This document shows positions 1 to 49,089 of a stretch of 49,089 bases of DNA, one piece after another (the first letter of the stretch is position 1; each line of letters starts with the position of its first letter). The stretch covers positions 1-49,089 of the IMG/VR virus record IMGVR_UViG_3300047403_000186; one strand, written 5' to 3'. The notes under the pieces were generated by a model, which ran no database searches, was not told the DNA's origin, and was given only the letters and a program-made list of their open reading frames with translations. Made by a program: the position numbers and the translations under genes. The stretch comes from a virus. Its lineage: Duplodnaviria; Caudoviricetes.

Positions 1-55
1 CCGCGCGCCGTGACAACTTGGCACGGTAGGGGTGTCGCGTAACTATGCAAAACAA

Positions 56-670
56 TTACCGCTCGCCGCTTTCGCGCAACCCAGCCAGCAGATCGCCAGG
101 CGCCAGGCCCAGATCGCCCGCCGACTCGATTGCCTGGGCCGTCGCGCGCTCGACCAGCCGGGCGGCCAGCGTCCGGTGCCGGCCCAGCGCGTCGCCGATC
201 GCCTGGTTGCCCATCGCGCCGCGCTCTGCCAGGTCGAGCGCGCAGCTCGCCGGTAGCGGGTGCTCAAGCCACCTGGGCGCCAGCGTGCTCGCGGGCCGCG
301 TGCTGGACGGCAGCTCGCCCGGAGCTCGCAGGGTCCAGCCGCGCGCGTCGCGCGGGCACGCGCTTAGCCCAGGTCGGCCAGCGCGCTCGCCGTCGGGGCC
401 GCCGTGGATCGCCCAGAGGTGGTGTCGGCAGCGCACGTATGGGCAGCCCACCTCGGCGCGATCAGGCGGGCAGCTCGCTCGCGTCGCCCCTGGCAGCCCA
501 GGAACGGGCTCGAAGGTACCGGCGAGCACCGAGGCGGCGCGGAGTCGCAGGAACTCGACGCGCGACAGGTCGGGGTGCTCGAGCTCGATCGGATGCGGGT
601 CGCGCCGACGTCGGCCGCGTCGGCGACGGACGGGACCGAACCCAGGCAGAGTCGTTTGACGCGCCCGCAA
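56..670 (-). CDS. Zn-binding, sigma-70 region 4-like HTH DNA-binding protein; candidate late-gene activator
   Basis: Motifs C-x8-CPYVRCRHHL and SCALDLAERGAMGNQAIGDALG followed by an HTH-like segment. Resembles a myxobacterial family from memory. Sits distally in the replication operon. Confidence 0.6.
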   Translation of the reverse strand: MRARQTTLPGFGPVRRRRGRRRRDPHPIELEHPDLSRVEFLRLRAASVLAGTFEPVPGLPGATRASCPPDRAEVGCPYVRCRHHLWAIHGGPDGERAGRPGLSACPRDARGWTLRAPGELPSSTRPASTLAPRWLEHPLPASCALDLAERGAMGNQAIGDALGRHRTLAARLVERATAQAIESAGDLGLAPGDLLAGLRESGER

Positions 671-696
671 ATACCCCTCAGTCGCGAGACTGAGAG

Positions 697-897
697 TTAT
701 TCGGTGTTACGCAATTTGTTTCGGTTTTGCGCGGGCTCAGCTGCGAATCCGCGGATCAGTTTGAGTGCCAGTCTCGTCTGTGCGCGGGCGTCGTCCAGGC
801 GATCGGGAATCAGCCGGACCGCAGTCTGCAGCGAGTCAATCGCCATCAGCAGGTCAGTGCGCCACTGCGTCTCTGCCGGGCGGCGACCCGATCTCAT
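697..897 (-). CDS. Hypothetical protein
   Basis: ATG at 897 overlaps the upstream stop (ATGA). Confidence 0.55.
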   Translation of the reverse strand: MRSGRRPAETQWRTDLLMAIDSLQTAVRLIPDRLDDARAQTRLALKLIRGFAAEPAQNRNKLRNTE

Positions 898-1187
898 GGG
901 GCCACCCTGCAGCCATGGCGGTGAAACCCCACGGCGATACAGTCGAGGCACCACGCCGTGGACCGCGGAGGCTGCAACCGATCAGGGCAGGCCGACCGGA
1001 TATGACCGGCAGACCCGCAGGCAGAGCAGCGAGACCAGCCGTCACCGCGCTCAGCCTCGCGCTTGGCCGCTGCGCACGCCGCGCAACGAAACCTGCCAGG
1101 CTCGGCCGGGCGCACGCCGCACTGGCCACACAGCCCTGCCGCGCGGGCGGTCGCGCGACGTCGCCGCTGGTACTCAGCCGGGCGCAC
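894..1187 (-). CDS. Cys-rich zinc-finger protein with CCHC knuckle
   Basis: CGQC, CAAC, CSACGSAGHIRSAC (C-x2-C-x4-H-x4-C), CLDC. Confidence 0.65.
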   Translation of the reverse strand: MRPAEYQRRRRATARAAGLCGQCGVRPAEPGRFRCAACAAAKREAERGDGWSRCSACGSAGHIRSACPDRLQPPRSTAWCLDCIAVGFHRHGCRVAP

Positions 1188-1491
1188 GTGCTGCCCTCTG
1201 CCTGGCGCGGTATGCTGCTGAGTGAAGGCGGGCGAGCTCGCGGTAGTGCTCGCGGTTGGCTGCCTTGCGCTCGCGGTTGCGCGCCCGCTCCTTGGCCGCC
1301 TTTGGCGTGCAGTAGCGGTGGCGGCGCGGGCGGGACGGCTGGCGCGGCTGCCGAGACCGGCGAGAGTGGTAGGCGGCCTGGTACTCGCGTTGCGCTCGGA
1401 GCCTGCCCCACGCCAGCAGCTCGAGCTGCCATTGCTGCTCGTACTCGTCCGAGCCCGACAGCTCGTCGAACATCTCGCGGATCCCCGTCAC
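1174..1491 (-). CDS. Hypothetical basic protein
   Basis: GTGA coupling with the upstream ORF; operon position. Confidence 0.55.
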   Translation of the reverse strand: MTGIREMFDELSGSDEYEQQWQLELLAWGRLRAQREYQAAYHSRRSRQPRQPSRPRRHRYCTPKAAKERARNRERKAANREHYRELARLHSAAYRARQRAARAPG

Positions 1492-1751
1492 CGCCGACGC
1501 TCCTCCCAGGCGACGTATGCCGCCCGGTACTCTGCCAGCACAGCCGGTGCGCGCCCCTGCTCGACCAAAAACGCGCGAGCGTCGTTGAAGATGCCAGCGG
1601 CGCCGGGCCCGTCTGACTGCCGGTCCAGCGTGGCCAGCGCCCGCTCGAGGTGATCGAGCGACCGCTGATGGGCCGCGGCTAGCTGGTCGCGCTCGACTCG
1701 CAGCGCGGTGGTCCTGGGGTCGATATCCCAGGCGTCGGTGTCGTTTCGCAT
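1488..1751 (-). CDS. Hypothetical protein
   Basis: ATG with GGGGA RBS-like element; coupled to the next ORF. Confidence 0.6.
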   Translation of the reverse strand: MRNDTDAWDIDPRTTALRVERDQLAAAHQRSLDHLERALATLDRQSDGPGAAGIFNDARAFLVEQGRAPAVLAEYRAAYVAWEERRR

Positions 1752-1803
1752 GTCAGTCCCCCATGTGTCCTTGGTGTGCCATGTGCCGCACAGCGCCCGC
1801 TGG

Positions 1804-2274
1804 TCAACGTATCCACAGCCTAGCGGCCACCGCCGCAGTCGGCTCCCAGTCGCGCCACACGAGCACCGAGGTGAAGTTAGCGACGCCGACGTTGCCGCGC
1901 CGCTCGAATGCCAGCCGCTCTCGAAACGGCGCCCAGTCTGCCTTTGCCGCCATCAGCTCGCGCCACCATGCCGTTGTGGTGTCCAACTTCCACAGCGCGA
2001 CCCACGGGCCGTCGTGAGCGCGCAGGCGCTGACACCACGGAAGCGGGTTGGAGTACGGACCGTTGCACCAGACCAGCCCGTGCCACGGCAACGTCAGCCC
2101 GTCCTGGTCGAGCTCGAGCATGTACCGGATGCGCGCTCGGACGTGGCTGCGCGGGTTGGTGCAGGGATCCGTGTCGAACTCGGGCAGGAGGTCCGCTAGC
2201 CAGCGCGGCGTGCACTGGGCGTCTGTCGAGTCGACCGGGCCGGCGGGCACGGAACTGAACAAGGACAGGGTCAC
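1804..2274 (-). CDS. Phage Dam-like DNA N6-adenine methyltransferase
   Basis: TPRW...FDTDPC...DGLTLPWHGLVWCNGPYS matches the phage Dam family (NPPY appears as NGPY). GTG start overlaps the upstream stop. Confidence 0.8.
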   Translation of the reverse strand: MTLSLFSSVPAGPVDSTDAQCTPRWLADLLPEFDTDPCTNPRSHVRARIRYMLELDQDGLTLPWHGLVWCNGPYSNPLPWCQRLRAHDGPWVALWKLDTTTAWWRELMAAKADWAPFRERLAFERRGNVGVANFTSVLVWRDWEPTAAVAARLWIR

Positions 2275-2462
2275 TGGCGCGCCCCGTAACACTCCGGGTG
2301 ACTCTCCATGTCCGCGAGCGCGGCAATCTCGGCCGCCTGTTCGGATAGCCCCCCTGATTCGCGCATGATGGAAACGCGCTCTAGGAACATCTCCAAAGCA
2401 ACAGCCGCAGACACACCATGGGTAGTGGCCCACCGTTCGATGCGGGCACTAGCCGGCGACAT
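2271..2462 (-). CDS. Small phage protein with ERxxIMxxxGGLS motif
   Basis: FLERVSIMRESGGLSEQAAE resembles a recurrent phage motif. Confidence 0.55.
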   Translation of the reverse strand: MSPASARIERWATTHGVSAAVALEMFLERVSIMRESGGLSEQAAEIAALADMESHPECYGARQ

Positions 2463-2781
2463 GGAGCAATTCCTCTCTGAGAGCCCACGTCTTGCGTTTT
2501 CCGCGTCCACCACGGCGCGCCCACGACCAGACCGCAAAATGCGCTCCAGCGCGAAGCCAGGCGGCAAAATGAGGCTGCTGGCGTGCCTTGGCCGCGCGGG
2601 CTGCGTGGTTGGTGCCAGAGGTGGCCTGGATTCCGAGCAGACCATTGGGCGTGATCGCCACGATGTCGATGCAGCCGAACAGGTCGCGCTTGATGAACGT
2701 GCGCGGGATCGTCTGCTCGACGACCTGGGCAGGCCAGCCGCGCTTGCGGCACTCGGCGAGGGTGCGGGCGGTCGGACTCAC
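2449..2781 (-). CDS. PD-(D/E)xK-fold nuclease, putative Holliday junction resolvase
   Basis: DLFGCIDIVAI...LLGIQAT motif; downstream of the helicase; GTGA start. Confidence 0.65.
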   Translation of the reverse strand: MSPTARTLAECRKRGWPAQVVEQTIPRTFIKRDLFGCIDIVAITPNGLLGIQATSGTNHAARAAKARQQPHFAAWLRAGAHFAVWSWARRGGRGKRKTWALREELLHVAG

Positions 2782-2903
2782 TTGCCCTGCCTCCGCGCCC
2801 GCTCCACGAGCTCGACCAGCAGCCGACGCGCGTCCGCCTCCTGCGGCGTACCCATCGCCCACACCCACACCCGCCGCGCCGTCTCGATGTCGACGGCTGT
2901 CAC
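2778..2903 (-). CDS. Small hypothetical protein
   Basis: GTGA overlaps at both ends. Confidence 0.45.
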   Translation of the reverse strand: MTAVDIETARRVWVWAMGTPQEADARRLLVELVERARRQGK

Positions 2904-4270
2904 TCGATCCGCGTTGTCGGTCCGTCCCATGACGCCGTCACCTTTCCGGTCCTGCCGTTGGAATTCTTGAGGACGTGCAGCTGCACCTGTGTTTGGAACT
3001 GCGCGTCCGTCGGTGTGTGCTGGCAATCGCCCTTGGCGCTGCACTCGCAGTCGTAATCAATTCCCCGCTTGGGAGGCGTCTTGTAGGCCGCGCCGCGATA
3101 CAGCCCAACGACGCACTTTGCGCGCTCCTCGAGCGAGCCCGACTCGCGCAGGTCCGACAGCTGCGGGCGCTTGTCCTCGCGGGATTCGATCTGCCGGTTG
3201 AGCTGGCTCATCACGACGTACGCCATGCCGTCGTGCTTGGCCGCGTCGGCCAGCGTCGTCACGATCTCGCCCAGCGCCTCGTGCGTGCTCATGCGCGGGT
3301 GTGGCTTGCTGACCAGCTGCACGTAGTCGACGATCACGACCTTCGTCCGGTTGTCTTTCTTGCGGCGACGCACCGAGCGGACGATTTCCTGCGCCGTGAT
3401 TCCGCTGCGCCCGTCAAACAGCCAGCCCTGGCGGCGCGACAGCGTCTTGAGCGCGTCGGTCATCGCCGGCATGTCGCCTTTGGTCAGATTCGCGGCGCGA
3501 ATTCTCTCGGCGGATACGCCGCTCGTGCGAGCCAGCGCGCGATCGGCGTAGGCCTGCTCGGTGTCCTCGAGGCTGAACAGGTGGACGCCCGCGCCGAGTC
3601 GGCTGCATGCGTCCGCCGTCGCCAGCCCAAGCGACGACTTGCCCATGCCAGGGCGGGCCGCGACGATGCTGACAATGCCGGGCTGCCAGCCGCCGAGCTT
3701 CTCGTCCAGGCGCTGCACGCCCGTCGGGTACCCGGTCATGGTCGTTCGTCCGGCTGCCATGTCGGCCGCGATCTGCTCGATCTGCTTGACCCGGCGCTTG
3801 ACGACGTCGCCGATCGTCGAGGCGTCCTCGGGCTGCTCGGCGTCCATGCGCGATGCGACCGCGAGCACCCGGCCCAGCATGTCGGCGCCCGTGATTGAGC
3901 CGGCGCGGCCGAGTTGGAGAACGTCGTCAAGGACCTCGGAGAGCCGCTGGCGGATCGCCGCGTCACGGAGCCGCGAGGCGTACTCGATCGCGTTCGTGAC
4001 CGTCGGCACCTTGAGCGCGCACTCGCCGAGCCAGCCAAAGCCGACGTTGTCCAGGTGCCCGCACTTGGCGAGCTCGTCGCCGACCGTGGTCACGTCGATC
4101 GGGGCGTTGCGCGCCTCGAGGTTGCGGATGGCGTCCCATGTCGCGCGGGGACGGAAGTTTCGGAAGTCCTCCGTCTCCAGGCCTGGCAAAAGCGCGAGCG
4201 TGTCGGGGCTGATCAGGATGGCGCCGATCACGGACATCTCGAGCTGGCTGATGCTGTCGGCGTCCGTCAC
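2900..4270 (-). CDS. dnaB: Replicative DNA helicase
   Basis: AARPGMGKS Walker A, FSLED, VIVDYVQL, SQLNR, RPQLSDLRESGSLEE. Confidence 0.96.
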   Translation of the reverse strand: MTDADSISQLEMSVIGAILISPDTLALLPGLETEDFRNFRPRATWDAIRNLEARNAPIDVTTVGDELAKCGHLDNVGFGWLGECALKVPTVTNAIEYASRLRDAAIRQRLSEVLDDVLQLGRAGSITGADMLGRVLAVASRMDAEQPEDASTIGDVVKRRVKQIEQIAADMAAGRTTMTGYPTGVQRLDEKLGGWQPGIVSIVAARPGMGKSSLGLATADACSRLGAGVHLFSLEDTEQAYADRALARTSGVSAERIRAANLTKGDMPAMTDALKTLSRRQGWLFDGRSGITAQEIVRSVRRRKKDNRTKVVIVDYVQLVSKPHPRMSTHEALGEIVTTLADAAKHDGMAYVVMSQLNRQIESREDKRPQLSDLRESGSLEERAKCVVGLYRGAAYKTPPKRGIDYDCECSAKGDCQHTPTDAQFQTQVQLHVLKNSNGRTGKVTASWDGPTTRIE

Positions 4271-5103
4271 AGCTCGTCAACTCGACGGTACGGGGTGGTG
4301 GGCCTTGGCGACACGTCAACCCAGCGGTCGAAGTGCTGCACAAACACCTCTGCCGAGTAGGGCGGCGGCGGCCACTTAGCGGTGCCCGCGAACATGAGGT
4401 CCATCCGCTCCAGCACAACGGAAAGGGAGTGGCGCTTGAGCAACGAGGACAGCAGCCCGATCGCCTTACCGTTCCACGTCGGCTTGGTCCCATACGCGGC
4501 CTTGAACCGTTCGTGAAAGCCGTCGATCGCGGACTGGTGATCCGGGTTCGCCGCCGCCTTGCGTTTCGCGGCGCTGGCATTTCGCTCCTTGCCCACGTCG
4601 CCGCCCGCCTGGTCGACCTTGTCAAACAGCCGAGCGAGCCCCTCGGGCGAGCCTGTCTCTTTATTCTCTTCTCTTCTCTTCTCTTCTGTGTCACACGCGT
4701 CACGCGTGACATCGGTGACGTCACGCGCGTCACGCTGTGACAGGGAGGTCCGCAACTTGTTGTTCTCCCTCCACTTTGCCGTGCGCGCTGCGCCGCCCCC
4801 GTTGTCCTTGCCCCAGCCGTCCTTCCAGCTTGTGATCACGTAGACGTCGCCTTCTCGCGCCAGCAAACCTGCCGTGACAAGTGACGTCACACCCGTCACA
4901 GCCTCGTCACGCGGCATTTGGAGCATGTCACTCAGGTAGTCGGGGTCGAGCTCATCCGCCGAGATCTGGCCGGGGACCTTGTTTCCCGGCTCGGCGTTCC
5001 GGCGCAGGGCGAACAGAAACACCTCACGACCGAGCCGCCCCGCCTTGCGGATCTTGGGATGGCTATCGAGATTCGACGCGACCTTGCACCAGGAGACAGC
5101 CAT
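4267..5103 (-). CDS. Phage replication initiator (lambda O-like / replisome organizer)
   Basis: N-terminal WxK...HPKI motif, R..KWR linker, EEKRREE tract, internal repeats; immediately upstream of dnaB. Confidence 0.75.
   Translation of the reverse strand: MAVSWCKVASNLDSHPKIRKAGRLGREVFLFALRRNAEPGNKVPGQISADELDPDYLSDMLQMPRDEAVTGVTSLVTAGLLAREGDVYVITSWKDGWGKDNGGGAARTAKWRENNKLRTSLSQRDARDVTDVTRDACDTEEKRREENKETGSPEGLARLFDKVDQAGGDVGKERNASAAKRKAAANPDHQSAIDGFHERFKAAYGTKPTWNGKAIGLLSSLLKRHSLSVVLERMDLMFAGTAKWPPPPYSAEVFVQHFDRWVDVSPRPTTPYRRVDEL
4656..4910. repeat. Iteron-like GTCAC/GTGAC cluster plus polypyrimidine tract; candidate replication origin
   Basis: Seven GTCAC/GTGAC copies in 4690-4741 and five in 4874-4910, next to a (TCTCT)n tract at 4656-4687. 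Confidence 0.6.
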
Positions 5104-5759
5104 CACGCCACCTCCGAGAACGAGCGGCCAAACGTCGCGCGGGCGAACTCGTCCGTCTTCCAGCGGCGCACGACCTTGCCTAGAACGCGACTGGTCTGGA
5201 TGTCGACGTGACTTCTGATTTGCCCTGTCGCGCGATCGAGCACGCCGTAAACGCGCTCCTTTGCACGCGACAGACTCACGCGCCAAACCTCATCACCGAG
5301 ATCCCAGAACAGCGGCTTAGTGATGGCGGTCTGTGTGATCGCTCCGTGCTTCCACCAGAACCCGTACTTCCCGAAGTGAAGCCGATCGGTCCAGTGCGCG
5401 TGATACATCCACGCCATGTGCCCGTAGAACCTCTCGCGGCGACGGATGTCGGCGACGCCGATCGACGAATACTGAAGCTCGAGCACGCCGCCGTTTCTGG
5501 CGATGACGTCGGCGCGGTGGCGCTCGCCGTTCTTTTCCATGACGACCTCTTGGCGATCGGCGGGTGCGAGCTGCTGCCATCGTGCGTGCCACTCGGACAT
5601 CGGCTCGGCCCACGGGTCGCAGTCCTTGGACTGGTGCGCCCAGTGCCAGACGACGATGTGACCGCACTTGGCGACGACGGGCTTACCGCACGACGGACAC
5701 GCAGCCCGCGCTCCGGGTGACGCCAGCGTGATTGCTCCGTTTTGCTTGGCGTACAGCAT
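5103..5759 (-). CDS. CoiA-like nuclease
   Basis: CPSC...AKCG...WHWAH...CDPW.E..SEWH..WQ, HRADV, LELQYS. Confidence 0.85.
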   Translation of the reverse strand: MLYAKQNGAITLASPGARAACPSCGKPVVAKCGHIVVWHWAHQSKDCDPWAEPMSEWHARWQQLAPADRQEVVMEKNGERHRADVIARNGGVLELQYSSIGVADIRRRERFYGHMAWMYHAHWTDRLHFGKYGFWWKHGAITQTAITKPLFWDLGDEVWRVSLSRAKERVYGVLDRATGQIRSHVDIQTSRVLGKVVRRWKTDEFARATFGRSFSEVA

Positions 5760-5761
5760 GG

Positions 5762-6055
5762 CTACGGATTCACCTCGCTGAGAAACGCGCTCTTCTCGTC
5801 GTCACTCGCCCTGCGCCATGGCTGCCACGTCCGAGGGTTTCTGCTCTTGTTGTCCAATGGCCTATCGCCTTTCTTGAGATTGCAAGTTGGGCAGGTCGCC
5901 CTGCCGTTGCTCACGTGTGTCTGCCCGCCGTGGCTGTATGCGGTCGCGTGATCTGCGTGCCACCCTGGCTCGAGCTCCGTGCCGCACGACTCGCACCGAC
6001 CGCTGCTTGAAAGAGCCAGGGCCACGCGCTCTGCTGTGTTGAACCGTCGCCTCAC
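5762..6055 (-). CDS. HNH endonuclease
   Basis: CESC...HADH...SHGG.T..SN....CPTCNLKK. Confidence 0.88.
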   Translation of the reverse strand: MRRRFNTAERVALALSSSGRCESCGTELEPGWHADHATAYSHGGQTHVSNGRATCPTCNLKKGDRPLDNKSRNPRTWQPWRRASDDEKSAFLSEVNP

Positions 6056-6213
6056 GAGCCCGCCCGCTCGTCCTGCTCCTCGCGAATCGCCCGCGCGCAC
6101 GCAAAACACACCGCGTACTCGCTCGGGTGGTGCGGTCGCTTGCGCCACAGCAGCACCCGCCCGTGCCCGAGCTCGTCCGCCGTGCGCCGGCACTGGATGC
6201 ACGCGTCAATCAA
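6052..6213 (-). CDS. 53-aa C4 zinc-finger protein (missed by the ORF track)
   Basis: MIDACIQC...VCFACARAI; TTGA and GTGA overlaps on either side. Confidence 0.6.
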   Translation of the reverse strand: MIDACIQCRRTADELGHGRVLLWRKRPHHPSEYAVCFACARAIREEQDERAGS

Positions 6214-6425
6214 CGCAGCACCTCGATCACCGTCGCCACGCGTAGCTCATCAAGCGCCAGGTCGATGGGGTTTAGGTGCTGAGCGATCAGCTGCTCGACG
6301 TGCTGGCTGCAGGCGTTCCAGCCCTGGCGGTAGCCGCGCTCGGCGTCGACGGACTCGCCGTGGTTCCCCAGCTCGTCGATAAAGCGATCGTTGACAATGC
6401 GATCGATCAGTTGTTGCTTGGTCAT
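6210..6425 (-). CDS. Hypothetical protein
   Basis: GYRQGWNAC motif common in small phage proteins. Confidence 0.6.
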   Translation of the reverse strand: MTKQQLIDRIVNDRFIDELGNHGESVDAERGYRQGWNACSQHVEQLIAQHLNPIDLALDELRVATVIEVLR

Positions 6426-6464
6426 GGCTTCGCCGGGTGCAACCGCTGCAGATTGCAGTGCGGT

Positions 6465-6671
6465 CTATTTCTTCGGCGGCCGTCCGTAAAAGCGCGCCAT
6501 CGAAATTCCGAGCGCGCTCACGACGGACTCCAAATGCGAGTGACTTGGTACGGTTGCGCCGGTTTCCCACAGCGAAACCGCCGACGTGCTAATTCCTGCT
6601 GCGTCGGCGAGTCGGCGCTGCGGGAGCCCGCGCGCTAACCGCCACCTAACGATCCGTTCTCCTAGACGCAC
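6465..6671 (-). CDS. Cro-like XRE HTH regulator
   Basis: LGERIVRWR..RGLPQRRLADAAGISTSAVSLWETG..VP. Confidence 0.88.
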   Translation of the reverse strand: MRLGERIVRWRLARGLPQRRLADAAGISTSAVSLWETGATVPSHSHLESVVSALGISMARFYGRPPKK

Positions 6672-6743
6672 GGAAAGAGTAAAGCCATACTGAATGCGTT
6701 AGGTCAAGTATCGTTCAATGGTTATCGTGCTGTGATTGATCCA
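6672..6743. promoter_or_regulatory. Divergent lysis-lysogeny control region
   Basis: AT-rich spacer between divergent HTH genes. Individual operators were not resolved. Confidence 0.6.
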
Positions 6744-7118
6744 ATGTCGCGCAAGCAGCGCCCGCGAGAAGAAACCGCTTACTTGACCGAGCCGGACAGG
6801 CTGGTGATCGTTGCGCGTCGACGGGAAAAGAAGATCTCCCAGGCCGAGCTCGCGCGGCTGTGCGACGCAACGCCTGCGGCAATGTCGCTGTTGCTGTCGA
6901 CGCCGATCCCGGCCGGAAAGACGCGCGGCTGCCGGTTTCTCGCGAAACTGCAGTCTGCGCTCGACCTGGCGCCGACGGCGCGGCGGCCGGCGATTCTCCC
7001 GGCCGACGAGCAGCGCCGGATCGATCGCGTCGTCGCCACCCTGCGTTTTGGCGATCCCGAGCAGTATGACGCCTGGCTGCGCCTCGGCGAGCTGCAGGCA
7101 GATCGCGCGAAAAAATAA
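6744..7118 (+). CDS. CI-like XRE HTH repressor without a peptidase domain
   Basis: RRREKKISQAELARLCDATPAAMSLL; divergent from the Cro-like gene. Confidence 0.75.
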   Translation: MSRKQRPREETAYLTEPDRLVIVARRREKKISQAELARLCDATPAAMSLLLSTPIPAGKTRGCRFLAKLQSALDLAPTARRPAILPADEQRRIDRVVATLRFGDPEQYDAWLRLGELQADRAKK

Positions 7119-7172
7119 CAAAACGTTCGGACTCACCGAACAAATGTCAGGCCGCCCTGATACTTCTTGGGC

Positions 7173-7367
7173 ATGGGGCGACGTAGGCAGGTCCGCACAC
7201 AGGTAGAGCACGACGAGCGCCTCGCGCGGATTGTTGCGGCGCTCGTCACCGATCCAGACGCGCTCGAGCGGTGGATCTCCGACGGAGAGCGTAGGGTGTC
7301 TCAGCGCGTGTCGCCCACCGCCGATCAAGTATCGGTTGACGTTTGCTTGACTCGCTCCCGCGGATAA
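7173..7367 (+). CDS. Hypothetical protein
   Basis: ORF fills the gap after the repressor. Confidence 0.4.
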   Translation: MGRRRQVRTQVEHDERLARIVAALVTDPDALERWISDGERRVSQRVSPTADQVSVDVCLTRSRG

Positions 7368-7382
7368 AGTACCACTCAATGC

Positions 7383-7619
7383 GTGAGAGATTCACGCACG
7401 CTGTGGCGACCGTCAGACGCTAGCAGTCGATTTGAATTGCAGGAATGCATCTCGATTCTCGAGGGCATTTCGCGGCTCACCGCAGGCGTCGACGTGATGA
7501 TCGGCGACCGCCTGCCCGAGCGGTTGCGCGACTGCATCTACCAGATCTTGTCGGCGTCCGACGAGCTGCGCCTGCACCTGCTCGCGGCCCGCCTCGGTGC
7601 CAAGCGGGGTGGCCAGTGA
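7383..7619 (+). CDS. Hypothetical protein
   Basis: First of a GTGA-coupled series. Confidence 0.5.
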   Translation: MRDSRTLWRPSDASSRFELQECISILEGISRLTAGVDVMIGDRLPERLRDCIYQILSASDELRLHLLAARLGAKRGGQ

Positions 7620-7810
7620 AGACGGACAACGAGGTGATCAAGCTGCTGGCTGCAGCGAGCAGCAACGTCCAGCAGGCGGCGTTCCTGATCCATCGCAATC
7701 CAGAGAAAAAGGATCTGCACGAGACGCTGGTGGCGCTAGGGTTTGCGACGGCCGCCGCGCTGAGCAGCGCAGTCCGCGACGAGCGCGAGGCCGGCGAGGT
7801 GGTGTCGTGA
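7616..7810 (+). CDS. Hypothetical protein
   Basis: GTGA overlaps. Confidence 0.55.
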   Translation: MKTDNEVIKLLAAASSNVQQAAFLIHRNPEKKDLHETLVALGFATAAALSSAVRDEREAGEVVS

Positions 7811-7971
7811 GCGTCGCCGCGGTGCAGCTACTGCTGTCGGTCGCTGCGTTTGGCTTGGTGGCTTGGTGCCACGCCGCAGACCGCGCCGATCGCGCCGGGA
7901 GCGACGGGCGCTGGCTGCCGTCGTCCTACCAGCGGCGCGCCTGGCGACGCGAGCGGAGGTTGCGCCGGTGA
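7807..7971 (+). CDS. Small membrane protein
   Basis: N-terminal hydrophobic helix; GTGA overlaps. Confidence 0.5.
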   Translation: MSVAAVQLLLSVAAFGLVAWCHAADRADRAGSDGRWLPSSYQRRAWRRERRLRR

Positions 7972-8174
7972 AGGCGTATCGCGCGATCTCTGGCCGCGAT
8001 TACCGCGGCCGGCACCGGACGAGTGAGGAGGCTCGGACCGTTGCGCAGCTGCGTCGGCGCGAGCTCGCCGATCGCGGGCTGTGCCTCAACGGCGCGGACC
8101 ACGGCGTCGCAACGCACGGCGTGCGGTGCCAGCGGTGCGCGCACGTGCACAAACACGGAGTCTCGTCGCTGTGA
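7968..8174 (+). CDS. Small Cys/His protein
   Basis: GLCLNG..H...RCQRC; GTGA overlaps. Confidence 0.55.
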   Translation: MKAYRAISGRDYRGRHRTSEEARTVAQLRRRELADRGLCLNGADHGVATHGVRCQRCAHVHKHGVSSL

Positions 8175-8437
8175 GCGTGTTTGCGTTGCTCGACCTGGCG
8201 TACCAGTGCGGCGCCGAGGTGTATTTCGATGAGTTGCGGGTGCCGTACGCCGGCCGCTTGGTGCGCCGATGGGCCGTTTCTCGCGGCTACCGGCTGGAGG
8301 TCACGCACTATTTCGGGCGCCAGGTGTTTGACGTGCTGCGCGTCTGCCCGGACGGCTACAGCTCGCTGGCGATCGTCTCGCTGGCTCCCGCCGAGCGCCC
8401 CTGGCGTCCGGCAGATATGGAGGACGAATGTATTTGA
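8171..8437 (+). CDS. Hypothetical protein
   Basis: GTGA overlap. Confidence 0.55.
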   Translation: MSVFALLDLAYQCGAEVYFDELRVPYAGRLVRRWAVSRGYRLEVTHYFGRQVFDVLRVCPDGYSSLAIVSLAPAERPWRPADMEDECI

Positions 8438-8504
8438 CGGCTGTTTGTGTGTTTCTGCTCGTCGGCGGTCTGCTGTCGGAGCGGATCGACGCGAGTAGGT
8501 ATTG

Positions 8505-8548
8505 GCTGCCCGAGCAGGGTAAGCGGCGGTGCAATACCGCCGAGCAGC
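8505..8548 (+). ncRNA. tRNA-like mini-structure (T-arm plus acceptor-like stem)
   Basis: GGCGG-TGCAATA-CCGCC enclosed by GCTGCCC/GAGCAGC in intergenic DNA. Confidence 0.35.
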
Positions 8549-8582
8549 GCGAAGCGCATAAGCGCAGAAAGGCAATCAAAGT

Positions 8583-9041
8583 ATGAATCTAATCGAGGCA
8601 GGGTATTGGCCGTGTACTGTTCAGTCCGCCATCGCAGCGGCCAACGACCGCGGCGAGCCGACCGCGCGCATCACCGTCCGCATTGACGAAGGGCCGAGCG
8701 CAGGCCGCGTCGTGTCCTACGAGGACGTCATCAACGCGCGCTCGTCGCTCTACGTCGCTCGCTCGTGCAAGGCGGTCGGCTGGCAGGGGCAGAAGTTCGC
8801 CACGCTGGCCGACGACTGCATCAAGTGGATCGCAACGACGGGCGGAAAGAGCACGGTCGAGATCAAGCACATCCCGACGAAGTCCGGCCGCATCTGGGAC
8901 AAGGCCAACTCGATCGGCCGCGGCCCCAAGGCGCTGAAGCCGTTGACGACGACGGCTGCAGCCGACGCTGATCAGATGCTGCGCGACGCGCTGGCCGCGG
9001 ACAACGCTAGCTCTACCGACGACGATCACGTGCCGTTCTGA
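8583..9041 (+). CDS. Single-stranded DNA-binding protein (DUF669-like)
   Basis: OB-like beta pattern, acidic DDDHVPF tail, adjacent to the recombinase. Confidence 0.75.
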   Translation: MNLIEAGYWPCTVQSAIAAANDRGEPTARITVRIDEGPSAGRVVSYEDVINARSSLYVARSCKAVGWQGQKFATLADDCIKWIATTGGKSTVEIKHIPTKSGRIWDKANSIGRGPKALKPLTTTAAADADQMLRDALAADNASSTDDDHVPF

Positions 9042-9049
9042 GGCCCACC

Positions 9050-9760
9050 ATGGACACCAAAGCACTCGCAGTCATTCCCAAGGACATCAGCGAAGTCCAG
9101 TCGCTCGCCGAGATTCTCAGCAAGGCGACCAACCTGCCGGACGCGCTCAAGGGCAAGATCCCCGACGTCGTCGCTCAGGTGCTTGCGGGCGCCGAGCTCG
9201 GCCTGGCGCCCATGGCCAGCATTCGCGGCGTGCACATCGTCCAGGGCAAACCGATCATGTCGGCGGACACCATGGTGGGGCTCGTGCTCTCGAGCGGCCT
9301 GGCCGAGTATTTCGTGCAGCTCGAGTCGTCTGCCGCCTCGGTGACCTTCGAGACGAAGCGGCGCGGCTCGCCGCACCCGCAGCGGTGCACGTGGACGCTG
9401 GACGACGCCAAGCGCGCCGGGATCGCGAGCAAGGACAACTGGCGACTGTATCCGCGCCAGATGCTGTCCGCTCGCGCTCGCGCCGAGCTCGCCCGCTCGG
9501 TGTACCCCGACGTCCTGGCCGGCGTGTACGTGCCCGAGGAGGACATCGTGCCGGCGCGCCCGCTGGCCCATGCGGACGCCGTCGACGCAGAGATCGTGAG
9601 CGAGACGGGGCCGCTGGACGCGATCGACGCGGCGACGACCGTTGACGAGCTGAAGTCGCTCGCGCCGATGCTGACCAAGCTGCCGGCGGATCTGAAGCCT
9701 CAGGCTCGCGCTCGGTACCAGTCCCGCATGGACGCGCTCACCGCGGGGTCAGCGGCGTGA
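9050..9760 (+). CDS. recT: RecT-like single-strand annealing protein
   Basis: GAELGLAPM..I.IVQGKP, DAKRAG...KDNW..YPRQML.ARA...LAR..YPDVL.GVY.PEE. Confidence 0.85.
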   Translation: MDTKALAVIPKDISEVQSLAEILSKATNLPDALKGKIPDVVAQVLAGAELGLAPMASIRGVHIVQGKPIMSADTMVGLVLSSGLAEYFVQLESSAASVTFETKRRGSPHPQRCTWTLDDAKRAGIASKDNWRLYPRQMLSARARAELARSVYPDVLAGVYVPEEDIVPARPLAHADAVDAEIVSETGPLDAIDAATTVDELKSLAPMLTKLPADLKPQARARYQSRMDALTAGSAA

Positions 9761-10848
9761 CGCCAACGGCCAGCAAGCTCGAACTCGCTATGATGTGCCC
9801 TGCGTCGTTTGCGCTGGAGCATGGCGCGGTGAGCGTCGACGGCTCGAATCCCGACGCCGGGCGCGAGCGCCACGCCAGGTATGAGCGGGACGTCCCCGAC
9901 GACGTGACGAGCCGCTGGCCGGGGTACACGTGGTCGGCAGAGATCAAGGTCTGGTACGACCTGGCCAGCGACACCGGCGGGATCCACGGGCAGGGCAACG
10001 ATCGAGCGTACGACGATCGCGGCCCGTTCGTCGTCTTCGGCACGGCAGACCTGATCGGCCGCGCCGACGGGGACGCCGTCGTGCTTGATTACAAGGGCTT
10101 CAACGCTCAGACGCCCGCGGCGCGCAACCCGCAGGTGTCGATCTTGGCGCTCGCGGTGTCTCGCGCCTGGCGCGTGCCGGCGGTGACCGTCGCGATCCGG
10201 CCCGAAGTCGGCGCGATGGACGTTGCCCGCCTCGAGGCGCTCGAGCTCGACGCGTTTGCCGCAACCGCGCGCGACGCACTGTCCGAGGTCGTTCGCGTCC
10301 GCGAGATGCGCCGGGCCGGGATGCCGGTGCGCGTCAACGAGGGGTCGTGGTGCACGTACTGCCCGGCGCTTGCGGCGTGCCCTGCAAAGCAGGCACTCGC
10401 GCTGATGGCGCGCAACGAGCCGCCGCTGTCGTGGGATCTAGCCGACGACCGCACGGCGGCGGACGCGTACGATTTTGCGGCACGGGTGCGCCAGCTGCTC
10501 AAGCGGCTGGACGGGGCGATCTACGCTCGCGCGGCCGAGCGCCCGATCCCACTGAACGACGGCCGGGTGCTGTCCCAGGTGACGGCGCAGGGTAACGAGA
10601 CGCTCGACGGTGACGTGATGTGGCGCGTCGTTGCCGAGAAGCACGGGCGCGACATCGCCGACGCGGCAGTGATCCGCAGCGCGACGAAGAAGCGGCTCAA
10701 GGAGGCGTTGCAGCTGGCCAACGTCGAGTCCGTGGCCAAGGCCGAGCGCGACGTGCTCGAGGCGGTGCGCGCGGCTGGCGGGTCCGAGCGCAAGGAGACG
10801 ACGCGGATCGAAGCGGTTGAGCGGGTGTTGAAGGCGGGCAGCCCATGA
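9757..10848 (+). CDS. PD-(D/E)xK exonuclease (Cas4/DUF2800-like)
   Basis: N-terminal CP, GTAD..VLDYK, CTYCP....CP Fe-S-type cysteines; partner of RecT. Confidence 0.85.
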   Translation: MTPTASKLELAMMCPASFALEHGAVSVDGSNPDAGRERHARYERDVPDDVTSRWPGYTWSAEIKVWYDLASDTGGIHGQGNDRAYDDRGPFVVFGTADLIGRADGDAVVLDYKGFNAQTPAARNPQVSILALAVSRAWRVPAVTVAIRPEVGAMDVARLEALELDAFAATARDALSEVVRVREMRRAGMPVRVNEGSWCTYCPALAACPAKQALALMARNEPPLSWDLADDRTAADAYDFAARVRQLLKRLDGAIYARAAERPIPLNDGRVLSQVTAQGNETLDGDVMWRVVAEKHGRDIADAAVIRSATKKRLKEALQLANVESVAKAERDVLEAVRAAGGSERKETTRIEAVERVLKAGSP

Positions 10849-11033
10849 CCCTCCCCACCCCATACCGCCGCGCCCGCCTGGTCTGGCGCGTGATCGCCGT
10901 CGACGAGCGCGGCAGCTCGCCAGGCAACTGCGGCCACAGCCACGCGACGAAGCTCGAGGCGGTGCGCTGCCCGTGGGCGCCCGAGCCGTGGCCGGACAGG
11001 TGTGACCTGCTCGTGCGGGAGGTGCGCGCATGA
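10845..11033 (+). CDS. Hypothetical protein
   Basis: ATGA overlap; CGHSH motif. Confidence 0.55.
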   Translation: MTLPTPYRRARLVWRVIAVDERGSSPGNCGHSHATKLEAVRCPWAPEPWPDRCDLLVREVRA

Positions 11034-11203
11034 CGCCCTACCGAGCCAGCGCCTACCGTGGCGGCGAGCTCGTCGAGCACTTGTTTTCTCGCCTGGCCGA
11101 CGCTCGGGCCTGGGTCAACGGCAGCGACCAGACTAGGCCCTGGAGAATCCAGGCCAGGCGCGGCGGGAGGTGGCAGACCGTGCATCAGTCGTGGAGGAGG
11201 TAG
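11030..11203 (+). CDS. 57-aa hypothetical protein (missed by the track)
   Basis: ATGA overlap; MTPYRASAYRGGELVEHLFSRLADARAW. Confidence 0.55.
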   Translation: MTPYRASAYRGGELVEHLFSRLADARAWVNGSDQTRPWRIQARRGGRWQTVHQSWRR

Positions 11204-11205
11204 CC

Positions 11206-11768
<563 letters not shown>

Positions 11769-11772
<4 letters not shown>

Positions 11773-12386
11773 GCGACGACCTAACCGCCCGCCGCGAGGC
11801 CGAGGCGCTCCGCGTCTGGCGAGCCGATGGCAAGGCACCCTCGGGCATCTGCCCGCACTGCGGCTCGCCCATCTCCGTCGTGCAGCGCGGCGGCTGGTTC
11901 CGCGCCCGCTGCTCGCATCGGCACTGCGGGGCAAGCGGATCGAAGATGCGCAAGCTGACGCGCGCCGTCGAGACGTTCTGCCGCCCGGACGCATACGTCC
12001 TGCGGCACATGGGCGTGGTGACGATGCTGGAGCAGGAGCGCGACGAGCTCCGCGCCGAGGTCGAGCGCCTGCGCGCCGAGGTTGAGGGACAAGGCACCGG
12101 CTTGACCGCCCTGCAACTAATCCTTGGCCCGACGCCCAACGGGCTGATCGCCGCCGTCAAGGCGCTAGCTGACCACGCCAAGCATGGAACTTGTTTGCAA
12201 GTTATCCCCGGCACCTTCATCGCCTGCGGCGAGGGTAAAAACTTTTGCACTAGGGCGTGCTGGCTCGAAAGCCTGCTTCGCGAGGCGCACCGGGAGCTTT
12301 CGACCATCGAGGCAATTACCGTTAGTCCGTCGGATACGGATGGTTTGATCGATTTGGTCCGGCGGATCGGGGAGGCGATCAATTGA
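11769..12386 (+). CDS. Lar-like zinc-ribbon plus coiled-coil protein
   Basis: CPHCG...RCSHRHCGASG, then ERDELRAEVERLRAEVE. Confidence 0.55.
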
Positions 12387-12628
12387 GTTCCAGTGACTTC
12401 TGCATCCGCTGTGACCGAGAACTGAGTGCGTATTGCGAACACTGCTTTGATGCGATGCGTGACGCCGTCAAAGCCGAGGTCGAGCGGCTGCGGCGCGACC
12501 GCGACAGCTACGCCAACTCTAACTTTGAGGGACAGCTGTCTGAGGCCCGCCGCGAGCTCGACCGGCTGCGGGCCGAGCTGGCAAGGAGGCATGCTTATCC
12601 GGTTACCACCCAAGGAGCGTGTAAGTGA
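12383..12628 (+). CDS. Zn-finger/coiled-coil protein whose C-terminus is supplied by the inserted cassette
   Basis: CIRC...CEHC; the last 12 aa are encoded inside the element starting at 12590. Confidence 0.6.
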   Translation: MSSSDFCIRCDRELSAYCEHCFDAMRDAVKAEVERLRRDRDSYANSNFEGQLSEARRELDRLRAELARRHAYPVTTQGACK

Positions 12629-13356
12629 GCTATAGCGCGCTCAAGCCATTCTGGCGTTACTACGGCGGCAAGTGGCGGGCCGCTCTGTCATATGCCGCGC
12701 CGGTTCATGACGTAATCGTTGAGCCGTTCGCTGGCGCGGCCGGTTACGCGCTGCACTATCCCGAGCGCGATGTTGTGCTCGTCGACTGCTACCCGGTCGT
12801 CGCGGGCATCTGGCGTTGGTTGATCGGCGCGACCTCTGATGAAGTTCGCGCGATCCCGCTCACCGACGATGTGAGCTTGCTGCCCGACTGGGTTCCGACC
12901 GGAGCTCGCGATCTCATCGGTTTCTCGATGAACGCCGCAGTCGCGTCGCCGAGGCGCGCGCTGTCCGCTGGGTGCTTGCGCCTGCGCGCACAGGGTCGTC
13001 AGTTCTACGGCTGGTCCGAGGCGATGCGCGAACGTGTCGCGCAGCAAGTCTGCAAGATCAAGCACTGGCAGGTGATCGAGGGCGATTACACCGCTGCCCC
13101 GAACGTTGAGGCCACTTGGTTCATCGACCCGCCGTATCAGACTCAGGGCCACCATTACGTCCACACCCTCTCACCAGAGCAGTACGCGGCCCTGGCAACG
13201 TGGTGCCAGTCGCGGCGCGGGCAGGTGATCGTGTGCGAGGGCGAGGGCGCGGACTGGCTCCCTTTTCGCTCGCACGGAGCGTTCAAGGCAGGCCCGATCT
13301 CCAAACGCTTCCGGGAGGTCGTGTGGCCGTGATTGGGAGACAACCGGATAAGCATG
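12590..13356 (+). mobile_element. Non-autonomous IS1595-family (ISSod11-like ends) mobile cassette carrying a methyltransferase
   Basis: Terminal IRs CATGCTTATCCGGTTACCACCCAA / TTGGGAGACAACCGGATAAGCATG (21/24 match, outer 15 bp perfect). Flanking 8-bp direct repeat CAAGGAGG at 12582-12589 and 13357-13364. Confidence 0.82.
12625..13332 (+). CDS. DNA adenine methyltransferase (D12/Dam class)
   Basis: YYGGKW, EPFAGAAGY (SAM motif I), FIDPPY (motif IV). Confidence 0.88.
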   Translation: MSYSALKPFWRYYGGKWRAALSYAAPVHDVIVEPFAGAAGYALHYPERDVVLVDCYPVVAGIWRWLIGATSDEVRAIPLTDDVSLLPDWVPTGARDLIGFSMNAAVASPRRALSAGCLRLRAQGRQFYGWSEAMRERVAQQVCKIKHWQVIEGDYTAAPNVEATWFIDPPYQTQGHHYVHTLSPEQYAALATWCQSRRGQVIVCEGEGADWLPFRSHGAFKAGPISKRFREVVWP

Positions 13357-13372
13357 CAAGGAGGGGCGAGCC

Positions 13373-13714
13373 GTGAGCGACGAGTGCCGCGACTGCTACG
13401 CCGACCCCTGTCGGTGCGCCGAGTACGCCGCCGCCCGCGCCGGGGAGCGCGCCGCCGCGTCTGCCGTCTGCGCGTCGATGATCGACGCGATGCCGTGTCG
13501 GCCGTCTCCGTGGCTTGTCTGGCCGTTTCACGACGCACCGCCTGTGCTGCGCGCCTTGTCGCAGAACGGCGGCGACGAGGATTGGATCCTTGTGCTCTCG
13601 CCCGGCGCCGACGATCCGTGGTGGGCGCACGAGGGCGGGCCGTTTGGATGTTGCCGCGTCGAGCGCCACGAGCTGCCGTGTGGACGCACGGTGCTGATCG
13701 GGTGTCACTCGTGA
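13373..13714 (+). CDS. Hypothetical protein
   Basis: AAGGAGG upstream of the GTG; SQNGGDEDW motif. Confidence 0.65.
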   Translation: MSDECRDCYADPCRCAEYAAARAGERAAASAVCASMIDAMPCRPSPWLVWPFHDAPPVLRALSQNGGDEDWILVLSPGADDPWWAHEGGPFGCCRVERHELPCGRTVLIGCHS

Positions 13715-13757
13715 GCAAACCTACACCGGCGGTTCAGTTTCGCGGGGACGGCAAGCC

Positions 13758-14009
13758 ATGATCCTCCTCCAGCTCGCCATCACCATCGCCGCCGCCCTCC
13801 TTGGCTCGCCGTCGTTCGTGCGCTGCCCGCGCGACTGGTGGGCGAGCGCGCCGACCTGGCCGAGCCCGCGTGCGGCGTGCGCGTGGAGCAGGGAGGACGG
13901 CTCGGGGCGCGTCGAGTTGTGGGTGCCGCTCGCATGCGCTGGGCTCGTGCGCGGCGAGCGGGTCGTGGTGTGTCGGGGTGTGATTCACGTGACAGGGGGC
14001 GAATTATGA
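13758..14009 (+). CDS. Hypothetical secreted or membrane protein
   Basis: N-terminal hydrophobic segment; ATGA-coupled to xis. Confidence 0.5.
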   Translation: MILLQLAITIAAALLGSPSFVRCPRDWWASAPTWPSPRAACAWSREDGSGRVELWVPLACAGLVRGERVVVCRGVIHVTGGEL

Positions 14010-14188
14010 GCGCCGCGGCGGTTCTGACAATTACCGAGCTTTGTTCTCGATGGAAGTGCGATCGCAAGTCAATCCTCGCCCGGATCAACGCCGGCACCCT
14101 CTACGCTTTCCGAGTCGGCGAGCGGGCTTACAGGGTGCCGCTTGTTGAGGTGTTGCGGATCGAGCAGGGCTCTGGCAAAGCTGCATAG
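14006..14188 (+). CDS. xis: Excisionase-like HTH protein
   Basis: LTITELCSRWKCDRKSILARINAGTLYAFRVG..YRVP; directly before the integrase. Confidence 0.82.
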   Translation: MSAAAVLTITELCSRWKCDRKSILARINAGTLYAFRVGERAYRVPLVEVLRIEQGSGKAA

Positions 14189-15313
14189 ATTCCGGCGTAC
14201 AAGGACAAGGCAGGGCGTTGGCGCTATCGGTTTGCGTACCAGGGTGCGCGCTACAGCGGCAGCACACCCAAGGGCCACAATACGAAAAACGCTGCCGATC
14301 GTCTCGAGCGGCAGCACCTCGAGCGACTCATCGCGCGTACTCGTACCGGCACGATGCCGACCGTGCGCGAATTCGCCGCGCAGTTTCTCGACCACCAAGC
14401 CAGCCGAACCAAGCCGCTCACGCACATCCAGCAGCGCGCCACGATCAACACGCTACTCGTGCCCGCCCTCGGCAAGCTGCGAGTGGACCAGATAGCGCGC
14501 CAGCACATCGACGGACTAGCGACCGCCTGGGCTGCGGCCGGCAACGCGCCCAAGACGATAAACACGCGACTCGGCACCATTCGCCGGCTGCTCTCGCTTG
14601 CGGTCGAGTGGGAGATTATCCCGCGCGTGCCGCGTATCGAGTTCCTGCGACTCGGCAAGGAGGCGCCTCGCTGGCTCGCGGACGAGGAGATGACGCGACT
14701 ACTCGACGCCGCCGAGCCACGCTGGCGATCGATGATGCTCGTGGGGCTCCGCACCGGGCTGCGTATCGGCGAGCTGCGCGGGCTGCAATGGGGTGACGTC
14801 GACCTCGAGCGGCGAACGCTCCACGTGCGCCGGACAGATCCGGGGCGCCGCGCCTTGGACGCCACGCCCCCCAAGGGTAACCGCGATCGTACGGTGCCGC
14901 TCACGGTCGAATCTGCCGCCGCGCTCGCCGCCATGCGACCGGCCAAGGCCCGCGCCGATGACTGGGTCTGGCCGGCGCTGCTCAAGCGGGGCACAGAGAC
15001 GCGCTCGCGAGCTCGTAGCGAAAAAGGCTGCTGGCACGCCCTCAACCGCGCCGCGCGTGCTGCCAAGCTCGCTGACGTCGGCTGGCACACGCTGCGGCAC
15101 ACGTACGCGAGCCACCTCGTCATGCGCGGGATTCCCATCCGCCTCGTGCAGGCGTGGCTCGGACACGCCAGCGTCAAGGAGACGGAGAAATACGCGCACC
15201 TGTACCCCGACCACGGGCACGACGCCGCGAGCCTGCTCGACACACCGCTGGCCTGCCAAACGGGAGCCAAAGCCCTTCCTGCAGGCGACGATAAGGCTAG
15301 CAATTCCGGTTGA
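14189..15313 (+). CDS. int: Tyrosine integrase; true 5' end probably the ATT at 14189
   Basis: TGLRIGEL, PKG, HTLRH, LGH, KYAH catalytic set. The frame is open 55 codons upstream of ATG 14354 and encodes an arm-binding-like domain (PAYKDKAGRWRYRF). Confidence 0.93.
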   Translation: MPAYKDKAGRWRYRFAYQGARYSGSTPKGHNTKNAADRLERQHLERLIARTRTGTMPTVREFAAQFLDHQASRTKPLTHIQQRATINTLLVPALGKLRVDQIARQHIDGLATAWAAAGNAPKTINTRLGTIRRLLSLAVEWEIIPRVPRIEFLRLGKEAPRWLADEEMTRLLDAAEPRWRSMMLVGLRTGLRIGELRGLQWGDVDLERRTLHVRRTDPGRRALDATPPKGNRDRTVPLTVESAAALAAMRPAKARADDWVWPALLKRGTETRSRARSEKGCWHALNRAARAAKLADVGWHTLRHTYASHLVMRGIPIRLVQAWLGHASVKETEKYAHLYPDHGHDAASLLDTPLACQTGAKALPAGDDKASNSG

Positions 15314-15505
15314 CTGCGGTCTGTAGCCTGATAGAATTTCGCTCTACGCGAGTGCTGCCTCTACAGTGGCGCAAGCGTGCGAACACACAGGAGGTTTGCG
15401 CGCAATGTCACGAGAGGAATCAGAAAACGAGCACGAGGCGGATAAGGGCGGATATTCCGGGGTTGGGAGCGGTGAGGTTGGAGCCGCTGCCAAAGATCTG
15501 CCAAA
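15254..15505. other. Candidate attP with arm-type sites
   Basis: (T/A)GCCAAA pairs with 11-bp period at 15254/15265 and 15488/15499. Confidence 0.55.
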
Positions 15506-15569
15506 ATTTGCAGAGCGTCCGACGTGGGAGCCGCCGCGTCGGCGCCGTGGCCATGCTCGCATCTGGTCA

Positions 15570-15938
15570 ATGTGCGAGCACTGCGGCATGTGGAGCGAGG
15601 CCGACCGGGCGTCCCTGCGCCGGTTCTGTGACTCGAGCTGCGCCGCCGCCCACGTGCGCGCAACGGGACTGATGCGAGGCGAGAACAACCCGCGATGGCT
15701 CGGCGGTGTGTCGCGCGATAACATGCGGTACCGCAATCGACAGAAGGCACGCTGGCCCGAGAGGGAAGCCGCTCGGCGGGCCGTCGGCGCCGCGGTTCGC
15801 TCGGGTCGGCTCGTGCGCCAGGCGTGCGAGGCGTGCGGAGATTCGACGGGGCACGCGCACCACGACGACTACAGCAAGCCGCTAGATGTACGCTGGCTAT
15901 GCCGTAGGTGCCACGACGCGCATCATCGGTCCCGCTAA
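15570..15938 (+). CDS. HNH-like endonuclease (start uncertain)
   Basis: GENNPRWLGG, CEACG...HAHHDDYSKPLDVRWLCRRCH. Confidence 0.75.
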   Translation: MCEHCGMWSEADRASLRRFCDSSCAAAHVRATGLMRGENNPRWLGGVSRDNMRYRNRQKARWPEREAARRAVGAAVRSGRLVRQACEACGDSTGHAHHDDYSKPLDVRWLCRRCHDAHHRSR

Positions 15939-16036
15939 TCCCCCGGCGATCTCGCGGTGTTGCAGAATTTAGGCGTGGGAAACACCCCAGCTTTCGCGGG
16001 GTTGTACGATTTTCGTCAGGTATTGCGAAAAATCTC

Positions 16037-16065
16037 TGGCGCTCGGGACCGAGAGGTATTACGGT
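16037..16065 (+). promoter_or_regulatory. Sigma70-like promoter with palindromic operator
   Basis: TGGCGC-N17-TACGGT-N6-ATG(16072); CTCGG-GA-CCGAG at 16042-16053. Confidence 0.45.
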
Positions 16066-16071
16066 ATGTCT

Positions 16072-16383
16072 ATGGCGACGAACAACACCAGCACCCAGAT
16101 CACCAACGCTCAGATCCGCGCGCTCCGCGAGGAGGCGGCACCGTGCCAGTGTGGCGAGTGGAGCGGCGAGCGCTGCTCTGGCACCGCGCCGGCAGGCCGC
16201 CGCGTCCGCGTCGAGTTCATGCCCGACGAGCACCGCAGCTCGCACGACGCCGCCGGCAATCGCGGCAGCTACCCCGCCAACGGCTCGCAGCGGATCTGGG
16301 TGTCGCCGGAATGCGCGGCTCTGATGATCCAGCACGACGGCGAGTGGTGCGAGGTCGTCAAGCGCGACGAGGTGGCGTCGTGA
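16072..16383 (+). CDS. Hypothetical protein
   Basis: First gene of cassette 1. Confidence 0.65.
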   Translation: MATNNTSTQITNAQIRALREEAAPCQCGEWSGERCSGTAPAGRRVRVEFMPDEHRSSHDAAGNRGSYPANGSQRIWVSPECAALMIQHDGEWCEVVKRDEVAS

Positions 16384-16631
16384 CCCGCGCGCGGATCTGG
16401 TCCACTGAGGTCGGCGTCGCGATTGAGTACGCCGACGAGATTACCGGCGAGCGCGTGCGCCGCGAATTTCGCGCGCCGCTCAGTCGGTGCGGGTACGTGC
16501 GCGAGGGCGACGGACAGGTGTGCGAGGGGCTGTACTCGACGGGCCGCACCCTGGAATCGACGAGCGACGGGCTGCTCGAGCTGGTGCGCCGCGAGTGGCG
16601 CCGCCGCCGTCGGACGTGGAGGGTCGAATGA
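16380..16631 (+). CDS. Hypothetical protein
   Basis: GTGA/ATGA overlaps. Confidence 0.65.
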   Translation: MTRARIWSTEVGVAIEYADEITGERVRREFRAPLSRCGYVREGDGQVCEGLYSTGRTLESTSDGLLELVRREWRRRRRTWRVE

Positions 16632-16798
16632 CCGCCCGCCGCCGTGGCCGCCCACCCCTCGACCCGCACGCCAAGACGATCGCAGTCGCGATCAAAGCCA
16701 GCCCCTCCGAGCTCGCGGCCTGGCGAGCGGCAGCGGTCGCGGACGGCTGCAACCTGTCAGAGTGGATCCGGCGGCGGTGTGCCGTAACCGTGCGCTAA
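16628..16798 (+). CDS. Ribbon-helix-helix-like regulator with RGRP N-terminus
   Basis: RRGRPP...VAIKASPSELAAWRAAA..DGCNLSEWIR. Confidence 0.75.
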   Translation: MTARRRGRPPLDPHAKTIAVAIKASPSELAAWRAAAVADGCNLSEWIRRRCAVTVR

Positions 16799-16867
16799 TT
16801 CGTCAGCCGAATATAGCCAGCAGTCACGCTAGGTTACGAGAAATCGACGAAATCGACGTGATTGGGC

Positions 16868-16896
16868 TTGATTTCGTCGGACGAAATAGGTAGATT
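16868..16896 (+). promoter_or_regulatory. Sigma70 promoter with a perfect palindromic operator
   Basis: TTGATT-N17-TAGATT-N6-ATG; ATTTCGTC-G-GACGAAAT at 16871-16887. Confidence 0.75.
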
Positions 16897-16902
16897 GAGG
16901 GC

Positions 16903-17118
16903 ATGACGAAGACGAACAACGAACTGGCACGCCGCTACTTCAACGCCAAGACGATCCGCGCGCTCGCGAAGAAGGGGGCCCGCGTGATCGACGCAACCTG
17001 GGGACCGGGCGCCGATGGTTCGTTCGCGAACGGGCAGACGCTGTTCTCGGTTGACGAGAACGGCACGGCCAAGGTTCGCACCTTCCTCGATGTCCTCGCG
17101 ATGGCGGGCGCGCGATGA
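16903..17118 (+). CDS. Hypothetical protein
   Basis: First gene of cassette 2. Confidence 0.7.
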   Translation: MTKTNNELARRYFNAKTIRALAKKGARVIDATWGPGADGSFANGQTLFSVDENGTAKVRTFLDVLAMAGAR

Positions 17119-17300
17119 GCGGTAGATGGGACGAGGATCGCGTTCAGGCTGAATTTGAAAAGGGATACGACCAGGCAGTATCCGAGATCGTCAAATGGGC
17201 AAAGGAGATTGCAAGGCACGATGCGTCGGGCGCGTGGATCGGGTTTGCGCTTAGGCTCCATGCTGAATTTGGGAGGATTAAAAAAATGAAAGACGCGTAA
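17115..17300 (+). CDS. Hypothetical protein
   Basis: ATGA overlap. Confidence 0.6.
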   Translation: MSGRWDEDRVQAEFEKGYDQAVSEIVKWAKEIARHDASGAWIGFALRLHAEFGRIKKMKDA

Positions 17301-17547
17301 CCACTGGCGCAGCTCGTAATCAAGCTGGATGCGTGCCTAGCTCGTATTTCGGAATCCCTCGGGTTTACCCCCCGGCGGGCTCGACTCTCACGGCATGGTT
17401 GAGCAGATCAGGATAGCCCAGCGAAAGGCGCAGCTTCTAGCGCGAAAAATCGAGAGCATCGGCGCGATGGCAAACAACGACGCATATTCAATGTCGGATC
17501 GACTGAACGAGATCAGGCAACTTGTGCGGGACGCTCAATCCCTGTGA
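17286..17547 (+). pseudogene. Possibly degraded ORF (or an intact 50-aa ORF 17395-17547)
   Basis: RBS plus ATG 17286, early TAA, frame change at C6 run 17368-17373; ends GTGA-coupled to the RHH gene. Confidence 0.3.
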
Positions 17548-17720
17548 CGCAACATCGAAAACCCGGCCGCCCCCGGCGCTCTGCCGCCCTCGCCGACCGC
17601 CGCGTGACCATCCGTCTAACCGAGGCCGAGCACGAGCTACTAACGACCGCTGCGGGCGTGCTGCCCGTGTCCGACTGGATCCGCGATGCCGCCATTGATG
17701 CGGCACGGTCTAAGAGCTAG
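17544..17720 (+). CDS. Second RHH-like regulator, 58 aa (missed by the track)
   Basis: KPGRPRR...RVTIRLTEAEHELLTTAAGVLPVSDWIRDAA. Confidence 0.75.
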   Translation: MTQHRKPGRPRRSAALADRRVTIRLTEAEHELLTTAAGVLPVSDWIRDAAIDAARSKS

Positions 17721-17727
17721 GCGCCCG

Positions 17728-17964
17728 CTAGTCATCCCACTCAGGCGACCAGCGCACGCGGCCACACGACCAGCAGTGCCACGTTTCGTCAGGTATGCCT
17801 TCCGCGCGAAACGGCTGCATTCGCGCGCCACAGCGCGGGCAGTCGTAGCCAGGCGCCCGGCCGTCGCACGCGGGCGCCCGGTCGCACGCCCAATACTGGC
17901 CGACCACGCACTCCTGCTCGTGCCCGCACGCGCCGCGGCGCCGGCGTCCGCCGTCAGCGGGCAT
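17728..17964 (-). CDS. Zinc-ribbon protein
   Basis: CPRCG...WHCWSCG. Confidence 0.55.
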   Translation of the reverse strand: MPADGGRRRRGACGHEQECVVGQYWACDRAPACDGRAPGYDCPRCGARMQPFRAEGIPDETWHCWSCGRVRWSPEWDD

Positions 17965-18556
17965 AGGCGTAGGCGAGCACTGACTCAGCGCATCCGTCCA
18001 TCCACGCGCGGCCTGGGTCCGTGCGCCGCGCCGGATCGATCACCGCGTGCGCCACCATGGCGTGCTCGCGCCGGACCCCGTAGGACTGCACGATCGCCCG
18101 CCACACGCGCCGAGCTCCGTCGACCTGGGCGAGCGGCCACGGCCCGCGCTCGAATCCGATCAGCTCGACGCCGACGCTCACGCGATTCGCCGGCCCGACT
18201 CCGCGGATCTGACCGACCGCGTGCCAGCAGCCCACCTCGCACGAGGCCTGCTGCACGATCGAGCCGTCAGCCTCTACGCTGATATGCCAGCTGGCCGGTC
18301 GATCGTCTGGGCGACGCGGCACGCTGCGTCGCCTGGCCATAGTCGTCGCAGTACCCGGCGCCGTCGCCGAAACATGTGCGACGATTGCGAGCGGCGTACC
18401 GCCAGGCGTGGCTAGTCGCGGATAGTACCACGATGGGTGCGACGGGATATGGCGGACGCCATCCCCCTCGAGCCAGCCCGACTCCGTCACGGCGATCGGG
18501 GGCAGATCAGCGATCGGCGGCAGCTTAGGCAGCAGCGAGAGCAACCAGCTAATCAC
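17954..18556 (-). CDS. Endolysin, N-acetylmuramoyl-L-alanine amidase (Amidase_2)
   Basis: IVAHVSA, ASWH, WHA, N..SVGVEL, AH..IDP.RRTDPG. Confidence 0.9.
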   Translation of the reverse strand: MISWLLSLLPKLPPIADLPPIAVTESGWLEGDGVRHIPSHPSWYYPRLATPGGTPLAIVAHVSATAPGTATTMARRRSVPRRPDDRPASWHISVEADGSIVQQASCEVGCWHAVGQIRGVGPANRVSVGVELIGFERGPWPLAQVDGARRVWRAIVQSYGVRREHAMVAHAVIDPARRTDPGRAWMDGCAESVLAYAYAR

Positions 18557-18689
18557 CTGGCAACCTCCCCTCGAGCAATAGCAGCAGCCCGCGCGCTAGC
18601 TTTTTCGCGTCGTCGACGGTCGCGCACGTCGGATCGCTGTGGATTTTTCGTGCGAGCTGGGCGAGTGCCTTTCGTGCGATCGAGCTCAA
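18549..18689 (-). CDS. Small hypothetical protein
   Basis: TTGA overlap with the upstream ORF. Confidence 0.45.
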   Translation of the reverse strand: MSSIARKALAQLARKIHSDPTCATVDDAKKLARGLLLLLEGRLPGD

Positions 18690-18859
18690 GCGTCTCCCTT
18701 TTTTCGCGGTGTTTTCGTCGGCGCGTAGATTTCGGCGGCAAGGTCGGCGGCAGCCTGCAGCAGCTGCTGACCAGCAGGGCAGAGCGGGTTGCCGCTGGGG
18801 TCGCAGCGCCGGCACACGTCGATATGCGCGAACACCGCCTCGAACAGCGAGAGCGCCAT
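18686..18859 (-). CDS. 57-aa H/C-rich protein (missed by the track)
   Basis: MALSLFEAVFAHIDVCRRC....LCPAG. Confidence 0.55.
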   Translation of the reverse strand: MALSLFEAVFAHIDVCRRCDPSGNPLCPAGQQLLQAAADLAAEIYAPTKTPRKKGDA

Positions 18860-18860
18860 A

Positions 18861-19079
18861 TCAGTCGGCCTCTGTGCCGCGCTTGTCGAATAGCACCACG
18901 ACGTCGCGCCAGGCTGCCCACTCGGCGAGTGCGACGGGCCAGCGCTGCTCGTATCGCCGCATGAGCGAGAGCTCGCGCCACCAGTGGCGGACGGTGCCGG
19001 CGTCCCAGCCGAGCGCGTCGGCGAGCTCGCGGCACGCGTCTGAATACGCGCAGCCGTCGTCGTGCTTGTGGCCGGCCAT
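18861..19079 (-). CDS. Hypothetical protein
   Basis: Tightly packed ORF. Confidence 0.55.
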   Translation of the reverse strand: MAGHKHDDGCAYSDACRELADALGWDAGTVRHWWRELSLMRRYEQRWPVALAEWAAWRDVVVLFDKRGTEAD

Positions 19080-19081
19080 GG

Positions 19082-19255
19082 TCACGCTCGTGCGACTCCG
19101 CGGCTGAGCCGTCGCGGGATACAGGTGCAGGCGTCCTCGGAAAGCCCCTGCTCGATCAGACAATCTTCGTGATGGATCCACAGCTCGGCGCCTGGCTCTA
19201 GCTCAGCGACGAGCGCGCGGATTGCCTCCTCGAGCGTGTCGAAGCTGGCGACCAC
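19082..19255 (-). CDS. Hypothetical protein
   Basis: H..DC....CTC.P motif. Confidence 0.5.
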   Translation of the reverse strand: MVASFDTLEEAIRALVAELEPGAELWIHHEDCLIEQGLSEDACTCIPRRLSRGVARA

Positions 19256-19272
19256 TTTTTGCTTTCTGCGGG

Positions 19273-19446
19273 TCAATTGAATCCCGTTTCCTCGTCGCAG
19301 TCGCGAGCGACAACCAGGCACGTATCGCAAGTGATGTCGGCGTCAGGCTCCACGCGCCAACCGTCGCAGCGCCGGCCGCACAGCGAGCGTCTTAGGTCGA
19401 GCGTGACGTGCACGAGCTCACCACGGCGGGCGCGGATTCGAGTCAT
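19273..19446 (-). CDS. 57-aa Zn-binding protein (missed by the track)
   Basis: VH...SLCG...ITCDTC; ATGA overlap. Confidence 0.55.
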   Translation of the reverse strand: MTRIRARRGELVHVTLDLRRSLCGRRCDGWRVEPDADITCDTCLVVARDCDEETGFN

Positions 19447-20597
19447 GCTGCTACCTGCCGAGCCTGGTGATAGAGGCGCCCATCGAACTCAAAATAAGGG
19501 CGGCCAAAACGATCAAACATGACCTCGACCTGGTACACGCTGAACCGCGGGCGCTCTCCGTCCCACCACACGCGCACGACGCCAAACCCGGTTTGCCAGT
19601 TTGGCGACGTGGTTACGTAGCTATAGTGGTGTGACTCGTCGGACATGTGGCCCATGATCCAGGCCGCATGAGTGCGCGGTATGCCGTCCTCGTCGCGTGT
19701 CGTCCGGCACGCCATCGCCTTGCGGTGCAGGTGCCCACCGATCGTCGATTGCGCTGGCAGCATGGACAGCAGCTTGGCGGCTGGGTGTTGTCCGCCAGAT
19801 CCGCCCTTGAACTCGGCATCAAGGTGCCGCATGGACAGACTGCCGATCCGAATCTCTCCACCCTGCGGGATGACCTCGATCCCGGCTGGCAAGTCCACGA
19901 CACGCGCAAAGTTTCCGAGCACCGAGCCATGGAACGCCGGGTTGTCGTCGATAAATCGCTTCAGCCTGTCCTCGTGGTTGCCAAGGATCAGCTTTGCGTT
20001 TCTCTTGGCAAACCAGTCAACAAGCCACCTCCCAGGCTGAATCTCCTCGAGGATCGTGCTGTGCTCGACAACTCGGTGTGATTCCTTTGGGTGGCGGCTC
20101 AAGCAGTTCATGTCGTAGATATCGCCGCCGGCCACAACGAGAGAGACGCCGATCCGCTCTGCGCACTCGACCATCAGACGCAGTGCTGGATCGTTGTGAA
20201 TTGGAATGTGGACGTCTGAAACCCACAAGATCGTCGTTCCGTCTGGGCACTCGTCGCGCGTGAGTTTGCGCGTTGCTGATAGGGCGTGCGGAATCCGCGC
20301 TGGATTGCGAAAGTCAGACGGCAACCACACCCGCGGCTCGTCGCGCAGCTCACCGCGATCAAACGCTTCAACGCTCGGCCAACGCGCCGGCACTGGCTCG
20401 GTGGGCGCCTGCCCGACCTGGACGAGCTCGAGCAGGTCGAGCCCGGCGCGGCGCTCGGTGTCTCGAGCCTTTCGTAGCGCGTTGTACGTGCATCCGAGCC
20501 GCCGCGCCAGATCTGGCCAGGACGACGCCGCCGCAGCCTGGCGCGCGAGCTCGCCAGACTCGTACAGCGCACGCAGCCAGCCCGGCCGACGATTCAC
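19443..20597 (-). CDS. Calcineurin-like metallophosphoesterase with N-terminal HTH-like region
   Basis: SDVHIP, GGDIYD, GNHE, GHLH. Confidence 0.88.
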   Translation of the reverse strand: MNRRPGWLRALYESGELARQAAAASSWPDLARRLGCTYNALRKARDTERRAGLDLLELVQVGQAPTEPVPARWPSVEAFDRGELRDEPRVWLPSDFRNPARIPHALSATRKLTRDECPDGTTILWVSDVHIPIHNDPALRLMVECAERIGVSLVVAGGDIYDMNCLSRHPKESHRVVEHSTILEEIQPGRWLVDWFAKRNAKLILGNHEDRLKRFIDDNPAFHGSVLGNFARVVDLPAGIEVIPQGGEIRIGSLSMRHLDAEFKGGSGGQHPAAKLLSMLPAQSTIGGHLHRKAMACRTTRDEDGIPRTHAAWIMGHMSDESHHYSYVTTSPNWQTGFGVVRVWWDGERPRFSVYQVEVMFDRFGRPYFEFDGRLYHQARQVAA

Positions 20598-20773
20598 CGG
20601 ACCGGCTCCGCGGCGTCGCCAGACAACAGCCGGCGCGCTTCGTCGACCGTGCGCGCGACCACGACCACGACCACCTCGCCCTCGTACACGGGCAGCGGGC
20701 CGGTGCCGGTCATGAGCACACGACTCGGCGAAGACTCGACCCAGGCGACTTGACGGGGGCCGAGGGTGCTCAC
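20594..20773 (-). CDS. Hypothetical protein
   Basis: GTGA overlaps. Confidence 0.5.
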   Translation of the reverse strand: MSTLGPRQVAWVESSPSRVLMTGTGPLPVYEGEVVVVVVARTVDEARRLLSGDAAEPVR

Positions 20774-21057
20774 AGCGACAACTCCGTCAGGCAGCCAGCG
20801 GCGACCTCGATCCAATCTCGCAGCCCCTGCACGTAATCGACGATCGCCACGGCGTCTGTCTTGCTCATCATCACTTGGTCAGGGGTTGCCCAGCCCACCA
20901 CTGGACGGATCGGCGCCGGCAGCGCCGGCAGGTTGCACCCAGGGCGAGAGGAGGGAATCACGGTCGGCGTCGGCGCCGGTGGGAGTGGCGGCGGTCGCCG
21001 GCAGCACGCTGAGAGGAGCAGCAAACAGGTCAGCCACGGCGCTCGCGATCTCGTCAT
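20770..21057 (-). CDS. o-spanin (Rz1-like lipoprotein)
   Basis: Lipobox LLLLSAC, Pro-rich; overlaps the 3' part of the i-spanin. Confidence 0.78.
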   Translation of the reverse strand: MTRSRAPWLTCLLLLSACCRRPPPLPPAPTPTVIPSSRPGCNLPALPAPIRPVVGWATPDQVMMSKTDAVAIVDYVQGLRDWIEVAAGCLTELSL

Positions 21058-21319
21058 TCGTTGCCCCTCGCAGGTTTTCGGTCAGGTACGCCCGCGCGCG
21101 TCGCTGCGCCTCGGTGCGCTGCGCCTCCGCGATGGCGCGCAGGTTTTTTTCACGGTCCAACGAATCGGCGAGCGTCGTGCGGGTTACGCTCAGAGCGTCA
21201 CGCTCGGCACGCAGCGCATCGCGCTCGCGATCGGCGTCGCGGTACCACGACAGCGCCACCAGCAGCGCCGCAAGCTCGCTGGCCGCCAGACCCGCCAGGA
21301 CGATCGCCAGGGCGGTCAC
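20879..21319 (-). CDS. i-spanin (Rz-like)
   Basis: N-terminal TM plus long coiled coil. Confidence 0.72.
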   Translation of the reverse strand: MTALAIVLAGLAASELAALLVALSWYRDADRERDALRAERDALSVTRTTLADSLDREKNLRAIAEAQRTEAQRRARAYLTENLRGATNDEIASAVADLFAAPLSVLPATAATPTGADADRDSLLSPWVQPAGAAGADPSSGGLGNP

Positions 21320-21417
21320 AATTCCCCCGACAGCCAGGCAACGAACCCGCACACCGCGATCAGGTAGAGCGCAGACAGCAGCGCGCCCTTCACGAATGCC
21401 CGCGCGTATTCGCTCAT
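21316..21417 (-). CDS. 33-aa single-TM peptide
   Basis: MSEYARAFVKGALLSALYLIAVCGFVAWLSGEL; overlaps at both ends. Confidence 0.55.
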   Translation of the reverse strand: MSEYARAFVKGALLSALYLIAVCGFVAWLSGEL

Positions 21418-21656
21418 GGATCCTCCCAGACGGACTCGAGCTCGACCCAGTCCCAGAACGCGCAGATCGCCTGCGGGCACTTGACCGCATGACTCGATCT
21501 CCCAGCGTGATCGAGCGCCACGCCTGCCGGCAGCGGGAACACGCACAGGCACCACGGACAGCAGAGCGCCGGGCGTCGCGACTCGGTCACCACGGTGTAT
21601 TGCCTGCCGTCTAGCGACGACTCGGGGGCGTACAGCCGCTGAAACCGGATCGCCAC
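21414..21656 (-). CDS. Zn-ribbon hypothetical protein
   Basis: CCPWC...KCP..IC.F.DWVEL. Confidence 0.55.
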   Translation of the reverse strand: MAIRFQRLYAPESSLDGRQYTVVTESRRPALCCPWCLCVFPLPAGVALDHAGRSSHAVKCPQAICAFWDWVELESVWEDP

Positions 21657-21658
21657 GG

Positions 21659-21856
21659 TCAGCCTGGTGGCAGCTTGGCCTTGCCGACGTCCGCGATACC
21701 CTGGCCCAGCACGTACGTCCACAGGGGCGCGACGGCTCCCAGCAGCTCGCTCTGGTCAATGTGCAGACCCACGCGGCCGGCAACCCACACGACGGCAGCG
21801 ACGATTGCCACGAGAGCCTTCTTTGACTTGAGCAGATCTTTGACGGTGGTCCACAT
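21659..21856 (-). CDS. Holin
   Basis: LKSKK, two TM segments, YVLGQGIAD motif. Confidence 0.75.
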   Translation of the reverse strand: MWTTVKDLLKSKKALVAIVAAVVWVAGRVGLHIDQSELLGAVAPLWTYVLGQGIADVGKAKLPPG

Positions 21857-21857
21857 A

Positions 21858-22112
21858 TCACGTTGCCTTTCGCTTGCGGTGCGCAGTCTCGAGCGCGCGG
21901 ATCCGCCGCTCGTGATCGTTGAGCTCGCGTCGGATCTCGGCGACGTCGTCGACGAGGTGATCGAGCCGATCGTTGATCCTGTCCAGTCCGATGCGGATCG
22001 ACTCAAACCCGTCGCGCAACTCGGACTGAACGATCCGCAGGTGCCGGCTGATCACGTCGGGGTTATCGTCCGAGACGTCCCACGCGCTGACCGGCTTGTG
22101 CTCGTCGCTCAT
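21858..22112 (-). CDS. Coiled-coil protein
   Basis: Heptad pattern ending HERRIRALE. Confidence 0.65.
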   Translation of the reverse strand: MSDEHKPVSAWDVSDDNPDVISRHLRIVQSELRDGFESIRIGLDRINDRLDHLVDDVAEIRRELNDHERRIRALETAHRKRKAT

Positions 22113-22390
22113 ACGCACCCGCTCACGAGCGCCGTGGCGAGCGTGGCCGCTGCCGCGCACAGCGCCCCCACGACGCCGACGATCACCTTTGCTCGGTGCC
22201 CTAGCCTGGCTCGCTCCGTCTTGGCGTGCTCGGCATGAGACGCCACGACGTGCGCCAGGACCGCGTCGAGCTTGCCTGAGACCTCGCCCATGGCCACGCG
22301 CAGGTCCGCGACGACGCCGGCCAGGGCGTCGTGCTGCTGCTCGAGACGAGCGATCCGATTTGTCCGATCGGGAGAGATGTACTCGGGCAC
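22109..22390 (-). CDS. Coiled-coil plus C-terminal TM protein (lysis-associated type)
   Basis: RIARLEQ heptads, terminal hydrophobic helix. Confidence 0.6.
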   Translation of the reverse strand: MPEYISPDRTNRIARLEQQHDALAGVVADLRVAMGEVSGKLDAVLAHVVASHAEHAKTERARLGHRAKVIVGVVGALCAAAATLATALVSGCV

Positions 22391-22413
22391 TGGCGTGCCA
22401 CGGCTCGGCGTCC

Positions 22414-22770
22414 TCACGGCAGAGGCTCCGGGCAGGCGAAGCACCCGCTGTAGGCGTTGCAGCCGTAGCCGGCGCACCAGATACAGATCGGCGGTAGCCC
22501 GAGCAACGCGGCCTGCCTGAACCGCTCGTCAGGGCTCAGCTCGTACGCGCCGTGAATCTCGGACGCTGCCGGCAAATCTTCGTCACGCACGCACAACTCG
22601 ACGCGCCCCAGCGGGTTGTCGGCCGGCTCGTCGAACGCATAGACGCGCACGCACGTCCAGCCACGCTCTCGGCACTCACGCTCGACGTACTCGAGCGGCG
22701 TCTCACCAGTCACCGCGGCGGTGATCGAGTCCGAGCACCCGAGCAGGACGAGCAGCCATAGCCGGCTCAT
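22414..22770 (-). CDS. Cys-rich lipoprotein
   Basis: MSRLWLLVLLGC lipobox; ATGA overlap. Confidence 0.65.
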   Translation of the reverse strand: MSRLWLLVLLGCSDSITAAVTGETPLEYVERECRERGWTCVRVYAFDEPADNPLGRVELCVRDEDLPAASEIHGAYELSPDERFRQAALLGLPPICIWCAGYGCNAYSGCFACPEPLP

Positions 22771-23000
22771 CGGCGGCACTCCGAGTAGCCAGACGCCACA
22801 ACCAGCCCCATGCCGGCCACGGTGTAGCCGCCGGCTCGCCCATAGTGCTCGGTGCTGTACGTGAGCACGCCCAGGCCGAGCAGCGCAGCGCTGGCCGCGA
22901 AATCGGCAAACAACACGACGGCAGGTGGGCAGCGCCGGAACGCGTACCGCTGCACCGGAGAGCACGCGGCCAGCGCGATGGCGAATACAGCGGCCCTCAC
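22767..23000 (-). CDS. Lipoprotein with two TM segments
   Basis: FAIALAAC lipobox. Confidence 0.6.
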   Translation of the reverse strand: MRAAVFAIALAACSPVQRYAFRRCPPAVVLFADFAASAALLGLGVLTYSTEHYGRAGGYTVAGMGLVVASGYSECRR

Positions 23001-23042
23001 CAGTCTACGGTGCCGCTCCTGAGTCAGAGCGAGAGAGCGTTA
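23001..23042 (-). promoter_or_regulatory. Late-promoter motif copy
   Basis: TAACGCTCTC-N20-CACCGT-N6-GTG. Confidence 0.6.
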
Positions 23043-24176
23043 GGCCTCGTACTCGTAGATCGAGACGGCGTGCACTCGCAGAGTGCCAGAGCTGTTGTTG
23101 TCGTACTGGATATCGTACTTGTCCACGCTTGCCGGCAGCGTCGCAGTTGTTGAAATCCAGCTTGGTGTAGTTACTGGAATCGACCCGTTGATCGTTGCTA
23201 TTGCGGTACCGGCTGAATCTTTCAAATAAATCCGACCAGATCCGCCGACTGATGTTGTAGAGCAGAAGACCTTGATTGTGACTGGCACGCCGGTGGTCTG
23301 CGAGAGTCGGTCCTTGTTGCTCATGTCGATCGTGAAGCCGGGCGAGCTGGCGCTGACGGTGGTTGTCGAGTTGTCGATCAGGTTGGTCGGCGTTGCCGAC
23401 GCAATCGATCGTGGTGTCGATTGAATCTCCACCGACCAGCTGAGCACCTGCGCGCCACCGCGGCGCCATAGGTTTTTTTGTATGAGCGCAACGTTGTTAC
23501 GGTACTTTGCAAACACCGACGACTCGGACGTGATGTTCTGCGGAAGGTAGCCGCCAAAGTTGTCTGTCATTGACAGCATCTCAGCAATGCTGATCGACTG
23601 CGTGCGGCAGTAGTCAACGTCGGCAACCGTCACGTAATACGCAGTGTCCGGGGATAGTCCGCCCAGGTAGATATCTCCCGTGCGGCAATACTCCCAGCCA
23701 GATGTCGCCGCGGTACCCGTCGGCGATTGCCCGTAGTAATATCTTCCGCTTGCGGATAGTGACGACTCCGTGGCGTTGCTGTAGATCTTGACTTCGACGG
23801 CAGACGGCGCCGTCAGCGTGAGACCGTCCTGCGGGTGCACGAACACGCGGCATAGCAACGCGCTGGCATACGGACCAAGATGGAAGGCTCCGCGCCAGCG
23901 CAAGCGCGTACCGCTTGCCGAGCTCGCGGATATTCCGGCAGCGGAGCCAAGCACGCCGGTCGCTGCAAAGACCTGCTTGCCGCGATAGAGTGCCGCGGCG
24001 TTTGTGGACTCGTTCAGCAGGTTGATGAACTGCGCCGACGGTGACGCGCCGTTGTTGCAAAATTTCCGATACGGGATCGGTGCCGTCGCCGACTTGGTAG
24101 CCGGCACCGTTGGAACCTGCGCCGGGCTGACGTCAGTCGGCCCCAGCGACCCGCCCCAGATCTTGGGCCTCGTCAT
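23040..24176 (-). CDS. Tail-associated structural protein
   Basis: Ser/Thr beta-rich; last gene of the tail block. Confidence 0.6.
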   Translation of the reverse strand: MTRPKIWGGSLGPTDVSPAQVPTVPATKSATAPIPYRKFCNNGASPSAQFINLLNESTNAAALYRGKQVFAATGVLGSAAGISASSASGTRLRWRGAFHLGPYASALLCRVFVHPQDGLTLTAPSAVEVKIYSNATESSLSASGRYYYGQSPTGTAATSGWEYCRTGDIYLGGLSPDTAYYVTVADVDYCRTQSISIAEMLSMTDNFGGYLPQNITSESSVFAKYRNNVALIQKNLWRRGGAQVLSWSVEIQSTPRSIASATPTNLIDNSTTTVSASSPGFTIDMSNKDRLSQTTGVPVTIKVFCSTTSVGGSGRIYLKDSAGTAIATINGSIPVTTPSWISTTATLPASVDKYDIQYDNNSSGTLRVHAVSIYEYEA

Positions 24177-27100
24177 GCTCCGACCCTCCGCGCCCCCTCA
24201 GTGAGCTGCGCCAGACCACGGCACTGGACATAACCGGTCCCCTGGACAATGAGCCACACGTAGCCCCATTGCAGATCTTTGCAATTGAGATTGAGATCAA
24301 CAGCCGCTCCGGTCTGCCACGTCGTGCTTGTCGTGGACCATTCTGTTGACTGGCTGAATCGATCGGAAAACATGGCATCGCGGAACTGCTCGCCGGGTAG
24401 GTAGCGGTTTCCGCCGGGTGGCTGAGTGGGAACCACGCTGCAGATCGTGACGCGGATCTTGCCGGTGCTTCCGGTGCGCGATCGGAACCATGGGGCGACT
24501 CGCAGCACGCGTGTGACGGTCGATGACAGGTGCTCGGTTCCGCAGTACACAGGCCCAAAGAAAAAGCACGCCCACTCGGTGCTTGTCTCGTCGACCGGAC
24601 CAAGCACGTTTTCCCACAAAAACGGCGCCTGGTGCGCGCTCTTGTAGTCAATGAACGCGTTGATCGACCTTGCCAGCGCGGCGTCCGTGCCGACGTCCAG
24701 CGCCTTGCCGTCGCCCCACGTCAGATCCGCAACGAGCTCGGCCTTTTCAGTGCTGGCAGTCGGCGTAAACGCCACCGTCTCGACGGCCGAGCTGTACTGG
24801 TCGGCGATCTCGGTGTCCACGATCATCTCGTCCAGGTAGTCAGCCTGATATACATAGTCTTGCTGGCGCGCGGTGACACTGCCGTAAGCCTGGGGAATGA
24901 CGCGATACAGCTTGGTGGCGCTCCATCCAGCGAGTCCCGTGGTCAGGGTGAGCACGTCGCCGTCGATAGCGGCGATCGTGTCATTCCAGGTCGTCGGGCT
25001 GGCGGTGTTGGCAGGATCGCGCTCGACGATCGTGATCTTGTCGCCAACGACAAACGATCGCGCGTCGCGCTCAGTGGTGTACGTAATCGGACCTCTGATC
25101 GTGTTGATCACAGCGCCAAACGCGTACGCCGTCCGCTTCAGCCATAGCTGCTTTGTTGTCGCGTTGTATCCGGCAGCATATCCACCGTAGTTGATCAGGT
25201 CGTGAACCTCGGCGGCTGGCGCGTAAACCCCGCCACGCTGGGTATCGAGAAAAAACAGTTCAATCTCTCCGTACATCGGGCGCACGCCACCGTCAGGGCG
25301 CGGCCCGCCCAGGTCGTACGAGATCCGGGTGACGATTCCGGCGCGTGATGTGATTCCGCGGACGCCCGTGAGTGGATCGCGAGCAAATAAATCGGTGATC
25401 GTGCAGATGTCGCCTACCGCAACCGTCTCGAAATACCGCATGTCAATCGAGCGAGAGATCATCCGGCTCGGGCGGCTAAACATGGGCAATCCAGCCATGT
25501 ACTCTTTGATCAGTTCCTCGACGGCGGCGCCTGCCTGCGCGTACTGCGCGAAGGTGTTTCGCATCTTGAGGTTTAGGGTGCGGCCGGTATTTCCGGATCC
25601 GTCGGTCCCAGCCTGGTCCTCGATCTGTATGCTTTTGAGGTATGTGGCACTTCTCGACCCGCCGAAGTCTCTCGAGTAATCGATCTTGACCGTGGGATAG
25701 TGCCACTGGTCGGTCTCCTGTGACGCGATCCGATGGTTTTCGCTGGCATCAGCCGGCGCTGCCTTGTTGGACTCGGTCAGCTCGTGCTCTGCGAGTGCCA
25801 CCAGCGGAGTGCGCCACGTGCCGAACTCAAACCCCTGATCGTGCCAGCGCACGAAGGCACGACGCAGCATAAAATCGTCGCGGAACAGGTCAGCAAACTT
25901 GGTGGGCTCGTCGATCACGACGGCGATCGGGCTGTCAGCACACGGCAGGTTTTCCAGCGACCGCTCCCACTCTGGTCCAAGCAGCGATCCCGGGATGCCA
26001 ATCCCCACGCCAGCACCAAAAACGTCGTAGGTGCCGTGGTTGTATCCAGTAGCGCCGGTCGAGTAGACGATCCGGTTGACGATGTCCTTGAACTGGCCCT
26101 CAAGGATCAGAACCTGTCGCAATGTCACTGCGGCCGGTGGCTCGTCAATTCTCCTGCCGAGATACCCAAGTGCGTCTGTGCTGTTGTCGGCTGCGAGCTG
26201 GAACGGCGCGATCCACGCGTTGCGGATAGAGACCTCGTATGGGGGACCGGCAACCACCTGATAGGAGGCCACCATCAGCACCTTGTCGTCCAGCAGGAAG
26301 ATCCCCCAATCCGTGCCCGCAGGAGCGGACGCCTTGATGCTGGCCGGGAGGAACCCGTACTGGCTGACAAACGTGCCGCGCACATTTTCGAGCTCGTAGC
26401 TCAGTGACGTGGTGGCAAACTCGTTTCCGGTGCGCCCGGGACCGAGCGGCTTGAACACCATGGTGTGGAACGGCACATAGTCGCCCTGCTTGATCCCGCT
26501 CTTGTTGGTCTTGTCTTGCTTGGATACGTTGACCGACTGCCCGATCGGCGATGATTCGCCGTCCGAAAAACCAAAGAACGCTGCCACCTCGCCAGGCATC
26601 GTCATTCCGAACGACGCGTTCACGGTCGAGGCGCTCTCGAAGCGATACCAGATCTTGCTGCGTAGGCCGACGTTTCCCGCGGACACGGCATATCCGACGC
26701 TGATATAGCCAGCGATCGCCGCATCAGTTTTGGCCTGCGCAAGCCACCGGCTCAGAATGCCGGCAAGCTCGTCGCCTGTATAAAACCCTTCGTTCATTTG
26801 GTACGCGCCCGACGCGCCCGACGCGACGACGTTTAGATCTGATGCGTTGCCACCCGCCGCGGGGCTTGAGAACACGGTGTCCGAATACTGAAACTTGCGA
26901 CCAGCAACGATGCGGATGCCTGGCGCCACGTCCGCCGCGAGCAAATCTTTACCGACGACACCACGCTTGAAATCTTCGGCGATATGCTCGACGTCGATCA
27001 CCGTCGACATCGTGTCAGCGTCGTCCGCGATTCCTACGATGCGCCCCACGTAGATCAGCTGAGCGCGAGCTCGCGTGTTGAGTTGCTGCGTCGCCTCGTC

Positions 27101-27838
27101 CCACGTGTGCAGATACACCGCGACGCCCTTGCCCATCCAGTTGCGCGGTACGTCGGTGACTACCGGATTGGAGAGCGTGGTGTTGACGTCGTACGAGACG
27201 CGGTGGTGACGCGCAAACCGCGATCCGCCAGATCCGCTCGAGTCGCAGCCAAACGGCGAGAATTTGCCGCGCGTCACGCCGGTAAACGCACCGACAGACG
27301 TGCCCGTGTAGCCGATCGCCTCGGTGCCGACATACGCCGTACCCGACGAGGGAAAGTCCGCCGTCCTGCGTACGGTCAGCGTCGTGTCGTTGCGGTCTGC
27401 CGTCAGGCTCAGCGTCGTCTTATCGCCAGCGTTCCGCTTGTGGACGTATAGGCCAAACGTGTCCGCGTGATCCGGCGAATCGTCCATCACGCGGATAACG
27501 CACCGCCCACCGCTGGCGAACGGATCGTCTGGGCTGATCGAGTGCGTATTGCTCAGCTCGACAAACACCCCGCCGAGCACGTCTGCCTCGGCGAAGTCCG
27601 TGCCGGCCCATGCAGCAGCCACCGAGGCGGCAGGGGCATCGCTGAGCAGGTGCTTGCACCCCTCGATCGCCACGACCACCTTGGCGACCATCGAGCCGCC
27701 GCGCATCTTGCCGAGCGTCGGGACGTTGTTGGCCGGATCGAGCCCGCCCGGCGTGATCTGCGGATCGTCCAGGATCGTGTCCTGCGTGCGCGTCGGCTGC
27801 TCCGACGTGCTCTCGACCAGCGAGATCGTCAGAGTCAT
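24173..27838 (-). CDS. Large tail tip / hub protein
   Basis: 1221 aa downstream of the tape measure; DFPSSG..VGTE.I.Y....FTGVTRG motif. Confidence 0.7.
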   Translation of the reverse strand: MTLTISLVESTSEQPTRTQDTILDDPQITPGGLDPANNVPTLGKMRGGSMVAKVVVAIEGCKHLLSDAPAASVAAAWAGTDFAEADVLGGVFVELSNTHSISPDDPFASGGRCVIRVMDDSPDHADTFGLYVHKRNAGDKTTLSLTADRNDTTLTVRRTADFPSSGTAYVGTEAIGYTGTSVGAFTGVTRGKFSPFGCDSSGSGGSRFARHHRVSYDVNTTLSNPVVTDVPRNWMGKGVAVYLHTWDEATQQLNTRARAQLIYVGRIVGIADDADTMSTVIDVEHIAEDFKRGVVGKDLLAADVAPGIRIVAGRKFQYSDTVFSSPAAGGNASDLNVVASGASGAYQMNEGFYTGDELAGILSRWLAQAKTDAAIAGYISVGYAVSAGNVGLRSKIWYRFESASTVNASFGMTMPGEVAAFFGFSDGESSPIGQSVNVSKQDKTNKSGIKQGDYVPFHTMVFKPLGPGRTGNEFATTSLSYELENVRGTFVSQYGFLPASIKASAPAGTDWGIFLLDDKVLMVASYQVVAGPPYEVSIRNAWIAPFQLAADNSTDALGYLGRRIDEPPAAVTLRQVLILEGQFKDIVNRIVYSTGATGYNHGTYDVFGAGVGIGIPGSLLGPEWERSLENLPCADSPIAVVIDEPTKFADLFRDDFMLRRAFVRWHDQGFEFGTWRTPLVALAEHELTESNKAAPADASENHRIASQETDQWHYPTVKIDYSRDFGGSRSATYLKSIQIEDQAGTDGSGNTGRTLNLKMRNTFAQYAQAGAAVEELIKEYMAGLPMFSRPSRMISRSIDMRYFETVAVGDICTITDLFARDPLTGVRGITSRAGIVTRISYDLGGPRPDGGVRPMYGEIELFFLDTQRGGVYAPAAEVHDLINYGGYAAGYNATTKQLWLKRTAYAFGAVINTIRGPITYTTERDARSFVVGDKITIVERDPANTASPTTWNDTIAAIDGDVLTLTTGLAGWSATKLYRVIPQAYGSVTARQQDYVYQADYLDEMIVDTEIADQYSSAVETVAFTPTASTEKAELVADLTWGDGKALDVGTDAALARSINAFIDYKSAHQAPFLWENVLGPVDETSTEWACFFFGPVYCGTEHLSSTVTRVLRVAPWFRSRTGSTGKIRVTICSVVPTQPPGGNRYLPGEQFRDAMFSDRFSQSTEWSTTSTTWQTGAAVDLNLNCKDLQWGYVWLIVQGTGYVQCRGLAQLTEGARRVGA

Positions 27839-28176
27839 GCAACCGTCCGAATCGACCAGGCGATCACGCGGTCGGCTCCAGCCGTGCGAAGGATCGACAC
27901 CTCCCAGCCCTCGCCGACGATCCCGACCTCGATCCGCTTTACCGGCGGCGACTGAGCGTTAGAGAACGTCGTGTCATAGACCGCGCGAGCCGTGCCTCCG
28001 TTGATCTTCTCGTACGCGCGCACGCGAAACGAATCACCGGCCGCCAGGTTGTTGAGGTCCAGCCAGACCTCGAGCGCAACATCCGTGGTCTGGTAGGTTG
28101 CCGTGGTCGAGTCCGACGCGATGAAGTATTCAGTCGTCGAGATCGTGGCGCTGTCGCCAACAAGCGTGATCGCCAT
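27835..28176 (-). CDS. Small beta-rich virion protein
   Basis: Position in the tail module; preceded by the late motif. Confidence 0.6.
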   Translation of the reverse strand: MAITLVGDSATISTTEYFIASDSTTATYQTTDVALEVWLDLNNLAAGDSFRVRAYEKINGGTARAVYDTTFSNAQSPPVKRIEVGIVGEGWEVSILRTAGADRVIAWSIRTVA

Positions 28177-28219
28177 TGACACACACGGTGGTTGAAGTGG
28201 CAATCATGCGAGCGTATTA
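28177..28219 (-). promoter_or_regulatory. Late-promoter motif copy
   Basis: TAATACGCTC-N19-CACCGT-N8-ATG. Confidence 0.6.
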
Positions 28220-28225
28220 GGTAGC

Positions 28226-30451
28226 TCAGCCGTCGCTGACCAGCTCTGGCCAGGTGATATTCCACAGGCCAGTATACGGAGGGCTGGTCATCGTCGGCTC
28301 AGTGCTGGTGATGCCCTTGACAAACCAGCCGTCAAGGTTCTGCGCGTTGCCCAGCGTGACGAGCGACCCTGCGCGGTCCCAGTACACCTGCACTCGAGCT
28401 CCAGGGCGAAACCAGGAATGCCCGAGCCCAAACTGCGTGTCAATCAGCCATTGTTCATACGACGACTTGGCGACGGTGACGGCTGACTCCCAGGTGGCAG
28501 CTCGCGGCACCGCTGGCCAGCGGACGTTGCGGTGGCGGTACTTGCGATTGCCAACGAGCGACAGCACGACACCCGTGGGCGACTCGGTGTCGCGCCGGTC
28601 GGTGACCGACGGCGCCTGGTCCGGATCGCCGTCGAGGTTGATCGGGCAGTCGGGCAGCCATACGCCACGCGCCGACGTGGTGCCGGTCTGCGACTTTAGG
28701 TAGGTGGCGAAGTTGGACAGAGCGGTGCTCAGGTTGGCGGATAGGCCGGTGGCTGCGGAGGGGCCGACGCCGATATAGAATGCTGAAAAGCTGATCGCGG
28801 TGTCGACTGCGGCAACTACACCGGCTCCGAGACAGAAGGAAGAACTACTTGCTAGCGTGCCTTGTGCGGAGATGTTGAGTTCCGTGGTGATGTAGCTGGT
28901 GCCAGTGCGCAGACCGATTACGCCAAGTCGTGCGCGGTTGGTTCCGCGCTCGACCACGCACATGCCCACGATCGGCTCGTTGGTTGGGCACTGCCCAGAT
29001 CCGGTCTCAACAGACACGGCGTCATTGATCACCCAGCAGATGCTCCCGTTCGCCCGTCTGAAAACGTAGTACCCTGGGGTGGCACCCTTGGAAAACCAGT
29101 TAGAGCTACCGGACGGCAGTCCGCCGAGATATCCGGCGAACGCAACGCACAGATCTTCCGTCGCGCTGACGTCATAGACATCGCCGCCATTTAGCGCATC
29201 GGCCGAGCTGTCGAACCCGACCGCTTTGTCCGCTCCTCCGCGAACCCCGACACCAGCGAACGTCGGCGACGAAGTGGCCGTCAGGTTGGCCGTTGCTCCG
29301 AAGGTGACCGCGCACGGAGACGCGGACTCATTGAGCAGATACCCAGCCGACCACGTCCCCCACCCCACCGCCGCCGACATCTGCGCAGCCGTCTGCGGGT
29401 AGTCAAAGTCGTACTCAAAGCCGAGCAGCGCCTGCAGGTTCGTCGACGAAAAATCGACGTAGCATGGCCAAAACGAATGGCTCAGCGTGACGCGCCCGGT
29501 GCTGGACGACAGCGAGACGGACCAAGAGGAGTTGATCGCAGCGGCGAAGTTGGTCAGCGCCGTCGAGAGGTTGGCAGAGAGTCCGGTGGCGACGCTGCTG
29601 CCGGTGGTGACGTACAGTGCAGCCATTTTGAAGTTTGGCGCAGTTGCGACGTTCTGCACGCCAACCAGGAAGCTGCCAGAGCTCGACGTGTCCGACGCTG
29701 CGATCGTTGCCTCGCTGGACAGGTACGACGTTCCGGAAAGGGTGCGAATGCCGATCCGCATTTTTCCGGTTCCGCGATCAATCGTAGCAATACCGACATG
29801 CCAGACATTGGCAAACAGAGCAGACGCCCCGGTGATCGACGCAGACGCCAGGTTTGCACCGTCCGAGGTCCGGTAGGCCTCAAAAACGATTCCACCAGAA
29901 CCACTCGTATAGATGACGAGTCTCCCCTCGCCGACGCCAGCTATGCCCTTGGACAAGAAGTTAGCCAGCACGTCAGTGCCAAAGTTGGCAACCCACGCCC
30001 ACGCCATATCTGACGTCGCGTTGACGTCGAACGTGTCACCTGCGCTAAACGCGTCAGCGTTGCTATCGAATCCGATCGCGTACTTTCCGTCAGCCGGCCC
30101 CGCATTGCGATACGTAGGGCTGGACACCGCCGTCAGCGACGGCGATCCAAACGCCGCCGCCAGCGAGCCAGATGCCTCCTGCATGAGCCAGCCGGCGCCG
30201 CTCGCCCAGTTGCCGTAGCCGATCGCGGCCTGCAGCGCCGAAGCGCTCTCGGGGTACTGCCGCACGTTGGCGTTGAGTTGCGCCGCGAGCTCAGTGGTCC
30301 AGCCGCTGATCGATCCGGCCGCCGTCGGATAATACTGGCCAGACGGCAGCGTGACCGTCACCGCGCTGGACAGTGCCCCCGTGGCGGCAGAGACCGTGGT
30401 GCCGCTCGGTACGGTGCAGAGTGCCTCGACGCGGCCTGCGTAGGTGGGCAT
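28226..30451 (-). CDS. Distal-tail-like protein with two homologous LamG/ConA-like inserts
   Basis: Directly after the tape measure; duplicated YP..A...GFDS.ADA...ATGLSANLSTAL.NFA segments. Confidence 0.6.
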   Translation of the reverse strand: MPTYAGRVEALCTVPSGTTVSAATGALSSAVTVTLPSGQYYPTAAGSISGWTTELAAQLNANVRQYPESASALQAAIGYGNWASGAGWLMQEASGSLAAAFGSPSLTAVSSPTYRNAGPADGKYAIGFDSNADAFSAGDTFDVNATSDMAWAWVANFGTDVLANFLSKGIAGVGEGRLVIYTSGSGGIVFEAYRTSDGANLASASITGASALFANVWHVGIATIDRGTGKMRIGIRTLSGTSYLSSEATIAASDTSSSGSFLVGVQNVATAPNFKMAALYVTTGSSVATGLSANLSTALTNFAAAINSSWSVSLSSSTGRVTLSHSFWPCYVDFSSTNLQALLGFEYDFDYPQTAAQMSAAVGWGTWSAGYLLNESASPCAVTFGATANLTATSSPTFAGVGVRGGADKAVGFDSSADALNGGDVYDVSATEDLCVAFAGYLGGLPSGSSNWFSKGATPGYYVFRRANGSICWVINDAVSVETGSGQCPTNEPIVGMCVVERGTNRARLGVIGLRTGTSYITTELNISAQGTLASSSSFCLGAGVVAAVDTAISFSAFYIGVGPSAATGLSANLSTALSNFATYLKSQTGTTSARGVWLPDCPINLDGDPDQAPSVTDRRDTESPTGVVLSLVGNRKYRHRNVRWPAVPRAATWESAVTVAKSSYEQWLIDTQFGLGHSWFRPGARVQVYWDRAGSLVTLGNAQNLDGWFVKGITSTEPTMTSPPYTGLWNITWPELVSDG

Positions 30452-30493
30452 CGGCGTGATCCTTGGTGATTCGTCCGTCGATAGAGAGTGTTA
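30452..30493 (-). promoter_or_regulatory. Late-promoter motif copy
   Basis: TAACACTCTC-N19-AAGGAT-N7-ATG. Confidence 0.65.
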
Positions 30494-32536
30494 CTACTCG
30501 TCACGCTCGCGCAGGGCGCGCTCCACCGCGGCGTCTGCCTTCTGCCGGCGAGCACGCGGAGACTCCTCGCTGAAGTGCTCGCCAACGATCACGTAGACGG
30601 GCCGAGACTCCCGCGGGCGCTCGTTGTTGCCCTGCGTCGAGGTCGTGCCGCGCTGGTCGCGCTGTCCTGCGGCGGCACCGCCACCGGACGACGCGCTGGC
30701 ACCGCCCGCGGAGGCGCCGCTGCCGGCTCCTCCCGATCCGCCGAGCGCTTTGGCGCCTGCTGCCATGGCGGCGGACGCAGCAGCAAACTTGAGCGCAGCG
30801 GCCACGTGCATACCCGCTCGCGGATCGCCGAGAGCTCCGAAGCCGATCGCATAGGCTGCGTGCTTGAGAGACTCGGTCGCCATCTGGATGGCGTTTGCCT
30901 TGAGGGCGTCGGCAATGAATTTCTTGATCGCCTGGCCGGCAGACATTGAGCCGGTGATCCATGCGTCCATCGCGGACCCGATCGCTCCGCTCAGCATGGA
31001 AAACGCATCGGCGTATAGGCTGAACTCCTCGGGCTTTCCGAACGTCTGCGACAGGAACGACTCCCGGTCGGCAACAGTCTGCGCCCGCTTCATCTCCTCA
31101 AGTTGCTTGCGATGCTCCTCGATGGCTGCCAGCTGCGCGTTGAGCGCCTCTCCGATCTGCGACGGATCGATCGCTGCTGCCATGTCGGACACGCCGGCCT
31201 TGACGCTGTCCGTCGTCTCTGCAATCCAGCCCTCGAGGTTGTAGAGCGCCACGTCCTTGGCGTCGACAACGCCCTGCGCCCACTCCTTGAGCTGTGAAAT
31301 CTGCCGCTCTGTGTCTTGCTTGATCTTCTCGTTGTCGGCGCCGCCAGATCGCGACGTCTTGGTGGCCGATTTCTTCGCCTTCTCCTGGGCGTCGCTGACG
31401 GTCTTGAGCATGCGCTGCATCGTCGAGGAAAACGCAGCCTCGTCGATCGGCTTGGACTCCTTGCCGCTGTCTTGCCAAAAGTCGAAGGATTGATATCCGA
31501 GCTGCGGAGCCTCGCCGGCAAACGGATTGAAGTTTGGATCTGCAAAGGGGCTAGGGGCGAAGACCTTTGCAGTACGACGACGGGCGATTGCTTTGTCGAG
31601 CTGGTCCATGAACTCTGGCACCTGGCGCCAGAAATCCATGTTTTGAGGTGTTGCTCCCCTGATAATCTGGTCAGCGTACTGCTCTGCCAGCTCTTGGTTG
31701 TTTGTTGGTTGCCCTGCGAACGCGGTGTCTAGTTTGCTCTTGTTCGGCGTTGTGAACGCACTGATGACCTTGCCGGGCAGATTGAGCAGCTGTGCGGTGA
31801 TGCCAACGGCGTCGGCGATGGCTTTGATCAGCGGCGCCATTGCTGCCACCAACTCGCCGATCGACTTTTTCACGCTTGCAAAGCTGTCGGACACGCTGAC
31901 GCCCATGGCGCTCATCTGCTCGCCAGTGGACATCGTCGCAACGCTGACGCCGGTTGCCTTGCTGGCCAGCGCGTCCATCAGGTTGTTGAACTTCTCGATG
32001 TCCGTCTTGCCCTCTTTTACGGCAAGCCCAAAATCGTCGAGCCCTTCTGCCTTGCCCTTGATCAGCGCCTGCGTGACCTTGTCGGTCACCTGCGCCTGGT
32101 CGTGGCCCGCGCGCGTCAGGGCAATCATTGCCATCTGCGCCGTTTCCATCTGCTCTTGGGTCAGCTTGAAGACGCCGTTTTGCGTCTTGGCTGCAAACGT
32201 CAGCAGCTCGTGCTCGGTGCGCAAGCCAAGAGACGCCTTCTTTAGCTCCTCGAGGTTGACCGCGCCCGCGGCTGAGCGCAGACGCAGATCTTCGCTGTAG
32301 TCCTGAAACGAATCAGCCGCGAAAGCCACCGTCCTGGCGACCAGCTCGAGCGCCTGATTTGCTTTTCCCAGGGACGAGATCCACCCGTCATACGAGGCGT
32401 TGCGACTCTCGAGCGACGCAATGTGCTGTTGCTGCAGCCGGCGCTCCTCGTCGGAGAGCTCGCGCAGCTTTGACTTCATGTCCGATGTGTCGGCCTTGAA
32501 GTACGTGATCACCTTCGACGCAAAATCAATCGCCAT
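30494..32536 (-). CDS. Tape measure protein
   Basis: 680-aa helical Ala-rich protein after the chaperone pair; LDDFGL motif. Confidence 0.85.
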   Translation of the reverse strand: MAIDFASKVITYFKADTSDMKSKLRELSDEERRLQQQHIASLESRNASYDGWISSLGKANQALELVARTVAFAADSFQDYSEDLRLRSAAGAVNLEELKKASLGLRTEHELLTFAAKTQNGVFKLTQEQMETAQMAMIALTRAGHDQAQVTDKVTQALIKGKAEGLDDFGLAVKEGKTDIEKFNNLMDALASKATGVSVATMSTGEQMSAMGVSVSDSFASVKKSIGELVAAMAPLIKAIADAVGITAQLLNLPGKVISAFTTPNKSKLDTAFAGQPTNNQELAEQYADQIIRGATPQNMDFWRQVPEFMDQLDKAIARRRTAKVFAPSPFADPNFNPFAGEAPQLGYQSFDFWQDSGKESKPIDEAAFSSTMQRMLKTVSDAQEKAKKSATKTSRSGGADNEKIKQDTERQISQLKEWAQGVVDAKDVALYNLEGWIAETTDSVKAGVSDMAAAIDPSQIGEALNAQLAAIEEHRKQLEEMKRAQTVADRESFLSQTFGKPEEFSLYADAFSMLSGAIGSAMDAWITGSMSAGQAIKKFIADALKANAIQMATESLKHAAYAIGFGALGDPRAGMHVAAALKFAAASAAMAAGAKALGGSGGAGSGASAGGASASSGGGAAAGQRDQRGTTSTQGNNERPRESRPVYVIVGEHFSEESPRARRQKADAAVERALRERDE

Positions 32537-32957
32537 GACGCATCCCCCCGCCCTTGTCTGCGGGCGTCATCAGCCAGCCCTCGACCTCGTTGTACGCAGC
32601 ATCGAGGACCAGGACGGAGTCCAGCAGCTCGTCGGTAGCTGCCGGGTGAAGCAACGCCAGGGCGCCGTTACGCCAATGAGCGCGTGCCACGGCTGCCTCC
32701 ATCACGTCTGGCAGGTTGCAGGTGTACCCAGCGCAGGCGGACAACGGAGGACCGCTGTAGCCGTGGCTTCCACCAGGAGGCTGCCAGATCGTCAGGTGTA
32801 CGCGATCGGTGCGCGGTTCGTAGCCGCATCCGAGCGCCTGGCGTTGTAGTTGCGTCGTGGTGGACATACAGCGGTCACAGTCGTCGATTGCCAGCACACC
32901 GCGCCGGCTATGCTCCCTCCACCACGGCAGGGCTCGCAGCCCCTCTAGAACAAAGGG
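32526..32957 (-). CDS. Tail assembly chaperone, -1 frameshift extension (GT-like)
   Basis: Open -1 frame entered at C CCT TTG (32957-32951). Confidence 0.65.
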   Translation of the reverse strand, partial: PFVLEGLRALPWWREHSRRGVLAIDDCDRCMSTTTQLQRQALGCGYEPRTDRVHLTIWQPPGGSHGYSGPPLSACAGYTCNLPDVMEAAVARAHWRNGALALLHPAATDELLDSVLVLDAAYNEVEGWLMTPADKGGGMRHGD

Positions 32958-33445
32958 CCGACACCCCGCAATCGCGCGAACACGTCCGAGCCAATCTCTC
33001 CCACGATGCGCGGATCGATCTCGTCGAGTTGCGTCACCAGCGATGCCGGTGCCATGGTCCAGCCGTCCCACGTCGGATCAGGCTCGCGGCCGAATCGGGG
33101 CCAGCCGACCACCTCCTTGATCGCCAGTCGGAAAAGCAGCGCGTGCAGCGCCACCTGACCAATGTGGCGCGGGCTGTCGACAGGCAAGATCGCGCGGTCC
33201 GTCAGCGAGCGCCACACGTTGCGATCGACCTGCTGGCATACAAACTTGGTAGGCATCTGTCCCTCGATCAGCAGGGATGACCAGCTGCCCGTTTCCTTTG
33301 CCGCTCGCAGCGTCGCCAGGTACTGCTCGAGCTCGGCGCGCTGCTCGTCGGTTGCGTCGACGCCGAGTCGCTGCGGCTGCCGGAATGCCGGATCGCCGCT
33401 GAAAAACAGATCGTAATCGCGTGCCTGGCTTGGCGGCCTGATCAT
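32945..33445 (-). CDS. Tail assembly chaperone (G-like)
   Basis: Between tail tube and tape measure; ends GPLF at a slippery site. Confidence 0.7.
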   Translation of the reverse strand: MIRPPSQARDYDLFFSGDPAFRQPQRLGVDATDEQRAELEQYLATLRAAKETGSWSSLLIEGQMPTKFVCQQVDRNVWRSLTDRAILPVDSPRHIGQVALHALLFRLAIKEVVGWPRFGREPDPTWDGWTMAPASLVTQLDEIDPRIVGEIGSDVFARLRGVGPLF

Positions 33446-34665
33446 CCGAGTCCCATCCTGAACGCAGAGAGCGTGAGATCGTTGGTAGTGGTGCCGGACG
33501 TGTATGCCATGCCTTCGCACGTCAGGCGGTTGAGGTTCTGATCGATTTTCTGCAGCGCGACGTTGCTGATACAGACCTTTGGCAAGTAGATCGCGATCCG
33601 CGAGCCGGCCGCCGTGCTCGACGTGTACAGCAGGTGCTTGTTGGCCGTGCCCGTGCCGTAGCCAGGCAGCACCGGCGTGGTGGTGTTCGCGTCGGCATCC
33701 TCCGTCCAGCTGACCTTGATCTTGTCGACGGTGCGCCGACACCCGACCACGTCCTGGTACTGGTTGACGCCACCCGGACCCTTGAGCGTCTCCATGCCCA
33801 TGGTGTAGTCGATCGTGAAGTTGCGGAACGTGCGCGTGGCGCGCGTCGCGGTGCCGACGTCGTTGACGAACAGCGATCCGGCAGCGACCGCGCCGGGATT
33901 GTGCGTCTCAGTGGCGACCGTGCTCGGAAACGTCGCGGTGCTGTAGCGCCACCAGGCAACGGCCCACGTCACCTCGATCGCGGGAAGCTCTCCTGGGTTG
34001 AGTCCAGAGATCGACACCGCGGTGGGGAAGCACCCATGCAGCTCGTAGCTCAGATTGGCAGTCTGAAGCAGGAAGCGAAGCGACTGCACCGTGGTGCTCG
34101 TCGGCAGCTCGTTGGGGTAGATCGTGGCTGCCGAAAAGCACACGTCACCGTTGTTAGGCGCCGCGCCGAGTGCCGTCAGCAGGTTGAGCGTCGTGGTCGC
34201 GTGCGTCGACACCACGAACGCCTGTCCGCCGCCGCGTCCGTCCGCCAGCGACCCGGCAAAGCCGATGCTGCCTGGCGAAAAGGTGCCAGACGCTGCCGTG
34301 GTCGGCGCCGTCGCCGTACCGGCCGCGAACGTCGTGCCCGACGACGCCGAAGCCGCCACGTTGCCGAACACATAGCCCAGCAGCGTCTCGAGGCCGGTCA
34401 GCGTGACCGTGCTGGACGTGGTCGATCCGTGGCCAGATAGATACAGCTTGGTCTTGAATGACCCACCCATGGTCGACAGGATCCACGCGCTGCCGTCGTT
34501 GCGATACTGCACCACGCGCTCGGAGTCGACCTTGCTGTGCACCAGGCCGGACGCGTCCACCGGCGCGGTGATCGGGAGTCGGTACGTCGTAAACGTCGTT
34601 GTGTCGACGCCGAATGACGCCTCTGTCTCGTACGTAATAGATCCGAGAGCGCCGGGATTCGCCAT
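33442..34665 (-). CDS. Major tail tube protein
   Basis: N-terminal E.SFG motif, Thr/Gly-rich, canonical position. Confidence 0.75.
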   Translation of the reverse strand: MANPGALGSITYETEASFGVDTTTFTTYRLPITAPVDASGLVHSKVDSERVVQYRNDGSAWILSTMGGSFKTKLYLSGHGSTTSSTVTLTGLETLLGYVFGNVAASASSGTTFAAGTATAPTTAASGTFSPGSIGFAGSLADGRGGGQAFVVSTHATTTLNLLTALGAAPNNGDVCFSAATIYPNELPTSTTVQSLRFLLQTANLSYELHGCFPTAVSISGLNPGELPAIEVTWAVAWWRYSTATFPSTVATETHNPGAVAAGSLFVNDVGTATRATRTFRNFTIDYTMGMETLKGPGGVNQYQDVVGCRRTVDKIKVSWTEDADANTTTPVLPGYGTGTANKHLLYTSSTAAGSRIAIYLPKVCISNVALQKIDQNLNRLTCEGMAYTSGTTTNDLTLSAFRMGLG

Positions 34666-34706
34666 ATCGCGACAATCGCGATAGGCACTCTCCGTCGAGA
34701 GCGTTA
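34666..34706 (-). promoter_or_regulatory. Late-promoter motif copy
   Basis: TAACGCTCTC-N19-GATTGT-N6-ATG. Confidence 0.7.
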
Positions 34707-34716
34707 CGTTATCTGA

Positions 34717-35202
34717 TTACACGATTGCGCGCTGGTATTCGTACTGTGCGCGTACCACCAAGAAATCAACTTTCTGTCCTGCGTCGCGTGTCTTGGTGGC
34801 TCCGAGCGGCGTGCAATCATGTGCTCCGCTGAAGTTTGCGCGGCCATACATGCCGATCGCAGCGTTGATCAGCTTCCAGTCGGCGTTGATTGCATCGTCG
34901 CGATCCATCGCGTTGCGCGGACCGGCGCGATGCCCCTGCGGGTACGCCACCACCAGCTCGAGCTGCAGGCGCACGCGCTCCTCGGTGATGCTCGACACCT
35001 CGGGTGGTGCGTCGTCGCCGACCTCGCGCACCTGAAAGCGGCGCCAAGCGGCGGCCGGATTTTGATCAGCCCACGACTGGAAATCGGCGCCGTACTCGTT
35101 GCGCGCTGACCGGAAGCGATCCGACGACAGCAGGGACGGCACGAGCGCCTCGATCAGCGCGATCACGCGGTCTCGGATCCCCTCCTGCGTCGCCAGGGCC
35201 AC
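34717..35202 (-). CDS. Tail terminator-like protein
   Basis: IRDRVIALIEAL N-terminal helix; precedes the tail tube. Confidence 0.55.
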   Translation of the reverse strand: MALATQEGIRDRVIALIEALVPSLLSSDRFRSARNEYGADFQSWADQNPAAAWRRFQVREVGDDAPPEVSSITEERVRLQLELVVAYPQGHRAGPRNAMDRDDAINADWKLINAAIGMYGRANFSGAHDCTPLGATKTRDAGQKVDFLVVRAQYEYQRAIV

Positions 35203-35204
35203 GG

Positions 35205-36146
35205 CTATCGCCTCGACAGCCCCTGCGCGACCACAGGCGTGGCGGCGCCGTCCTCGTCTCGTACGGGCACGCGCGCCACGATCCGTAGCAGGCTGTCTAG
35301 CCGCTCGCGGTATCGGGCGGCTGCGTCGCGCACGCGCTGGCTGTCGGTGACGCCTGCCAGGTATCGCGCCCACTCGCCCTGCTCGATCGCCTTGAGCCTC
35401 ACCAGCTCGTCCATCACCTCGGACTCGGCAATCGCGGACGACGACAGGTCGAGCTGGTGCAGGTCGATACGGATTTCGCGATACGCAGCGCTGATCAGCC
35501 GCCGCCCCTGGTCGGCGCGGTGGTCCGTCGGGAGAATATCGAGCCAGCCGGGCAGAAGCTCCTCGACGTCGAGCGCAGTAATGCCGTGGCGATCCACGTA
35601 GCGCGACAGGTTGAAGTAGCTGTCTGCAACGTACGTGACGCCGCCGACCACGTACACCCAGCGCACGCGATAGTGCGGGTTGGCGCCGGCCTCATCGCCG
35701 ATCAGGTTGTCCTCGTCGGCGACCCAGGCGGCATTCACCGCAGCCTGGATCCGGGTGGTCTGCACCGTGTCGCCGGTCGTGTACGAACCGTGCAGCGGGT
35801 GCCTAGCGGTGACGTACGCACCCGAGCTCAGGTCGGAAGCCTCAAACCACTCTTTCCGGCCGTCGGCCGCCGTCACCAGGTACGTGCGGCCAGTCGCCAT
35901 GCCGGTGGTGGCTGTGACATTCAGCCGGCGCGGATCGTCGCTGCCGTATCCGCTGTAGGCGTCAACGGTGGTGTTTGGGCTCGTCTCGATCGACGGAGCG
36001 GCAACCGCTGCCTCCGTGATCTGATCGTCGCCGACGTCCCAGGGCCACACCTCGACAGACGTGACCGACGACGGGCGACCCTCTGGGCAGTCGAAATACA
36101 GCGACTGACCAGTCACGTCGAACGCGATTTGCTGGATCGACCGCAT
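35205..36146 (-). CDS. Head-tail adaptor-like protein
   Basis: Position; helical C-terminal domain. Confidence 0.5.
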   Translation of the reverse strand: MRSIQQIAFDVTGQSLYFDCPEGRPSSVTSVEVWPWDVGDDQITEAAVAAPSIETSPNTTVDAYSGYGSDDPRRLNVTATTGMATGRTYLVTAADGRKEWFEASDLSSGAYVTARHPLHGSYTTGDTVQTTRIQAAVNAAWVADEDNLIGDEAGANPHYRVRWVYVVGGVTYVADSYFNLSRYVDRHGITALDVEELLPGWLDILPTDHRADQGRRLISAAYREIRIDLHQLDLSSSAIAESEVMDELVRLKAIEQGEWARYLAGVTDSQRVRDAAARYRERLDSLLRIVARVPVRDEDGAATPVVAQGLSRR

Positions 36147-36721
36147 CAGCGCCACGCCCCCAGCCAGGCGACCGACCGATCGCACGCAGCCTCAAAGCCA
36201 CGCACCCGAGCGCGCACCCGATCGCGCGGCTCGAGCTCGGCAAAGGGATACCTTGATCCGCCAAGATCAGTGTAGTTGCTCCGCTGCGAGCACGCCATGG
36301 TCAGCCCCGCCAGATCCATCGAGAGCGAAAAGCACACCCCACCGAGACCCTCCTGGCGCCCCTTGGCGAAGATCTGCATCACGCGCCGCTCCATCTTGCA
36401 GGTCAGGCACGCGCCGCAGTGCTGGCACTTGCTGATCGGCATCTGCCGCACCGGCGCAATGCGACGCGTGACACCGTCGCCGGGCTGGTCGACGTGGCGC
36501 GGCCGGGCAGCCTTGGCCCGGCGCGGCTTGCGAAGACGCTTGCGCGCCTCGAGCCGCTCAAGCCCGCGCGCGTTGGCCGTCTCGGCGTCGCGCAGCGTGC
36601 CGCCTGCCAGCTTGCTCGCCTCGACCTCGCGTGCCAGCGTGCGCTCCTTCACCCACCGCGCATGCTCGGGGTGGGACGGAGCCGACGCTGCCGCGGAGGG
36701 CGTGACGAGCTTGACGCTCAC
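36146..36721 (-). CDS. Hypothetical protein with Cys cluster
   Basis: CQHCGACLTC; coupled on both sides. Confidence 0.55.
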   Translation of the reverse strand: MSVKLVTPSAAASAPSHPEHARWVKERTLAREVEASKLAGGTLRDAETANARGLERLEARKRLRKPRRAKAARPRHVDQPGDGVTRRIAPVRQMPISKCQHCGACLTCKMERRVMQIFAKGRQEGLGGVCFSLSMDLAGLTMACSQRSNYTDLGGSRYPFAELEPRDRVRARVRGFEAACDRSVAWLGAWR

Positions 36722-37350
36722 TTGGTGACCCGTGGCGTGGGCGTGGGCTGGTCGAGCTTGTCGGCGACCTTCTCGAGCAGCTTGGCCATGTGCGCGTTGG
36801 TGGCCTGCTGCTCTGCGAGCTTCTTCCGCTCGATATCCACCAGCGACTCCTGCCGGCTGCTGCGCGCCGCGGCACGCTCAGCGGCGACCGCACGGCGGCT
36901 CTTGATCAGCGCCTCGACATGCGTGCAGCCGTTGGTGTACGTGCGAATGCCGCGCGCGTCGACCGTGAACGTCTTGGGGTCAGACGCACAAGGGGACAGG
37001 CTGATCCCCGCCTCCTCAAACTCGGCCGCGAGCGCCGGAATCTGCGCTAGCAGCCCATGGCGCACCGGGCAGCGTCCGTGCTCGACAAAGCCGACCACGG
37101 TGCCGTCAGCGTTGCGCTGCTTGTGCAGCTGCTGCCGCTTCGCTTCGACGACGGCAGCGTGCTTGCTCGGCGCGCCAGGCGCTACCAGCTGGATGTCGGT
37201 GACGTTGCCCTGGAGGTCAACGAACTTGTCCGACACGCCAGACACCCACTTCTCAGAGCGGCGCTCGCCAGCGTACACGACGGTGCGCGGCTTCTCGGGG
37301 TTGAGCCGCTTTCCGGCGTCGTGTGCAATCGACTTGCTGAGTGATCCCAT
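36718..37350 (-). CDS. Hypothetical protein after the capsid gene
   Basis: GAGGAG RBS before ATG 37350. Confidence 0.65.
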   Translation of the reverse strand: MGSLSKSIAHDAGKRLNPEKPRTVVYAGERRSEKWVSGVSDKFVDLQGNVTDIQLVAPGAPSKHAAVVEAKRQQLHKQRNADGTVVGFVEHGRCPVRHGLLAQIPALAAEFEEAGISLSPCASDPKTFTVDARGIRTYTNGCTHVEALIKSRRAVAAERAAARSSRQESLVDIERKKLAEQQATNAHMAKLLEKVADKLDQPTPTPRVTK

Positions 37351-37361
37351 TTGTCTCCTCG

Positions 37362-37414
37362 TGGGGGCCGGTGGCATTGCACCACCGCGCACGGCTTCAG
37401 ACCGCAGTACCCCC
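37362..37414 (-). ncRNA. tRNA-like mini-structure
   Basis: GGGGGT...GGTGG-TGCAATG-CCACC-GGCCCCC-A between the capsid gene and the next gene. Confidence 0.4.
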
Positions 37415-37423
37415 GGCCGACGA

Positions 37424-38368
37424 TCAGGCGTCGGTGACGAGCTTCTGGCCCATCGTGTTGTTGGTGATGCCGCAGCCCCAGCGCATCGTCATGACGAACT
37501 CGGTGGTCCGCTTCGACGCGTTGCGCTCGGTCTCGACCCGGAACTCACGGAGCGAGCCCTGGCCGATCGCCGCCGTCGCACGCTGCGACTCGATGTCGCC
37601 GCGGACGAAGATTGCCGAGACCACGTCGGCGCCGGTGTTCGCGGTATCCGTCAGCGACTGACGGTACAGCGGCACGCCCTTGTACGAGAGCACGTAGCCC
37701 TCGGCGTTGCGGCCAGAGTCGCCGCTCGGCGACACTGCCATCATCCGGTCCGCCGCCCCGGCGTACACCGCGATATTGCTCGACTGCGCCTGCAGGTCGT
37801 CCTGCAGATCGCGGATCGCCTGGTTGTCGAAGATGCCAACCAGCTCGCCCTGCACGCCGCGCTCGGCGAGATCGTAGATCGCATCGTCGATGTCGATCAC
37901 GCGGCAGTTGGTGCCCGAGGTGCCCGAGCTGTTGGTGAACGACGCGAACAGCGCGCACGCGTCGTCGTTGGCAGCCGCCATCAGGATGGACGCGCCGTCC
38001 GGAACCAGGAACGCCAGGACGTCCGCGGCCGACGCCGCCGACTCGATCACCTGGTCGGTGACCTCGCGCAGCAGTCCGTACTCGGAGATCGAGAACGTGT
38101 TGTCCAGCGTCTCGAGCTCGGTGGCCGAGAGGTCGGACGCCTCGGTGGCGTTGTACTCGGTGTCAACCGCCGAGTCCGGCGTGGGCTGGTCGCCCTGGTC
38201 GGACACCCAGCGGGGGACGCTGACGGTGGTCGATCCGTTCGTCGGATTCCAGCGCGCAAAGAACTGCGACGGGTTCTGGTAGTTGGCAGCGTACGACTGG
38301 ATGAATGGAGCGATCCACTCGCCGTACACGAGCTCGGTCAGGGTGGTCAGGGTGGTCTCGTTGGCCAT
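37424..38368 (-). CDS. Major capsid protein (HK97 fold)
   Basis: 314 aa after the scaffold; TVSVPR, YKGVPLY, VETERNA..RTTEFV...WG.G. Confidence 0.85.
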   Translation of the reverse strand: MANETTLTTLTELVYGEWIAPFIQSYAANYQNPSQFFARWNPTNGSTTVSVPRWVSDQGDQPTPDSAVDTEYNATEASDLSATELETLDNTFSISEYGLLREVTDQVIESAASAADVLAFLVPDGASILMAAANDDACALFASFTNSSGTSGTNCRVIDIDDAIYDLAERGVQGELVGIFDNQAIRDLQDDLQAQSSNIAVYAGAADRMMAVSPSGDSGRNAEGYVLSYKGVPLYRQSLTDTANTGADVVSAIFVRGDIESQRATAAIGQGSLREFRVETERNASKRTTEFVMTMRWGCGITNNTMGQKLVTDA

Positions 38369-38373
38369 GGGAG

Positions 38374-39105
38374 TTACCTCTGGCGCCTGCTCTCAGGAGT
38401 CAGCCGGAACGTCCGCAGGTCGCGCATCACAGCGTCGGTGAACATGCTCATCGCCTTCGTCTGACCGTGCTTTGCGACCAGCGTGTCAAAGTCGTGCGCG
38501 CTGATCTCGCGGGGGCGAGACAGAGCGATCGACTCGCTGTCGCGAAGGTTGGTCGGCGCGGCGGCGCCCATGTCCGAGCTGTTTGGCTTCTGCTTCTGCT
38601 CCGGTGCCTGAGTCTGCGCCGGTTTGATGTTGTCTGCGATTGCGGTTGCGGGAGGTGGTGTCTTCGCGAGCCCCATGTCTGCCAGGTACGCGTCCACCTC
38701 GCTGCCGAACGACTCCAGCGGCGCAGTCGCCAGCGCGGCGCGCATGCGTCGATCCTGTGCCTCCGTCAATCCATGCTTTGCGGCCCGCGCGGAAAAGACT
38801 CGCTCGCGCTCCAGGGCCGATTGCATTTCAGTATGGGAGACACCGGACGGCGCAGACGCGGGGGCGGACTGCGGCGAGGTCGGCGGGTCAGCTGCGGCGG
38901 CCTGCTTGGCCAGCACACCCGTCCGTCGGAGATTTGCGAAAATCTCGTTTCTCTGAGACGTGAGCTTCTCGTCGAACACGCCCGTCAGGTGGGTCGTGAT
39001 TTGCGCGACGAGCGCGGCCACGTCAAGAGTTGGCGCCTGCGCTGGCGCCTCGGCGGGTGGAGTCGGTGCCGCGCCGCCACCAGGCGACGAGCCCTCCTCG
39101 GACAT
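38374..39105 (-). CDS. Capsid scaffolding protein
   Basis: Pro/Ala-rich helical protein immediately upstream of the capsid gene. Confidence 0.7.
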   Translation of the reverse strand: MSEEGSSPGGGAAPTPPAEAPAQAPTLDVAALVAQITTHLTGVFDEKLTSQRNEIFANLRRTGVLAKQAAAADPPTSPQSAPASAPSGVSHTEMQSALERERVFSARAAKHGLTEAQDRRMRAALATAPLESFGSEVDAYLADMGLAKTPPPATAIADNIKPAQTQAPEQKQKPNSSDMGAAAPTNLRDSESIALSRPREISAHDFDTLVAKHGQTKAMSMFTDAVMRDLRTFRLTPESRRQR

Positions 39106-39192
39106 CAGTGCTTTGCTTGGACGTTGAAACATTCTTTCTCTCTCGCCCGGAGCCGGCGACGCAGCCCAATACGAGGGCCAATCCGTGCGACG

Positions 39193-39228
39193 AGAGTCAA
39201 TGTTCAGACTATGAGTTAGAGATAATTA
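39193..39228 (-). promoter_or_regulatory. Degenerate late-promoter motif with structured leader
   Basis: TAATTATCTC-N20-GACTCT; two hairpins before the scaffold start. Confidence 0.4.
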
Positions 39229-39813
39229 CGTGTCCGAAAACGTCGACGCGATCTGACTGTAGCCGTGCCCCGTTGGCAGGCTGTAATTGACTATCACCGT
39301 GTGCCCGGCGGCCCGCACCTTGCGACAGAACCCGATATCCTCTCCGCACGTCACGCCGCAGCCGTCCTCGCTGTCAACCTGGACAAACCACGGGCGCGGG
39401 AGGTCGCGCAGCTTGATCAGGTCGATCAGCATGTATCCGGTGCCGACTTCACCCGGGTAGCACTCGCCAGGCTGCGACGGGTGGCAATTCACCCGCGAGC
39501 CATTGCGCGTCACCACCGCGGCTCCCACCACCGCGGCGTCATGGCTCGACATCACCTGCCACATGTGCGCAAGTCCGCCCTCTGGCACCATGGGGAACGT
39601 GTCGGCGTCCATGGTCAGCAGCAGCCGGGCGCCGGCCGCGTAGGCCTCGCGGACCAGCACATTGCGAGCGCGCGGGATGCCGCTGTTGTCGCACCACAGA
39701 GGCAGCGGGCGCCAGCCGAGCTCGACGCACGTCAGCGCGTCCTGCTGCCACGCGTACGCCGTTTGAATCGCCACCTGCTGCCGGTAGGCCGGGATCGCGA
39801 GCGCGCAGATCAT
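39226..39813 (-). CDS. GT-A fold glycosyltransferase
   Basis: IPAY, RARN, MDAD, GTGYMLI, GEDIGFC. Confidence 0.85.
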   Translation of the reverse strand: MICALAIPAYRQQVAIQTAYAWQQDALTCVELGWRPLPLWCDNSGIPRARNVLVREAYAAGARLLLTMDADTFPMVPEGGLAHMWQVMSSHDAAVVGAAVVTRNGSRVNCHPSQPGECYPGEVGTGYMLIDLIKLRDLPRPWFVQVDSEDGCGVTCGEDIGFCRKVRAAGHTVIVNYSLPTGHGYSQIASTFSDT

Positions 39814-40556
39814 CGCTTCCGTCTCCTCAATGGCTCGATGCCGCGCTTGCGGCACCAGTCCTCATTCCACAGGTGTGCATGCGCGTCAGGGTGCGAAAAC
39901 GCGCGCCCACGCTCAAAGACGCGCGACCTGTCGGCGACACGACGAGCGGCAGTGATCGGGTTGGCTTGCGCACGCGCCGAGAAACCGTCGGGGAACATGC
40001 CGGCCGAGCACGTCGGCTCATCGTGGATATGCCAGCCGACGTAGAACTGGACCTGCATGGAGAAGTCCCAGTCCCCCGAATACCGCAGCGATTCGTCGTG
40101 CTCGCCGACCTCTCGCCACACGTCGACCCGGTACACGTTGGTGCAGCCGGTGAACACCGAGTCCGAATAAATGTGTCGCTGCCAGTCGGCGGGTATCGCC
40201 CAAACCGATACCGCTACCGGATCGAAGTGCGGCGAGCTCGAGCAGCGCGCCGCGCCGCTGGACACGACCTCGATCTGCCGCGCCTTGGCGTCTGAATAGA
40301 ACAGATCGCCAACGTCCAGCCGGCACGCGATATCGCTGTCAGCCAGCAGGCGGATCCCGGCGTTGAGCGCACCCGAACAGCCGCGGTTTTCCGTCAGGTG
40401 CACGACGTCGCACGGGAGGGCATCTAGGCCCGCGTCGTGGCAGCCGTCGTCGACGACGATCACCCGATCCATGCCGGGGACCGCCAGGGCTGACTCGACC
40501 GTGGACAGCACGCGAGCGAACGGCTCGCGGTAGCACGGCACAACCGTGACGATCAC
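39810..40556 (-). CDS. Family 2 glycosyltransferase
   Basis: VVPCY, VIVVDDG, NRG.SGALNAG, LD.GD, DESL..SGDWDF. Confidence 0.9.
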   Translation of the reverse strand: MIVTVVPCYREPFARVLSTVESALAVPGMDRVIVVDDGCHDAGLDALPCDVVHLTENRGCSGALNAGIRLLADSDIACRLDVGDLFYSDAKARQIEVVSSGAARCSSSPHFDPVAVSVWAIPADWQRHIYSDSVFTGCTNVYRVDVWREVGEHDESLRYSGDWDFSMQVQFYVGWHIHDEPTCSAGMFPDGFSARAQANPITAARRVADRSRVFERGRAFSHPDAHAHLWNEDWCRKRGIEPLRRRKR

Positions 40557-42034
40557 TGTATCGGCTCGCCCCGGTTGGCCTGAAACGGAGTCTCGCCGTC
40601 TCGCTGCACGATGTCCTCGGTGCTCGCGCCCATCGAGCCAGAGAGCGCCTGCATGCCACGCAGAAACACGATCCGCCGTGTCTCGATCTCAATATTCTCC
40701 CGCAGGTACTCCTCGGCCTGGTCGTCCGTCATATCGGGATTACGCTTCGTGATCTCCTCGATCGTCGTGGTCAGCCCCAGCTGGCGCCGCTTCTCGAAGA
40801 CCTGATCCAGCTCGGACTCGGTCAGCGGCTGCTGCACCTCGCCGAAATCGATCCCCCAGCCGTCGACGTTGAACGCATACGCCGGCAGGTCCGCCGCGTT
40901 GACCGCGGACTGGATCTTGGCCAGCTCGCGCTCGACGCGACGCATGACCGGGATCCGCTTCTTGCGTAGCTCACGCAGAGGGATCCGCCGCAGGTGAATC
41001 TCGGCGCCACTGGACGCGTCGCGCTGGTGCAGAACCGCCGGCGGCAGTCCGTGATTTGCAGCCGCGCGCTCGAGCACGTGATCCGCGTTGTCGCGAAACA
41101 TGACCAGATCCATGCCGCGATCCACGACCTGCACCGTCACGCCCTCGGGCAGCAGCACCTCGCGCTCGGTGTCTGACGACTGGCCCACCGTAGCCGCCGA
41201 CGTGTCGCCGCTCAGGTACGCCTGCTTGTTGGCGCTCTTGCTCTCCTTGAGCAGCAGCACGTTCTGGAACCAGATTGACTCGTGCGCTGCCACCAGGTCC
41301 GACGCTGGCGACTGCGACATCAGCCGGCCCTTAGCCGTCGGTGGTACGAGTGACGCCAGCACGCCAGGAAGTCGTCCGAACTCCAGCGGGCGCCACGTCG
41401 ACGGAATCACCTGGCACTTACCGTCGAGCTGGAACGTCTCGTCAGCGGCAATCACCCGGTAGCACGGCGTCAGCGCGGTCGCGTTGCGCGGCGTCTGGTT
41501 GATCATCACGGCGACCAGCTGACCAGGATCGGCCGGGTGGGCAATCGCCCAGAACTGAGCCGGCGAGATCACGTCAAACACCGGCTCACTCGTATCGCGC
41601 CGCACGCGGTACTGGATCCAGCACTCGGCATGGCGCCCCAGCATGGCGTCGACCTCGCGCATGGCGCCGTCGATATTCGCCAGATCGTTGAGCGCCTGGT
41701 AGGTGTCGTTGCCGTCGGACACGTATCGCTTCGCCGGCTCGCTGTAGACCGTCGCGATCTCGACCGTCACCCGGCGAAGTACGTTGTTCCACTTTGCCCA
41801 GGCGACCAGATCCGCCCGTAGCTTGCGAGTAAGCGGATCCTCAAAGGCGCGGTAGATCAGCTGCTTGATGTACTCGTCGCCGCCGCCGTCATAGTACGCG
41901 TCGCGCTTCTTTGCCTCGTTGATTCTCTCGATCTCGTGCGGATCGCGCACGTAGTGATCGCGCAGGTGATCGCCGACAAAGCGCCACGACACAGGGCCGC
42001 CGCCGACGGTGTCCAAGATCTCGCGCAGCCCCAT
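40553..42034 (-). CDS. Portal protein (SPP1-like)
   Basis: After terL; YYDG, N.LRRV....AT.Y, ASSG, IDFGE. Confidence 0.85.
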   Translation of the reverse strand: MGLREILDTVGGGPVSWRFVGDHLRDHYVRDPHEIERINEAKKRDAYYDGGGDEYIKQLIYRAFEDPLTRKLRADLVAWAKWNNVLRRVTVEIATVYSEPAKRYVSDGNDTYQALNDLANIDGAMREVDAMLGRHAECWIQYRVRRDTSEPVFDVISPAQFWAIAHPADPGQLVAVMINQTPRNATALTPCYRVIAADETFQLDGKCQVIPSTWRPLEFGRLPGVLASLVPPTAKGRLMSQSPASDLVAAHESIWFQNVLLLKESKSANKQAYLSGDTSAATVGQSSDTEREVLLPEGVTVQVVDRGMDLVMFRDNADHVLERAAANHGLPPAVLHQRDASSGAEIHLRRIPLRELRKKRIPVMRRVERELAKIQSAVNAADLPAYAFNVDGWGIDFGEVQQPLTESELDQVFEKRRQLGLTTTIEEITKRNPDMTDDQAEEYLRENIEIETRRIVFLRGMQALSGSMGASTEDIVQRDGETPFQANRGEPIQ

Positions 42035-43722
42035 TAGCCGAGTCCTTTCTGGATGTCGTCGCGCAGGCCGAGCGCCATCTCTTTCTCCCACGGCCACAGC
42101 CCGTATCCGAGCGCAGCCGGAAGATCCGACTTGTCGTGACGCACGTCCTTTTCCTCGTACTCGGCGCGGCCCTTTTCGTCACGCTCCATGCTCTCAAGCG
42201 CTGCCACCAGCAGAGGCGCCGTCGGCGTGCCGCGATCGTCGCACTCGACAAACAGCCGGCGGCGCCCCATGGCATCGCAGAACAGTCCGCACAGCATGCC
42301 GATCCGCGACTCCTTCTTGATCTGGCCGACCCCCACGGAGTCGTTTTTCTTGTACTGCGCTGGTCGCACGTCGAGCCCGATCCGCTTCCAGATCCGCAGC
42401 ATGTCCTGGTCGGGCTTATCCTCCGACGCGCCCACCGGCTGCGCGCGAACGTGCAGGATCTCAGCGTCGGGGCGCACGTTGATCCCTCGAGCACGCGACC
42501 ACTCGAGCACGCGCACAGCATGCTGTTCGATCGTCTCGTGTAGCGTGAAGATTTCTCCGCGTACCCACCAGAACACCTGCGAGCCAGAACCGGGCAGGGT
42601 GTACGCGTCCAGAAACACCGTCGCCGCCTTGGCCTGCCCCGGATCGTGTCCCGCCAGCGCCGCATGACGCGGGTTGCCCGTTTTCTTTGAGAGCACATAC
42701 CCCGTGATGCGCTTGGCTCCGACGGGCAGCGGGCGCAGGTTTTCGCGCCGGTCCCACGTGTGGTACAGGCGCGATTCCGGCGCGACATCCTCGGCCAGAT
42801 AGCGGCGCCGAAATTCGCGATCCGTCAGCCCGCTGCGTCGTTTGGTGTCCAGAAATCCAGCGGCGACGAACGGACTGTCAGCGACGAGCAGGCGAGCCAG
42901 CCCCCACTGTCCGCCAGCCAGCACCTGATCGCGCACGGTGCGAAACTCTGGATCGTCCTTCGCCGTCGCGGTCGCCAGCTGCTTGTACCTGCCGCCGCGC
43001 GCGGCGCGGCCGCGCGACTCGATATCGGCGTGCACGTCGATCTGATCCTGAAACTCATCACGACCGGCCCAGCTCCAGTTGAACCCCTGGATCGGCGAGC
43101 CCGCCGCCGCCGACGTGCGCTGCGTGTGACGAAACCTGATTCGGCTGCCGTCGCACAGCTCAAAACCCTCGAAGTCATCGCGCGCAACGTAACGACACCA
43201 CGACGAGCGCCACAGCTTTAGGAACTCGTGCTTGACCAGGCCAAGACGCGCCAGCGTCGGCGCCGTCTGTCCGCCCTCGCGATGCTCGCCCAGGTTTTCG
43301 ATCCAGCGTCGGTGGTGCCACATCGCCAGCGCCGTCGTCTTGCCGCCGCCCTCGGAGCCGATCACGAGCTGGCCAAGCGGTACGCTGTCAGCGTGCATGA
43401 CGATCGGAGCCTGTGCCTCGCTCGCCAGCCAGACCCTCGGATCCCGGCTCGGCCCCACAATCGTTGGCGTGGTCGCCTTGGTGTCGACGATTCCGCCCCA
43501 GCGGTGCTCGTGCACGACCGAGGCGCGCCGACCAGACTCGAGCTCGATCGGGCCGTTGTCGTCCACGCGGATCACGCGCAGCACCACGCCGACGTCCACA
43601 AAGCGGTCGAACCCCTCGACGCGCTCGGAGACCTTGCGCATGATCGCGCGTCGTCGATAGGCCGGGTTAGTTAGCAGACCGACCCCCAGAGCGAGCGCGA
43701 GGACGACAAGCCAAGATCTCAA
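42034..43722 (-). CDS. terL: Terminase large subunit
   Basis: GSEGGGKT Walker A, AGRDE Walker B, GHDPG and SDLPAALGYG nuclease motifs. Confidence 0.9.
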   Translation of the reverse strand: MRSWLVVLALALGVGLLTNPAYRRRAIMRKVSERVEGFDRFVDVGVVLRVIRVDDNGPIELESGRRASVVHEHRWGGIVDTKATTPTIVGPSRDPRVWLASEAQAPIVMHADSVPLGQLVIGSEGGGKTTALAMWHHRRWIENLGEHREGGQTAPTLARLGLVKHEFLKLWRSSWCRYVARDDFEGFELCDGSRIRFRHTQRTSAAAGSPIQGFNWSWAGRDEFQDQIDVHADIESRGRAARGGRYKQLATATAKDDPEFRTVRDQVLAGGQWGLARLLVADSPFVAAGFLDTKRRSGLTDREFRRRYLAEDVAPESRLYHTWDRRENLRPLPVGAKRITGYVLSKKTGNPRHAALAGHDPGQAKAATVFLDAYTLPGSGSQVFWWVRGEIFTLHETIEQHAVRVLEWSRARGINVRPDAEILHVRAQPVGASEDKPDQDMLRIWKRIGLDVRPAQYKKNDSVGVGQIKKESRIGMLCGLFCDAMGRRRLFVECDDRGTPTAPLLVAALESMERDEKGRAEYEEKDVRHDKSDLPAALGYGLWPWEKEMALGLRDDIQKGLG

Positions 43723-44093
43723 TTTCCGCCCCGTATGCCGGACATCTCGCGCTCGTGTCGAATGAGCCGGCGATCGTGGTCGCGATCTTCAATGATCTGC
43801 TGCAGCTCGTTGCTGATCCGCGCCCACTTGGACGCGCAATCGAACGCCTTGAGCCCCAGCGACTTTTCTTTGTCGGTGCCGTCCAGCCAGTCCCGTCCAT
43901 GGCGAATCAGCAGCCGCTCGCGCTCGCGGGCCTCGTTGATTCGTGCGCGCAGGTCTGCGTCGTCGTCCTCCTCCGTGAAGGCAACGACGGGATCTCCTGG
44001 GTCGGTGATACAGCGGTGACAGACATCGCCGCGCGAAAACTCCGCGCCGTGACGATTGCAGCGATGACCCGTCGGCGTATCTACCCAGTACAC
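43719..44093 (-). CDS. Putative terminase small subunit
   Basis: 124-aa helical protein coupled upstream of terL. Confidence 0.5.
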   Translation of the reverse strand: MYWVDTPTGHRCNRHGAEFSRGDVCHRCITDPGDPVVAFTEEDDDADLRARINEARERERLLIRHGRDWLDGTDKEKSLGLKAFDCASKWARISNELQQIIEDRDHDRRLIRHEREMSGIRGGN

Positions 44094-44182
44094 GACGCAA
44101 CGATCTGGAATCGCTACTATGCGAGAGAGATTTAGGCGCCTAATACTCTCTGTTTCTCGACGAGAGACACAGTGTTGCCGGC
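44094..44182. promoter_or_regulatory. Back-to-back late promoters
   Basis: GAGAGATTTA-GGCGCC-TAATACTCTC. Minus strand: TAAATCTCTC-N19-GATCGT-N6-GTG. Plus strand: TAATACTCTC-N19-CAGTGT-N7-ATG. Confidence 0.7.
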
Positions 44183-44563
44183 ATGGGAAGTTTTGCCGAA
44201 TCGCAACGCAACGCGATGCTCGATGCCCTGGTGGGGCGCGCGACGTACACCGCCAGTGCGGCGTTTTACGTCAAGCTGCACCTCGGCGATCCGGGCGCAG
44301 CGGGCACGAGCAATGCCGCCGCCAACACCACGCGCCAGGCGGTGACGTTTGGCAGCGCGGCTGCTACCGGCGCGATCAGCAACACGGTGGCCATCGAGTG
44401 GACCAACGTGTCCACCACCGAGACGTATTCCCACGTCTCTTTCTGGACCGCGTCGAGCGGCGGCACGTTTCTGGGCTCGGACGACCTGAGCTCGAGTGCT
44501 GCGGTAACCGCCGGTGACACATTTCGAATCCCGATCGGCGACCTCGATCTGACGCTGACCTGA
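44183..44563 (+). CDS. Small fibre-associated virion protein
   Basis: YVKLH.GDPG..GT.N...RQAVTF...ISN...F.IP.GDL.LTL, a widespread phage structural family. Confidence 0.75.
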   Translation: MGSFAESQRNAMLDALVGRATYTASAAFYVKLHLGDPGAAGTSNAAANTTRQAVTFGSAAATGAISNTVAIEWTNVSTTETYSHVSFWTASSGGTFLGSDDLSSSAAVTAGDTFRIPIGDLDLTLT

Positions 44564-44570
44564 GGACGAC

Positions 44571-45695
44571 ATGGCCGACGGCGTATCAATCACCGCGGGC
44601 ACAGGGACCACGATCCTGACCGACGACACCGGCGTTGGCGGGCACGCCCAGGTGGTCAAGCTCGCGATCTCGACAGACGGATCTGGGACACTGATCCCGG
44701 CAGACGCCGCCAACGGGATTGACGTTGACGTGACCCGCCTGCCGGCCCTAGCCGCCGGGACAAACAATATCGGTGACGTCGACGTGCTGACCGTGCCGGC
44801 GCCGCTCTCGACGACCGGAAACGGAACAGCCGCAACTGCGCTGCGAGTATCGCTCGCCAGCGACTCGACGGGTATCGTATCGCTGACCACCAGCACCGCG
44901 TCGATCGGCAAGCTCGCGGCCAATAGCGGCGTGGACATCGGTGACGTTGACGTCCTGTCGCTCCCTGCGCTCGCTGCCGGGACCAACTACGTCGGCAAGG
45001 TGCGACTCACCGACGGTACCAGCGATCTGACCGTCGACACCCTGCACAACGACGCAGAGAGCAACACCGAGAACCACCTCGACGTGGCCGCAAAGCTCAT
45101 GGGCTACAACGGCACCGACTGGGATCGCCTGCGATCGACGATCGCTAACGGTCTCGCCGTCGACGTGACCCGCCTGCCGGCGAGCACCAACACGCTCGAG
45201 GTCGTTGGCGACGTAGCCCACGATGTCGCCGCGGCCGGAAACCCTGTGCTGCTCGCTGGCATCGCGCAGGATACGGACGGTACGGCACCGCCGAACCGCG
45301 TGAACGCCGAGGGCGACGCGGTGAGGCTGGCGACAGACCGAGACGGATCGCTCTACGTGCGCCCCCACGGGCCGCAGGTCTGGTCGTATCACTTCGACGG
45401 ATCCACGGCGCAGACCGACACGAGCGTGCAGGCAGCTCCGGGCGTAGGGCTGTCGCTGTACGTCACCGACATCGTGATCAGCCTCGGCGCTGCCACGGCG
45501 CTGAACGTGTTTTTTGAGGAAGGCACCACGACCAAGGTACTCGGCCCGTACTATCTTGAGGCAGTGAACGGACGCGGGCTACACGTCCGATTTTCCACGC
45601 CCAAGAAGATCACCGCAAACACGGCGCTGACCTTCACGAGCTCGGCGTCCGTCGCGCACTGCGTAGACGTGACCGGATTTATTGCGCAGGGGTGA
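44571..45695 (+). CDS. Fibre-like structural protein
   Basis: Repeated LPALAAGTN.IGDVDV and VDVTRLP motifs. Confidence 0.65.
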   Translation: MADGVSITAGTGTTILTDDTGVGGHAQVVKLAISTDGSGTLIPADAANGIDVDVTRLPALAAGTNNIGDVDVLTVPAPLSTTGNGTAATALRVSLASDSTGIVSLTTSTASIGKLAANSGVDIGDVDVLSLPALAAGTNYVGKVRLTDGTSDLTVDTLHNDAESNTENHLDVAAKLMGYNGTDWDRLRSTIANGLAVDVTRLPASTNTLEVVGDVAHDVAAAGNPVLLAGIAQDTDGTAPPNRVNAEGDAVRLATDRDGSLYVRPHGPQVWSYHFDGSTAQTDTSVQAAPGVGLSLYVTDIVISLGAATALNVFFEEGTTTKVLGPYYLEAVNGRGLHVRFSTPKKITANTALTFTSSASVAHCVDVTGFIAQG

Positions 45696-45698
45696 GCC

Positions 45699-46439
45699 GT
45701 GGCGCTCACCATCACCAACCGCGGCACCGGCACGAACAACACCGGCGGCACGAGCTTCACGCTCGCGCCAGGCAGCAACTGCACCGCGGGCGCCCTGGTG
45801 GTGCTTTGTGTGGCAGCGGATAACTCATCTGCCGGCGGAGCCACAAACGATTTCACCACCGTGACCGACACGCTCGGAAATACGTGGACGCTGCGCCAGT
45901 TGCCTGTTTTTGACAACGGCGCGGCATCGGCTGGTGTGCAGGGTGCGATCTACACGACAAGGCAAAACGGCGGCACGCTCACCACGGCGACGACAATAAC
46001 GGTGAGCTTTGGATCGTCGCCTGTCGCCAAGACGTGGACGATGACCGAGATCAGCGCGTCAGCTGGCTACGCCGACGTCAAGTCGGGAGGAGACAAGTCG
46101 GCAGGCGCTACGGGCACCGCAGCCACCAGCGGCGCGTCCGGCACGGCAAACGTTGGTGAGGTCGTGCTGGCTGCGATCTTCATCGAGGCCGGCACCACGC
46201 AGACCTGCACGGGCGACAGCGACGCGACGAACGGGACATGGTCGACGCTGCAGTACGCCGAAGTAGGATCCACTACGTCGGGATCGTGCATCGCGAGCCA
46301 GGCAAAGGTGCAGACCACGACGTCTAGCACGCAGACGTACGACGTCACTCTTGGGATCTCGTCCGACTATCACGCGAGTTGGATCATCGTGTACGAGATT
46401 CCGTCGAGCACCGGCGATCCGTCGCTGGGGTGGTGGTAA
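45699..46439 (+). CDS. Thr/Gly-rich beta-sandwich virion protein
   Basis: VTDTLGNTWT motif. Confidence 0.65.
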   Translation: MALTITNRGTGTNNTGGTSFTLAPGSNCTAGALVVLCVAADNSSAGGATNDFTTVTDTLGNTWTLRQLPVFDNGAASAGVQGAIYTTRQNGGTLTTATTITVSFGSSPVAKTWTMTEISASAGYADVKSGGDKSAGATGTAATSGASGTANVGEVVLAAIFIEAGTTQTCTGDSDATNGTWSTLQYAEVGSTTSGSCIASQAKVQTTTSSTQTYDVTLGISSDYHASWIIVYEIPSSTGDPSLGWW

Positions 46440-47441
46440 ATGTCCCTGCTGCTGCTGATCGCACCGGCAGCCGGCGTCACCGTCGAGCGTAGCGCCGCTG
46501 CAGCGGCAACGTCCGCAACGATCGTCTCTGGTCGGCGTGACCTGCTGCGCGCATCGGCGTCTAGCGCGACATCGGCCACGGCGAGCGCGGGCCGGCGTGA
46601 CCTGCTGCGCGCATCGGCGTCTAGCGCGACATCGGCCACGGCGAGCGCGGGCCAGCGTGACCTGCTGCGCGCATCGGCGTCTAGCGCGACATCGGCCACG
46701 GCGAGCGCGGGCCAGCGTGACCTGCTGCGCTCGGCCGCAGCCAGCGCGACGTCCGCGACATCCGCGACGTCGATCCGCGTGCACATTCGCTCGGCAGCAG
46801 CAGCTGGGGCGACCGGCGCCGCCAGCGTAGGACAGCGTGATCTCGTGCGATCGTCCGCCGCGGCGGCCACCGGATCCGCGAGCGTGTCTGGTGTACTGGC
46901 CGCCGGCGCGGCTGCGTACGAGCGATCCGCCGCAGCCAGTGCCAGCTCGAGCACGGCAGCGTCTGCGCTCGTCGTGCGCCTGCGGACCGCGGCAGCCAGC
47001 GCAACGACGGCCAGCAGCGTCGCGGGCGTCCGCATCGTCAGCCGGGCCGCGGCGTCCGGAGCCACCAGCTCAGTCAGCGCCGCAGCCATACGCGTGCACC
47101 TGCGCGCGTCGACCTCGAGTGCGAGCGGGGCTGCCGCCGTCGCCGCGTACCGGCGCGACCTGGCGCGAGCTTCCGCAGCCGGCGCCGTCAGCAGCTGCGC
47201 GGCCAAACCGCAACGCGCGCTGCTGCGGTCGGCGCTGGCGAGCGGCGCCCTGGTCAGCGCCGCCGCGGGCCGCGTCGCCAAGGTCTACGAGCGATCCGTG
47301 GCAGCGAGCGGATCGGTGGCCTGCGCCGCAGCGGCGACGTCATATCGCCCGTTGCCGCGAGCTCGCCAGCATGCGTTCACCCGATCCGTCGCGCGCACGC
47401 GAGCAGCTCGATCGGTGGCTCGGGTGCGACGCGTGCGCTAG
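46440..47441 (+). CDS. Ala/Ser-rich 20-aa repeat protein (fibre stalk-like)
   Basis: RxASASSATSATASAGxRDL periodicity. Confidence 0.7.
   Translation: MSLLLLIAPAAGVTVERSAAAAATSATIVSGRRDLLRASASSATSATASAGRRDLLRASASSATSATASAGQRDLLRASASSATSATASAGQRDLLRSAAASATSATSATSIRVHIRSAAAAGATGAASVGQRDLVRSSAAAATGSASVSGVLAAGAAAYERSAAASASSSTAASALVVRLRTAAASATTASSVAGVRIVSRAAASGATSSVSAAAIRVHLRASTSSASGAAAVAAYRRDLARASAAGAVSSCAAKPQRALLRSALASGALVSAAAGRVAKVYERSVAASGSVACAAAATSYRPLPRARQHAFTRSVARTRAARSVARVRRVR
46533..46730 (+). repeat. 60-bp tandem repeat, about 3.3 near-identical copies
   Basis: Read directly; one G/A difference between units. Confidence 0.95.
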
Positions 47442-48109
47442 CCGCCGGTGAGGATGTCGGCGATCTGCTTTGCGATGCTGATCGTCTGCTTGATCATGGT
47501 GAGCTTTTGCTGCCAGTTTCGATCGTCGGCTTTCGTGATCATCGTATCGAGCGTTTCTCCGATCGCTCGTTTGACCGAAGGTTGAGCCAGCGGCGCGCCA
47601 AACGCAGGGACCAGTGAGCGCAGCTTTTCAACCATGCCGAGGAATCGCGATTGATCGGGGAACGTGCTCGGGTCCAGTCGATTCGCTGGGACGTTGACCG
47701 TCCAGCTGTTTTCCTGCGGATTCTGGCGCGCAAAGATTCCGCGCGCGAATCGTCCCGAGTCGTTGAACAGTCTGTCCGACTGGTATGGCTGCAGCGTGCC
47801 AATCCGTCCGCCGCTGTACCTGCGCACAGCCCAGCGAGAGTCGCGAGATAGTGCGCTCGCAGCATACGAGCGTTTGAGGCGCGTTGAATAAGACGCCACC
47901 TCGCCGATCGCGCGGATCCCGTCCTGGATCGCCTGCTGGAGCGCAAGCGCCGGACCCTTGCCCAGCGATATCTCGGAGAGGTTGAAGATCAAAGGATCGG
48001 CGCGGACAGAAATCGTGAATCGCGATTTCGTGCCGCGGCCGGTAGTTCGTCGGCGCTCCTCGAGCCCCAGCGGCTGGGACAACACAAACACCTCCTGCGA
48101 TACCGGCAT
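47438..48109 (-). CDS. Neck / virion morphogenesis-like protein
   Basis: STRLKR and LFNDSGRFARGI resemble the L.DTG.L..SI neck motif. Confidence 0.45.
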   Translation of the reverse strand: MPVSQEVFVLSQPLGLEERRRTTGRGTKSRFTISVRADPLIFNLSEISLGKGPALALQQAIQDGIRAIGEVASYSTRLKRSYAASALSRDSRWAVRRYSGGRIGTLQPYQSDRLFNDSGRFARGIFARQNPQENSWTVNVPANRLDPSTFPDQSRFLGMVEKLRSLVPAFGAPLAQPSVKRAIGETLDTMITKADDRNWQQKLTMIKQTISIAKQIADILTGG

Positions 48110-48148
48110 GACGCCAGGGTCGTGCGACGCCCCGCCGCGCTGCGTAGG

Positions 48149-48991
48149 TTACGCGGCCAGGTCCGGGCGGCGACGCGCGATCCGCGCAAACTTCGGCAGG
48201 CCGGCGTCGGTGAACCCGTCGTGCCGCACCTCGACCACCTCGCCGACCGTCAGCGCGCGGTTAGGCGAGCGCGAAACGATGATCGACCGCGCAGCACTAG
48301 TCCACCACAGCTGGGCGGCGCGCGAATCGAAACCCACCACGACGCAGTCGATCTCGGACGTGGGCTTGATCTTTCGCTTGCTGCCGCGCGCCCCGAGCTG
48401 GGCGTCCAGGTTGACCGCCACGAGCCCCTCGCCGCCCTCGCGCTCTACCCAGTCCGCCCAGGCGACGTCGAACCGCGCCGCAGGGAGCTGCTCGACGATC
48501 TGAACGCGCCGCCAGCCACGGGGGACGCGCGAGCAGTAGCGGCCCGTGCCGGCGTCGTGCGCGTCACCCTGGGCGTCGTCCGTCCAGGGCTGATCGCGCC
48601 CGCCGAGCTCGAGCGCAACCTGCGCCCGCATCAGCGCGTCACGCCGCACGCGGTAGGACTCGCGCGACACGTCGCGCCCGCCGACGCGGATCGCGTCGAA
48701 CGCATGCGCGATAGCGTAGCCGCGCGCCTCGACGGTGCGCCGGGCGCTCTCCGTCCACAGCTCGAGCTCGCACGCCAGCACCGAGTCGGGCGCCCACGTC
48801 ACGCCGCGATACGACGCGAGCACGCCGGGACCGAGCACCTCGCCCGCCCGCGTGATCGCGTTGGCGATCCTGCCGCGGCGGTCGGTCGTGACGGTGGCGT
48901 AGATCCCGTCGATCTTGCGCTGGACCACCCACGACTGCCCGAGCCGCCGAGCTGCCGCGAGATCGAGCCGTGCGCCTGCGCCTGCGTACAT
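48149..48991 (-). CDS. Minimal ATP-dependent DNA ligase
   Basis: QRKIDG (motif I), ACEL, AFD, EGLV, KIKP, OB fold VVEV....PKF....R.D. Confidence 0.85.
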   Translation of the reverse strand: MYAGAGARLDLAAARRLGQSWVVQRKIDGIYATVTTDRRGRIANAITRAGEVLGPGVLASYRGVTWAPDSVLACELELWTESARRTVEARGYAIAHAFDAIRVGGRDVSRESYRVRRDALMRAQVALELGGRDQPWTDDAQGDAHDAGTGRYCSRVPRGWRRVQIVEQLPAARFDVAWADWVEREGGEGLVAVNLDAQLGARGSKRKIKPTSEIDCVVVGFDSRAAQLWWTSAARSIIVSRSPNRALTVGEVVEVRHDGFTDAGLPKFARIARRRPDLAA

Positions 48992-48997
48992 GCCCCG

Positions 48998-49026
48998 AGC
49001 GTCGCGCGGCGCGGAGCGGGGCGCAA
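48998..49026 (-). promoter_or_regulatory. Sigma70-like leaderless promoter for the ligase
   Basis: TTGCGC-N17-GACGCT-N6-ATG. Confidence 0.4.
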
Positions 49027-49089
49027 GACCGGATCACGCCACCGTTTGCGGCGTGTAACCGACGAAAACTTTTAGGGAAAACACAAAAT

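Follow-up and report, generated by a model that had tools for sequence, protein, structure and literature searches.

A transposase-less, IS1595-ended cassette carrying a Dam-like methyltransferase gene in a phage operon and its relatives among viral contigs

The gain of single accessory genes by phages is usually ascribed to recombination at chance homologies. The stretch of DNA analyzed here (the window, 49,089 nucleotides, the IMG/VR record IMGVR_UViG_3300047403_000186) raises the question of whether one such gene, a methylase gene enclosed by inverted repeats, arrived by a different route. The gene lies in a same-strand gene run, between RecT-like/exonuclease genes and an integrase. Our analyses suggested, with a probability of about 0.8, that it belongs to a transposase-less cassette with IS1595 ends, which was likely pasted into this early-gene operon by a related transposase of another phage or of the host and whose product is a predicted protective methyltransferase.

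The features of the locus are collected in Table 1. Re-measurement agreed with the first-pass annotation on the 767-bp unit, its 24-bp terminal repeats (21 of 24 positions identical, among them all of the outer 15) and the exact 8-bp duplication, CAAGGAGG, which is present at 12582-12589 and 13357-13364 and goes no further. The contents were likewise as described, namely a repeat, AAGGAG, the methylase gene and the second repeat, with the methylase stop codon (13330-13332) adjoining the latter. A perfect 12- or 15-bp inverted repeat with a flanking duplication was found at one place only in the window (in two registers). Taken from this site alone, the unit could also be read with a 6-bp duplication and one extra base per end; the 8-bp register was preferred because 72 of 81 sister elements carry exactly 8 bp. 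No IS1595 transposase domain was detected in the unit or in the record, which is rated 85% complete, as expected from the earlier claim that the cassette is transposase-less, and a transposase would therefore have to act in trans. Since the unit has no zinc ribbon plus DDE_Tnp_IS1595 transposase of its own, it is a derivative and not an autonomous IS. A composite transposon was ruled out, as the end motif occurs just twice in the 49-kb record, once at each end of the unit, and a MITE was ruled out by the 235-aa ORF that fills it. The observed structure (unit, repeats, duplication and single gene) is confirmed; with a passenger gene between IS ends and without a transposase, the unit has the makeup of a mobile insertion cassette, and its 8-bp duplication is that of the IS1595 family. 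It is a well-formed IS1595-derived mobile insertion cassette with an orphan Dam-like methyltransferase.

Table 1. Features of the cassette and of its two flanking ORFs (positions in the window)
Feature	Position	Strand	Remark
Upstream ORF, 81 aa (TTG start) or 57 aa (ATG start at 12455)	12383..12628	+	last 12 codons cassette-derived
Target duplication, left copy, 8 bp	12582..12589	+	in final codons of upstream ORF
Whole cassette, 767 bp, without transposase	12590..13356	+	sequence and domain search
Left terminal inverted repeat, 24 bp	12590..12613	+	
AAGGAG, Shine-Dalgarno-like	12612..12617	+	7 nt 5' of methylase start; overlaps inner repeat end
Three-frame stops at -3, +1 and +8 of methylase start	12622..12635	+	
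Methylase gene, orphan Dam-like amino-methyltransferase, 235 aa, FAGAAG ... DPPY	12625..13332	+	GTG start
Right terminal inverted repeat, 24 bp	13333..13356	-	directly 3' of methylase stop
Target duplication, right copy	13357..13364	+	Shine-Dalgarno 8 nt 5' of start at 13373
Downstream ORF, 113 aa	13373..13714	+	C-terminal part: distant homologues in other viral contigs

In the filled state the upstream frame terminates at GTGA on the methylase start, as had been read from the sequence. In silico removal of the unit plus one copy of the duplicated repeat returned this frame to ...ELARRGEP*, whose GTGA overlaps the start at 13373, and so reproduced the restoration proposed earlier; the upstream ORF, however, has no homologue (a search matched nothing but itself), and the C-terminus of the empty state is therefore a reconstruction and not an observed allele. 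Related phages with an empty site, for which the first-pass annotation had proposed a search, were not found: the empty-site junction motif had no exact match in metagenome contigs, no joint skipping the unit was present in contigs from two runs, in which rare alleles would not be visible, and the viral collection held no close phage relative by the downstream ORF or the RecT-like protein. The downstream ORF retrieved three distant loci without synteny, and relatives of the RecT-like protein among viral contigs were 31-38% identical, one 87% relative being known as a protein.

Some other parts of the window were also noted. A second methyltransferase-like gene (1804-2250, - strand; PHROG 111, 9e-20) has no such ends. 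An Ala/Tyr-rich low-complexity ORF lies at 11170-11772 (+), and contigs of run X1 break at 11535-11722. The record ends with an ATP-dependent DNA ligase-like gene (48149-48991, -). Five large proteins tested from the likely head/tail region (30494-43641, -) had no PHROG match; the phage seems far from described groups.

The methylase matched PHROG 56 (3e-9) and scored 18.9 bits against Pfam D12, under the 22-bit cut-off. A total of 4394 relatives were found. Across 82 sequences, F35, G37, D168 and Y171 were invariant, and the residues of the AdoMet-binding motif and of the DPPY motif that follows it were invariant or almost so. The predicted structure (pLDDT 95) best matched M.CbeI and E. coli Dam, with TM of about 0.64-0.65. 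Compared by sequence with solved structures, the protein on its own gave no match, and its profile gave weak Dam matches only. Both the motif order and the fold place the protein among the Dam-like amino-methyltransferases, the class with the AdoMet motif before DPPY, also called alpha-type. It shares this order and the fold with E. coli Dam, T4 Dam and M.CbeI, but is just 15-17% identical to them, shorter (235 aa) and below the Pfam cut-off. Orphan phage methylases are usually proposed to protect against restriction, and this enzyme would likely shield the phage DNA from host restriction. M.CbeI is described as an alpha-class N4-cytosine enzyme (PMC3425538). The top structural matches include both m4C and m6A enzymes, and N6-adenine or N4-cytosine methylation is predicted.

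The ends of the unit were present around only one of 160 methylase relatives (80 viral and 80 metagenome, of which 78 and 68, respectively, had at least 150 bp on both sides), a check that leaves out the DNA around the 11 closest relatives (65-77%). A methylase homologue at locus L008, 58% identical, sits in a cassette with the same ends and a different target. In a quick tree of 102 proteins, from which one row with an internal stop was left out, the two cassette-borne methylases were not sisters and had end-less relatives among their neighbours; a single origin of the two was not supported. Because 159 of the 160 relatives are without the ends, the methylase looks like a common free phage gene that may have been captured now and then, more than once. 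A cultured-phage collection gave three methylase matches and three weak transposase matches.

The same ends define a large family. Scanning 21 of 64 parts led to an estimate of about 370 viral stretches with the 15-nt end. Among the 150 loci listed there were 57 distinct facing end pairs, of which 42 had an exact 8-bp duplication, 4 had one mismatch and 11 had four or more; since these 11 share no duplication, rearrangements between neighbouring cassettes are suggested. Nested or clustered cassettes were seen at L119:1862-3377, L450:301-1335, L083 and L112. Combining the first scan, a second narrower scan and the methylase loci, and with a duplication required, we obtained 81 elements of 241-2563 bp in 76 clusters of viral contigs, with duplications of exactly 8 bp in 72, one mismatch in 7 and nine bp in 2. 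A transposase was lacking in 62 of the 76 clusters, and 14 hold an IS1595 transposase together with passengers, one of them broken. At L090:3001-4983, the catalytic part of the transposase is swapped for an HNH endonuclease and a helix-turn-helix, with the last transposase codons kept behind.

The attribution of the ends to the IS1595 family was borne out, since elements with the same ends encode such transposases: six intact ones were scanned and all exceeded the cut-offs of NCBIfam NF033547 and Pfam PF12762/PF12760. In the 14 transposase-carrying elements, the ends were 18-23/24 identical to those of the window. The catalytic pattern of the ISSod11 group, to which the elements may belong, is D-D-H..K, E-x3-R-x2-R, and D156, D237, H272, K279, E301, R305 and R308 were invariant in 12 aligned partner transposases. 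In bacterial genomes (7 of 64 parts scanned), 16 of 85 anchors had the end motif paired with a duplication, versus 57 of 92 in viral loci, and the elements were mostly bare 1-kb IS or 100-250-bp miniatures. The kind of element is already known, and it appears unusually common in phages. A palindromic box, presumably similar to the NrdR box, was present at nt 23-50 in 31 of 152 family ends versus 0.4% of random 28-mers (for example at L107:3001-3050 and L135:3944-3990); it often holds the cargo start codon and is absent from the window's unit.

Several sister cassettes recur. A 365-bp cargo cassette had 98% identical copies at two sites with different duplications, a 765-bp methylase cassette was found at two sites with 78% identity end to end, and a 241-bp miniature with these ends occupied four sites; the flanks were unrelated, no similarity being seen, though some of them are short. 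The window's 767-bp unit was seen at a single site; that it is itself mobile is suggested by these sisters.

A search for other cargo between the same ends had been suggested, and dozens of sister cassettes were indeed found in viral contigs. The cargo fits its container closely: of 55 cargo ORFs, 51 begin no more than 65 bp from the left end and 52 terminate no more than 70 bp from the right end; in 19, the stop codon lies in the repeat itself. DNA methyltransferase families were assigned in 10 of 61 cassettes, a count that omits L008, which was found via the methylase. As a flank control, 120 of 272 genes were searched, and a DNA methyltransferase was the best match of none and a generic methyltransferase that of two, so that methylases are enriched in cargo (p = 4e-4 by the cautious count). 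By a hand count among genes of at least 170 aa, the figures were 10 of 22 in cargo versus 2 of 27 in flanks (p = 0.003). Further cargo included two Mom-like genes, three PAPS-reductase-like genes, one TnpB and one DHH protein; the lone TnpB gene lies between the same ends at L144:1253-2408, with an exact 8-bp duplication. Because most cargo consists of small genes without family match, the family is not a methylase-only shuttle. The methyltransferase shuttle proposed earlier therefore describes an enriched class of cargo but not the family.

Non-disruptive insertion, first claimed for this unit, holds across the family. With genes called by an in-house gene caller, 9 of 64 rebuilt long-flank sites lay more than 30 nt inside a gene versus 46% of positions matched for GC content (p = 5e-8). 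In 37 of 40 cases, the largest inner gene was collinear with both flanks; family insertions avoid gene interiors and follow the operon direction. Targets are AT-rich (35% GC versus 59%). The window's target is GC-rich and atypical, the seventh lowest of 79 on the family target matrix, and given this low rank on an AT-rich matrix it fits the survival of a rare harmless insertion. That the duplicated target is itself a Shine-Dalgarno is true at the window site, but this concerns a minority in the family: the sequence was present on either strand in 8 of 80 targets versus 8.2% at random, which led us to reject Shine-Dalgarno targeting as a family rule, and on the sense strand in 5 of 55 versus 1.7 expected after GC matching (p = 0.03). 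The same ribosome-site octamer was duplicated by three different cassettes in different phages (L104, L145 and L389).

The stop-start coupling noted at the methylase was also found to be wider than described. The GTGA overlap is there, but it is not the only stop; all three frames stop at the cargo start, and coupling would therefore work in any frame. In de-duplicated cassette leaders, stops in at least two frames no more than 12 nt from the start occurred in 24 of 35, compared with 68 of 256 flank genes and with 19 at most in shuffled leaders under the same start rule. When scored starts were used, the counts were 21 of 39 leaders versus 67 of 256 flank genes. Comparison with AT-matched genes gave p = 0.01 or 0.09 depending on the start rule, and we regard three-frame stop clustering as a suggestive feature of the family. 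Antisense read-through was rejected both for the window cassette, where each of the six frames contains stops, and for cargo generally, with 14.8 antisense-stop codons per 1000 codons versus 11.4 in flank genes. Twelve phage-borne transposase genes (L097:1317-2363 and L428:3890-4903 among them) had 4 such codons in 4150, and cellular transposase copies had 4.5 per 1000; this depletion in phage transposases is not shared by cargo genes.

Autonomous partners with these ends were sought and found, in 14 viral clusters and in one chromosomal element. As the 14 viral clusters hold an IS1595 transposase and passengers, partners are often phage-borne. The 17 phage-borne transposases grouped with ISAcr1 and two further cellular copies in a single clade (100/100), and nine of the 17 made up an all-phage subclade (100/99). 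Wherever the upstream end could be located, for 16 phage-borne transposases, at least 600 bp of extra DNA was carried, and in 12 of 14 transposase-carrying elements the passengers lie upstream of the transposase, which is the position of the cargo start in the window unit. One of these elements has a methylase passenger 44% identical to a cassette cargo. The IS1595 domain was detected in 8 of 50 cassette-carrying viral records (7 of 25 near-complete ones) versus 0 of 49 controls (0 of 15), where the 50 records were tested out of 62 cassette clusters and some of the 12 domain matches may belong to other IS1595 groups. The remaining 18 of the 25 near-complete phages have no IS1595 transposase; most carriers, the window phage included, need an outside source because they have none of their own.

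On the cellular side, 23 of 401 Myxococcota genomes, a sample of one phylum chosen from a Myxococcales locus, encoded a related transposase, and in two elements the ends were 22/24 like those of the window. The first is a phage contig with the same sequence as viral locus L360; the second, 1.6 kb long and with passengers of its own, sits amid chromosomal genes. Passengers were also present in several other chromosomal copies, so phages are not the only setting in which such forms occur. No close RecT relative was found in the 401 genomes (7 matches, 31-41%), and one name from Kofleriaceae among the methylase matches was not enough to propose this family as host. When the two runs were compared with an autonomous element, scraps only were recovered, with one 147-bp piece over the transposase in X2. 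Both another phage and the host are possible sources of the transposase. The first reading had named a host transposase; one chromosomal partner agrees with it, but the phage-borne transposases and their presence in cassette-carrying records do not. Overall, that reading stood on structure and family, probably also on trans-mobilization, and was too narrow on the source of the transposase and on the cargo.

These data would fit the following course of events. A passenger-carrying IS1595 ancestor (left end, passengers, transposase, right end) may have lost or swapped its transposase and then been trimmed until an ORF filled it end to end, and a transposase supplied in trans may then have moved the trimmed cassette. 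Insertions sparing the operon would be those that survived. At the window site, the duplicated target would restore the ribosome site of the downstream gene, and the three-frame stops may let ribosomes that leave the interrupted ORF begin again on the cargo. The transposase-deletion step left no direct trace, because no transposase remnant was found in the window's cassette or in nearly any other.

The absence of such remnants, together with the intact ends and duplication and an ORF flush to the right repeat, also speaks against the possible but not probable alternative that the unit is a dead relic, in which a whole passenger-carrying IS1595 element inserted, the transposase was lost in place and the 767-bp form never moved, with the methylase kept, or drifting, as an ordinary phage gene. 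In-place deletion would directly yield such units from elements like the 16 with extra DNA, a broken intermediate exists (L090), and the single known site of the unit agrees with a relic; other transposase-less cassettes, on the other hand, recur at unrelated sites. We consider it doubtful that a transposase encoded by the host is specifically a shuttle of anti-restriction methyltransferases into phages. The methylase enrichment (10/61 versus 0-2/120, and likewise among the larger genes) is in its favor, the Mom-like and PAPS-reductase-like cargos extend the DNA-modification theme, most near-complete carriers have no transposase, and a chromosomal element with 22/24 matching ends exists. Nevertheless, most cassette genes have no family match, partners are common in phages and include the nine-member all-phage subclade, elements with 22/24 ends were found in 2 of 401 genomes of one phylum with one of them being a phage contig, and nearly all methylase relatives are without the ends. 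This rarity of the ends around relatives of the gene would also be expected if the repeats had arisen by chance or during assembly around an ordinary methylase gene of a phage, an explanation to which we give practically no weight and which was refuted by three observations. None of 30 Markov-shuffled windows contained a 12-bp inverted repeat with an 8-bp duplication, a large family is defined by the same ends, and the right junction is covered without any difference by a 314-bp contig from a second study (X2). In addition, one contig of run X1, possibly the source run, spans both junctions at a depth of about 104.

A single cassette of this kind is nothing unusual within a known type of element; it is the breadth of the family that matters, and its phage-wide spread and possible built-in coupling outweigh the single unit in significance. 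The unit and its sisters point to a defined route of gene gain that spares tightly packed operons, with 24-bp ends, a transposase class that is already known, a preference for AT-rich targets of 8 bp and leaders that would keep ribosomes moving. If this is true, part of the turnover of phage methylases and accessory genes would be transposon-driven and traceable by end motifs. A broader proposal, which we put forward only tentatively and think might well prove wrong, is that a phage-adapted IS1595 plug-in system captures single genes flush, supplies them with a ribosome site and multi-frame stops, inserts them into dense operons without polarity and, through the transposases of co-infecting phages, carries genes for DNA modification and other accessory functions between unrelated phages. 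Such a system would amount to integron-like gene trade without an integrase.

The cassettes can be compared with several known systems. Mobile insertion cassettes such as MIC231 of Bacillus cereus are described as derivatives of IS that lack a transposase and respond to the cognate one in trans (PMC3129680, PMC3281130), and IS ends, a passenger gene and a missing transposase are common to them and the window unit. The latter differs from MIC231 in its ends, which are of IS1595 and not IS231 type, in its phage carrier and in belonging to a family with dozens of unrelated single-gene cargos. Transporter IS (tIS) are reported for IS1595 and IS66 (TnCentral, 10.1101/2021.05.26.445724), and an 8-bp target duplication is given as a feature of the IS1595 family (PMC8101967). 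The nearest named element is ISAcr1 of Acidiphilium, which is absent from the IS1595 group table in supplementary table 6 of the latter source. Our elements share with these the 8-bp duplication, an end near-identical to that of ISAcr1, passengers inside the ends and partner transposases with a zinc ribbon and the IS1595 catalytic domain, 62% identical to that of ISAcr1. ISAcr1 is a bare 1-kb IS, whereas the phage partners all carry passengers and the window unit is transposase-less. No report of IS1595-ended cassettes in phages was found in the searched literature, outside which most subscription journals fall. For bacteria, methylase units that lack a transposase, are bounded by repeats and have 8-bp duplications have been published before: Furuta et al. 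(2010; PMC2853133) described restriction-modification genes, including orphan methylases, between inverted repeats in bacterial genomes, two cases having an 8-bp duplication and empty sites, and raised the possibility of a trans-acting transposase. For the long-duplication class of the same study, repeats are noted that span translation starts or stops, so that the target gene stays intact. The units in that account are bacterial and no transposase family is tied to them there, whereas those described here lie in phage operons and have an identified partner family.
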